Below the pieces are notes generated by a model, which was not told the DNA's origin, ran no database searches, and saw only the letters and a program-made list of their open reading frames with translations. From Podarcis gaigeae (Eukaryota): a stretch of DNA of 64,000 nucleotides. The stretch lies in NCBI GenBank assembly GCA_964106915.2, contig OZ066917.1; one strand, given 5' to 3'. Positions within the stretch are counted from its first letter, which is position 1. Each line of letters opens with the position of its first letter. Positions 1-64,000 of the stretch are shown piece by piece. A program made the translations under genes and the position numbers.

Positions 1-2504
1 GCAAGCAGCCCTAAGACACCATAAAGATATATTTTTCATGGTTACAGCCCATTCTCCAGAAGTTTTCAGTACAAGCTACTATGCCCCCAGTGCCACAGAT
101 AGAAGGGCAGAAGGGATAGGATTTGGGAGAGCCAAGGCCAGAGAAAGTCCCAGGCTATTAGCTTTCATTTAAGAAAAAGAAAGTAAGTCAATCAGACATT
201 TCTGAAGGAAGTCACAGCTCAAAATGCAAAATGCTCAAATGCTTCAGCACTCTTCAGGCAGTGTCATTGCTAAGAATTAATCACCTAATAACTGTTGCTA
301 AGCAATATGATGAAGAAATGTTTACTCCTCCTCTTGGGACTCAGTAGAGGACCGATTTGAGATAAAGATTACTAATTCAGGCTCTCTGTTGACATCTGTA
401 CCTCTAACATGAGCTATCATACTTTGGATTCCAGCTGTTGGATACATTTATAACTTTTGGTTCCAACTGCTGGGTACCATTAAAATTTTAATTGACCTTA
501 GAAAAACCATAATATTCATGTCAGATGTTCGTCTAATAAATTCCTTGGTGGGCTGTCTTCACTATTATACCAACTATGAAAATAGCAGCCATATTTCAGA
601 AATGAATTAAAAACAACACCATTTACAGTACACTACCATCTGATACATACCTACTTAGAAATGTCTGATCAAGATAAATGGGACCTACTCCCAGGTAGGT
701 AGGTAGGTAGGTAGGTATGGGATTGCACCCTTAAGAACCATGTGGCAACAACACTGATTATTAAAATAATGAATCAAAGAACATAAGAACTGTCTTAGAT
801 TGCATTTCCCTCAATCATTTCTTAGTATGTAAATGTGAGCAGTGATTGCTTAAAATAATTATGGCTGCACATTAAACAGAGTGCATAATTCCCCCCTCCC
901 CAATGAACCATAGTTAATTCTATCTGGAAATTAGTGAGTACCATTTCAGAGTTAATTACAGCATGCTAACTAGATTGTCACTAATAAGAGGCATGCCCTT
1001 ATCTCTACAGACGGGAGCTAAAACAATGAATTTATGACTCACGAGTGTCTAAAGAACACCTAAAAAGAAATCCATTTCTGTATCCTACATAAGAAATACA
1101 AATGGTCAACTTAAGATTGCAGCCTAGGTAGACAAAATGGGTGCTAAAATTGGAGGTCTCGTGCTTTTTACGGATATGTTTCACTTTTGCCTCATGGGGG
1201 CTGGGGGGTGAGGGAGAAATTTAAAAGAACTGGAAACTGCTCTATACAATGGGCAGCTTCTAAGTCTATATGAATTGCTAAGAGCTCGTGGAAATGACTT
1301 GGTGAGGTGTCCAGTTGTGTAGGTGGTGCCCAATGAATCAGGGGCCAATTCCATCAATGCAGTTGACCCCTGCACATATCCTTGGGTCATTTAAACACGT
1401 GATAAAGCTGCTCACAGTTACAGGATTCCTACTGAAGCCTGGAGAATATCTCCTAGACACCTGCAAGTGAGGAAAATGTGAGGAGAGTGATCCTTTATCC
1501 AACGTCCTTGGCTTTCTTTTTGGTGCCAGTTCTGGAAGGGAAAGCTAAAAAAAAAAAAACTTTCCCTCTCAATTCCTAATGATTTAATCCAATTCTCTTT
1601 TCCCCTGCCCAATCTCTACTGCTTTGCAAATTGTCAGACGCAAGCATTCCAACGGTAATTTTGGACTTGTAATATCAGAAAACCAGAAGAACCACAAAGA
1701 AAGAGAGAGAGAGACATGGAAATATAGGAAATGTAATCAGCTAGAACTGAAAGCTGACTCAGCACCTCACTGGTGGATATGCCAGAGGAGTTTGCTAATG
1801 GTGTGTTTCAGCACCCTTGATTGAACTGGGTTTGCAAAGGAAAAAAGCAGCTGCAAATTCTTTTATATTTAGTGTCTGCTTATTTTGGTTCTTTTTTTCC
1901 TATGCAAATAATATTACCTACCCTTCTTTTTTTGCTTAGTAGACAGCATTCCTTCCACTGAGTAAAAGGAAAAGATTTTTCTTCTTGTACCGGCCAATGC
2001 TTAAAATGCTGTTTCCACTGAAATGCACAACATTTCTGCTGCCTTTCATTTCTTTTGAAGACAGCACAGACCTGTCTCCATGTTACCTACACTGGAATTT
2101 GTGGTTTAAATGTTTTGCTCAAGATGAGGATAGCAAAACAATATTTAATGTCACAGGCCGTGGTACAAATGTGAGGGTTACTGAAAGGAAAACATGATCA
2201 TGGTTAAAGCTCTAGACTACAGCCAACTCCTCGCCATTTTTGTTTATGCAGGAGTTAGCCTCATTTAACTCAACGGGGGATTATTAGGATTGTACTGCTT
2301 GTGCATATGGGTTTAGCTTTATTGTTCAAGGACAAGGCCATCAAACCTCAAATGGTTTGGAGGGAATCCACAAAATGTCCCAAATAGTCTTTGTTGTGAT
2401 GAAACTCTCAATGGAGTTATTTTATCCAGATTTGGGACAAACAAACTTAAGAAGAGCCCTATTGGCCAAATTTCTGTCATAGTCCAGAATCCTTTTCTCA
2501 CAGT

Positions 2505-2711
2505 TAGGGCTGCCATACGTCTGGGTTTCCCCCCAAAATGGCGTTCGGCCAGATTTCTGCTGAATTGAGAAAACCTGGGTGTATGGCAAGTTGGGGTATT
2601 TGTTTATTTTAAAAAATGTAAGAAAAGCCCCAAAATGAATGTTTATTTGGTAGATGTTCCCAAGAAAAAACTCTGTCTGGATTTTCACTTTTCGGAATAT
2701 GGCAAACCCTG
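2505..2711. mobile_element. Non-autonomous hAT-like element
   Basis: TIRs tagggctgccata / tatggcaaaccctg. Near-TSD ctcacagt / ttcacagt (8 bp). Confidence 0.65.
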
Positions 2712-3193
2712 TTCACAGTGGTTAATGAGATTAATATTGCCCACATGCAGGTGCCGAGTACAAAAGTACCGCCCACACATGCAATTCACAGTAAGTGGTA
2801 TTCAGAGGCATATTGCCTTCAACAGAAAATAAGAATGGCACCAGAAGTTTGAGTAGTTGCCCAGGAACAGTGGATGTTTGAAAGGTCCATCTTGCTGAGC
2901 CTTGAACTAATGCAGTCCCTCCAAGTGTCCCTATTTTCTAAGGACAGTCCTGGATTTACAGAAGCCATCTCGGTTTCTGATTTGATCCCGGAATGTCTCA
3001 CTTTTCCTCAGGGTGTCCCTATTTTCATCAGAGGAATGTTGGAGGCTATGGAGTTATGCAGGCTAAAGAGATAAGTAACTATACAACCATTAGAAGACAT
3101 CTCTGTATAGGGAAGTGTTTAATGTTTAATTGTGTTTTTATATATGTTGGAAGCTGCCTAGAGTGGCTAGGGTAACCCAGTCAGATGGGCGGG

Positions 3194-3195
<2 letters not shown>

Positions 3196-3240
<45 letters not shown>
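3196..3240. repeat. (AAT)n microsatellite (L2 tail)
   Basis: Seen directly. Similar tracts at 16704-16752, 20820-20875, 28798-28843 and 48854-48891. Confidence 0.95.
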
Positions 3241-3241
<1 letters not shown>

Positions 3242-6034
3242 ATCTGTGTTTTCATTGGAGAAATGTTGGAAGGCATGCAGTCTTTATCTTGTGTCTATGA
3301 GTCCAGTGAATTAAGATTCAAGAAGTGAACAAGTGACAGACTGCTGAAGAAAGTCTGTAATCTTCTGCTTATGTTATTGTGCTTGTGTCCTGTTCCTGCC
3401 TGTCAGCTTCCTCTAAGTATCTGGTTGATTGCTGTGTAAATAGAATGTGGGACTAGATGAGGCTTTGGCCTGATCCTGAAGAGCTCTGCTTGTGTTTTTA
3501 CCCAAACCTTAAGATCCTCTTTGGAAGCCTGCTTGGGTAACCTCACCAAATGAAGTGAGGTGGCTTTTCCAGTGCTGGGATCTCAGCTATTGAACAGCTT
3601 CTCCAGAGAGGCTTCCCTAACACCTTCTCTATGGTCAGTTCAGCACCAAGGCATTTAAATTTAAACCAACCTTGGTTTGTTCTGACTGAGTGAAGTGCTA
3701 TGAAAAAAAAGGTATTTTCTCTGAGTATTGTTGCTATACTAGTAGCAAATATTGTTCAACACAGAGTAAATGAAGAAAGTATCTTTTGCTGAATTGATTC
3801 ATTTGTGGAAATTCAAAACCAGCAAGCTTTTGACATTTTAGAGAGCTTTTCCTTTTTGCCTCAAAAGAACCTACATTTCTCCCAACAAGCTATCATCTTA
3901 ACTTATTCTGTTGTTTTATGCTGGCTTTCTGTGTGTTGTGCTACTATAACCTAGCTAACCCACTGTATGCTAAAAACGCAGCCTTGTTTGACACTAATTT
4001 ATTCCTCGGAGACTTCATCTTCAAGCCCACTTGATGTAATGTCAGATTTTGAAAAACATGGTGTGATGTCAGCTAATTTTACAAGTCAAATCTGTGTTGC
4101 ATTAGTGATTTCATACATACTGGGTTGCAAAGCTGCTTTTCATCACTGCAAAATTACATACGTGGGATATTACAGCATTTCTGATTAAATCATGCCTTCT
4201 GGATCCATTCAGATTGTTCCATTTAACTGAAGATGGGCAGTTTTGCAATGCACGTTTTGGCCTATGATTTTCCTTAATTCTACCCAGCATCAATGAAGTA
4301 TTGAAGAATTAACAATGGTGTTCTTGTGTAAAGAACTGATTTTGCTACATTTGCATGCCATAAAACTATTCAATTGTCTAAAACAGCGATAACAGGAGAA
4401 AATTGCTGCTATTGTGTCCCGTGTCCCTCTCTTTCTAGTAAGATTTAATTGCTTTGGACAACTAAGATAGAGTACCTTTCCCCCAGGACAGCTTCAGTAC
4501 ATCATCTGAGCTCCCCCCCCTTTCTTTAGAAACTAATTATTTAGAAGTTTTCTGTGGCAGATGTTCTGCAGTCAGAAGAAATGAGCTTATGCTGAACGGA
4601 GGTGAGTTGTGAGAGACTTTCACGATGGAACATTAAAACATTGCCAGACGCTCCTTCCACTAATTATTTGCATTTCCTTTGCTGGGACCAAAGATGATGA
4701 TGCAGACACAACTTTCCTTGCTAACAATGCAGCTGTTCTTGTGACTGGATCCTGCAGCGAATTCATCAGACAATGCTTATAAAGACCATTGTTAATGGGG
4801 GACTGCCATCAAATCACAAGTTCAGTTTTGACTTCCAGCACCCAAACAAGAGGTAACGACTTCAAAAATGTAGCTGCTCTGACAGTAGATAAGAAAAATA
4901 AAGAGGAACTGCAAAAAATAAAAATTCTCAACCAATTCCAAGGGAACTGGCTCCTGTTGAGAATACGCCTCAATGCTAAGGAATATGAATATAGATGTTA
5001 ATCTGAAGCTTTTTTTGGAGCAGGTTGAGCAATTCTTTTAGGCTGGAATGCCTGTTATGCATTGAAATTGCAAATAAATAAATAAATCTGTTGTTGGCAA
5101 AAGCCGTGGCAGAAGGAAGATGTTGTAGGTTCGGGGAAGCAAGTTTTATTCACCCCAAACCCAAGATAAACAATGGATTGAACAAGGTCTTTCTTGCCTA
5201 AGTGGGAAACAAGGCCGGTTCTATCATTAGGCAGACTGAGATGGCCAGCTCAGGCAGGAGACACCAAATCTTCTCTTGGCTCTTCCCTCCCTGCTGTTCT
5301 CGCCCTCTTGAGCTGAAACTCAAGCAGCATTCCTTGCTTGCTTGCTGCTGGTCTGAGTTGGCAATAGGGCCGTTGGGAAAGTTCTGAGTGAGCAAGCAGC
5401 CAGCTGAGGCCACACCATTCCACCAGGCACCACCCATGCAATGTATGCAGGAGTTACCCCGGTGGCTGCATTGCAGCACTTGAACAGGCAGTGAGCAGCT
5501 GGCAGAGTGGTGAGCAGGAATTAGATATTGGATAGAGCTGTGTGGTCCACCCAGCCTATCCTGCACCCATGAGCTACCCTACTGCCCACAAGTATGCTGC
5601 TTGATGATGTTCCATTGGCAGCATTGAAGCTGATTCAGCTGCCGGTCCGATCCCCTTCTATATATGGAATGGCGGTTGCAGCTTGTTCCTTTCAGCTAGC
5701 AGAATGAGCAGAATGACCCTTGATGTTGCCAAGATCTCAATATGCCCCTCCTCTCAACTCTATGCGTGGTTCGTATTGATGTCAAAAGTCAGAAATACTG
5801 GATTGCATTCCTATATGTAAGAGCTAAACTTGGGTAGAGAAACTCCCTCAGGAGTTGAGGCCAAGGAGATTTGACCTCAACCACCATGAACAGGCAAGAG
5901 AAAGGAAGAAAGAAAAGACTGCTATTGTAGTCAAGGGGAACTGATAAAGGAGAAGCATAGTCCAATTTAAGTTTGCTGTGCCTGGAGAGCAGAGCTAGGT
6001 TACGGAGGAAGCCGTCAAACTGAACTAAGAACTA

Positions 6035-6260
6035 CAGTGGTACCTCGGGTTAAGTACTTAATTCGTTCCAGAGGTCTGTACTTAACCTGAAACTGTTCTT
6101 AACCTGAAGCACCACTTTAGCTAATGGGGCCTCCTGCTGCTGCTGCACCGCCAGAGCATGATTTCTGTTCTCATCCTGAAGCAAAGTTCTTAACCCGAGG
6201 TACTATTTGTGGGTTAGCGGAGTCTGTAACCTGAAGCGTATGTAACCCGAGGTACCACTG
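6035..6260. mobile_element. Tc1/mariner (pogo/Tigger-like) MITE
   Basis: TIRs cagtggtacctcgggtta / taacccgaggtaccactg, preceded by TA. Confidence 0.85.
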
Positions 6261-6594
6261 TGAGACTGAGCCCTGAACACTGAGTTTCCAAGTTCCCCTA
6301 CCATTCTGTATTAACCACCAATGTCTTATCAGTTGTTAGGATCCCTAGTGATTTTAATTTAATATTGAACTGTCTTCCCTCCCACTTCAAAATAAAAAAA
6401 TCTGGAATTTCTTGGTTCTATTAAAACAAAGTGGTGGCCCCGCCAAAAATGCTGCATTTGTAGAATTCTAGTTCAGTCAAAGAATAATATGGAAAACCCT
6501 GATCCTTAGGTGACTTGGTATGCTTTTTCTAATATGGTGGTTAATTTGAATTGATGGAAGGTGTGCTTTTTGTCACATCTAAATATTATTATTG

Positions 6595-6730
6595 CCAGGC
6601 TTTTTTTCAGGGGCAACTCACTGGAATTCAGTTCCGGCACCTCTCAGGTGGGCGCCATTGCCATCCTAAGAGAACAAGAGAGGCGTTCATGGTGAGTTCT
6701 GGCACTTCTTTTTCTAGAAAAAAAGCACTG
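6595..6730. mobile_element. Short hAT-like MITE
   Basis: TIRs caggcttttttttc / gaaaaaaagcactg in attattat context. Confidence 0.55.
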
Positions 6731-6900
6731 ATTATTATTAATTATTAAATTGGTTAGTTGCTTGATCTTGCTCAGGGCAACCCAAAGCAACTTAAAATAG
6801 CTTCTTACAATAGTGATCTTAGTGACCATTATGCTTCAGACGAATAGATAAGGTGATACACAACAAGCGTGTGAAATGTGTATGTCTGCAGAAATAAATA

Positions 6901-7121
6901 CAGTGGTACCTGGGTTACAAACGCTTCAGGTTACATACGCTTCAGGTTACAGACTCCGCTTACCCAGAAATAGTACCTCAGGTTGCTTCAGGATGAGAAC
7001 AGAAATTGTGCAGTGGCAGTGGGAATCCCCATTAGCTAAAGTGGTACCTCAGGTTAAGAACAGTTTCAGGTTAAGAATGGACCTCCAGAATGAATTAAGT
7101 TCTTAACCTGAGGTACAACTG
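6901..7121. mobile_element. Tc1/mariner MITE, same family in opposite orientation
   Basis: Same TIRs, TA flanks. Confidence 0.85.
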
Positions 7122-8408
7122 TACTTTGTTTAAAAAGGCGTATTTTGGGTTTAGGAGTGTTCCATGCAATGCAATTTTTCAGAGGCCGATCTTAAAAAAA
7201 TGCAGATCAATGTAGAAATGTACCAGAATGGCCTTGGGGATTAACAGATTCAAAAGTGCCATGGACGGGAAGTAGACTGATCCCAGGATACGGTCTGAAG
7301 ACACCAAATTGCTGAGATGAAGTCTGGGTTTGGTAAATGCCTGGATGGGAGACTGCTTGGGAACCATATACATGTTGCTTTGGGTTTCATCATGGAAGAA
7401 AGGTGGGATATAAATATTATTCAATGGAACAATCTGTCCGTGCGTATGCATGGTAGACGGCATCTCAGGTTCACAGGCTTAATTGTCTTCAGAGCTGCAC
7501 CTCAGCTCCCTTGAACACTTGGCAAGAAGAGTAGATTGGTGAGCTCCTAGCCAGAGTGGAGAGGCACGATTCTTGTCCCCCTCTGAGCCTATGCCCTTGA
7601 TTGACTTTTGAACTGTGGTCCTTGAGCATAAGAATCAGTTCTGAAATATTTATTCCCTCCCCCCCACCCCATCCTGAGTACCAAGACCTTTAAAGATTGT
7701 CCTGCTTTCTGGTGAGGGAAATGCAATTTTGTAATGAGCTGGAAAACACACTTATAATCTCATACTTCTTTATTACCTAATCATGTAACAACAACAAACT
7801 GAAAGGAGAGGTGGGGGAAAGCTCTTCACACGTTTTCTTCTGAGGTGAAACATCACAGGCCAGGTTTCAGTCTCGAACATAACTTTCTTCTACTGGTAGA
7901 ATATCTGAGAAAAACCCTCAAATAGTTAAACTACAGTCATTTAATATATTGTATCTTGGCCAATAGCTGCCTCCAGGGTATTGGTGGAAGTGACAGGAAA
8001 GAAGTCGCATTTAAAATCTAGGGCAAATCTAAGATAACATTAAAAAAATGTAAAAAAATAATAATTCTGGATAGTCTCTAACCTTTTCCCCAGCACAGCT
8101 AAGTGAAAACAAATGCTACTCCTCATTTCCTGCAGAGCCAGGGCAAGCCAAAATCAAATTACTTGAAATATATTTTTATAGAGTATTTTCCCTATCCCCT
8201 ACAGTACAAATGACTAATTCAGCTCTTCCTGTTGGGTTGGAATGGGCTCTGGAAACTGGCAGACAAATTCAAATAGAGTTGGAAAGAGGAAAGGAAAATA
8301 AGAAAGGGGGCTTTTGCTGACTCTTGATTCATTCACTGAATCCTTCTGCTCGGTCGAGCATCAATTTATGGAGCCCTGAGATTCCTAAAAGGAAAAAGGA
8401 TGCAAACC

Positions 8409-8665
8409 TTAGAGTTTCAGGGGAATAATTGGCCAGTACTTGGGTTGCTTTTTATCACAGTTCCTATCAAAGTTGAGTTGCATGGTGGTCTCCATAGCTT
8501 GGATTTTGCTGGCACCCAAGCCATAGAGTTTCTTCATTTCAGCCCCTCTCCTTTCGCCGGGCTTCTCAGCTGGGGGCTGTACCGATCGGCCTGTCGATAG
8601 GTGAAGGTCGTGGTCTGCTTCGACATACATGTCCTGGTGTTCTGCTTCAAGCTCCTGCTGTTTTC
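8409..8665 (-). CDS. GEMIN8: GEMIN8 (gem-associated protein 8, SMN complex), last coding exon
   Basis: Translates to (R)[48 protein letters not shown]...[24 protein letters not shown], matching the recalled GEMIN8 C-terminus (..PGERRQAEMKRLYG..KQPKYWPVIPLKF). Acceptor ttttgtacag| at 8666-8667. Phase 1 fits the upstream exon. TAA at 8409-8411. Confidence 0.95.
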
Positions 8666-9244
8666 CTGTACAAAACACAAGACAGCTCCTTAAGCTGCTC
8701 CTCAGTTATGCCAGACAGGTTTAAAATTACACATGGGCCACATACGCAGACCTGAAGACATACACAGTGATGCGGGGCAGAATTTTTCCATGGAACTCTC
8801 CCCCCCCCCCCGCCACACTTCTTAAGTTCATTAGTAACAATGAATACATGCCAAATATTATGCAAGCTTGGCGGTTGGGGAGCATTTCGCTTTTGTCTGC
8901 TAAATACAAGTAAAATCTGACAATTCCCCTATTCAAAATTTTATGGGAAACACAAATCACTGGGCATATGCATAACCTTTCAAACAAAGACAATCCATAC
9001 ACAACTTGAGCCTTGCAAGTATGCTGGTTCCCGTTTCAACAAGCCTTGAAGCTGTAAGTACATTATCCCTTTCTTTTAAAAGCTGCACTGCTTTGCCAAT
9101 TTTTCTTTGGGCACAATTCAGAGTGTTGGCAATTACCTGCACAGCAATAAACAGATTCAGGTAGATAGCCATGTTGGTCTGGCGCAGTCGAAATAAATAA
9201 AAAATTGTCCAGTAGTACCTTAGAGACCAATTAAGTTTGTTCTG

Positions 9245-9283
9245 GGTATAAGCTTTCATGTGCATGCACACTTCTTCAGATAC
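9245..9283 (-). ncRNA. Minimal hammerhead ribozyme motif
   Basis: Minus strand reads gtat CTGAAGA a gtgtgcatgcacat GAAA gc tt atac: stem I gtat/atac, palindromic stem II, and AGCU palindrome at stem III. Confidence 0.65.
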
Positions 9284-9508
9284 AGTGGTACCTCGGGTTA
9301 CATACGCTTCAGGTTACAGACTCCGCTAACCCAGAAATAGTACCTCGGGTTAAGAACTTTGCTTCAGGATGAGAACAGAAATCGTGCTCCAGCGGTGCGG
9401 CAGCAGCAGGGGCCCCCATTAGTTAAAGTGGTGCTTCAGGTTAAGAACAGTTTCAGGTTAAGTACAGACCTCAGGAACGAATTAAGTACTTAACCCGAGG
9501 TACCACTG
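9283..9508. mobile_element. Tc1/mariner MITE inserted at the centre of the small PLE palindrome
   Basis: Perfect TIRs, TA on both sides. Confidence 0.88.
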
Positions 9509-12364
9509 TACATGCACACAAAACCCAGAACAAACTTAGTTGGTCTCTAAGGTGCTACTGGACAATTTCCCCCCAATAAATAGCTTGAGGCTACGATACA
9601 CGAGGGACTGTCTTCTCCCAGGCCAGCACGTCTGCTTCCTAAGATCTGCTGAGGAGGTCGTGGCCCAATGGTGGCCCAAACAAGACCTGGCTAGGATGCA
9701 TGAGGAAGGTTCCTCTGTGGTTGCATCTAGGCTGTTGGAATTTGCCTGCTGGAATTTGGCCTCAGCTCTCTCTGCTTTATGTCGCCTGGGGAAGACTATT
9801 GTTGTTCTCATCATCATAGCAGGCATTTGATCATCACAACCACCATTATTATGGCAGGCATTTGACCTGCCACGGTGAAAATTCTTCTGTAGCTGCCCTT
9901 CATGGGTGCATCAGATAACAAAAATCTCTTGCCTTTTTTATCTTCTTGATCATTTCATTGGCTTCAATGCTTTTAAAACTGCCACCCTGAGCACTGCCAA
10001 GTAGTTTAAAATTAAAGTTAAGGAGGGGGAAGCTCTCGCGCGGAAGTATGCAGGGGATGAGGACTATGACAAAGGGAATCAAAAGTGGACTGGGGGGAAG
10101 ATAACATTTATTCCTGTTGTAAACCCTTTAAAAAAAGGAATAAGAGTGTGAACAAATTATTAGAGCAGATGTTGCACTGGAAAGAACAGACACGTCATAC
10201 ATGACAGAAGTTAAATTAAACTTGGTTCTCCCTCCCACCCTCCCCCAATAAAATGGGACCACCAGGCCTAAATTGTTTTGCAGCTGTGGCGATGAAATGA
10301 TAGAACAGGACAGTGTAACTTTAGCCAAACCTCCGCTGGTGAAAACTGCTGACATTCTCCAGGGTAAGAGAAAGGACAGGCCTCAGCTTGCTACACATAC
10401 CCGAGCTAAGCTTGTCTTGTGAAACCCAGCTGTTGGCATTGTCAAGGCACCTGCCAAATTGACAACCTCCTGAATGCTCACACAGATGCACTTTGTTTTC
10501 CCCCCTATTAAACACTACCCAAGGTGGTAGCAGCAGAGTGATAAAGTATTAAACGAGAATTGCCAGTCTTCAAGCTGATGCACTCAATCCTGCGCTGCCT
10601 GAGCGAGTTTAATTTCTGGTTAAGACTGTTAAATATTTAAGCCTTTTGCACCCATGGAAATCGACGGTGGCTCAAATTTATCTGCAGATTAAAAAAGTAA
10701 ATAATTTGGATCCACAAATCAGTCTTATTCTACGAAGCCAGCTGAAAGCTGATTTCAAAAAGGAGGGCATTTTTACTTCTATTGTAATAACAAGGGATGC
10801 CACACTGGAAGAGAGAGACACTCTGCCTAGCCATACAACTGAAAGATATTTCTGACATAGCTTTAAAAGACTCAGCATATACACATTTTATAATCCCGTA
10901 TTTTAAGTTTATGTGTGTACATTTGCACGCTGATCTATTTTACTGTTGGGTGGATTTTTGCCAAAATGTGTGTCTTTGCAGGAAACAGCCAGATGTGTAG
11001 ATCTTCTTAAGCAGCAGCTGTGTGCCCCAAAAGCCACACTGAAAACAGCCCATCTTTGTTCTTGCTTACTGTCTCCAACAGTGAACAGGAAAGATTGTTA
11101 TCTTGCATGAGAAACAGGCTGATTGTATTTATTTGATTTTGAAAATTTCTACCCTGCTGTTCAGCCCAGAAGCTCTCCGACTGGCTAACAATAGATATTA
11201 AAAATACAATTTAAACAATGGAATGGAAAAAAACAAAGACAACAAACAGTCAGAGAAGTTTCAAAAATATGTTAGTGACGCTTAGTCAATACACAAATCC
11301 AACACTTGCCTTTGTGTTTCTATCTACTTTTAATGATATTACGCATAAATCAAATTGAGATAGTGGTTAAAAGGTGTTTAATAAAATAATAATAGTAATG
11401 ATGGTTGTTGTTATCTATTTCATTTATGAATCGCTTCCTATGAAGCATTGTGAAATGTTTTCACAATGAAATAAAACCATATATTGAAGAATTGCATATT
11501 TGAAAAACAGATAAAACAACAGCATGTATAAACACAATTGCATAAATAAAAATAATTCTCAAATCCAATGCAGCTACTGACTCGGATAAAAATCTTTATC
11601 ACATGTAGAGAGAGATAAGGCTCCATATAGAGGGTCACTGTGTGATCCACATGCACACACACCAGAACTCATCCAGATTTCACTCATCAGTGAAATTATC
11701 TGCAGATTGTATACCAAAATGAAGTGTTTTGCAATACCTGCTTTAAAACATCTGCAATATATTTTAAGGCTAGGGGAAGGGGGGGAAACTATTTCTGTGT
11801 GTAGCAGCTCACTGACAATCTGTCTGGTTCACAAGACAAATTATACCTCACTCATGGACAATAGATATTTAAACAGTACAATCTGGAACTTCAATTTCTG
11901 GATTCCTTTCTTTGCTGGGAAGCAACGCTCACAGACAGAAAGTCTTGCCTCACCTCTAAATATTGCCATAATTTACTCTGTATCTCTCCACTATTGGCAC
12001 AAACAAGCACAATTGTTTCTGGTGGTGGAAAAGCAGTTAAAGATCATTTACATTTTCACCTCCTCCCCTTTGCTTTTATTACTGTGTCACAGCTTTTAAC
12101 ACAAGTCTCCCCAAACCAGAAAAGAATTCTCCACCTAATATCCCCCAGTATAACGCGCTTAAATAAATTTTGGATGGCTGAACACTGTTTTGTGCCAGGC
12201 CCAAGTTTGCCGTCTAGACAGCACTGAGGTAAAAATGTATAGCATGTGTATCATAGTAAAGTCCTGAGCTTTCAAATATCGATGGATGGCATGGTTTTTT
12301 TCCATATACTGCTATTAGATATTTTAAGTATCTGTATTTAAAGTGTTCTGCCAGTGTTTGCACT

Positions 12365-12707
12365 GGAGGCGCAGGTGGCGCTGTGGGTTAAACCACGGAG
12401 CCTAGGACAGAAGGTCGGCGGTTTGAATCGCCATAACGGGGTGAGCTCCCGTTGCTCGGTCCCTGCTCCTGCCAACCTAGCAATTCGAAAGCACGTCAAA
12501 GTAGATAAATAGGTACTGCTCCGGCGGGAAGGTAAACGGCATTTCCGTGCGCTGCTCTGTTTCCTCTGAAGCGGCTTAGTCATGCTGGCCACATGACCTG
12601 GAAGCTGTACGCTGGCTCCCTCAGCCAATAAAGCAAGATAAGCACCGCAACCCCAGAGTCGGCCACGACTGGACCTAATGGTCAGGGGTCCCTTTACCTT
12701 TACCTTA
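12365..12707 (+). mobile_element. Sauria SINE
   Basis: ggtggcgctgtgggttaaacc head, gtagataaataggtac core, (accttt)n tail. Apparent TSD ccagtgtttgca. Confidence 0.9.
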
Positions 12708-13094
12708 CCAGTGTTTGCAAGCTGACTTGCAGGCTTTTATAGTAAACGTGTGGTATAAGTTGCCTGAGCAAAGGTGACTATTCTGGGCAGGGACACACAT
12801 TACTCTTAAGAAAAGCTCAGCTCTGCTAGCAGTACAACTTCTGCAAATTATAGAAATGCAACTATTTCCCATTCTTTAACACAAAGTTAACTGATGTCCC
12901 CAGAAGGGAACTGCGTGTCTCAGGGTAAAGATTTCACAACTCTAACCTAGGTGTTTAAACCTTAAAGGAATGTTGCCATTTTCTGTCCACGGTGGCTAAG
13001 AAGAAGTCAAATATTCTGCAACTCCTACTTATTCCAGAGAAGCTGCCAGGTAGATTTGTAGCTGGTTAACTGACCAAACCGAAAGGGTGCTCAC

Positions 13095-14352
13095 TAATGG
13101 TTCCTCCTCATCCTGGAAAAAAGTGTGACAAGTGGGGGGCTGCAGGATTCTGCCCTGAGCCCATTGTTGTTCAACGTCTTTATAGTCCATTTGGATGAAG
13201 GAATTGAGGGAATGCTCATCAAATCTGCAGGTGACACCAAACTAGTATGGGTAGCTGTTAGACAAGAGTTCAGATTCAAGATGACCTGAACAGATTGGAG
13301 AACTGGGCCAGAACTAACAACATGAATTTCAATAGGGACAACTGTAAGGTTCTACACTTAGGCATGAAGAACCAACAGCACATAAATAAGACAAGGGAAA
13401 CTTGGATTGCCAGTAAAAAGGTAAAGGTAAAGGACCCCTGACAGTTAAGTCCAGTCACGAACGACTCTGGGGTTGCGGGGCTCATTTTGCTTTACTGGCC
13501 AAGGGAGCCAATGTTTGCCCACAGACAGTTTTTCCGGGTCATGTGGCCAGTATGACTAAGCCGCTTCTGGCGCAACGGAACACCGAGACCAGAGAAGTGC
13601 ATGGAAACACCATTTACCTTCCCGCCTGAGCAGTACCTATTTATCTATTTGCACTTTAACATGCTTTCGAACTGCTAGGTTGGCAGGAGCAGGGACTGAA
13701 CAACAGGAGCTCACCCCATCACGGGGATTCAAACTGCCAACCTTCCAATTGGTAAGCCCTAGGCTCTGTGGTTTAGACCACAGCGCCACCCGTGTGGCGG
13801 TAGTACATGTGAAAAAGATCTAGGGGTCTTAGTAGACCACAAGCTGAACATGAGTGAACTGGGTGATGCAACAGCAAAATAAATCTAATGCTATTCTAGG
13901 CTGCTTCAAAAGAAGTAATTGTACCACTCTATTCTGTCTTGGCCAGACCACACCTGGAGTCCTGTGCCCAGTTCTGAGCACCACAATTTAAGAAGGATAT
14001 TGACAAGCTGGAACGTGTGCTGAGGAGGGTGACCAAGATGATCAAGGGTCTAGAAACCAAGCCTTATGAGGAACAGTTGAGGGAGTTGGGTATGTTTAGC
14101 CCAGAGAAGAGACATATCTTCAAATGTCTAAAGCGCTGTCACATGGAAGAGGAAGCAAGCTTGTTTCCTTCGCTCCAGCGGCCAGGACCCAAGCCAATGG
14201 ATTCAAGTTACAAGAAAGGAGATTCTGACTAAACATCAGGAAGAACTTTCTGATGGTAAGAGCTGTTCGGCAGTGAAACAGTTTCCCTCAGGAGGTGTTG
14301 GACTAGATGACTGTCAGGGATCCTTCAAACTCTACAATTCTATGATTCTATG
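13095..14352 (+). mobile_element. CR1 LINE 3' fragment (decayed RT C-terminus and 3' tail)
   Basis: Residual CR1 ORF2 peptide [26 protein letters not shown]. Ends in attctatgattctatga. Confidence 0.85.
13418..13795 (-). mobile_element. Sauria SINE nested in CR1 fragment
   Basis: (aaaggt)n tail on the left, ccacagcgccaccc head on the right. CR1 sequence continues on both sides. Confidence 0.9.
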
Positions 14353-15140
14353 AACAGCAGTTAAGAGATTTTTAGATTAGAGAATTTCCCCTGATGTTTA
14401 TTCTTTTTGTCCTTGCAGAAAATGTTTAAAATATACTCTGTGATAGGCTTTATTTCTAATCAACAGATACGAAACAGCCATTTGAACTATGCAGCGACAT
14501 AAAAACAATCTTACAGATTCTTGAAGACCATCGTTTATACAATGACTTCATTGTGGGCCAGTATTCAAATTAAACAAACTGAAGTTCTGCCAATGCACAC
14601 AAAATGAACCAACAAATTGGATGGCAGCATTCATTAGTTTTAAGCTTTCAACCTAGAGCATTATTTACTCCACGCTTATGGAAGATCGCTGGCAACACAG
14701 GAATTAGAGCAAAGGATAACTCCAAAGCATGCCGTTTTTATTGGTTTCCCGAATGCCGAAACACATTGCAGCAAAGTGCATGACTTTAAAGAGCTCCATC
14801 CCTATCTAATTACAATTAGGAAGTGATTTTGTTTCCAGAAAGCATTATATGCACAAGGCATGTACAAGATCGGGTTTGGTGGGGTTACAAGAGAGGAATG
14901 TAGAGCGCTGCCTTATAGAGACTCACACCGTTATTCCATCATTGCTGGCTGGTTGTGGGTATCCAGTGTTTCAGACAAGGGAGATTCCCAGTCCTGCCTG
15001 GAGATTCTGGGGATTTCAAAACATCTGCTCTACCACTGAGCTATAGCTCTGCCCTGTATATTTCTAGTATTCTCTGTGTGCAAATCTCTACCAGTTGAGA
15101 AGCACCTTTTGTGGCTAGGTCCCACTTTTGTCCTTCCACC

Positions 15141-15732
15141 ATCATAGAATCATAGAATTGCACAGCTGGAAGGGATCCTGTGGATCATCTACTCCAATGC
15201 CCTGCGATGCAGGAATATGTAGATGTTCCATATGGGGGTGGAACCTACAACTGTGGCATTATCGGCACCATGCTCTAGCCCACAGGTTTTCAACCTTTTG
15301 GAGTCCATGGCTCCCTTGACCAACTACATTCTTTCTGTGGCTCCCCTGTGGGGCTCAGGTGCCCAGTTATGTCACCCCTTGCCTGCCGAGCTGGCAGCCT
15401 CTCACCCTTTTTCAAACACTCTCCTTTGTGGAGTGTTCCCTCAGCCTCCTCTTCTCTCCTCTTTCCTTGGGAGTCCTACAGGCAGGTGCTGCAGGCGCCT
15501 CTGCTCCTTGCAACCAGCACCCCCTGGCCAGCTCCAGAAGACCATTTGCCTGGGGAGCTTGTAGGCAGGGCTCCTGCAACAATCAGCTGTGTAAGCCTCT
15601 GGGAGGCAGAGATGCAAGAGGGCATCAAAAGGAAAGAGGGACAGAGGCCAGTGTTGCCCACGGCACCCCTGACCATCATTCATTGTGCCATAGCACACTT
15701 GTCGAAAACTACTACTCTAGCCAACTGAGATA
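15141..15732 (-). mobile_element. Same tRNA/CR1-tail SINE, split by a hAT element
   Basis: Tail atcatagaatcatagaa at 15141. The tRNA head is interrupted at ctctagcc and resumes as aactgagata at 15723. Confidence 0.7.
15281..15714. mobile_element. Non-autonomous hAT element
   Basis: 8-bp TSD ctctagcc (15273-80 and 15715-22). Imperfect TIRs cacaggttttcaac / gtcgaaaactacta. Confidence 0.75.
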
Positions 15733-16402
15733 ACCAGGTGAAGACTTCCTGAATTTAGACAGGCCTTTTATATTGTGCCAAATGGATTTTTGTCTTTATT
15801 TATGGCTCATCATTGTGGCCTCTGCTGTTTCATCATTGATTGAGCTTTTATTGGTTTTATCTGCTCTTCTTTAAAATCTTACCGTTAAATTGTTTTAAAC
15901 TATTTTATTGTGTTTTTATGCTATTAATTTGCAGATTTATAAACTGTGTTGCAAGCAAAAGTTACCAAAGTGTGTTCATTTTTATCGTCACTGGGTGCTA
16001 TTGCGAAACTTTGTTCTTCTCAAAACCAGAATCACAATCCATGGTTCAAGTGACAAATATTCCTGATTTGTTTGTGATATAATTGGGACCATTATGCATG
16101 TGAGCATTCGATGTCATGGGACAGAGCACTGGATTTGAAGACCCTTAAAGCTTACCGTGATTTTAAGTCAATCACTCTCTTAGTCCAGCCAATTTTACAG
16201 AACAATTGCTAGAATGACTTGGGCATGATGATGGGGCTGGAATTGCCCAGAAAGTGATGGCTAAGAAAGGGACCATGCAACACCTGCTTACATCCCTCTG
16301 AGTTGAGTCCAATTGTTGAAAAGTATGGAGTCCAGTGAGTTCTTGTGTGGGACAAACAGAAACATGACTGTGTGCTATGTGGCCCCTTCTTGGGTGCTTT
16401 CA

Positions 16403-16699
16403 AACATATTTCAGTATACCTGAAGGAGCGTCTCCACCCTCATTGTTCAGCCCGGACACTGAGCTCCAAGGGCCTTCTGGCAGTTCCCTCACTGTAAGAA
16501 GTGAGGTTATAGGGAACCAGGCAGAGGGCCTCCTTGGTAGTGGTGCCTGCCCCGTGGAACGCTCTCCCATCAGATGTTAAGGAAATAAACAACGACCTGA
16601 CTTTAGAAGACATCTGAAGGCAGCCCTGTTTAGGGAAGTTTTTAATGTTTGATGTTTTATTGTGTATTTAATATTCTGTTGTCAGCCAGATAGGTGGGG

Positions 16700-16755
<56 letters not shown>

Positions 16756-16765
16756 TTATTATTAT
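16403..16765 (+). mobile_element. L2-type LINE 3' end with (AAT)n tail
   Basis: Similar in reverse to 45040-45290. Ends in an (aat)n microsatellite. Confidence 0.7.
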
Positions 16766-19593
16766 TACAATCTTTGAAACCTCAGGTGTTTTGCTGTAGT
16801 ACAACTCCCACCATCTCTTACCACTGACCATGATGGGAGCTGATCTACCTAACTCCTCCAGAAGAAAAAGGTAACAGTGAATGGACACTAAATCATACTA
16901 CCAGCATGAGGATTTAATGATCTGTTAAATAGATGCACTGTCCAGGATGGCAACAATACTGCAGTAGAAGCCAACTGCTATGAATAAGATAAAACTATCA
17001 TAAGGATTACAAATGCAGGCAACTTGCCATTCATAGACATGTCATTTCCTTTCCTTATAGATAAGGATACATTTACACACAAATGGCCAAAATAACCATC
17101 AGTTTGGCATTACAACACACTGTTCTTCCCAGGGGGAAAAAAAAACCAAACTAAAGGGAAAATGTCAAAATACAAAACAGAAATGTGTTGTGCTATAGAG
17201 CCTGCTAAGGTGCTGACACAGAGTTTTACTGGACAAAGAAGCAAGGAGGAATTTCTAACAGTGGGCTACCTAACCTGCAAAAGAGGGAAGAGGTGTATGA
17301 GAAGCTCCAATATGGCAGAAACCATATTTTCCAAGTCAAGTGCATTCAATGCAACTACGGTATGCCTTTTAAGCTGAGGGAGTCCTAGAGGAAAACACAC
17401 AATTGAAACTGCTGTAAGGAAAGCTGCTGTCAATAAGACATCAGCATAATGGCTGTTTCAATACAGGCAGAGTGGGAGAGGAATTGGCAATAACTGTGCA
17501 TTGATCTACAAAATTATTATTTCTTTCCAACATCGTAGGGTCTCTGGAAAGAGTAATCAACTAATGGCCTTTTAAAGATCCTTGGATAAAAAACCAAAAC
17601 CCTATGGAATCAAATCAAAATGTTTTCTTTTAAAAAACACACCGTATTTTCTTCTTTATAAATACGTATAATAACTATTTTATTTAAGCTAGCTTGCTTG
17701 GCAGCATCGGGAGCAATGGTTTGTAAAACCAATGAAGGCTTGGGTTCTGATGCAAGAACAAGACAGTCAGGGCACTTTTTAAAATTAGAATGCAAAAAGA
17801 TTAGCAACCCTACAGAAGTGTAAATAAAGAAAATAATTGAACATCACCACTGAAATACTCATTCCAATGTGATATAAATAAAAAACCCTTTTTATGTAGC
17901 TGCCTGTTTCTGTTCTTTCCTTAGCATGTGAAGAATAAGCAAAATGTGTCCAAAATGGTTTTATACCAATTAGATGGAGTTGGTGGCTGCAATTGTTTCT
18001 ATGATGAAACAGTACCATAGCCTTCCTCTACCTGGTGTCCTCCAGATATTGTTGGACTCCAACTCCTATTAATCCCAGACAGAATGAACAGTTGCTGAAG
18101 GATAATGGGAGTTGTAGTCCAGCAACAGCTGGAAGACTCCAGGTGTTGGACAGCTGCAGTACAGATTCTGGCAGAGGTTACTGAACACACCATCACTTCC
18201 AAAGTACGTCATTTAAGAGCAGTGTTTCTGAGTATAGTACTAGGAATTTCATATCATTTTGACAGTTCTATCAGGGGACAGATATCAGCGGAACAGGGCT
18301 TTTGAAAAGGCTTTTACATTAATATTTTTTACACTGAAAAGGCTCTGTTACATTAATAGTTTTTTTTGCAATATTATCCCACAATCAGATCCGTTCATCA
18401 TCAAATATACTTTCCCCAAAACCCCATTCCAATTTGTACTTGAAATGTAATTTCCTCTTATACATTGACAGAATCAAATAATATCATTTACTTACTAATC
18501 CTCTTGGCAAAGGGGGCAGTATGAGCTTTTCTGCAAAGGTTTCCCCATGTTTATTCTGGTCTTTTTGAGTCCTTGTAACATTTTTAATCTGAAGATAGTG
18601 AAACCAAATTGGCCCACTGCCTGCCATTTCTTGAAATGGAGAAGTATTGTCTTTCAAAAGATCTGTAATTTTAAATAGCTGAAACTGATACCAATCAGGA
18701 AATCCCCCAGCAGTAAATCAGTATGATGGAATACTGATGTTAGTCAACCTAACTCTTCTCTTATCAAACCATTGTGATCTGGCAAGTGGCATCTTCTTGC
18801 TCACGTTTTAATCTAAAATCAGCCAGTCAAATGTTGCTGTGAATCTTGAAGCAAAGGGCTCTTTTCTGGTGCTTTCTGCTAACAGGTTGGGGCTGTGAAA
18901 ATCCCAAGTATGAAGGTTAACTGAACTGTGTAATTAGGTGGAAATAGGCAAAGATCTGTAGACCTCAGAAGCCTTCCTTGTTCAGAAGGTGCCTGTAAGA
19001 GTGTACCTACCAATGGATGTCATAGCTGAGAAAAATGGGTTGAAACCCAACTAGTCTTGCTCAGAACAGAACCAGTGAAATTAATGAACATTACTAACTT
19101 AGGTTTGTTCACTTCAATGGGTCCACACTGCTTAGGGCTAGCATTAGATAAAACCCAGTGTTAGCCAAGTATCAGCTTAGCAACTTAGACCTCATCCATC
19201 CAGATGGGGACTGGTGGAAGCACCTTAACCATGTCAAAGGCCACAATTAATTCCACTTAACTTTGCCTGCCCCAGCCTACCACCCATCAGTTCCACTGAG
19301 TGAACTCAGTTCTAGTGTTTGAGAAAGATATTATCTCTGTCTACTTTCCCCACTGCAAGCCAATCCAATCCAAATAACTTTATTGTACTAGACATTGGCC
19401 ATGACAAATCTGAATCAAAAATAAATACAAGCAAAAGGGGTGTCACGCCACAAATAATGGTCTCTATTTAGATCTCTGCGTCTCCCTTACAGTTCACTGC
19501 TATATTGTCCAGGGTCTTCTTTCTGATCTTTTTGGCTGCCAAAGCAAAAAGGGTGACATAAAGCCACTGAAGAATTTAGAACCTTCTCTGTAA

Positions 19594-19931
19594 GGGACGT
19601 GGGTGGCGCTGTGGGTTAAACCACAGAGCCTAGGACTTGCCAATCAGAAGGTCAGCAGTTCGAATCCCCGTGATGGGGTGAGCTCCTGTTGCTCGGTCCC
19701 TGCTCCTGCCAACCTAGCAGTTCGTAAGCACGTCAAAGTGCAAGTAGATAAATAGGTACCGCTCCAGTGGGAAGGTAGACGGCATTTCTGTGTGCTGCTC
19801 TGGTTTGCCAGAAGCGGCTTAGTCATGCTGGCCACATGACCCGGAAGCTGTACGCCGGCTCCCTCGGACAATAAAGCGAGATGAGCTCCGCAACCCCAGA
19901 GTCGGCCACGACTAGACCTAATGGTCAGGGG
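19594..19931 (+). mobile_element. Sauria SINE
   Basis: Same head and core as 12365-12707. Tail truncated. Confidence 0.9.
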
Positions 19932-20003
19932 AGAGACATCTTTCCTGCATGGACGGTCAGGTGAAAAATCGCCTCCTGGGTCCGATGTATAGTGGGCAAT
20001 ATA

Positions 20004-20238
20004 CTGTGGTACCTCGGATTACATACGCTTCAGGTTACATACGCTTCAGGTTACAGACTCTGCTAAATAGTGCTTCAAGTTAAGAACTTTGCTTCAGGAT
20101 GAGAACAGAAATTGTGCTCCGGCGGCGCGGCAGCAGCAGGAGGCCCCATTAGCTAAAGTGGTGCTTCAGGTTAAGAACAGTTTCAGGTTAAGTACGGACC
20201 TCCGGAACGAATTAAGTACTTAACCTGAGGTACCACTG
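20004..20238. mobile_element. Tc1/mariner MITE
   Basis: Same family, TA flanks. Confidence 0.85.
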
Positions 20239-20596
20239 TACTAAATAGTGCAAGATGTCTTCCATCTACGGTTGCCCACATATACAAAGTCGTCTTCCGT
20301 CTAGGACGTCGGAGGGGACAGCTTGAAAACACAGCTCAGTAAAAGTGAATCTAAGTGAGGCTGGCCGGAGATTCAACAGGTAACTGGCTCTAAAATAGAC
20401 CACATTTAGAAGTGGGAACCAAGGAGAGCATTTAAAGAATTTGATTGTATACTGCAAGCTTGATTATATAAACTCACAGACCTCCCCAGGCCAATACATT
20501 CCCCCCCCCACAAACTAAAAATTTCAAAAAATTAAGTTTTTCCTTGGACAGTCAAGGAATTGTTCTAGATTAGAAAGCGTATTAGAGAATAAAGAG

Positions 20597-20795
20597 CCGG
20601 TGTGCTTTTGTGGTTAGAGTGTCAGAGTAGGACCTGGGAGACGAGGGTTCGAATCCCCATTCTGCCCTGAAGCTCACAGGGTGACTGTGGGCCACTCATT
20701 CATTGCCTCTCAGCCTAACCTACCTCACAGGGTTGTTGTGGGGATTAAAAATAAGCCACTTTGAGCTCCTTGGAGGACAGGTGGGATAGAAATGG
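20597..20795 (+). mobile_element. MIR-like tRNA SINE
   Basis: tggttagagtg A box, gggttcgaatcccc B box, ctcacagggttgttgtg core. A related inverted copy lies at ~48060-48265. Confidence 0.6.
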
Positions 20796-23700
20796 AAAAT
20801 AAAATAAAATAAAATAAAAATAATAATAATAATTATTATTATTATTATTAATAATAATAATAATAATAATAATAATGTTCCAGCTTGCCTCCATAAGGGC
20901 CAGAGAAGCATTGTCTGTCTTATGCTATGCCATTGGGAATTGTCTTCTCCAGTCCAGAGGAGACGGTAAGCACACATTCAATTTACTTCAATACATCACA
21001 GATGCCACTATGAAATCTGTAACATCTGTGGTCCGGTACATTCCAACTATTCCCTAATATTACCAAATAATAATAGTAATAATAATAATAGTGCAGGATC
21101 AGACATTGGCAGTTGCTTTTAGAAAGGATCAAGTCTACAGCAATAAGATTACAGGCAGACCAGCTGACTCTGCTGCACTGTCTCTCCTCCCCCCGCAAGG
21201 CTCCAATCTGTCTCCGTCGACAGCTCTGATACCAGACGAAGCCAGTAGCTGCATTTAATGGAGGATTAAACTCAGCACATCTTGGTGTGTTTTTACTCAC
21301 ATACTTTGCACACGGTCTATTAGAATAATGCATTACCCTATTCTACTAGGATAATGCATCGATATACTGAAATAAAAATGACTGAAACCCAGAAACTATT
21401 TGGCCAATAATCATATTTGCCTGAGCTTTAAACAATAATAAGATTAATAAAGTATCAGTACAGTTGTAAACTCAATTATGAACGAAGAAGCTGATTTCAA
21501 GTAACATGATTTTAGCGGAATGTAATCCATAAGTAAATGTGACGGGTGGGTGTCACTTCAACATGAGACAATTGTTTTAGAAAGTATCTTTCCATCCTTT
21601 CAAAGACGTAAAACACACATGCACACAATGAAAGAAATTGAGTATTCTGGTGAAGCTAGGTTTAACAAAGCAGAACTGGGGGGGGGGGAATATAATGCCT
21701 ACTATATTCTGTATTTCCCCGTAAAAGATTCTAAGTGTTAAACACACTATGTGATTGTTAACTACTACTTCTTTAAATACAAATACGCTACCGCCAGGAA
21801 TAGTACCTCCAGCTGTCTAGCAGTTGTCTGAGTAACTATTGGTGCATAGACAAAGGATAATGTAAGTTCCACCGATCAGGATAAAGCTGGTCTCAGGAAG
21901 TAAAAAAATAAAATAAAATAAAATTGTTTCCATGCTTCTTGGCAACCCAGCCGGCCGCCTTGTCCATCAGTTTAGCAAAGGGGCCCTTAAGGGGGTTATA
22001 ACTGAAGAACACAAGTTTGTGCAGTGAAATCCTATGTCCCCCTCCTCTCCCTCCCTTTTAGTCGTCCTTCATATTCTTTTTTTTTTTTTTTTTGCCATCA
22101 GATCACTCTTAACAGATAAGCTGTGCGAAGCTTCATTTTTTTTCTTTCTTTTTTCAATCTACAGATTAATTAAAAGCCCCCAGGTTAAATCAATGGCACC
22201 CGCCACTCAGCATGGGTGCATAGCCATTTACTCACACACTAAATGTGTGACATGGAAGAGGAGGAATCCGGCCACAGGGATTTTCACGTGCCTGGATACT
22301 GTCCTACTGTCCTCAATTCTTCGTTTTGCTTCATCCTAGGAGGCAAGTCTGAAGACGGAGCTACAATCTCATTTTGCCATTAGGAGGTCTTAAGCAAAAC
22401 GCTCTCTCCAGAGCCGGCCATAATATCAGGTGAAGCGAGATGTCTGCCTCCAGAAGCTGATTTTGGGTGTCACAAAAGGGCAGCCAAATGCTAATTATTT
22501 AATCTGTTTACTTGTGAATTATATTGTTAAGGCCATTGAAAGGGAGAAGCGCTTCTGGTTTAATATTTATATCCCACTCAACCAACAACAAATGTTGAGG
22601 TCAAAGCCACTTGCAATAATCACAGTAGCATTTAAAAAAGCAACACATGTTACAATCACTATAATATGAAACACAACAGCATATAAAGCAAACAACAACA
22701 ACAAATCCATCAAAACAATTAATGCAATTCAACGAAGAAGTAGAAACTCATGCAATTCAACAAAGATGTAGAAACTTGTAGTATAGCCAGAGTACTTCCT
22801 GCTGTGGGCTAGGAGGAGGTTCTGAGGGGGCAATTTTCAAGATAGCAAGTCTGAGAAGTGTTCTATATGAGGGATTTTTGACTTGAAAAGCCAACCCAGT
22901 CGACACTCCTACCCCTCTGCAATATTAATAGGAGAGTATTTCGTAAGGCTGTGTTGCATGACTCTGTAAGCTATACCTGCTTCTGCATACCTGCAAAAAT
23001 AATGGGCCATTTTTATTTTTTAAAAACTAGTCAGTAAATAATAAATCACAAGAAATAAAATCTGAAAGGAAAAACAGCAGGAACCCTCCTCTCTTTACTG
23101 CTGTTTTGTGTTTGGCTGTGGAAACGCCAGTGCCATGATAAAAGCCCAGATATCTCCACCGGAGAGTTTTCATAGAGTTCTCATAGAATCACAGAATCGT
23201 AGATTTGGAAGGGACCATGAGGGTCATCTAGTCCAATCCCCTGCAATGCAGGCATCTTTTTTGCCCAATGTGGGCAACCACAACCGTGAAGTTCAGAGTC
23301 TCACAGGCACAGAAAAACCAAGGATCATAGTCAACTGAGTTCTATTTGGAGGAGACACACTGAAAGGACCTACGTTAGTCAGGTACGTTAATCTAACCCC
23401 TTCCAATGCTGGTGTTGCACGAGAGAGAGAGAAATGGTGCTTTTCTAAGGTAACAAGGGCCTGCAGGCTATGTGATTCACCACCCCAATATACAGTATTG
23501 GGATTGTATCCAGTGTCAGTTATACTCAGCATAGTCCCATTGTAATTAATGGACAGAGGTCCACCAAGGAGGCCTGATAGAGAACCATCTTATCTGGGTC
23601 CCTCCTGTCCTATTGACTCAGAGGATTAGCCTCCCGCCCCTTTTTTCAGCCTCACAAATTGCAAAATAAGCCCAGGGTGTTTTAACCAGCCAGAGGTGGA

Positions 23701-25972
23701 ACAAACCAGGTCTGCTTCGGAGCTGTCCAAGGTCCTGGCCTTGCCTGCTCTCCAATTGGACTTCACTTGGCGTGGCCATTTCCTGCTTCCTCTGCAACCC
23801 TCAAGCTCTTGAATCATCTGGAAAGACCCACAGAGAAGCCTGGAATCATAGAATTGCAGAGTTGGAAGGGATCCCGAGGGTCATCTAGCCCAACCCTGTG
23901 AAATACAGGAATCTTCTGCCCAAAATGAGGAGGGGGGGGGGTTATTGAGTTGTTCTTGTTTTTATTTTGATTATGTATTTCATGTTTTTATATTATGATT
24001 TTGTTCTTTAACTGCCCTGAGACCTGTGTATATAGGGTGGTATACAAATTTAATAAACAACAACAACAACAACATGGGGCTCAAACCCACAACCCTGGGA
24101 TTAAGATTACATATTCAAGTAACACTATCATTGGACCAATGACATTAGAGCAATATTTTACTAAAATGTATTATTTTTGTGATCATTGCACTATCCAAGA
24201 ATCACACTCTATAACTATGGAGATTGAAAGGCTGCCCCTTTGAAGTTTGATAGACTGCAAGAACATCAGCTGAAATGCTATACTTGAAGGATCTTTCTAT
24301 AAAAACAAACAAATAAGGGAATTGGTCAGAGTTTCTGAAATCTCCCTGGGAAAAACAAAGGACGAGAGTTCCCACCAAGTAGCACAACTGTTTCAACCTA
24401 TACAATATAATTATGTCACAGCATTTTACAATGGCAACATGAGCCTTCCAGCTGTGGAGCTATCCAGCTGCAGCATGAAGAGCAAATTATTCTAAGTGAC
24501 ATTTTTATCACTAAGTGGACAGTTTCGCTGATGCTTTGTCCAAGTATTGCTAATGTGCTTTCACATGTCTGACTGATTTACTGGTCCCCAGCCACATTTC
24601 ATCATAAAGTCTCCCCAAGCGACAAGTATCAATTCAGTCTCCCTCCCCTTCATCCAGGTGTGCTCAGACATACAGTCAGTCTTTAAATAACAGACAGGCT
24701 GACAAGAATGAATGAGGTGTCACACAAAAAACCAAAACAGGATCTGGGGTGAATAAAAGAAATACAATGCCCACTGGAGCCTGTCACTGAAAAAAATGTA
24801 ACCACTACAAGCATGTCTTCTTTTACTTCAGAAAGGCCTCTCAAAGACAATGAACACATTTCATTTTTTCTTCAGACAGAAGCCATGACAGAGAGACATA
24901 CTTGACATGACAAATGTCTGCCCCATTTACATATAAAGGGATGACTTGGGAGGAGGCGTTTTGCCCTTTGCACAAAATGGAGCAAAGCTCACACACAGCT
25001 CGTTCACTTAGTATAGGGGGGAGCCAACAGCATGCCCCCCAGATGTTTCTCCAACTGCCATCAGCTTCAGTCAGCATAGGCAATGGTCAGGGATGTTGAG
25101 GGTTGTAGTCTGGCAATACCTTGAGGGCACCATTTTGGCTGCCCTGGAATAGTTAAAATGCTTGTGACCTTCCATGACATCACAGAAACCCAAGACACTC
25201 ATTGAATTACCAGCACCACACCCCTTAGCAAGCTCAGGACAATGCAGAAGACTCTCCAACAGAACTGAGTGCTTCAGAAAATAGTTTCTCTTCACACTAG
25301 TCTCTTAGTAGGGTACAGACATTGAAATGACTCCAGCCTAAAAACAGAATGCTAAGGAAACAAAATGATGGACTGCGAAAGGTCTTTGCTCTAATGTCCT
25401 CCCCCCTCTCCCCCAAGACCATGGACTGGTCCATTTCAGCTGCTCTGTAGCCTCCAGAAATTGCCTCCAATAGCAGAGGTGATGATGGCATGTCAAAGCA
25501 GAAGCCCAGTTTGAAAGTGCAATTATTTGCCTGGCAAAGTGAGGCTTCCCATCCTTAAGCTGTACTCTTTCAGAAGATGGCATAGTTGTCATATGCTCCG
25601 GTTCAAAGATCTCATAACATGCTAGGTAAGGGGAGCAGAGGCTGCTCAGTTTGGCGCCAGCAGCCACGGCTGAAGGACACCTTATCCTGTCTCCTTTGCT
25701 CCCCTGCTAACTGGAACACCTTGAGTCCGGAGCATGTAGAAACACACAGCCGTGGTGGTGGGAATGGAACCCCTTTTCCTAAATCACGGTCTGAAATGGC
25801 AGCCATTTCCCACACCCAGATGTAGTGTGTAGAACGAAGTGACAAGCCACTCTCGATGCTATGGCTAGGAGCTGTCCTTATGTAGAAACAGCAATTTGTA
25901 AACTAGCCCTTAAACTCATGTCAAGCTACAAACTGACTGGACTACAGAAGGAACAGGTGTTTTCTCCTCTTT

Positions 25973-25975
<3 letters not shown>

Positions 25976-26010
<35 letters not shown>
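25976..26010. repeat. (GT)n microsatellite
   Basis: Seen directly. Other dinucleotide tracts at 38705-38730, 50960-51001 and 56238-56306. Confidence 0.95.
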
Positions 26011-26015
<5 letters not shown>

Positions 26016-26729
26016 TCCCCTCCTACTTCCCCATCAATCTCAATATGGAGCAAAAGTCCTCAGATGCCTGTGGCAAGGCAGCTCTGAATCATCTGGAACA
26101 CATTTCCTAATAAACCTCAAACTACAACGTTTGACAGAATTAGATAAACATCATAATATCCATTACCGGCGCTATTTAATCCAATACAAAAACTCCGTTC
26201 AAATCTGAAGTTTAAGATTGGTTTCTAATTGTATTTGGCGACACGCTGCAGCATTCTAAAACAATTAGCTACATTCAGAAAGTACATTAAACTTGGCAAG
26301 GGACTGAAGGCAAAAGTTGAAGGGCAAAGTTATGGTAGCGAGGAACGAATGTAACAGCTCTCTTTGGAGAAGTAAACACACGAAAATAAATCTGATTTGG
26401 GGAAGATCAGGCAGCTTCCTGTCTCAAATGCACCTTGCTGTCTCTTCTGCAAGGAAAGAGCCATTTTCACTGGAGAGGAAAGCAGCAATCATAGTGACAT
26501 TTGTAACTGAATATATGCATGGACAGATGTTGGACTATATATGGCCCAAGGTCCAGTTTCCCACACAGCTATAACCTACACCGGGTGACCTTGGGTTCAG
26601 CTTGCTTGAGTTGACTATTGTGAAAATGAAATTGAGGGGTACAAACATGGTGTGTTTTTTCAAGTTCCTTAAAAGAAGGGTGAGATTAAAAAGCTAGCAA
26701 ATATGGGGCTTATTACTATAATAATAATA

Positions 26730-27068
26730 GCGGGTGGCACTGTGGTCTAAACCACAGAGCCTAGGTCTTGCCGACTGGAAGGTTGGCAGTTTGAATCCCC
26801 GCAACAGGGTGAGCTCCCGTTGCTCGGTCCCAGCTCCTGCCCACCAAGCAGTTTGAAAACACGTCAAAGTACAAGTAGATAAATAGGTACCGCTCCAGCA
26901 GGAAGGTAAACGGCGTTTCTGTGTGCTGCTCTGGTTTGCCAGAAGCGGCTTAGTCATGCTGGCCACATGACCCAGAAGTTGTCTGTGGACAAACGCTGGC
27001 TCCATCGGCCTATAGAGCGAGATGAGTGCTGCAACCCCAGAGTCAGGGGTGCCTTTATCTTTACTTTA
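26730..27068 (+). mobile_element. Sauria SINE
   Basis: Same head and core, with an internal deletion near the 3' end. Confidence 0.88.
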
Positions 27069-28182
27069 AAGTGGCAAATTGTCACATATTTCAGATGAAT
27101 TCTACCTTCAAAACTGATTTAGCTAATAGCTGGCAAGATCTGATGCAGTTTAATCACATGGGGTGGGCAGATCATGGGAGAAGTTTCAGTGAAAGCATGA
27201 TTCAAATTTTAAACACATTTAAGAATGGCATGGGAATTAGCCACTGGGCAGCATCTGTTGCAGAAAGATAGGGATTCAACAGGTTATCTTGTACAAAACG
27301 GCAGGTAACTAAAAGTCTGTATCCAGCCTCTGTTTCGCCCAGATCCCTAACCTTCTCTTCCTGTGTGTGCATGCAAAATGTTGAATCCACTGGTTAATCT
27401 TGGTCTGACAGCAGGGCATGCCAGGTGTGATCTTTGCATTTTTGTATGTTTGCTTTGCTGTTGCTGCTGTTCAGTTTTAAATTAATTATTTGTATTCTAC
27501 GCATTGTGACCAATTGTGACGGCTTATAGTTTTTAGCAATAAAGATTTTATTCATTCATGCATTCATGCATCAGTTCTGCAGACAAGTTCCTATAAATAC
27601 ACAGCAAAGTTTATGCTAAGGGTACAAACCAGAAAAGCCCTGCTTCCTAGATTCCATGTTACATCTTCTGCCCTGGGGACAAAGGGGGGACTTTTTATTT
27701 CTAACTCAAACCTGCTGCCTGGTGCTGAGGATATTTTGGTGTAGAGTTAAATTAACTGCCTCTCTAATCAGTTAACACAAGCATTACAAGTCAGAATTCA
27801 CATTTTCTCTGTTTATTTTTGGAGTGAAATTCTTCGTTCCATTTGCTCTGTGAATAAACTTAACTTTTTGGTTAAAGTAAACTGGCATGTTAATCTGGTT
27901 CTTCTTAGAACAGATTCTAATTTAAACTTGACTGGAATCCAGGATCTGGCTTTTGAAGGCTGCTGTTGCCTCCCACTTGTCTCTCCTGCAATCTGAAATG
28001 TCACTGTAACATCCAAATGCTTAATTTCTGGATTATATATATAGCAGACTTCCAGAATTTAGACTGTGATGTAGTGCAGAAGCACATTTTGCTACACAAT
28101 CGGATCACCTGGGTGGCATTGTGACAGTATTACCCAATAGTGGGGGCATTAGATATACAACATTAGGGGAATGTAACATTAA

Positions 28183-28435
28183 AAGGTAAAGGGACCCCTG
28201 ACCATTAGGTCTAGTCATGGTTGCGGTGCTCATCTCGCTTCCGGCGTACAGCTTCCGGGTCATGTGGCCAGCATGACTAAGCTACTTCTGGCGAACCAGA
28301 GCAGTGCATGGAAACGCCGTTTACCTTCCCGCCGGAGCGGTACCTATTTATCTACTTGCACTTTGACGCGCTTTCAAACTGCTAGGTTGACAGGAGCAGG
28401 GACCAAGCAACGGGAGCTCACCCCTTCACGGGGGG
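28183..28435 (-). mobile_element. Sauria SINE, 5'-truncated with internal deletions
   Basis: aaaggtaaagggacccctgacc tail and gtacctatttatctac core. Confidence 0.85.
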
Positions 28436-28474
28436 AGATATTAAAGATTAACATTAAATATATATGCTAACATC

Positions 28475-28628
28475 AGGGCACGGATAGCTCAGTTTGTTAG
28501 AGCGTGGTGCTGATTACACCAAGGTTGCAGGTTCGATCCCTGTTATGGGATGGCTGCATATTCCTGCATTGCAGGGGGTTGGACTAGATGGCCCTCAGGG
28601 TCCCTTCCAACTCTACAATTCTATGATT
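28475..28628 (+). mobile_element. tRNA-headed SINE with CR1-derived 3' tail
   Basis: A box tagctcagtttg, B box ggttcgatccc, tail cccttccaactctacaattctatgatt. Confidence 0.8.
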
Positions 28629-28797
28629 AAAATATTTAACAGTAAAATGTAGAATCTCTCTCGCTTACTCACTCTCAGACACAATATTTTTCAAAATAAA
28701 TGTCTCTTCTGAATGGGATAAAAACATAAGGAGGTATTCTTCCACATCTTGTAAAAACTGTTAGTCCACCAGGTCTTGGGAAGGGGATGGTGGTGAA

Positions 28798-28846
<49 letters not shown>

Positions 28847-30098
28847 TTATTTACATCCTGCCCATCTGATGAGGCCTGTTTTCTGCCTCTTTATTTCTTC
28901 TCCTTTTTGAAGGAATCTATCATTTCCAAGCTTTTTAGCTCCATTTTTAATAAAAGGCAATACATGACTATAAAAAAAAGGAAGCATAAAATGTCTCCTG
29001 ATGCGAAGCAACAAATGAGAAACAGGCAATTGATATAATCTAATCTAGGATCTTAAATGTTTGGACCAAACAGAGTGCAAGTTCGATCTTCCTCTCATAA
29101 AAACCAAACCACAGTAAAATCAGCAGCTGGGAGAAAGCTGGACTTTCCTGGGAAAAGAGAAAGTGCAGGAAACAGAAACAGGATTTCAAGGTTACAGGCC
29201 AAGAGTGGGGCTCTGACAAGAAATCTCAGAGGGAGGGAATGACTTTTCCTGAGAGGTGCTCCTGGCAGTAATATCATTTGCTCCCCTCGCCAACAGCTGT
29301 TCTTACAGGCTCCCCTGAAGGAGCATGGAAGGGAAGAAAAATTACAGGAGGCCCTTAAGGCAGCTGCAGACACTAGCAGAGCAAATCCATAAAAAGGCCA
29401 AGCTTAGAAAAGACACTGATGGTGGGAAAGCCCAGAATCCTGAGGAGAATTGTCTACTGCTCTCTGCAAGGAGCCATCAACATGAAGCTCCCCTCAGTCC
29501 CTAAATATAGCATCTGCCCCAGCCATTTGCCAATCTGTTTAAATTACGTTTTTGCTTGTTTCAGAAATGACGCTTCCATGTATCTCAGCTCCGCAAAGTA
29601 CAGCCAGTGGAATTTGTTCACTGTCTCTTACATTAATTGGGTAGCCTGAGCCCAACACAGTATTTGGGGCCATGCTATTTCCTTACTTAAATTAAAGCAT
29701 GGTGAATTTCCTGCCAAACTATCTCTTGCCCTCCCCCCCTGTGGTTGTTCAATGGCTTTGGTAGCAAAAAGTCATGTGCAAATTTTATTTACTTCTTTTT
29801 TTTAAAGCAGATACCCACATTGGCAGAAGTTACGGGCAGAAAATATACTGAGAAGATCAAGAACAAATGCCATAGCGCTATGCACTGAAGAAAGGCAACG
29901 TGATTTGCAAAAGCTTTCTGGGTATCCCACTGTGTGATATGGTGAGGCAAGGCAAAGCCCAACTCAGGCGCAAGAGAAAGCCAGGTTCAGCCTGGACACA
30001 AGGCAAGACAAGGATCAGATTGGATATACTGCAGGGCTCAGTTGTCCTGCAACCTACAGTTGCTCTAGAAAGGAACACAATGAAAAAAGTCCTTATGT

Positions 30099-30100
<2 letters not shown>

Positions 30101-30149
<49 letters not shown>
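30101..30149. repeat. (CAG)n microsatellite, ~16 units, intronic
   Basis: Seen directly in the sequence. Confidence 0.95.
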
Positions 30150-30151
<2 letters not shown>

Positions 30152-30205
30152 GTGATACCTAATTGTTAGCCCCACTCACAATGCGAGGTGCTGCTGTACT
30201 AAAAA

Positions 30206-30527
30206 GGGTTAAACCACAGAGCCTAGGACTTTCCGATCAGAAGGTCGGCGGTTCAAATCCCTGCAACGGGGTGAGCTCCCGTTGCTCGGTCCCAGCTCCT
30301 GCCAACCTAGCAGTTTGAAAGCACGTCAAGTAGATAAATAGGTACCACTCTGGTGGGAAGGTAAGTGTGCTGCTCTGGTTTGCCAGAAGCGGCTTAGTCA
30401 TGCCAGCCACATGACCTGGAAGCTGTATGCCGGCTCCCTCAGCCAATAAAGCGAGATGAGCGCCGCAACCCCAGAGTCGGCCACGACTGGACCTAATGGT
30501 CAGGGGGTCCCTTTACCTTTACCTTAC
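30206..30527 (+). mobile_element. Sauria SINE
   Basis: gggttaaaccacagagcctagg...cctttacctttacc. Confidence 0.88.
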
Positions 30528-33500
30528 TGCAATGGAGCAGGGGAGCCTCAGGTCTTCTGATCAGCAAATAAGCAGCCTTCTATTATGTTTTTGATTTTAA
30601 TCTTGCTTGATTTAATATGCAGAAAAATCAAAGGCAAAGAAAATTCTTAGGTTGAGCATGGATGTGTTGAAAGTGAGGCCACCCATCATTCAAGAACTCT
30701 GCAAGCTTCTGCCAGTGTTTTATATTCCTTTCAGCTTTAAGAACTTCTCGGCAAATCTAAGAGGGCTATTTTGCTGTCTCGTGTTCTTTATAACCAGCAT
30801 TTCTGAATAGCTTCACAACAGAATGCTGGATACATCTGACAGGTGCAATAACCCGGAAAAATGACTTCATGCTCTTCATAAACAGCCTCTGGGAAGTCAT
30901 TTAAACACAACCACAAAAAGTCTCCTGCAGGTTAGAATTACCAGTTCTGCAAGGAACAATGAGAAAGAATTGCCAATTTAAAGCAATAATGTAAGCTATT
31001 AAATAATTTTGAATACGGTGGTGGGAGGGAGAATCACCGGATGTAAAGTCTTATACTGCAATGCTATGTACATCGTCTACTTCAAAATCCTACTGAGTTC
31101 TACTGGGATTACTCACAGGTAAGTGTGTGCAAAACTGCAGCCTTATTTCCTTACTGGAAAAACAACAACAAGAAGAAGAAGCAAATGGATGAGGTCTGCT
31201 GGGAAGGAATCATTTTGTAGCTTTCTAACAGTTGTTTCCACACTTTGCCTGCGGTATATTACTCTCTACAGTGCAATGATGTAAATAACTTGGCATATTG
31301 TAAAAGCTCAGCTAAGCACGGTTAGCACAGCTAGTTTGGGGGCCATCTAGGAGCCTAGCACATGATGTGAATTACAAAGGGTTGGAGAGCACTTGAGAAG
31401 AATTCAAAGAAAGAAAAGAAAAGCTGTTTGAAGAGAGAGGGAGAGAGAGAGAAAAAAAGAGTGGGTTTGGTGGAGGAAGGGGGAGAGACATAACACATCC
31501 TTATTGGAGTGTTAAATCAGGCGCAGGGTTTCAGGAGTTGCCAGTTTAAAAAATGCTTCACTGTCAAAGTTGGGAGTCGAGGCAGCGCACAGAACTGAGG
31601 CTGCAGTGTATAGAAGCCCACAGGCTGTCAGAATCTGAAGAGGTTCCTGGAGTGAGGGCGGAAAGCAGGAAGGAAGGAATGAAAAATATTTTAAGGCCAA
31701 TTATTGTTCTTTTTTCTTTACCCTTGACTCTAAAGAATATGAAGTAGGTTTTTTTAAAAGGATTATATTCAGTCTTGACCACACCTCTCAACCGTTTGGG
31801 ATTTTCCAGAACATTCCATGGGCACAGACAGCAAACCATGTATTAAGTCACAACACATCACTAGTAATGGGCAAACCCACCACACTCCCAATCAGAATTA
31901 AATCTGATTTGGAATTAATCTGGAAGATAGTTTCCCCCTCTGTCTCCTGAAAACCCCAAACGAGGCCCACAACTTTGGATTTGGTCTGGAGGTCTTGCTG
32001 CAGGGTGAAGATGACAAGGTCCACAGGCCTCAGTACCTGTCAAAGCACCTTAAAATTTCTGGACTGCCCTCACTTTGCACATATTACTAGGAAGGTGGGC
32101 AATGAGCAGTGGTAAGTTGCACAAAGAGGGTGGGGTAGATTTTAGGGATGCAAAAGAACCAGAGTCATCCCAGCATTTGCCCTCATTGGGATTTTAGATA
32201 GCTCCGCCCTGCCACAGGCTTCAACTTCAACTTTCGAACTAAGCACGGTTCTCCACTATGTCCAAACTTAGGAGCTGAAGTTAGCTAACAAACTATGATT
32301 TCAAACCATGGTTTGATAACCATCACCTAGCTGCACTTAGAAGTAAAATTTCTGACTTCTAGTGCTACGGGGAACTGTGCTTAGTTGAGAAGCAGAAGTG
32401 CATTCTTTTAAGAGGAAACGATGGTTGGCTGAATCAGGCCAGTGTCAGTGTCCTACTAAAAATCAATGAATGCAGAGTGAAGAGGCTAGAGTCTGTGGAT
32501 TGAGACCGGGAGAAATAGGCTGAGGGCTTGAAAGAACAGGACAAAAGGAGAAATGGAAAGAGAAATACCCTCATTCTTATTGTTAAGTCAAGAAGCTGGG
32601 AAGGGCTCCACGGCCAGGTGAATTAAGCTCCACCCCCAGTTGCCATTCTCGTCACTCCCTATGAGTTTGGCTCCTGTGATCATAGAGGCTTCCTGCCTTT
32701 TTAGAACTTTTTCCAGGGTTATAAAACGTGCAAGGATTCCTCTACAAGCACAGGAGGTTTCCTGCTTCGGACTATCTCTCCCTCCTGCCACCTCCTCCAG
32801 CCAATAAGCATGGGAGAACTGTAGATTACAGTGATGATGCCTGGCATTTTTCTTTCTTCTTTTTAAACAGTCTACAGTTCCGTCAATATCAATATATATT
32901 ACGAGGGGTTTTCTGCAGAGAATGAAAGAGGAAGCACGGTAATGCGGTTATCGCATTTGGCCTAATCAAATTCCGCCCTGAAATTCTGTTCTGCTTAAAA
33001 AACTGCACTCTGCAAAATCAATAGCTCTATGTAATTAAAGGCAGTGTTGGTGTATCTCTTCCACACACCCAGGTCTCAAGGGGCTGAGCGGGGGCACCAC
33101 TCAGGCTATAATAGAGTTGGAAAGACACTCTTCCTCCTCCATCTCTGCTGTTATTCTTAATAGACACTCTAGTGGCTGAAACGGCTGCTGAGCAAGGAAC
33201 TCTTGTTAGCCTAGAAAACAGGCGCTGCATTTTGTGAAAGCCTCAGTATAAAACGCACAAGGGAATCATGATTTTCTTCACATGGTAAAACTACGCCAGT
33301 CAAATAAAATAAAAAAACTCTCGAAAGCCCTTTTAACCCCAAGGCATTTTAACAAACTATTACACAGAGAAGATGCTACTGATTTGTCTAAAGGCTTCCT
33401 CTCCCCAAATACAGCACAGTTCCGATTATGAAAGTGGAATATAGTTGGGTTGGAAAGAGAGAAAGCCAACTTCCTGCAGTACTCAGAGGTTAAAGATGTC

Positions 33501-33669
33501 CTGGAATCAAGCCAAAGGAAGAAAGAAAGAAAAGCAAATGGCTGATCCATATTATAGGTTACGTCAGGGCTTCCTCCAGACTTCCAACAACACAGCCAGG
33601 AATTTCCATTGGGCTGCTCCAACTATCTGCTAAACTTAACCTTAAAAGTGCCAGATTCATATGTCTATA

Positions 33670-33884
33670 CAGTGGTACCTCAGGTTATGAACTTAATTCA
33701 TTCCGGAAGTCCATTCTTAACCAGAGGCGTGCATTCCCTATATAGGCCTCCCGCGGCCCCAGAAGCGGATTGCGTTCGTATCCCGGGGCAAAGTTTGCAA
33801 CCCGGAACACCTACTTCTGGGTCTGTGGAGTTCATAACCTGAAGTGTTCGTAAGCAGGACTGTTCGTAACCTCAGGTACCACTG
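33670..33884. mobile_element. Tc1/mariner MITE (related subfamily)
   Basis: cagtggtacctcagg...ctcaggtaccactg, TA flanks. Confidence 0.82.
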
Positions 33885-33933
33885 TATTAACAAGTACACT
33901 GACAGCACCTTATGGCTTTCAGGCTCAGCCAAG

Positions 33934-34184
33934 AAGAAGAAGAAGAGTTTGGATTTGATATCCGGCTTTATCACTACCCTAAGGAGTCTCAAAGCAGCTA
34001 ACAATCTCCTTTCCCTTCCTCCCCCACAACAAACACTCTGTGAGGTGAGTGGGGCTGAGAGACTTCAGAGAAGTGTGACTAGTCCAAGGTCACCCAGCAG
34101 CTATATGTGGAGGAGCGGAGACGTGAACCCGGTTCCCCAGATTATGAGTCTACCATGCTTAACCACGACATCACACTGGCTCTC
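33934..34184 (-). mobile_element. tRNA-derived SINE with (CTT)n tail (Squam3/L2-tail-like)
   Basis: (aag)n end, acaaacactctgtgaggtgag core, tRNA-like head at right. Confidence 0.6.
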
Positions 34185-35219
34185 AGAAGACCCTCAAGAA
34201 GGGGGTTTTTCTAGGAATATTTCTGCCATGGTAAACAAACTGAAGAAGCAGTTCTGCAGGGAGCAAAAAGACGTAAGGTAGATGGTGGGGTGGCATAAAA
34301 GAAAAAAAAGAAATGAACTAACAGGGGGCTCCTTTTAGAGGTAGACTGATAGAGGTGCACAAATTCAGGTTCTGAATTCCAGTGCCATTAGATCAAAGAC
34401 TTCAAGAAGGGGTGGAATTTCTTAATGGCAGGGTTTTTCCTCCCAGAAAAGCCCACTAGGCCAGTTCTGCCTCTCTCCTTTAACATGCCATGCCCTGCCC
34501 TGCATGTAAACCTAAACAAAGGTGCAGCTTTGTGTTGCAGATATAGGTCAACATCCACGAGACACATTTAAAGATGGGAATTGCAACTCTGTGAAGGTTC
34601 TCCGAAAAACTCACAGCAAATGACCATTCCCAGGGTTCTTTGGGGGATGCTATGGGTAGCATTCAACCAACTGCTCCCGGCGGTTGTGGGAAAACACAGA
34701 GCAGATTTAGGGGTGCGCACATGGGGAGAAGAGGGGGGAAGAATATTCACCTTAGTGCTACATTGAACGCAACCCAATGACTGTTAAAACCGCTATAAGA
34801 GCACTTTGAATGTATGGTGTGGATATAACCACGATCTGGGGCTTGAATCCAACATTACTTGTACTTAAGAGTAGACCAACTAAAATTAGGCCCATTCATT
34901 TCAGTGGGTGTACTCTGAGTAAAACCTAAGTGAGCTAGAACCCTTGGACAAGAGAGATCTGGATTCAAATTCTGTCACCCCAAGCTGCTCAGACGAGGTG
35001 GGATTTTGAAAGTATGCCCCTTGGACATGTTTGACCTGCTACTGAATTGCAAAATTTGCTTTAAAAGTTATTATTCTGGGCTAAGCTGCTACTAGCGCTT
35101 TATTGTTATCTTGTGGTTATTTACTTTCCAATGCTGTTTTTCATGGTATTTTATTCAGATTTGCATTTTTCATCAAATATTGCCATTTTAATATTTTGTA
35201 TGTGTGTAAGCTGGCTTGT

Positions 35220-35584
35220 GGGATGCAGGTGGCGCTGTGGGTTAAAGCCTCAGCGCCTAGGACTTGCCGATCGAAAGGTCGGCGGTTCGAATCCCTGCGG
35301 CGGGGTGCGCTCCCGCTGCTCGGTCCCAGCGCCTGCCAACCTAGCAGTTCGAAAGCACCTCCGGGTGCAAGTAGATAAATAGGGACCGCTTACCAGCGGG
35401 AAGGTAAACGGCGTTTCCGTGTGCGGCTCTGGCTCGCCAGAGCAGCGATGTCACACTGGCCACGTGACCCGGAAGTGTCTCCGGACAGCGCTGGCCCCTG
35501 GCCTCTTAAAGTCAGATGGGCGCACAACCCCAGAGTCTGTCAAGACTGGCCCGTACGGGCAGGGGTACCTTTACCTTTACCTTT
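35220..35584 (+). mobile_element. Sauria SINE, young CpG-rich subfamily, 14-bp TSD
   Basis: TSD taagctggcttgtg on both sides. Diagnostic differences from the other copies. CpGs retained. Confidence 0.9.
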
Positions 35585-35752
35585 TAAGCTGGCTTGTGAG
35601 GGCTTGGTCCTAAAAGGCAGCCAAAAACCGATCACTAAATGTATGTATGTATGTATGTATGTATGTATGTGTGTATGTATGTTATAGATCAAAGAAAGAG
35701 AGAAGGGAGTAGCTGTATTAATAACATGGGGAACATGGTCGAAGGCACTTAC

Positions 35753-36191
35753 GCAGCTCTTCCCGGTGCTTCTCTGTTTGCTCAAAATACTGGCGGAGCT
35801 CTTCTGTGATCTCCATGTTGCTCAAGTCACACTCGATATCTGCTTCGTCTTCGGAGTCGGTGTCTGTTTCAGAATCGCTCTCCACGACCCCCCTGCCTGC
35901 GGCATTACGTGGGGCATGTTGAGACCTGGGAGGGAGCCTGGGTTGGCTCCCTCGTGTGAAAGCAGAATAGGACCCGGTCCTCAGGGGCTCCCCTTCATCC
36001 CAATCAGAGTAGCGTCCACTGGGAAGACTTTCAGAAGGAGAAAATGGCAGATTGTACAAGGACTCCATGGCTTTCCTGTAAGCATATCGGTGCCTGCTCA
36101 TCCACTCCATGGCTTGGTTGTAATGCTTCCAGTATCTCGCATAGACATTTTGGGAATACCATGGTCCTTTCTCTTGAAGCACTGAATCCCC
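35753..36191 (-). CDS. GEMIN8: GEMIN8 main coding exon (439 nt)
   Basis: GDSVLQEKGPWYSQNVYARYWKHYNQAMEWM...ECDLSNMEITEELRQYFEQTEKHREEL matches GEMIN8 motifs (PWYSHPVYARYWQHY; ECDLSNMEITEELRQYF). Acceptor ttcttag| at 36192-36193. Donor |gtaagt at 35752. 439 = 146x3+1 nt. Confidence 0.95.
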
Positions 36192-39131
36192 CTAAGAACA
36201 TGGGCAAAGATAAAAAAAAATCAATTATTTCTACAGCATGTCCTCCATCTCCCAATTAATTCATGCAGCCCATTCCTGCCACTAATTCGGAAAGCGATGC
36301 AACTTTCTGTCCTACTATTAGCTCAGTCCCAAGCACATGACTCTTAGGTGGTTATCACATTAAGGTGGTTGATAAAATATTTTGATTTATAAGGCACTGG
36401 CAGCTTTGCACCAATCCTAAGATCACCTAAGTTGACAGAAGTCCCCAGGAGCCTGAAATCGGGTAGCTTAGTAGCTCCAAGTGGATAAGAGATAAGGCCA
36501 CAGGTTGTGCTTGCTCTGTGTCTACTATAACTCTATCCTTAAAGTAAGGGAGTGCATTTCCCTTGATTCATCCAAGCCAGAAGAGTATCGCTCATGTAAC
36601 TAGGGTATCCTTTTGCTCCTTGGCCACCTTCTTCTGTTCAAGGCAACCTACAATTAAATCCAGCATTTGTTTACACAGAAGAATCAATCAGATGTGCAAC
36701 CTCCTTTGCCCATGGAAAAAATCATCTCTAATCAGCGAGATACAATGTGCAACAGTTCAATAAAGCATCTCTCTCTGTCAACACACACTTGTGAACCTGG
36801 TTGCACAAACTCAACCCATTTGCTTAAGTGGAAAAGGATGCTCAAATAGCTAAACAGCGGTGGAGTGAGAGCTAAATGGAGTGCAGAGATCCCTCAAGCA
36901 TTTAAGCTGACAAGAGATTTAGCAAGGCAGTCCCAGTTACGTTATCTAGTGTCTCTTCCCTCCACTATGCAGATGACCTGGGGGTCTCTAACTGAAGAGA
37001 CCCCCATGAATACCGTTTCTCTCTCCCTCTTTTTCAAAGGAGAGAAATCATGTGAACAGGAGCTCAAAACTATTGGCGTTGGCATGGAAGACGACATGCC
37101 ATGTCATCTGTGTGTGGGGTGTCCTGCTCCTCCATCAAGTGAAGACAACATGAACCAAGGCACTGACACCCCCTCCCTACTAGGCACCCCAAAAAAACCC
37201 CAATTCACTAATATGGTGAGAAACATTGCACTCTTATTTCAACATGAAAAACCTGTCAAGATTAACTGGAGGTCATGAAACAGACCAGAGTCTCCGTGCT
37301 TTATGAATATACATTTTGGAGGCAAAATCCTGAACGCTTCAGAATTTGACAGGATTGACTTCTGCCGCGCGAGTATTCCGCCCTAAACTATTAAGAATAA
37401 ATGAATTCCAAAAGCCTAATTGTATTTACTCTTGCCATTCAGTTTTGACAATAAGTCTTAAGAGGTCAGTCTCCTTTTGTTTATGGCTAGTTTCACTTTC
37501 TGGTTCCCATGGACTAATAGGACGCACTTTTTTGTGTCAGACATACTTGAATACAAGTAGAAGTCTCCCCCTCCCCTCCCAGCCCATCTCTGAAAGGCTT
37601 TGGTGGGGGAGGGGCGGAGCCCTAACAATGGGCTTGATATGCATCCCACTGAAGTCAATGGCAACATTCCCATTATTTTAATGGCGCTGGACTGCTCCCA
37701 ATGGTCTTTGGAAACCAGCTTTTAAGAACAAGGGCAAATAGCTCCAAATTATTTTTATATGCAACTTTTAAAATTAAAAAGTTCACACTTTCACAATTTT
37801 GTATATATTTAAAATTTCAGAAAATAATATTGGGAACATCAGGACTTACAGTGCAGTCCTAACTACACCAACTCTTGTTTAATTTAATGGGGCTTACTTC
37901 CTTGTTATGACTGCAGCCTTAGCTGTAGAAGCCATATTTATTTCAGTGGGTCTACTCTTAAGTATTACCAAGTCTGGATCTAACCGAATCAATTCGGTTC
38001 CGGGTTTGGTACACCACATTCTGGATGAAAATAAAATGCCAGGTGGTGATTGTACCATTCTGAGCATCTGGTAGAATTGCATCCCAGAACTTTATCATCT
38101 CAAAAAGTACATGGATCGCTGTGCATTTGAAAGTGACCCACATCAAATGTCCACTAGCTTAACCTTTTCCCTAACGTGCTACCTTTACCTATGTAGCTCT
38201 GAATTAGTCACATAGCCAAGTCAAGACAGTATCCATTTTGAAAGCAACTGCACTATATTTTAATAAGGTTTGCTAGCTTTACTCACTGAATTTTTAAGTA
38301 TACATCACCAATAGTTCTAACAGTTTTGAGTGGCTGTTTACTCTCTCTCTCTCTCTCTCCTGCTCCGCTGCAAGGCAATGCTGAAGCGCAAAATATTATC
38401 AGCTGTTCTTTTTAACCAAACTGTTTCTCAAGCGGATCTTGGTGGCGACTGCAGCAAAGAAAGTGGAATACAGCTGGCTGATTTGCCTAGCTGTTGTTAA
38501 TTTAGGAGAGGAGCACAAAGGATCGTTTCAAGTAGTCAGAATTGTGATTCTGATGCTTAGCCAAATACTTCTTTTAGGGGGAATGAGGGGAGGAGGAGGA
38601 AGGGGAGGAGGAGAAGGGGTGGAAGTGACCCTGGGAAACCTCAGAATGCTGTAGGGAATGTTAAGAAGAAGCCTAGGTGTTTAAAAACATTTAAAAGGGG
38701 GAGGGAGAGAGAGAGAGAGAGAGAGAGAGAACTATAAAGCCCAGTTGAATCAATTGTATTATGCATTGCATCAGTTGAAACAATTGTTTACACATCACCA
38801 CCATCATCAGGCTGTTTCCAATTGGGTCTTTCCACTGGCTCTGTAACCCAAATGAGGTTTCTGTTACTGGAAAGTGATTTTCACTTTCCCCCTCTTTCCT
38901 CTGCAGATCCCTCTCAAAATCCGCTCCAGAAGATTGGGGAACAGTATGGCAGGTGGCACAGAGAAAGGGGCACTATGCAGAAATCGCCTCCCTCTCTCCT
39001 TTTGGCTCATAGAAGCCTCCACTGGATCAAAGAGCCTTCCATCAGTGGAGGAACTCAATTGGACACAACCCAAATCATCATCACCATCATCATCTTCTTC
39101 ACCACAACATATGGCCTTCCTGAGCTGTATA

Positions 39132-39339
39132 CAGCGGTACCTTGGAAGTCCAACGGAATCCATTCTGGAAGTCCGTTCGACTTCCAAAACCAAGGAAGCT
39201 CCTGCAGCCAATCGGAAGCCACGGAGGACGTTCGGGTTCCAAAGAACGTTCGCAAACCGGAACACTCACTTCTGGGTTTGCGGCATTTGAGAGCTAAAAC
39301 GTTCAACTTGCAAGGTGTTCGGGATCCAAGGTAATACTG
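39132..39339. mobile_element. Tc1/mariner MITE (divergent subfamily)
   Basis: cagcggtaccttgga...tccaaggtaatactg. Confidence 0.75.
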
Positions 39340-40240
39340 TGTATTATGCTTGCAGTGCTACCTTTCACAGACCTCTTATCTCGAGAATCTCATGTCTTAA
39401 AATGTATGCAACATAACACTCATGGTTTTAGGTCTGTGCATTTATTATGCCAAAAATTGCATTTTGCTTCGACTCCTATTCCCAGCCGCTTCCTTATTTA
39501 CCCTGCAAGAAGCGGTCAAGTGTCATTTAGGGGGACACATAAATACGTGGAACAGAGCTGCAAACAAACAAGTGTTTGCAAACACAGCTACTAATTCCTA
39601 ATAGGGGTTGGCTGCAGCTTCTTGTCAATTCTACACTGGGGGCAAACCTGTGAAATAGCCCCAATGGAGTGAAGGGAGAGGAAGATTCCTCAGTTAGGGC
39701 TTCCTGAGCTCAACTTCTTCTTGATTATATAGGAGGGGCTTTATCCATCCTCAGAGTCTTTCCTCCTCCTATATTTCTGATTCCTCTACATACAGGTACA
39801 TGACTCAACTGTTTTCAGCAGCACATGCACTTCTTCACATAGAATCAGCACTGTGGACTCTGTAACCAACTGCTATCCATGTACTGCAACTATTCGCTGC
39901 AAGCTGCCCAGAGGCATTTGTGTTTCGCAGCACCACTCAAATGCTGCAGGGATAAACACAGAGACAGAATCCAACAAATGTTTGTTGGGTCCCAAAGGCC
40001 CACCCGCCTCACGCCCCATTTCTCCTTCCTCCAAATCTGCCATGATGCCCTCTTTACGCTTAACCATTCTAAGCAATCTGAGCACATGTCTTTATTATGA
40101 GACAAAGCTTTAAAATGCTCGTTTGTTAAGGAAGGACTCACTGGCCATCCCCTTTCCCCATTAAACACACACACACACAGTCTCTCAGTTAAAAATGTGC
40201 CTGTGACCCCCCACAAAAATAACAATACTCTACAAAATTA

Positions 40241-40245
<5 letters not shown>

Positions 40246-40273
<28 letters not shown>
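40246..40273. repeat. (TA)n, left half of the PLE target site
   Basis: Seen directly. The right half is at 42569-42593. Confidence 0.95.
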
Positions 40274-40276
<3 letters not shown>

Positions 40277-40318
40277 GGTTTTGGTGTCCTCGGGTGTCTT
40301 CCCGTGTAAAAGTTGGGG

Positions 40319-40368
40319 TGTCTAGGCGACGTTTCGATGAGGTCTCACTCGTCATCTTCAGGCTGGTG
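40319..40368 (-). ncRNA. Mirror hammerhead motif with one stem II mismatch
   Basis: Reverse complement reads cagcCTGAAGAtgacgagtgagacctcatcGAAAcgtc. A G>A change at 40338 gives a C-A mismatch in stem II. Confidence 0.62.
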
Positions 40369-41355
40369 CTTTCGGCTTCTTGTTACTGGAACAGAGCGGG
40401 ATCTCAATGTTTGAGTTCCTATAAATACTGTAGAGGGGGTGTGGTGTCTAGCCTCCAATGTTCTGGGCAGAGAGGAAGTTCCCAGGCTAGTGTGCCTTTT
40501 CTTCTTTTGTTCCTTAATTACTTGAGAGATACCTTGAGTGATTTCTTGAGTGATATCCTGAGTACCACTTAGGTGGGTCATTAGGTGTGGATTAGTTGCT
40601 AAAGTCTTTGTGTCTTGACCTCTTGAACTTTGTGAAGAGTTTTCCTGAGAAGATGGCTGTATTGCACTTAGTTGTGCTTTGGCTTGGCTTCGTGTATAGG
40701 GGCGAGCTGTGGTTTTGTGGCTTGTGTCAGCCAGATCTGTGTAGGGATTGCAGGGGGGTGCGGCATCCGGAGGTGCCACCATGGATTGGCTACTGGATGG
40801 TGTCAGTAATTCATCTGTGGAGAGGGTCTGGGTTTGGGTCTGGTGTGGTTGATTGGTGTTGGCGTTCTGTGTGCCTCTGGATCTGGTGTCAGTTTTTGTG
40901 GGGAGGGCTAATTTCCAGATGTCTGGCAAGCGGGATGTGTCGTCACGCTTGTTCATGTTGTGAGGGTGTTTCTCTATCTCGATGGCTTCCATGATTATTC
41001 TCTTGTGGTGATGTTCCGTGTTAAAGAGCAATTTGGAATCTGCAAAATTAATTTCGTGTCCTGTTTCTTTCATGTGTTGGAAAAGAGAGGAAGTTTTTTC
41101 TTCTTTTTTGACGGCATTCTTGTGTTCTGCGATACGTGCATTTATTCGTCTGTTTGTTTGTCCAATGTACGTGGCTGGGCAGACTTTGCAGGGTATTTCA
41201 TAGATCCCTTGGTTTTCCAACTGGATTTTATCCTTGGGGTTTCTGAGGATATTGGCTATTTTTTGGTTGGTGCAAAAGGCTGTTTTGATATTGTGTTTAT
41301 GGAGGATTTTGCTAATTTTATCTGTAGTGCCCTTGATATAAGGAAGGAGGGCCAT
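40345..41355 (-). CDS. Mirror copy of the PLE GIY-YIG endonuclease ORF
   Basis: Protein identical to 41454-42464 in the ORF track. Coordinates are symmetric (sum 82809). Confidence 0.85.
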   Translation of the reverse strand: MALLPYIKGTTDKISKILHKHNIKTAFCTNQKIANILRNPKDKIQLENQGIYEIPCKVCPATYIGQTNRRINARIAEHKNAVKKEEKTSSLFQHMKETGHEINFADSKLLFNTEHHHKRIIMEAIEIEKHPHNMNKRDDTSRLPDIWKLALPTKTDTRSRGTQNANTNQPHQTQTQTLSTDELLTPSSSQSMVAPPDAAPPCNPYTDLADTSHKTTARPYTRSQAKAQLSAIQPSSQENSSQSSRGQDTKTLATNPHLMTHLSGTQDITQEITQGISQVIKEQKKKRHTSLGTSSLPRTLEARHHTPSTVFIGTQTLRSRSVPVTRSRKHQPEDDE

Positions 41356-41453
41356 GCCATTGTTTTCTTCTGTGTCTTGGTTTTTGGGGGGTGTTTCCTT
41401 TTGGGAAAAAGGAAACACCCCCCAAAAACCAAGACACAGAAGAAAACAATGGC

Positions 41454-42464
41454 ATGGCCCTCCTTCCTTATATCAAGGGCACTACAGATAAAATTAGCAA
41501 AATCCTCCATAAACACAATATCAAAACAGCCTTTTGCACCAACCAAAAAATAGCCAATATCCTCAGAAACCCCAAGGATAAAATCCAGTTGGAAAACCAA
41601 GGGATCTATGAAATACCCTGCAAAGTCTGCCCAGCCACGTACATTGGACAAACAAACAGACGAATAAATGCACGTATCGCAGAACACAAGAATGCCGTCA
41701 AAAAAGAAGAAAAAACTTCCTCTCTTTTCCAACACATGAAAGAAACAGGACACGAAATTAATTTTGCAGATTCCAAATTGCTCTTTAACACGGAACATCA
41801 CCACAAGAGAATAATCATGGAAGCCATCGAGATAGAGAAACACCCTCACAACATGAACAAGCGTGACGACACATCCCGCTTGCCAGACATCTGGAAATTA
41901 GCCCTCCCCACAAAAACTGACACCAGATCCAGAGGCACACAGAACGCCAACACCAATCAACCACACCAGACCCAAACCCAGACCCTCTCCACAGATGAAT
42001 TACTGACACCATCCAGTAGCCAATCCATGGTGGCACCTCCGGATGCTGCACCCCCCTGCAATCCCTACACAGATCTGGCTGACACAAGCCACAAAACCAC
42101 AGCTCGCCCCTATACACGAAGCCAAGCCAAAGCACAACTAAGTGCAATACAGCCATCTTCTCAGGAAAACTCTTCACAAAGTTCAAGAGGTCAAGACACA
42201 AAGACTTTAGCAACTAATCCACACCTAATGACCCACCTAAGTGGTACTCAGGATATCACTCAAGAAATCACTCAAGGTATCTCTCAAGTAATTAAGGAAC
42301 AAAAGAAGAAAAGGCACACTAGCCTGGGAACTTCCTCTCTGCCCAGAACATTGGAGGCTAGACACCACACCCCCTCTACAGTATTTATAGGAACTCAAAC
42401 ATTGAGATCCCGCTCTGTTCCAGTAACAAGAAGCCGAAAGCACCAGCCTGAAGATGACGAGTGA
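41454..42464 (+). CDS. PLE GIY-YIG endonuclease ORF (RT absent) with long S/T/Q-rich C-terminal extension; 336 aa from first in-frame ATG
   Basis: Motifs LPYIKG (PLE RT-EN linker), GIYEIPCKVCPATYIGQT (GIY-YIG with CxxC), RIAEH, HMKETGH, EAIEI and NMN. No stops. The frame is open back across the palindrome centre (41391). Confidence 0.85.
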   Translation: MALLPYIKGTTDKISKILHKHNIKTAFCTNQKIANILRNPKDKIQLENQGIYEIPCKVCPATYIGQTNRRINARIAEHKNAVKKEEKTSSLFQHMKETGHEINFADSKLLFNTEHHHKRIIMEAIEIEKHPHNMNKRDDTSRLPDIWKLALPTKTDTRSRGTQNANTNQPHQTQTQTLSTDELLTPSSSQSMVAPPDAAPPCNPYTDLADTSHKTTARPYTRSQAKAQLSAIQPSSQENSSQSSRGQDTKTLATNPHLMTHLSGTQDITQEITQGISQVIKEQKKKRHTSLGTSSLPRTLEARHHTPSTVFIGTQTLRSRSVPVTRSRKHQPEDDE

Positions 42465-42490
42465 GACCTCGTCGAAACGTCGCCTAGACA
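42441..42490 (+). ncRNA. Minimal type-I hammerhead ribozyme motif of the PLE
   Basis: CTGAAGA (42448-54), T, stem II GACGAG/tgagac/CTCGTC, GAAA (42474-77), CG, TC. This is the CUGANGA...GAAA..UH core with palindromic ACGU in place of stem III. Stem I is only ~2 bp. Confidence 0.7.
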
Positions 42491-43192
42491 CCCCAACTTT
42501 TACACGGGAAGACACCCGAGGACACCAAAACCTGCATTCCTGTACCCGTGAAAATCTACGAAAGCAAATATATATATATATATATATATATATGGTCCCA
42601 ATGAGTTCAAAGGTGCTTATGACCAGGCAAGCAAGTGTAGTAGGACTGCAACACAAAATAATATGCCACTGGGGTTAAAAAGCAACAACTTGTGCTTGAA
42701 GTAGCTGCCTTCCATGCTTGTCACTGGGTAATTAGCAGCTGAGATAGATGCCCCTGCCTGCTCATTTCATGCCTGCCTCCTCAATCAGGTTATCTTGACA
42801 GGCTGCTCTGTTGTGTGTCTCTCCCCATCACCTCCTTTACACAAGGCGATATGATTTGTAAGTAGCCCTATGGTGGTATTGGGCAAGAGATCAGCCAACT
42901 TGGCCAGAGCTACTGAGAGCTGTGTGGTAGAAGGACCCACCCAGGCTATTCTAGCTTCTTCTCCTTTCTCACACTTCAGAGCACCTTTGACAAGCCTATA
43001 CATATGTGAATATCAATTTTAGTAACAATGGATTCTGTGTTTTAACCTTTCGTATGCTGCTTCGAGAGGTTTTGTAAAAAGCGTTGAACGAACAACAACA
43101 ATATATTAATGTGGATCTAGGTACCACAGCACACAATTTGAATACTAAACTGATACATGCCAAAGACCATCAACAAATAGAAAGGATCTTAC

Positions 43193-43230
43193 CATGATCT
43201 ATGGGAATGTGCACCAGTGACCGATACAAA
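43193..43230 (-). CDS. GEMIN8: GEMIN8 short exon: 35 nt 5'UTR plus the initiator ATG (43195-43193)
   Basis: Strong acceptor ttttccttttgtcttttag| and exon end ...AGATCATG|gtaaga. A phase-0 junction places the ATG in frame with the exon at 36191. Total CDS is 3+439+257=699 nt (232 aa plus stop). Confidence 0.75.
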
Positions 43231-43810
43231 CTAAAAGACAAAAGGAAAATAAATAGGTGAAGAAATCAAATGTTTACATAGAGAGGAGTACAAAATTAAG
43301 CCTGTAGCCAGTTAGGGTTTCAGATTCAACTCGAGGTGCTTGTTTTGATCTTTAAAATGCAAGAAGGTTCAAGGCTAAGGGGTGGACTTTGGTAATATGG
43401 AGCCCTGAACGAGGACAAGATTTGATGCCCTCCTCGTTCTGGCCTTCTGTTCTGCACATACTCTCAAGTGCACTACGGCGTAGTTGTGGCAACTCAAATC
43501 GCCCAACTGACCAGGGCCTAACTCTGAGTAGGTGCTCATATATACAAATAATGAGGGATGTGCAATACTAGCCACATGGGGTGCAAGCAGGAACTCCAAT
43601 TATCTTTTGCAGCAAGATTTTTTCCATCGCTAAAGCCCAGTGGATCTGAATGAAAGGAGATGAGTGATATCAGGATTGCATCCATTCATCTGAAATGCAA
43701 ATTAGGACACTACTACAAGGCAGCACAAAGGCACAGCTAGCACAATTGTACAGCTGAGAAAGGGCGAGCAAGAGAAAAAGAGAGAGAGAGAATGATCATT
43801 ACTCACTCAC

Positions 43811-43880
43811 CCTTTGCCGCAAAAGGTGTTGGAAGTTCATACACCCTTGCCGACAGACTACTACTCGCATGGGAAAAGAT
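43811..43880 (-). other. GEMIN8: Probable GEMIN8 5' exon (70 nt) containing upstream ATGs
   Basis: Acceptor atttcag| at 43881-43882, donor AAGG|gtgagt at 43810. It lies between the CpG island and the ATG exon. Confidence 0.5.
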
Positions 43881-44939
43881 CTGAAATTTCTCAGGCCCAA
43901 AGATGCTAAGGAGATGGAATTTACAGTCATTCTCCCTAGTTTTCAAGGGAAGCAGAAAAAACCTACAGGAATACTAAGCTGGCGGTGATTATTAACAGAA
44001 GACTGCAGAGATTCTGCTGTACTCTGAGCCTGCAGATCTGTAGCACATTAAGCTCCAGTTCCATTTTGTATGTCCCAAACCGTTCTGTTTCCCATGCTCC
44101 AGCTCTTTTAAAGTTTGTCCATGTCTCTCATAGTTTATACATGCTCACTGAATTTCTTTAATATGACACATCTGGTCTCTGGCAAGGTCGCTGTTATAAG
44201 TATAACAAGGTTCCTTTCCCACATTTAGGATACAGAGTCTTTTGTATTTGCCTTTCCTGTTTCCTGACTATTCTTAGGGTGGCATTCAACTAAGTTTGAC
44301 TCAGAGTAGACCGACTGAAGTTAATGAACACTAAATTAGGTCCATTAATTTCAACGGGTTCTACTCTGAGTAAAGCTTAGCTGGCCAAATATCTTTATTA
44401 ATAGACTGACTGCCTGAATCAAAAAGAATCACCTCTGAACTGTCCCAGGTATATGCAGAAGTGTTTCAGACAAGGGCAAATGTTTTCCACTTTGCATTTT
44501 GCATTCGACAATCTGGCAGCTTGACAGGAGCCAACACAACTGTAGACTCAAAAGTTTAGTTTGTGAACAGCTGCTGGTTGTTGAAGCCACTGTGTGCACG
44601 ACGTCTTGATTTCCGTCACAAGGTGGCACCAAAACTATATGAACTGGGGGTGCTGCTTGCCCGAGTTTATTTTATAAATCCAGGGTGGGAGCTGATGGAA
44701 ATCCAACAACACAGATTTTCCATCCTTAATGTAAATGAAAATATTATCTGGTCCCATGTGGATTCTTATTATTATGTATTAAATTTCTTTACTGCCCTTC
44801 ACCGGAAGACTACAATATATAAAACTGCAATATTAAAAAACCACAAAAAATACATAGCATAATAACAAACAAAAACTAAAACCCTCACAGTTTAAAAGGC
44901 CATAGATTGTTTAATTAGTCAAAGGCCTTGGAGAAGAGG

Positions 44940-45475
44940 AATAATGATGATAATAATAATTGATTTATACCCTGTCCCTCTTGTTGGGTTACCCCAGCCA
45001 CCCTGGGCAGCTCCCAACAAAATATTAAAAACACGATAAAACATCAAACATTAAAAGCTTCCCGATACAGGGCTGCCTTCAGAGATCTCCTAAAAGTCAG
45101 ATAGTTGTTTATTTCCTTGACATCTGATGGGAGGGAATTCCACAGGGCGGCCACCACTACTGAGAAGGTCCTCTGCCTGGTTCCCTGTAACTTCGCTTCT
45201 CGCAGGGAGGAAACCGCCAGAAGGCCCTCAGAGCTGGACCTGAGTGTCTGGGCTGAACGTTGGGGGTGGAGACGCTCCTTCAGGTATACTGGGCTACTCA
45301 CAAAATGTTTCTGCCTAGCACCTAAAGATATGTAACTAAGGCACCAGGCGAGCCTCTCAGGGGAGAGTATTCCACAAATGGGAAGCCACTGCAGAAAAGG
45401 CCCGTTTTCGTATTGCCGCCCTCTGGACCACTCGTGGAGGCACACAAAGGGCCTTAGATGATGACTGCAGGGATA
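44940..45475 (-). mobile_element. L2-type LINE 3' fragments
   Basis: Residual peptide RTFSVVVAALWNSLPSDVKEINNYLTFRRSLKAALY, typical of an L2 ORF2 C-terminus. Confidence 0.75.
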
Positions 45476-47369
45476 TGCACCCACACATACATCACAGAAG
45501 ACCAGATCAATGAGTTTCCTACAGTAGTGGATCCCAAACTTCCCACCTGCCCCATTTTTTTTGCTGAGGCTCGTTTTTTTTTTTTTTTAAAAAAACTTGT
45601 GGTAGGCATTGTAATGCACTATGCTAGATGCTGAATGATTTTTAATTGCATTTCTACACAGATGCTGTGGGCCACCTGTATGCAGCTTGCGGGCAACTGG
45701 TGGTCTATGGACTTCCGTTTGGGAATCCCTGTCCTAGAGTATCCTCCTCAAGTTCAGACAGACAAAAAGGCAATACAGGGCCATAAAGGCAAGAAGCTGA
45801 TAAGGGCAGTTTTCATCCACTCTTGGTGGCTGGAGCCTGGATACCTCGCAAAATATTAAGGGAATCTGCTGTGCCAGAACACTTTAATACAAATGCAATT
45901 AACCCAGTGGCAAAAGTTCTCATTGTTTTACACACTTAATCCTTCCTCTAAGCAACATTTCCTCCATCCCAGCTGATTGCCACTGTTGCAAAACCATAAA
46001 CACCAACATGGGGCCTCTCAGGAATTCATGACCCTGGCAAGGGAACGCGTTCTGTAACTTTATGGGAAAACCACCACATTCCTGAGAAGTGGAATTGTGG
46101 GTTACGAAGTCTTGGCTGTGCTTAACGGGGATAGAGAAAGAGAGAATAGATTAATGGCAGAAAGGGTTCAGATTGCTAATCTGTTTCAGCCACCATGATG
46201 AGAACAAGGGACTTGGTTTAAGAAAAGAGGAACTAATTTGTAACAAATTGGAATAACTCCTCCAGCATAAACTGCAGAAAGTAGCATTTTACTAGTAGTA
46301 AACAAAGTCGCTGAGGCAATTTAAAAAGCTCTACTCCAGATTATGCAGACATCAGAAGTCTCTGACCTTTTCCCTCAGACTAGAGAGGTGGATTCCTCAC
46401 CCAAATGTCAACTTTTTGTCCCTTATAAAAACAGAAAAACCACACAGAGTGGTGGACTTTCATTCACCATTATGATTTCTATAATTGCTAACATTTGCTA
46501 GAAAAATCTGATTCATCTTCTAAGTGGCTGCTCTATGTTAATAATGCTTGGGATTTAGATCTAAAGCAATGGAGGCTCTAAGAAACTCTGTTCTGCCTCA
46601 ACATTCAGCCTTACCCTGCATTTCTGCACAAGTTAATTCTGATGGTAAATGTAATAAATTATCGCATGCATGCAAATCCCCAAGTGTGCATGAGTGGCTG
46701 GCTCTGAAACTGCTACATCCAACAGCTGCGCCAATTTAAACCCTGTACAGCTTTAAATCCTGTGCAGATTTCATTTCTCATGTCAGAAAAGTTAAGTCTG
46801 TTCGTCTCAGCATGACATGACTGCACATAACATGTATTTAAAAGGAAAACCAGGACCAAAGTGACCCAAACTTTAACCATGCAATATGTCACACACTTTT
46901 CGGGGGGGGAGGGGCAAGTGTGCAGATATGTATTTGGGTAACTCATTTTGCTTGTTAGCTTTGAGGAGGGGCAAGTAGTTCAGGCTACTGAAACAATGGC
47001 ACTGGAAATCTGACTCACAGAAGCACAATCCTATGTATGTCTACTCAGAAGTAAGCCCTGGTGTGTTCAACAGGATTTATTCATAGGAAATTGGGTACTG
47101 GAGTGCAGCCTAAAGGATGAACTGTAGCGATGAAAACCTCCAAATATACTGGCAGATATCTGATTAGTAAACGTAGTTAGGTTGGTTGCATTGTCTTCTA
47201 GGATATTACCATATTTATGGTCATTTTCTTGGTTTTTTAAAAGACATAAAAGGGGGAGGGCAGGACAGAGAGAATGCAGTGCTTTCTTAACTAGAAATTA
47301 AAATGTTACCTAGATCCCATATTTCTTTGATATGTGGGCTTATCAACAGTAAGGACCAGACAGAGGATA

Positions 47370-47956
47370 CAGTGGTACCTCTGGTTATGAACTTAATTCA
47401 TTCTGGAGGTCCGTTCTTCAGCTGAAACTGTTCTTATCCTGAGGCGCGCTTTTGCTAATGGGGCCTCCAGCACGTGATTTGCGTTTGCATTCTGGGGCAA
47501 AGTTTGCAACCAGGAGCAGCTACTTCCAGGTTAGAGGAGTTCATAACCCAAAGCATTCATAACCCAAGGTAAAGGTAAAGGTAAAGGGACCCCTGACCAT
47601 TAGGTCCAGTTGTGGCCGACTCTGGGGTTGCAGCGCTCATCTCGCTTTATTGGCCGAGGGAGTAGGCGTACAGCTTCCGGGTCATGTGGCCAGCAGGACT
47701 AAGCCGCTTCTGGTGAACCAGAGCAACACACAGAAACGCCGTTTACCTTCCCGCCGGAGCGGTACCTATTTATCTACTTGCACTTTGAAAGCATTCAAAC
47801 TGCTAGGTTGGCAGGAGCAGGGACTGAGCAATGGGAGCTCACCCCGTCGCGGGGATTCGAACTGCCGACCTTCTGATCAGCAAGTCCTAGGCTCTGTGGT
47901 TTAACCCACAGCACCACCCGCGTCCCAATTGTACAGTGGTACACGAGGTATCACTG
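47370..47956. mobile_element. Tc1/mariner MITE interrupted by a Sauria SINE
   Basis: Left TIR cagtggtacctc at 47370, right TIR gaggtatcactg at 47956, TA flanks. Confidence 0.75.
47567..47927 (-). mobile_element. Sauria SINE nested in a Tc1/mariner MITE
   Basis: (aaaggt)n tail to cacccgcgtccc head. MITE sequence on both sides. Confidence 0.9.
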
Positions 47957-48852
47957 TACAATTGTTCCTAGCCAAAAATTTTCACTTTTAAAAAATAGCA
48001 GTTGCCCCATGTCAGCTTCACTCTATTTTCCCACCAACTAGGTTAGTGATTTATATTTAATTATTGCATTTATATGGCACTTTTTCTCAGAGGAGCTCAA
48101 GGCATGATTCCACCCCTTCCCATTTTATCTTCACAACAACCCTGTGAGGTAGGTTAGGCAAAGCGACTGGGACCGGCCCAGGGTCACCCAAGTGAGCTTC
48201 ATAGATGAGTGGGTATTTGAACCCTGGTCTCCCAGGCCCTAGTCCAACGCTCTAATCATTACAGCAGAGTTATTATGCTAAGACCAAGACATAAAATGTG
48301 CATAAGAATAGAAAAGATGTTATTATGCCACCCGCAAGAAATATACCAAACACCATTTCCTGAATACTGGATTTCTAAATAAATAAACAAGCAACCCCTG
48401 CCCTGGAAACCAACCATAAACAGTTCTGCTCAATGCATGGGATGTTTACATAAACATAAGTAGCACAATAGAGCAAGCACCTCAGTTTTAAAGATTTGTC
48501 ACTTACAGTAGACTTGCCAGACTCCATGCCCCACAACACCTGACTTTATTTTTCATCTCATCTACTGCATTTGTAACCCACCCTTCCACCAGGGTGGCTT
48601 GCAACCGTTCTCTCCTCACCCATTTTATATGTAACTTCGCTCAGCGAGCTTCAGGGTTGAATACAAATTTGAACCTGGCTCTCCAGTCTCAGTTCTGTAA
48701 TCTAGCCACGGCATCACATGTTGTTCTCAATATATGCCAGCAATAAATTAACAGCTGCCTAGGAGGCAGACGTCCACCAGGGGGTAGCTTTCTCCTAGCC
48801 AAGCAAGTCTTCACGAGAATCGGTATCATATAAAGTGGGCTGCTTAATTTAA

Positions 48853-48893
<41 letters not shown>

Positions 48894-49133
48894 AGCACTT
48901 CTGTTTATAAACCAGCTGCCCAATCTTAATCCCCTTCACCTTGAAGAGTAGAAGGCAAGAAAGCCTCAGGAGTATCCTTGCTATATTTTGCGAGTATTTT
49001 GAGGGCAGCAGCCCAGAAAAGACCACCTTTCCTCAGCTGGGTACCCTTAGCCATGGCTCATCTTGGCTGGGAAAGGCTGGTGTGGCCAAAGTTAGAGATT
49101 AGACGCCCAAATGGTCTGGCTGGGTCTCTAAGG

Positions 49134-49264
49134 CAAGCTTCCTCAACCTCGGCCCTCCAGATGTTTTTTTGGCCTACAACTCCCATGATCCCGAGCTAGC
49201 AGGACCAGTGGTCAGGGATGATGGAACTGTAGTCTCAACCTGGAGGGCAGGTTGAGGAAACCTG
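49134..49264. mobile_element. hAT-like MITE carrying ctacaactccca motif
   Basis: 8-bp TSD ctctaagg (49126-33 and 49265-72). TIRs caagcttcctcaacc / ggttgaggaaacctg. Confidence 0.75.
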
Positions 49265-49269
49265 CTCTA

Positions 49270-49830
49270 AGGCGTTGCGTGCCCTCCCATTAACTCCGGG
49301 AAGCGAATTCCCACGGGGCGATGGGAACAGGATGCGGGAAAGAGCAGGATCCAATCCCTCCCCTCGGCAAGAGCCGCGTGGACAGCAAGGCACCTGCCCT
49401 TGGGAACTCCTGGTCTATTTCTCCGCTGAGGTGCTTCAGGAGCGGCACCGGCAAAGCCCCCACCCCACTGCAAAAGTAACTGGCTGGGATCGGGGCAAAC
49501 ATACTTCGGGCGTAGGGCGCGCAGCAAGAACCGAAGACCGCGCCGCGCCCGGCTCTTCCTTCCTGCAGGCGGGGAAAGGGAAGAGGTGGAGTCTCGCTGC
49601 GACCGGGAAGCCAAGCGCCCGAGCTGCGTCTCTTTCGCGGGGAGAGGGCGGCATCTGCTGGATCGGAAGCGCGTTAACGCTGTGCCTGGAAAGAGAATTG
49701 GCTGCCTGTGCCTCATGCTTTTAAAGCACGTTCAACGCAGGCGCCCACCCACCCCACATTCTGGGAACTGTAGTTTGCCCAGGGTGCTGGGAATTGCAGG
49801 TCGGGTAAATTACAGTTCGCGTGCGTGTGT
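49270..49830 (-). promoter_or_regulatory. GEMIN8: CpG island, putative GEMIN8 promoter and first exon (candidate donor AA|gtatgt at 49504)
   Basis: This is the most CpG-dense non-repeat stretch in the window and lies upstream of the GEMIN8 exons on the minus strand. It has ETS-like (c)ggaag sites (~49603, ~49664) and ZNF143/SBS-like ctgggaactgtagt at ~49761. Confidence 0.7.
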
Positions 49831-50521
49831 GAGCTTTTAATACATTGTGTTTTAATGCCCTAACCCGCCTTAACAGTGAAAGGCAGGTAATTAATAATAA
49901 TAGTAATAATCATCTCTAGTAAGTATGACCAACAGGCAGGAATTTGTAGTCATACTTACCCAATGGTAAGGCTTGGTGTCTCTCTCTGTGTGTGTGGGCG
50001 CACACACACTAAACAGTGTCATCGTGTGTCATAACTTACAAGGTATGACTCCCAGAGGACAATACTGTAGCTTGAAGGGAACACACACACAAGAAAGCTC
50101 AGAAAGACTGATCCAAACAGGAATGGGGATGAAGCTATCTCACCCATTACCAGTGCTTTTTTTCTGGGGGGTACGCATACCCCTAAACATTTTGTGAATC
50201 TAAGTTTGGCCCCATTGAGGGGCAGTATTTCAATATACATTTTTTTTAGAATAAAAGCACTGCCCATCACGATGACAAAAGCCAATCCTCACCATTGCCA
50301 CACTTCACAAAGCTGTGCATAGGAATGAGAGAGGAGTTCTGTTCCATAACTGTTCAGAGATTCCTGCACAACCAGGGTCCTATGTGACACCAAGAGTGAG
50401 ACAAGTGGTTGTGGCTTGGGAAAACCACTTTGTGAGCCAAATTAGGATCCCTGATGGGTGTAATTAGGACTGGGCTGGAGGTTCCTAACTCCTGATTTAA
50501 TATATGCAACATTTGTACAGT

Positions 50522-50868
50522 TGGTGGCGCTGTGGGTTAAACCACAGAGCCTAGGACTTGCTGATCAGAAGGTTGGCGGTTCAAATCCCTGTGACGGGGT
50601 GAGCTCCCGTTGCTTGGTCCCTGCTCCTGCCAACCTAGCAGTTCGAAAGCACGTCAAAGTGCAAGTAGATAAATAGGTACCGCTCCGGCGGGCAGGTAAA
50701 CAGCGTTTCTGTGCGCTGCTCTGGTTCACCAGAAGCGGCTTAGTCATGCTCGCCACATGACCCAGAAGCTGTACGCTGGCTCCCTCGGCCAGTAAAGCAA
50801 GATGAGCGCCACAACCCCAGAGTTGTCCACGACTGGACCTAATGGTCAGGGGTCCCTTTACCTTACCT
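50522..50868 (+). mobile_element. Sauria SINE
   Basis: Same head, core and tail as the other copies. Confidence 0.9.
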
Positions 50869-50967
50869 AAACTGCTCTTGGGGTGATATTCTCTGATGAA
50901 CTAGAAAATTAACCTATGGCTAATTTCATGTGTATAATGAGGAGGGGGAGAAAAGGAAGCACACACA

Positions 50968-51001
<34 letters not shown>

Positions 51002-51922
51002 AACAGAGAAGGGGCACATCATCCATTCTTGGTTCTGACTCCACCCACTACCAGCATATGCCCCTTGACAGATTAACCCCCAAGGGACTGTGGACCTACC
51101 CACTCCTGTTTTAGTCTAGTTAGTGAGTTTATGTTTGCTTTGGTGCATTTTGTAGCCTTGGCATGCCTTGGTATGTTGTGAGCTGCCTTTTGAATGCTTA
51201 TCCTCAAAGCCAGTGTAATTTATAAATAAATAAATAGGAATACTCTGTACACGCTGGCAATCTTTGCATCCTTGGGTAAAATACATATATAATATTGCTT
51301 GATCACCCCATTAGTTTTGAACCTTGAATGCTGGTGGGAGGATGAGAGTTTCAATCCAACAGCTAAGTTGGAGAAGGCAGACCTGCTGCATAAGTAAGCA
51401 CATTTGTTGAGAGTCCTACTGACCTAAAGCTGAATGTTTGTATATTTCTGATGATGTTTTCATTGCTGCTGACATTTCAAGCTAATACAGACAGCATTTG
51501 CTTGCAGCCGAATGGTCTCCAAGCAATTACAGAAGTGGAATTGCATGCAAACTGAAAAGAAATCTTTGATCTCTACAGGCCTGGCAGCCGCTCTGCTTTC
51601 TTTAATAGAGTATTGAACAAAGTCTATCATTACGGTCTTGTTTTAATTGGTTCTATAGTTCCCTTCAACCCTCTTCAGCCTGATAGTCAGGAGGCAGTAT
51701 AACATCAAGGAACTGGAGAGTTGGCTTTCACAGAATGTTAATAGCTCTATTTTAAAACAAAAGGGGGAGGGACTAATGACCCCCAAAACGCCTTCATTTA
51801 ATAGTCCTGAGTTTAGGAGATAATTATTTACAACAAGCTATCATAAGAATTGTCTCCTGGACAAACAGACTCAGGAGTGTAACAAAAAGACTCATATTTA
51901 ATGCAGAATATCATTCTGGATA

Positions 51923-52273
51923 AGGAATGTGGGTGGCACTGTGGGTTAAACCACAGAGCCTAGGGCTTGCCAATCAGAAGGTCAGCGGTTCGAATCCCCG
52001 CAACGGGGTGAGCTCCCGTTGTTCGGTCCCTGCTCCTGCCTACCTAGCAGTTCGAAAGCACATCAAAGTGCAAGTAGATAAATAGGTACTGCTCCAGCGG
52101 GAAGGTAAATGGTGTTTCCGTGTGCTGCTCTGGTTCACCAAAAGTGGCTTAGTCATGCTGGCCACATGACCCGGAACTTCTACGCTGGCTCCCTTGGCTA
52201 GTAAAGCGAGATGAGCGCCGCAACCCCAGAGTTGTCTGCGAATGGAGTTAACAGTCAGGGGTCCCCTTTACCT
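51923..52273 (+). mobile_element. Sauria SINE
   Basis: Same head, core and tail. Apparent TSD tatcattctg. Confidence 0.9.
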
Positions 52274-53969
52274 ATCATTCTGTATTTATAACTGCAGTAC
52301 TGTAGGGAGGGAACAGGGAGAGAAGAGAGAGTAATGAAGGAAAGAAGCAGAAAAGAAAGAATGAAAAAACTGTTAAGGAAACCATTTCGTCTATGTTCAA
52401 GCATTCTGTGTTCTCTTTACCAGGAAATCAGCTATGAAAAAATGGGGTCTCTTTATTGTTTTCAGACAACTGGTGAGAAGTAGGCTTACATCAAAAGTGC
52501 AGATTGTGGTTTCTTTTATTAAAGGAAAACAACTGACAAAAATGAGACATTTATGCCTACATTTACTCCAGCTCCAATTACTTAATCTGTGTTCCAAAAG
52601 TAAAAAAGAATTACACCTTTCAAATACATGCCTCGTTCTAAACTTCAAAACCATCTTTCCTTGGAACAAGAAATACTTAAACAGAATCTTAAGCTGTTTG
52701 AGACACAACCAGGCTATTGTCAGTTTCCCTTTGATGTTCTAAAGGTTTATTTTTAAGACATCACCAGCTTAAGCTAACTGACATGTTTCCGCCTTCAAAC
52801 AGCCATGTTAGTTCTCCATCGTTCAGCAGAAAATTCAGATACTGGTTTGGGATTTTAGCCCATTCCCCACTTCCTCCAAAACTCCAGGAAGCCTTGATTA
52901 TTTGCAATGAGTTTCTGCTGGTAGAGTGGAAGGACATGCACACTAAGTGATCTTCCTTGTCACTACATTTCTACTTGCGGTTTTTGAACTTCCTGGGAGC
53001 TATCATTTCTGCCTTGCAACTCCAGTCCAATGTGACTGGGTCATGGCATCCAACTTCTCCACATCATGGCTGCAACACTGCTTTTGCAGAAGGGGTTTAG
53101 CTCAGTGGAAGAGCTTCTGCTTTGCATGCGGAATGCCCCAAGCTTGATTCCCAGCATCTCCAGGAGGGCAAGGAAATACTCCTGCCTAAAACCCTTCAGA
53201 ACTGCTGCTGGTCAGTATAGACATTGCTGAACAAGATGGTACTAGCAAAGTGGTACATACTCCAGCTCTGCTTCATGCCTTTGAGTCTGTGGTGTGCCTC
53301 AATAGTAGGCTATTCTGTCCACATTGCTCTTTAGCATCTACATGAAACTGCTGGGAGAAGTCATCTGGAGGTTTGGGTTTCAGCCTCACCAATATGCAGA
53401 CAATGCCCATTCCTGCCTCTCATTTCATTCGCAATGCATGGAGATGCTGTGAAACCCCTGAACAGGCGCATTGACATAGTTTTGGAGCAGATGAGGGTGA
53501 GCAATAGCCATTCCAAAATCCATCTTATAAAAGACCCTGTACAAAGGGGAGAGAGTTCCACAGTCTGGGAGCCAGTGCAGAAAAGGCCCTGTCTCTTGTG
53601 CCCTGAAACTGGATTGATTTCACAGGTGGGGGCACATGAGCAGGGCCTCTGAGGCAGGTGCTTCAAATAGCCCAGTCCCCACCTGTTTGCATAGGCCCTT
53701 AAATGTTGAAAGCAGCACTTCAAAATGTACCTGGTAATGATGAGTTCACCTGGTGTGGAATTGCTCCCACCAGCAACCAAGCAGCACCATTCTACACATT
53801 CAAAGGCAGCTCTATGTGCAGTGCATTAAAGTAAGTCTAACTTGGATTTGACTGGATGTGCATGGTTTATTGACCCATGGTTGAGCTGACTATAGCTGAT
53901 AAATCAGCTATGTATGGGCAATTCTATCCATTTTGGTTTCTTTTATAAGGCACAATTATGCCTAATATA

Positions 53970-54210
53970 CAGTGGTACCTCAGTTAAAGAACAGTCCAGT
54001 TTAAGAACGATTCGGTTTACAAACTCCGCAAAACTGGAAATAGTGTCCCGGTTTGATAACTTTACCTTGGTCTAAGAACGGAATCCGAACAGTGGAAGGG
54101 CACTGGCAGCGGGAGGCCTAATTAGGGAAAGCGCACCACAGTTTAAGAATGCTTTTGGTTTAAGAATGGACTTCCAGAATGTATTAAGTTCGTAAACTAA
54201 GGTACCACTG
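53970..54210. mobile_element. Tc1/mariner MITE (related subfamily)
   Basis: cagtggtacctcag...taaggtaccactg, TA flanks. Confidence 0.82.
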
Positions 54211-54270
54211 TACATGATTGCAAAGCGATTTCCCCAATATAATGCATTTTGTATGTTATTGTTACTAATA

Positions 54271-54350
54271 CAGGGTGAGTCTTTTAAAAGAGGCCCCATG
54301 GAACATATATACTCTCTATCCATGGGGCCTCTTTTAAAGGACCCACCCTG
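54271..54350. mobile_element. 80-bp hairpin MITE with Tc1/mariner-type ends
   Basis: cagggtgagtcttttaaaagaggccccatgga / tccatggggcctcttttaaaggacccaccctg, TA on both sides. Confidence 0.8.
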
Positions 54351-55377
54351 TATAAACATTTGTATACACACTAGGTGTAAGGAATGGCATTACAAAATTT
54401 GGGGAAGTATGAATTTTTGAAGGGTGGGTGTGTTTCAGTTTAAGTGTTGTTTCAGAAACTGCACATTTTGGTATGTTTGCCTTTAAATCCAAATTGAATA
54501 AAGTTTTTTTTTTGCCATCCCTAGTGCAGCCTAGACTGCTAAAAGGAATTCCTAGCCACAGTTTCTAGCAGCACTTCCACAGATAGAATGATTGACTGTT
54601 AAACCACTCAGAACTGTAGCTCTGTGAAGGGAACAGGGGTCTTAATAAACTACAGTTCCCAATATTCGGGGGGGGGGGTGGCAGTTTAAAGTGGCATGAT
54701 GCTGCTTTAAATGTATAGTGCAGATGAGGCCTGAGCAGGACCAGCACCAATTGTAGCCCTATATTTTCCTCGTACAGTCATGATGAACCCTACTATGCTG
54801 CTGTTTTCTTATCTCTGCTTGATAAAGAAGCATTTGCTCTGCTTTCCTTCTTAGTTGTTCTCATTTCTGATAACAAACCTGGAAACCAAGCTCACATGAT
54901 TTCATTAACTATTTCTTCTCCTATTCTCTTTTTGTTAATGTCTGCACATGAACACACCTCTGCTCGTCTTCCTTGCTTTTGGATTTTTTCTGCCTGTTTC
55001 TTTATTTGTTCATTGTATTAATTTCCATCCTGCACCATATGCCCTCCCGGGATAGACTGCAAGTTTTAAAAGAAAGAAAGAGAAGAGCAACAAAAGTCGC
55101 TAGAAAATCATAAAATAATGCACCGCAGTAAAATAGTAGATAAGGCACAATGGATTATAAATGCACACACAGCTGATAAGACGCAGCTTTCAAAATGGCT
55201 TTAAAGGTGTTTTTTTTAAATAAAAAAATATTAGGATAATAATGTGCTTTCCACAGGGAATCTGAATAGAACTTTTAAATGTTAAGATTTTAAACTTAGT
55301 ATGCAGGCTTTATCTTATATCTGAACAAATGGGACACAGAGATTAATGTTTCTCTATAAAGTACAGAGCATTTTCCC

Positions 55378-56111
55378 TTGGTCAGACCACACCTGGAATA
55401 ATACTGTGTCCAATTTTGGGTACAGTGGTACCTCTGGTTAAGAACTTAATTCGTTCTGGAGGTCCATTCTTAACCTGAAACCATGCTTAACCTGAGGTAC
55501 CACTTTAGCTAATGGGCCTCCCACTGCTGCCGCGCGATTTCTGTTCCCATCCTGAGGTAAAGTTCTTAACCCAAGGTACTGCTTCGAGGTTAGCGGAGTC
55601 TGTAACCTGAAGTGTTTGTAACGTGAAGAGTTTGTAACCCGAGGTACCATTGTACCACAATTTAGGAAGATTGTTGAAAAGCTTGAGTGTGTGCAGAGGA
55701 GGGTAACCAAGATTATAAAGTGTCTGGAAACCAAACCTTATGAGGAACGGTTGAAGGAGTTAGGAATGTTTAGGCTGGAAAAGAGGAGACTGAGGAGATA
55801 TGATAGCCACCTTCAGATATCTAAAGGACTGTCACTTGAAGTGGCACAAGCTTGCTTCCCCTTCTCCAGAGCCTAGGATCCAAATCAGTGGTTATAAGAA
55901 AGGAGATGATAAGTAAATATTAGAAAGAACTTTCTGGCAGTAAGAGCTTTTTGATAGTGAAACAGACTCCATCGGAAGGTGGTGAATTCCCCTTTCTTGG
56001 AGGCTTTTAAGCAGAGGCTGGATGGTCATCTGTTGTGGATGGTTTAACTGAGATTTGTTGGACAAGTTGACCCCCTGGGGTCCCTACCAACTCTACAATC
56101 TATGATTCTAT
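55378..56111 (+). mobile_element. CR1 LINE 3' fragment
   Basis: [34 protein letters not shown], with (attctatg) tail. Confidence 0.85.
55423..55652. mobile_element. Tc1/mariner MITE nested in CR1
   Basis: Same TIRs and TA flanks. CR1 (..caattttgggta|ccacaattta..) resumes after it. Confidence 0.85.
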
Positions 56112-56914
56112 GAGTGGTTCTGGATTAAAAGTATCCTGTTTTGGTCAACAGATGGCAGCATTGTCAGCATTAACTTGGTAGCTTGGCGGCTGTGTATCCT
56201 ACAAGACCTTTTGGGTTTTGTTGCTATGAGGAGAAACGTGTGCGTGCGTGTTTGTGTGTGTGTGTGTGTGCGGGCGCACACACACACACAAACACACACA
56301 CACACAAGTGTTCAGGAAAATAAAAGGAACAAATGTGGCTCAAACACCGTTGAAATGTTTTGCCTTATACGATTTCAGGGATAAGGCTCAAGGATCGGAA
56401 GAAAAATGTTTAAAAGGCTGAGCAGATTCTCAGCCGCGGAGGCTGACCCATTAGTCTGAATGCAGCCACACCAAGCTCAGCTAGGCCTCAGCTAGGCCCC
56501 ATCCGCCTGCCTTGTTATGGGTGGAGCTGCCTGTCAGATTCTTCCTCCTCCTCCTCCTCCTCTTCCTCTTCAGTCTCAGTCTCACCTTTGTGGAACTCAA
56601 CAGGAACAACGCCAGAATTAGTTGGCTTTCCTTCTCATTGGTCTCTGCCTTCACCAGCCACTATAGCCCCTCAGAAGGGATTTGTGAGGCTGAAGGGTGA
56701 GAATGAAACTTCTTGAGTTGGGTGATGCATTGCCTGAACGGTGCTTCCTACCCTATGCTAAAACTTGAAGGGAGGATTCCAGGAGTCAGAAGCGGCATTC
56801 AGCATTTTTTAAAAAAAGGATTGCGTTGGTAGGATTACTTCCAAGCAGAACTCTGTTTGGAAAAAGGGCTGTGTGTAGAAAAGGGGCTACGTAAAAGTCC
56901 TTGAGAGGAAAAAG

Positions 56915-57110
56915 CCATCATAGTTGAGTAGCAAAACATCTGCTGTGCATGCAGAAGGGTCTAAGTTCTACCCCCAACATCACCCGGTAGCATCAGAAGA
57001 GAACTGTGTCTGAAATCCCGGAGGGCTACTACCAGTCAGTGTAGACAATATTGAGGTAGATGGACCCAAGGGTCTGACTTTGTATAAGGCAGCTTCCTAG
57101 GTTTCTAAGC
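56915..57110 (+). mobile_element. Old tRNA-headed SINE (related copies at ~53092-53240 + and ~14960-15047 -)
   Basis: gcatgcagaagg...ccagtcagtgtagacaata...gatggacc...ataaggcagcttccta. Confidence 0.55.
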
Positions 57111-57271
57111 ACATCATATACTTTCAGCAATTCTGGCAACAGCCTAGTAATAGCCCATTGTTAGTCATGTATTATAGACATCAAAACATGGTGGGACATG
57201 ATGAGCTGAGCTGAAATATGTATCTGGGGTTTCAAGTAGCAATTTGTTCTCATCTCTCAGGTTACTCTCTC

Positions 57272-57518
57272 TGTTATGTACTGAAGTCCTCACCCTGGGC
57301 CAGCAGGGGGATACTGTAGATAGTTATGCAAATGAAGGATCGAAAGTGATGTTCAGTGATTGGATAGTTTTAGAAAGTTGTCACAGTAACGTTGTACTGG
57401 AGCTCTATATAAGCAGGCTAACTGAACCCTTCAGTTCAGTTCAGTTCTGGCCTGTGAATAAACAAGAGCTGTTTGAAGAATCGCTGTGTCGTTTGATATG
57501 TTCGCCCACAACTTAACA
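57272..57518 (+). mobile_element. Solo LTR (247 bp)
   Basis: TGTTA...TAACA ends, 5-bp TSD ctctc, TATATAA (~57406) and AATAAA (~57457). Confidence 0.85.
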
Positions 57519-60500
57519 CTCTCGGCCATCCTCTCTCCCAGCCTGGTGCTGTCCAGATGTTTTGGACTACAACTCCCATTAGCTACAACCTGCTAGCTCT
57601 CACACAGTTGTTCAATAAAAACTACATAATTTCAAAGCCAAGACTAGGCTCTCTATATTTGGGTGCTATTTCAAAGCCAATACACCCACACCCACATTTT
57701 TGACATTGTGAGCTACGGTCATCCATCAGCTAAACACAAGCCGCTGTTAGACGCACCAGAAAAATACGCAGACAAAGCAAATGACATTTACAGACACACA
57801 CAAACATGTTTACTGTGGTAAAAGAGAATAACCTTGCAATAAATGCATTATGCATGTTCACAAATTTCAATCAATTTGCCTATTTTGAATGTCAATGGTT
57901 GCTCTGCTTTGCTTAATGTTAAAACTATTGATTGGGCTGATTTGCCCTGAGCAGTTATGCCAGTAGTATAGCTTCAACCAGAGTGTTCCTTCAGTTTATA
58001 GGTTTTGGTTGATATGCTGATGATTTGTCACACGGACCCTGACTCTCATATCACGGGAACTAGTGTAACAGCTGGCCACAATTAGTGTGACCATCTACTT
58101 TCCCTGACATTTTAAAGTACTGAGAGTGGAAATTGCAGGTGGGATTTTTTTAATGTCACTCAGAGTCTGGATAAGATGTGAGAGGCAGAGAAGACAGCTT
58201 CAGTGCTGAATTTGCAAACTAAAAATGCCAGACCAAAACTTTACTGAAATTCAAAACCTTTGCAGTTAGGGCCCTTTCTACTTCTTCTAAATGGCACATG
58301 AGTACGTGTTTGGGGCCAATTATTGGTAGTCTGCCCCAGAGCTGAATTGTTGCATTCTCAGGAAGCTTCTCCTCAAGCACAGGAGTGGAAAATCTGTGGC
58401 CTTCCAGATGTGGTTGGACCCTTCTCTCAACATCAACCCCATACAGCCTGGCCAATCGTCAAGGATGAAGGGAGTTGCAGTCCAACAACAGCTTTATGAA
58501 CAGATTCCCTATCCCTGCTCTATTGAGTGGCAATCACTGATATTGGAAATAACAACTTAAATGGGCTGTTACCTGCGTATTTTCCTAACGTTTCTGAACT
58601 CTTGAAGATTGCAATATACATTAAAACAAAAATAGGAATGTAAAAGCTTGCTGGATCAGGCCAATGGCCCCTCTAGTCCAGTATCCTGTTCTCAAAGTGG
58701 TCAACCAGATGTCTGTGGAAAACTCACACTAAGGATCTGAGCCCAAGAGCAGTCTCCCCTCCTGTGGTCTCCAGCAACTAGTATTCAGAAGCATTGCTGC
58801 CTCCAGACTGAGATTCTCTGGGTTCTCTGAAAGGATTGAAACCACCTTTCCTGTTTAACAAACTCAAACTAGAAGATGTTGCTGAGTTTCAGAAGTGGCA
58901 CACCATGGGACAGAGTAGCTGTGCTAGCTGGGCAGCAGGTGGTTTGCTGCTGTTGTTGGGCAAGGCAGTGGGGTGGTTGTCATGGTGCAGACTCACTAGT
59001 GGAACCAATCCAGTGCTTCTGCCAATGTGTTTGCACCATGCCAACCTCTCTCTCCTTATAAGCAACCCACCCACCAGGAAGCTAGTATAATAGCTCTACC
59101 TCACCCAGCAAGACACTTCTGCTAAACTTTGCAATTCCTTGGCTTGCAGCACTTAGGGTGAGGCTCTTATTTGGCTTGGATTAAACTATTTCCTCTTCTC
59201 CCTCCTATTCATCAACCCACATACCTGGCAGTGTTTTGTCCCAAGTTGGGTCTCAGCTAGATGGTGATTCAGCTCAAGAAGGGGGTTCTAGACAAGAATT
59301 TGGGTTCTACCAAAGCAAAGTCACACAACAGAAAGCTCAGCTTCTGGGAAGGCAAACTTCAGGTTCTAGTAAGGCAAAATCAAGGAAGGCAAAGCTCAAG
59401 TTCCAAGTTGAACCCTAGTTTGCTCTGGAGATTCATGCCAGCAGGTTCAAATGTTTATTCCATAACACGACAGCTTCAGGTGGATACCAGAATAAGCCTT
59501 CAGTTTGTTCTAGGTGCCTAGCCCTGCTTCTGTTGGGAGAAGACTTGCGGCTTCACCACAATTGGCTCTAACAGTGCTGTGGAGATCATGTCTTCTGGGC
59601 CAGAGTAGTTGGACCCAGAGGATAGCAGCACGACTTTTTCAGGCTCAGGAAGTGGTAGCAAGATGGGCTTATGACGAAGAGGGGGTTCTGAGAAAGTGGA
59701 GTCATCTGGGATTGGTGCAAAGGGCAACGCCCCCCACCCGATGCTTCCTCCAAATCCTTGACCTCGTGATCCTCTGAGCAATGACAGGGTACTGTTCCAG
59801 CAGTGATGACTATCCCTTCCCCTTAGCACCGGGAATTCTGGAAATGGTTGAAGGGGGAAGGCAGAGACATGTGGCTTCCTCCCTTTCATCCCTTGCAATG
59901 TGGTCAAAGCAGCCATTTTAAAGGAGGGAAAGGGAGAGGACGCAGCACGGCCATTGCTACTGAAGGTTTGCCACTCAGCAATGGTGTAGTGGGAGAAGCC
60001 GCTGCCTGAAACATTACAGTGAGCTGCTGCCACTTAGCTGTACTGGGCTGGGCTAGATGGACCAATGGGGTTTGGAGGCTCGATTGATTGGTGTGGGTGT
60101 TTTTTGTTTAAAAAACCTAACCAAAACTTCTACAGCTCTTGAGGGGAAAAAAAGGCATTTTACCCAAGTGTCTCCACTTTGGCTTGCAATTACTAGTCCC
60201 AGTTGAAATCAAGCCTAAGCGAGCTTACCCATTTAGATACCAATTTGAAGGGGATCTACAAAACACAGAAGCGTGAAAACCAGAAAGCATGTTTTCTTTC
60301 TCAAGTACTTGAAATTAACTAGAAGTGACATGAGTTCCCAGAGCATTAATTAGATATTGCAGCAGCGTCCATCTCCTGCTAATTTGCATGATTGTTCAAG
60401 GTTTTAGCATTTTTATTTCCTGAGCTTTGATTTTTCTTTTTAAAAAACACAACCCACCCGTGTAACAATAATCCACAACAAAGAAAGAAAATGCCTTTGC

Positions 60501-60647
60501 TAAAGGCAGCAAATAAGTGTTCTTTTCATCACGCCAAAACTAAGTGTCAGCTCATTTTCTGAGTATAATTATGCTATAAGAAAATTGACTGGGTAGGGGA
60601 ATAAATATGCTAGTTCTTAGACCACCATTTGGGTAAGTGTCTTTATT

Positions 60648-61070
60648 ATAGAATCATAGAGTTGGAAGAGAACCTGAGGGTCATTTATCTCAGCCCCCTG
60701 CACTGCAGGAAGCTCAACTAAAGTCATGACAGGTGGCCATCCAATCTCTGCTTAAAAACCGCCAATGAAGGAGAATCTACAACATCCCGAGGGAGTCTGT
60801 TCCACTGTCAAACAGCTCTTACTGTCAGAAAGTGCTTCCTGGTGTTTAGTCAGAATCTGCTTTCCTGTAACTCGAAGCCATTGGTTCGAGTCCTACCCTC
60901 CAGAGCAGAAGAAAGCAAGCTTGCTGCATCCTCCATGTGACTTTAGATATTTGAAGATGACTATCATATTTCCTCTAAGTCTCTTCTTTTCCAGGCTAAG
61001 CATACACAGCTTCTTCAACTGTTCATCATAAAGCTTGGTTTCCAGACCCTTGATCATCTTGGTTGCCCTC
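60648..61070 (-). mobile_element. CR1 LINE 3' fragment
   Basis: RATKMIKGLETKLYDEQLKKLCMLSLEKKRLRG, with atagaatcatag tail. Confidence 0.82.
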
Positions 61071-63176
61071 ATATTTGTTTTCTCCCTTTGGTGAGCCATT
61101 CATGAGATGGGCTGTCCATCATTGCTTTTGAGGGTTTTGCAGTAGTGGGCCAAAAGCACAATCTTGCTATGGAGGTAGATGGTCATGGCCTGTTTGACAT
61201 GGGCTGACAACAGTAGGAGCCAGCATAGAAAAAATCTTTCTCAAAGGGTATGTGCCCAGATAAGATCTCAGGTAAGTCATCAAGATGAAAACAGATCACC
61301 TGTTGCATATAGTGTAAGGGAACTACTAGGTTGAGCACTCATCCTAATATTTTCATGGTTATATTGCCAGCTAGTAGAGGACATCCTGCATTTTCCTTTG
61401 CAATATCCTATCATTTATCAGACTTTTTGTAGCTTCTAGAAGACTGAAGCACAGCAATAACAACCAAATTGTGTGTGAATAAGTAATCCGGAAGTGTGCT
61501 ATGGGTGGTCAGATTTGTTCGTGAACCAGATGTGGCTTGTGATTTGTTGAAAAATTCTCTGAGAGCCATCTATTAATGAGAAAGAAATGTGTGTAAAATC
61601 ACAGTGATTGTGGCAGGAAGTAAAAGATTAGCTGCAAACGAATATGTGGACTTTCCCCCTCAGCGCCTACTGGTAAGGGGAGAGGAGCAGGAAGAGGTGG
61701 TTATTCTCAGAGTGGTTTAACAGTCAATCCCTCTCCTCAGAAAATTCTGGAGATTTTTGAACAATTTTCAGCACCCTTGGCAAACTGTACTTCCCAGGAT
61801 TCTTTGGAGGGAAGCCATGACTGTTTAAAGTGGCATGATACTACTTTAAATGTGTAGTCCAGATGGTTCTTATTTATTAAAATTTGTACATTGCTTGATT
61901 CAAATTTTGTTTTTCACAAAGTAGTTAAAACCCCCCACAAAGTGCTTAGAAAGTAGAGATTTTTCTATGCAATTGATAGGGTTATTAACTTCCATTCCCA
62001 TTGGGGGGTCTATGGTGCTGTCTTTAATAGATGCTTGCCTAATAAAGGAAATTTCAGTTGGCTTTTCAATGTGCACAAATGACTTAATAGCACTTAAATA
62101 AGAAGACTGTTGCTACTGTGTTGTTTGAAATGTTACTCATGAACTACGTTAACCTGTGCATTTAAAATATGCTTGCTGGCAACGTTATCCATTGTTTTAA
62201 AATAGATGAACTCTGCTTTTATTCCCTTCAAGCTTTCCCTGGCCTATGGAGGAAATGTTTTTGTTAGCAAATAAACTGTGGTTTGCTGACTTTTCTTTTG
62301 AGAATAATGTCAAGATGCCTTAAGAAAACAACAATTTGAGGAGAGGAAAAAAATGTCAGATGCCCTCCTTGGCAGAATCCTTGACCTCAAAAGCAACAAC
62401 ATCTCATGAATATTGGTTGCCTATAGCCAAAGTGGTTAAATGGAGCTCCTTGCTCTGCAGGCATTGTTCTCTAATTAACTTTCTGTTTAAGACCTGTTGT
62501 CTTCTGGATAGGCAGTTTTGCAGGTGATGGGTATGAAAGTGGTCCTTTCTCATAATGCCTAGGTGACCTTTGAACTCTTCCTTCTCCAATATTCTGTTCT
62601 AATCATATCTCCAGTCTTTAACATTTCTTGAGCTTTTAATATAAAACCAGGTGTCATAAGAATGAATTGCCATGGGGTATCTAAGATTTTAAACATTATC
62701 CTCAATCCATTTAACTTTTAATAGGCTTCAGTTTGAAGAAAAGTTTTATAAGGTGGTTTCCTTTATGCAGGCCAATCTTAGACGAGAGGGAGAGAAAGAA
62801 CACTAGCAGCTTCACATTTGAATTAAGTATTATCTCAGGTGGATACTATCCAGACCCAGTGATTTGTTTCATATTTAATTTGTTAATGAAATTTAGAACT
62901 TAATCTCTTGCCACAACTGTTCCCCCCAGTCCAGCTACCCCTCTGTTTCCTACTTCTATTTTCCTACATCTGTTTCCTACTTCTGTTATATCTATGGATG
63001 TTGTTGTTAAAACATGCTTTTGGTGATGTGTTCCTCAAATTTCTTTCTTGCTGTCCTCATTTAGGCAAGACCTTCATTTTTTAAAGGAAGACCTTTTGCC
63101 TCCAATAGCTTCCTTGACTCTATTAATAATGCTAACATTCTCTCAGATTTGGTGGTACCAGTCCTAATTTGAGATA

Positions 63177-63401
63177 CAGTGGTACCTCGGGTTAAGAACT
63201 TAATTCCTTCTGGAGGTCTGTTCTTAACCTGAAGCACCACTTTAGCTAATGGGGTCTCCCGCTGCCACCGCGCCGCAGGAACACGATTTCTGTTCTCACC
63301 CTGAAGCAAAGTTCTTAACCCGAGGTACTACGTCTGGGTTAGCGGAGTCTGTAACCTGAAACGTTTGTAACCTGAAGCGTATGTAACCCGAGGTACCACT
63401 G
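63177..63401. mobile_element. Tc1/mariner MITE
   Basis: Perfect TIRs, TA flanks. Confidence 0.87.
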
Positions 63402-64000
63402 TATATTATATTTCCCCCCAAGTATTCTGGAGAGATTTGATCCACTTTCCTTTCCTTTTTACCAACCCCTTCATATTTTTTTAAGAAGTCCCCTATTTTG
63501 GAGTAAAATATGATGGCTGTGTTGGACTTTCCCGGCCGTTATTCACTGAGATACATGTCAAATTTGAAAGCCCCTGGAGTTGAGAGTGCTCTTGTGTTCA
63601 GGTCCATACCCATCTGCTTGGCCACTGATAGAGTAGGATGCTGGAACTAGATGGAGCATTGGCCTGATCCCACAGGCTCTTCTTGCATTCTTAAAGTGCA
63701 GTGGAAACCATTTCCAATCAATGTAGGAACACAGAAGTCTCCCACAAGGTAGTGAGCACCACTTAAGATTAAATCCAGGCTCACATTCCTTCTTGGTAGT
63801 TTCCCATATGTTCTAGACATTTTATTGTTACCAAAACATGCATTTTCCCCAGTCTACGCGGGGCTAATTGAAGCCTGTGTTTCTCCCTCAACTGCTTCTA
63901 ATGATCTCCATCCTGAGATCATTTAGAGCATTTGGGTTAGAGGGTAGACACTTGCATGCCTGTAGTACTAAATTACTTTTGGGACTTTCAATTGCCACCT

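Follow-up and report, generated by a model that had tools for sequence, protein, structure and literature searches.

Known Penelope-like insertions and the present locus

Penelope-like elements (PLEs) typically carry an inverted, 5'-truncated partner copy and a one-sided tail of 30-40 bp (PMC8557442; for Penelope of D. virilis, PMC2377424), and the origin of their tandem and inverted structures is still an open question (PMC8557442, PMC11167929). In Poseidon_Ac (PAc) of Anolis carolinensis the ORF opens at a hammerhead ATG, self-cleavage of the hammerhead needs protein, and reverse transcription has two start sites, one at +111-118 and the other a tail-length from it, the tail being the stretch between the two; ORF nucleotides +116 to +172 are required in the template RNA (PMC11167929). 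Penelope elements of Adineta vaga form head-to-head inverted repeats, whose palindromic junctions have been attributed to self-priming (PMC3846280).

The locus described here lies in a window of 64 kb, the whole stretch of Podarcis gaigeae DNA that was analysed. As in PAc, a GIY-YIG endonuclease (EN) is C-terminal, the ORF starts at hammerhead stem II, the target is AT-rich and a tail lies between two start sites of reverse transcription (RT), the right end (+115) falling within the +111-118 start region of PAc (PMC11167929). It differs from PAc, as judged by eye from the supplement, in being a distinct family, whose C-terminal extension is longer and whose hammerhead stem I measures 2 bp, and in that the present copy is a truncated inverted pair rather than a tandem source element. 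With the insertions in Figure 2 of PMC8557442 and those of PMC2377424 it shares an inverted 5'-truncated copy abutting the 5' end, a tail of 30-40 bp at a single end and a microsatellite target, but here both partners are truncated at almost the same nucleotide and the whole 2.3-kb insert is one spacer-less palindrome. The palindromes of Adineta vaga, in contrast, measure 18-38 bp and are situated at pLTR ends (PMC3846280), compared to arms of 1131 nt that include the EN region. Non-LTR retrozymes (10.64898/2026.07.22.740005) and MRC1 (PMC8557442) are likewise PLE-derived, hammerhead-bearing and devoid of RT, yet they are amplified, non-coding and arranged head-to-tail, whereas the present copy is head-to-head and its centre displays no sign of amplification. 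Neither kilobase-long zero-spacer PLE palindromes nor the present family were found in the literature on PLE structure and squamate PLEs, a weak argument for their absence from it. Published descriptions already cover inverted truncated partners, tails and palindromic junctions, and the near-perfect symmetry is the unusual part; the palindrome is a limiting symmetric case of PLE inverted insertion.

In LINE-1 twin priming, both target strands prime cDNA and the two cDNAs meet in inverted orientation, the second priming being internal and the inverted parts non-overlapping. At the present locus both primings would instead be at the 3' end of the element, hence the duplicated arms. The classic LINE-1-like form is found in one relative (L003).

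Structure of the palindrome

The preliminary description of this DNA had reported a palindrome with 1131-bp arms, a 4-nt spacer and only two differences between the arms, all of which was reproduced: the inverted arms occupy 40272-41402 and 41407-42537 around GGGA, and they mismatch at exactly two places, 40338/42471 and 40762/42047. The insertion is bracketed by (TA)15 and (TA)13, and its features are as follows.

40244-40273, no strand: left target microsatellite (TA)15; a target-site duplication is not delimitable inside the tract
40272-41404, minus strand: left arm, a tail-less, 5'-truncated PLE 3' end that ends at +84 of the parent ORF start and holds both differences from the family contigs
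40328-40361, minus strand: predicted minimal hammerhead motif, left copy, with a C-A mismatch in stem II from the change at 40338
40345-41404, minus strand: startless RT-EN ORF remnant, left (linker, GIY-YIG endonuclease, low-complexity C-terminal extension)
41403-41406, no strand: centre GGGA, with GG parental (left arm) and GA non-parental; possibly a snap-back loop
41407-42537, plus strand: right arm, a 5'-truncated PLE 3' end that matches L001 and L005 without a difference along all 1131 nt
41407-42464, plus strand: startless RT-EN ORF remnant, right; first in-frame ATG at 41454, an out-of-frame ATG at 41449, stop codon in hammerhead loop II
42448-42481, plus strand: predicted minimal hammerhead motif, right copy, with a 6-bp stem II, an ACGT palindromic stem III and a 2-bp stem I; the parent ORF ATG is at 42454
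42538-42568, plus strand: 31-nt PLE "tail", at the right end only, corresponding to +85 to +115 of the parent ORF
42568-42593, no strand: right target microsatellite (TA)13

Compared with two family contigs from public sequencing runs (L001 and L005), which have 0 differences from the right arm over 1131 nt, both mismatches fall on the left arm. They had been taken for CpG transitions; the change at 40338 is indeed a CpG loss, and also disrupts a stem II pair of the left hammerhead, but the change at 40762 is a CpG gain relative to the family contigs, so that CpG decay does not account for both. The left arm agrees with the parent up to 41404 and the right arm from 41407, the two letters in between (GA, 41405-41406) being non-parental. 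The breakpoints are offset by 2 nt, which corrects the earlier reading that the halves break at essentially the same nucleotide. The accompanying proposal that the unit reads the same on both strands does not hold, because 31 nt at 42538-42568 extend the right arm without a counterpart on the left, and the unit is thus not strand-symmetric.

The putative minimal hammerhead at 42448-42481 is mirrored on the left arm, as expected from the claim that each half ends in such a motif, although the left copy carries the stem II mismatch. It was found by motif and is conserved in lacertid-type, agamid and snake copies. The region folds no better than shuffles (z about -1), so that its support comes from motif conservation, and the Rfam search detected no hammerhead, just spurious miRNA-hairpin matches at the centre. 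The ATG equivalent to 42454 opens a full ORF in a tandem copy of Phrynocephalus (L006; period 2941 nt). In the palindrome the two motifs lie on opposite strands, the RNA of each strand having one that is paired with the antisense arm; a head-to-tail tandem of hammerheads able to release a monomer is not present. The hammerhead DNA pattern had no match among metagenome contigs, collections with little or no lizard DNA in which a blank is uninformative. The antisense strand of the element has, some 70 nt upstream of the ATG that opens the ORF, a TATAAATA box (40420 on the plus strand and 42382 on the minus strand of the window); from each arm, these boxes aim at the palindrome centre.

The parent family

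The parent appears to be a young and very abundant autonomous retrotransposon of the Penelope/Poseidon type. Both frames in the window are open (357 aa counted from a GTG), and their GIY-YIG match is weak (Pfam E 0.001, below the cut-off). In the endonuclease alignment C70, C73, H108, H114, R88, H92, E137 and N149 are invariant, which corresponds to CCHH plus the catalytic R, H, E and N. The RT-EN linker has a single Cys and lacks the extra CX2-5CxxC zinc finger that separates Neptune and Nematis from Penelope/Poseidon (PMC8557442). These predicted endonuclease and linker features fit Penelope/Poseidon as defined in that study, and together with the RT-EN homologs they support the Penelope identity originally assigned to the locus.

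L005 (protein P0060), identical over the arm, matches both RVT_1 (E 4e-5) and GIY-YIG (E 4e-4) and has 587 nt more on its upstream side, where the frame continues through the RT thumb and the YVDD motif; the relative P0062 matches RVT_1 with E 6e-17. The parent letters preceding 41407 are present in three runs. Since family contigs identical to the right arm continue in frame into the RT, the window ORFs are startless remnants, the 3' part of an RT-EN ORF without its native start. An RT followed by a C-terminal GIY-YIG domain in one ORF is found in the family and was lost from the window copy by truncation. The preliminary description had seen two intact endonuclease ORFs without RT: they are open and RT-less, with no RT or other family sequence found elsewhere in the 64-kb window, but they are 3' remnants and not intact genes. 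At 0-2 differences from the family, open frames are the default for such a copy, and intactness as a sign of function was rejected on this ground. As regards a stand-alone GIY-YIG gene, there is no native start and no divergence from the family from which selection could be gauged, none of the sequencing runs containing the sequence is recorded as RNA, and a search for EN-only homologs yielded no stand-alone endonuclease family, the squamate matches retrieved being broken PLE copies.

The homologs are RT-endonuclease proteins of Phrynocephalus, Ahaetulla and Crotalus, plus beetles, together with a fragment in Podarcis muralis (92%), and a search of representative sequences confirmed a large PLE family. 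The protein had no match among viral contigs and, among metagenomes, just distant termite-gut loci (33-46%), both being collections with little or no lizard DNA; the single palindrome in these termite-gut loci (L013) seems unrelated. Lizard (L005) and Crotalus (L007) RT-EN proteins are 79% identical, with a distance of about 0.54 at four-fold sites, and beetle elements are the nearest named relatives outside squamates (about 60% over the endonuclease). Horizontal transfer of the family is a possibility. Family fragments are annotated inside host proteins (P0017, P0006, P0031, P0055: Podarcis TSNAX, snake P2RY1, ACOT12 and an olfactory receptor), likely through mis-annotation or exonisation.

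The two ends of the insertion

With the hammerhead ATG as the start of the count, +84 is the last position of the left arm and +115 that of the right. The Crotalus locus L007 is almost the same in this respect, with ends at +83 and +113 and a tail on one side only. Positions 41375-43400 of the window were compared with the exact Logan contigs of four sequencing runs (X1, X3, X4 and X5, of which X4 is conspecific and X5 belongs to another species). In all four, contigs go from 42537 directly into (TA)n, which indicates that family members generally have the +84 end. A tail, the (TA)n or AT-rich target and the tandem or inverted partners likewise occur in L002, L006-L009, L016 and L017.

Given the two RT start sites of PAc, the +84 and +115 ends both resemble positions at which reverse transcription began, with the (TA)n target as primer. 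A single event would hence have employed both reported start sites, one at either end, an arrangement in favour of priming by both ends of the target.

Several relatives display additional arrangements. L002 has a tail at either end, tandem as well as inverted copies are present in L006 and L017, and the two inverted insertions of L016 lie less than 600 nt apart. The host flanks of Crotalus L007 (4150-4195 and 8420-8470) have an inverted stretch of about 20 nt in common outside the (TA)n, which looks like an inverted copy of target DNA.

Recurrence of the centre

In X4 the arm reaches a contig depth of 17,035 (41412-41513) and 25,000 (41984-42045) against 12.5 in the flank, about 1,400 times the flank, while the contig depth across 41406 is 0. 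At this position X3 likewise has a depth of 0, X1 reaches 282 at most (flank 72.6, hence about 4 times) and X5 has 29. Contig depth cannot be equated with copy number, and Illumina libraries may lose palindromes, but a unit that had been amplified would be expected to stand out. One X5 contig spans nearly the same centre with CC inserted, at a depth of 16.8 against 94-126 in the flank, and may be an independent junction, a possible fold-back hotspot or a chimera. The parent sequence at the centre holds a 3-bp mini-hairpin (TCC-AAAA-GGA). Between 42463 and 42530 the depth climbs steadily toward the 3' end, with its maximum over the hammerhead region, which suggests many very short copies of the family.

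Other junctions of the family lie elsewhere. The inverted junction of L001 is situated about 240 nt upstream of the present centre, with arm starts about 60 nt apart, and further joints connect 41404 to 41700, 41402 to 42041 and 41404 to 41543, the offsets of these joints being, in ascending order, about 150, 295 and 634 nt. Seven assembled squamate loci (L002, L006, L007, L008, L009, L016 and L017, with two insertions in L016) contain eight head-to-head insertions, every one with a different centre; the seven offsets that were measured amount to about 1345, 635, 720, 731, 872, 1120 and 644 nt, in loci that were reached via gene predictions and are maybe biased to long arms. L003 is of the twin-priming type, L004 a plain truncation and L010 consists of fragments.

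The preliminary description had raised the possibility of a self-contained, non-autonomous "hairpin endonuclease" unit, to be abandoned in favour of an ordinary inverted truncation if the junctions of other copies differed. Dispersed copies with a common internal junction were not found, either in the depths of X1, X3 and X4 or among the other junctions. Every other junction in view lies elsewhere, and the depth at the centre is zero in the conspecific run against about 1,400 times the flank over the arm, which speaks largely against a replicating unit and leaves that reading unsupported.

Origin of the palindrome

We consider it likely that the palindrome arose recently, in one retrotransposition event of an autonomous Penelope/Poseidon-type family, and is a dead end. 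Its identity, truncation, tail and (TA)n target, the high copy number of the family and the unamplified centre are direct observations, from which we infer the following pathway. The RT-EN protein of a full-length source copy would cut both strands of the (TA)n tract, and both target 3' ends would serve as primers on element RNA, with reverse transcription starting at ORF positions +84 and +115, resulting in two outward-facing 3' ends with a tail on only one of them. The two cDNAs would then be joined at their 5'-truncated ends. Their stops would usually come to lie hundreds of nucleotides apart, and at this insertion would have been coupled.

In a toy model of independent exponential truncation an offset of 2 nt has a probability of 0.04-0.16%, which makes coupling likelier than coincidence for a given copy and suggests that the cDNA ends were coupled, perhaps by snap-back. 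In the version that we slightly prefer, the top-strand cDNA would halt at ...CCTTTTGG, gain GA, fold on its own T run over the GGGA loop, be copied and meet the +115-primed cDNA. In the alternative, to which we give nearly the same weight, both cDNAs would run off one broken RNA 5' end and subsequently be end-joined. Snap-back over a GGGA loop most simply accounts for the centre letters. The hairpin is weak (-0.8 to -1.8 kcal/mol), and since RT errors would end up in both arms after a simple snap-back, the confinement of the differences to the left arm does not favour it; these are two sites only and possibly arose after insertion. The coupling of the breakpoints by fold-back or self-priming, as put forward in the preliminary description, is a reasonable idea. 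A near-zero offset occurs in none of the assembled relatives, and our own data consequently do not show coupling as common. We see about an even chance that the family regularly gives rise to perfect palindromes, as a class of products with mechanistic coupling. A fixed fold-back site at the linker position, or a low-copy re-mobilised EN-hammerhead palindrome, with near-identical centres across lizard species, appears very improbable.

Other courses of events also have to be considered. The 2-nt offset could be coincidental, in a double-primed insertion whose cDNAs were truncated independently. The offsets of the assembled relatives, all large and unrelated, agree with this, as do the private differences confined to one arm, and in a family with at least about 1,400 copies reaching the centre position, an event with a chance of 0.1% should occur about once in each genome. 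However, such a one-per-genome event is unlikely to be met in the small share of the genome that was examined, and the L001 offset of merely about 60 nt and the low-depth X5 contig over nearly the same centre are further points against independence; we regard a coincidence as unlikely. Alternatively, an asymmetric head-to-head insertion may have lost its spacer during or after integration, a hairpin or cruciform loop being clipped and rejoined. Inverted insertions in the relatives are normally asymmetric, and the two non-parental centre nucleotides are compatible with end-joining. Yet long inverted repeats tend to gain central spacers and not to lose them, a tendency to which this course would be contrary, the insertion is of very recent date (its arms differ from the family contigs at 0 and 2 sites), and no longer allele was seen in the limited view that the run contigs offer, all of which renders the loss of a spacer decidedly improbable.

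A self-contained non-autonomous hairpin unit copied as such, or a family-wide fold-back site that is strong and fixed, would be in line with the X5 contig (depth 16.8) over the same centre with two extra letters and with the known non-autonomous PLE derivatives; transcription across the centre could start from the TATA-like boxes at 40420 (+) and 42382 (-), and zero depth is no proof, as Illumina libraries can lose palindromes. Against this, the centre has depth 0 (X4, X3) or at most 282 (X1) where the arm has tens of thousands or more, and the X5 centre differs in sequence and stays far under its flank depth (94-126). Such a unit would moreover be asymmetric with a one-ended tail, its ORFs are startless and would be buried in duplex RNA, and it is without +116 to +172, for which reasons we give this explanation hardly any credence. 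Just as little speaks for a fold-back read, as an artefact of assembly or library. Logan contigs do break in repeats, but each flank is a unique sequence unlike the other, the ends (+84 and +115) are those to be expected on biological grounds, the arms differ at two sites around a centre that is no self-mirror, the same layout is present in independent assemblies, and contigs of X1 span 41406.

Host context and consequences

The large coding exon of GEMIN8 is located at 35721-36191 on the minus strand (Pfam E 4e-46). The palindrome is probably inside a GEMIN8 intron, in which case the GEMIN8 pre-mRNA probably contains a 1.1-kb duplex. Right-flank contigs of X4 and X5 appear to extend 107 and 113 nt past 42601, off the element, which is approximately the distance through (TA)n to the (CA)n at 40165-40179. 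This fits an empty (TA)n allele, and the insertion may be polymorphic.

The insertion is probably an inert dead end, since it has no RT and no native start, read-through RNA would form a 1.1-kb duplex, and +116 to +172 are missing; the requirement for this stretch, up to +172, was established in vitro in a distant relative. Where a genome contains thousands of nearly undiverged copies, counts of junctions could separate snap-back, run-off from a shared template and independent truncation.

A candidate upstream exon of GEMIN8 lies at 43810-43925 on the minus strand, with a GT donor near 43810, and the kilobase at 49001-50000 is CpG-rich. The window also contains dispersed short repeats, SINE-like or small elements with terminal inverted repeats (e.g., 12376-12706, 19584-19943, 50505-50870, 6033-6261 and 9280-9511), which together with AAT and other microsatellites represent ordinary lizard repeats.
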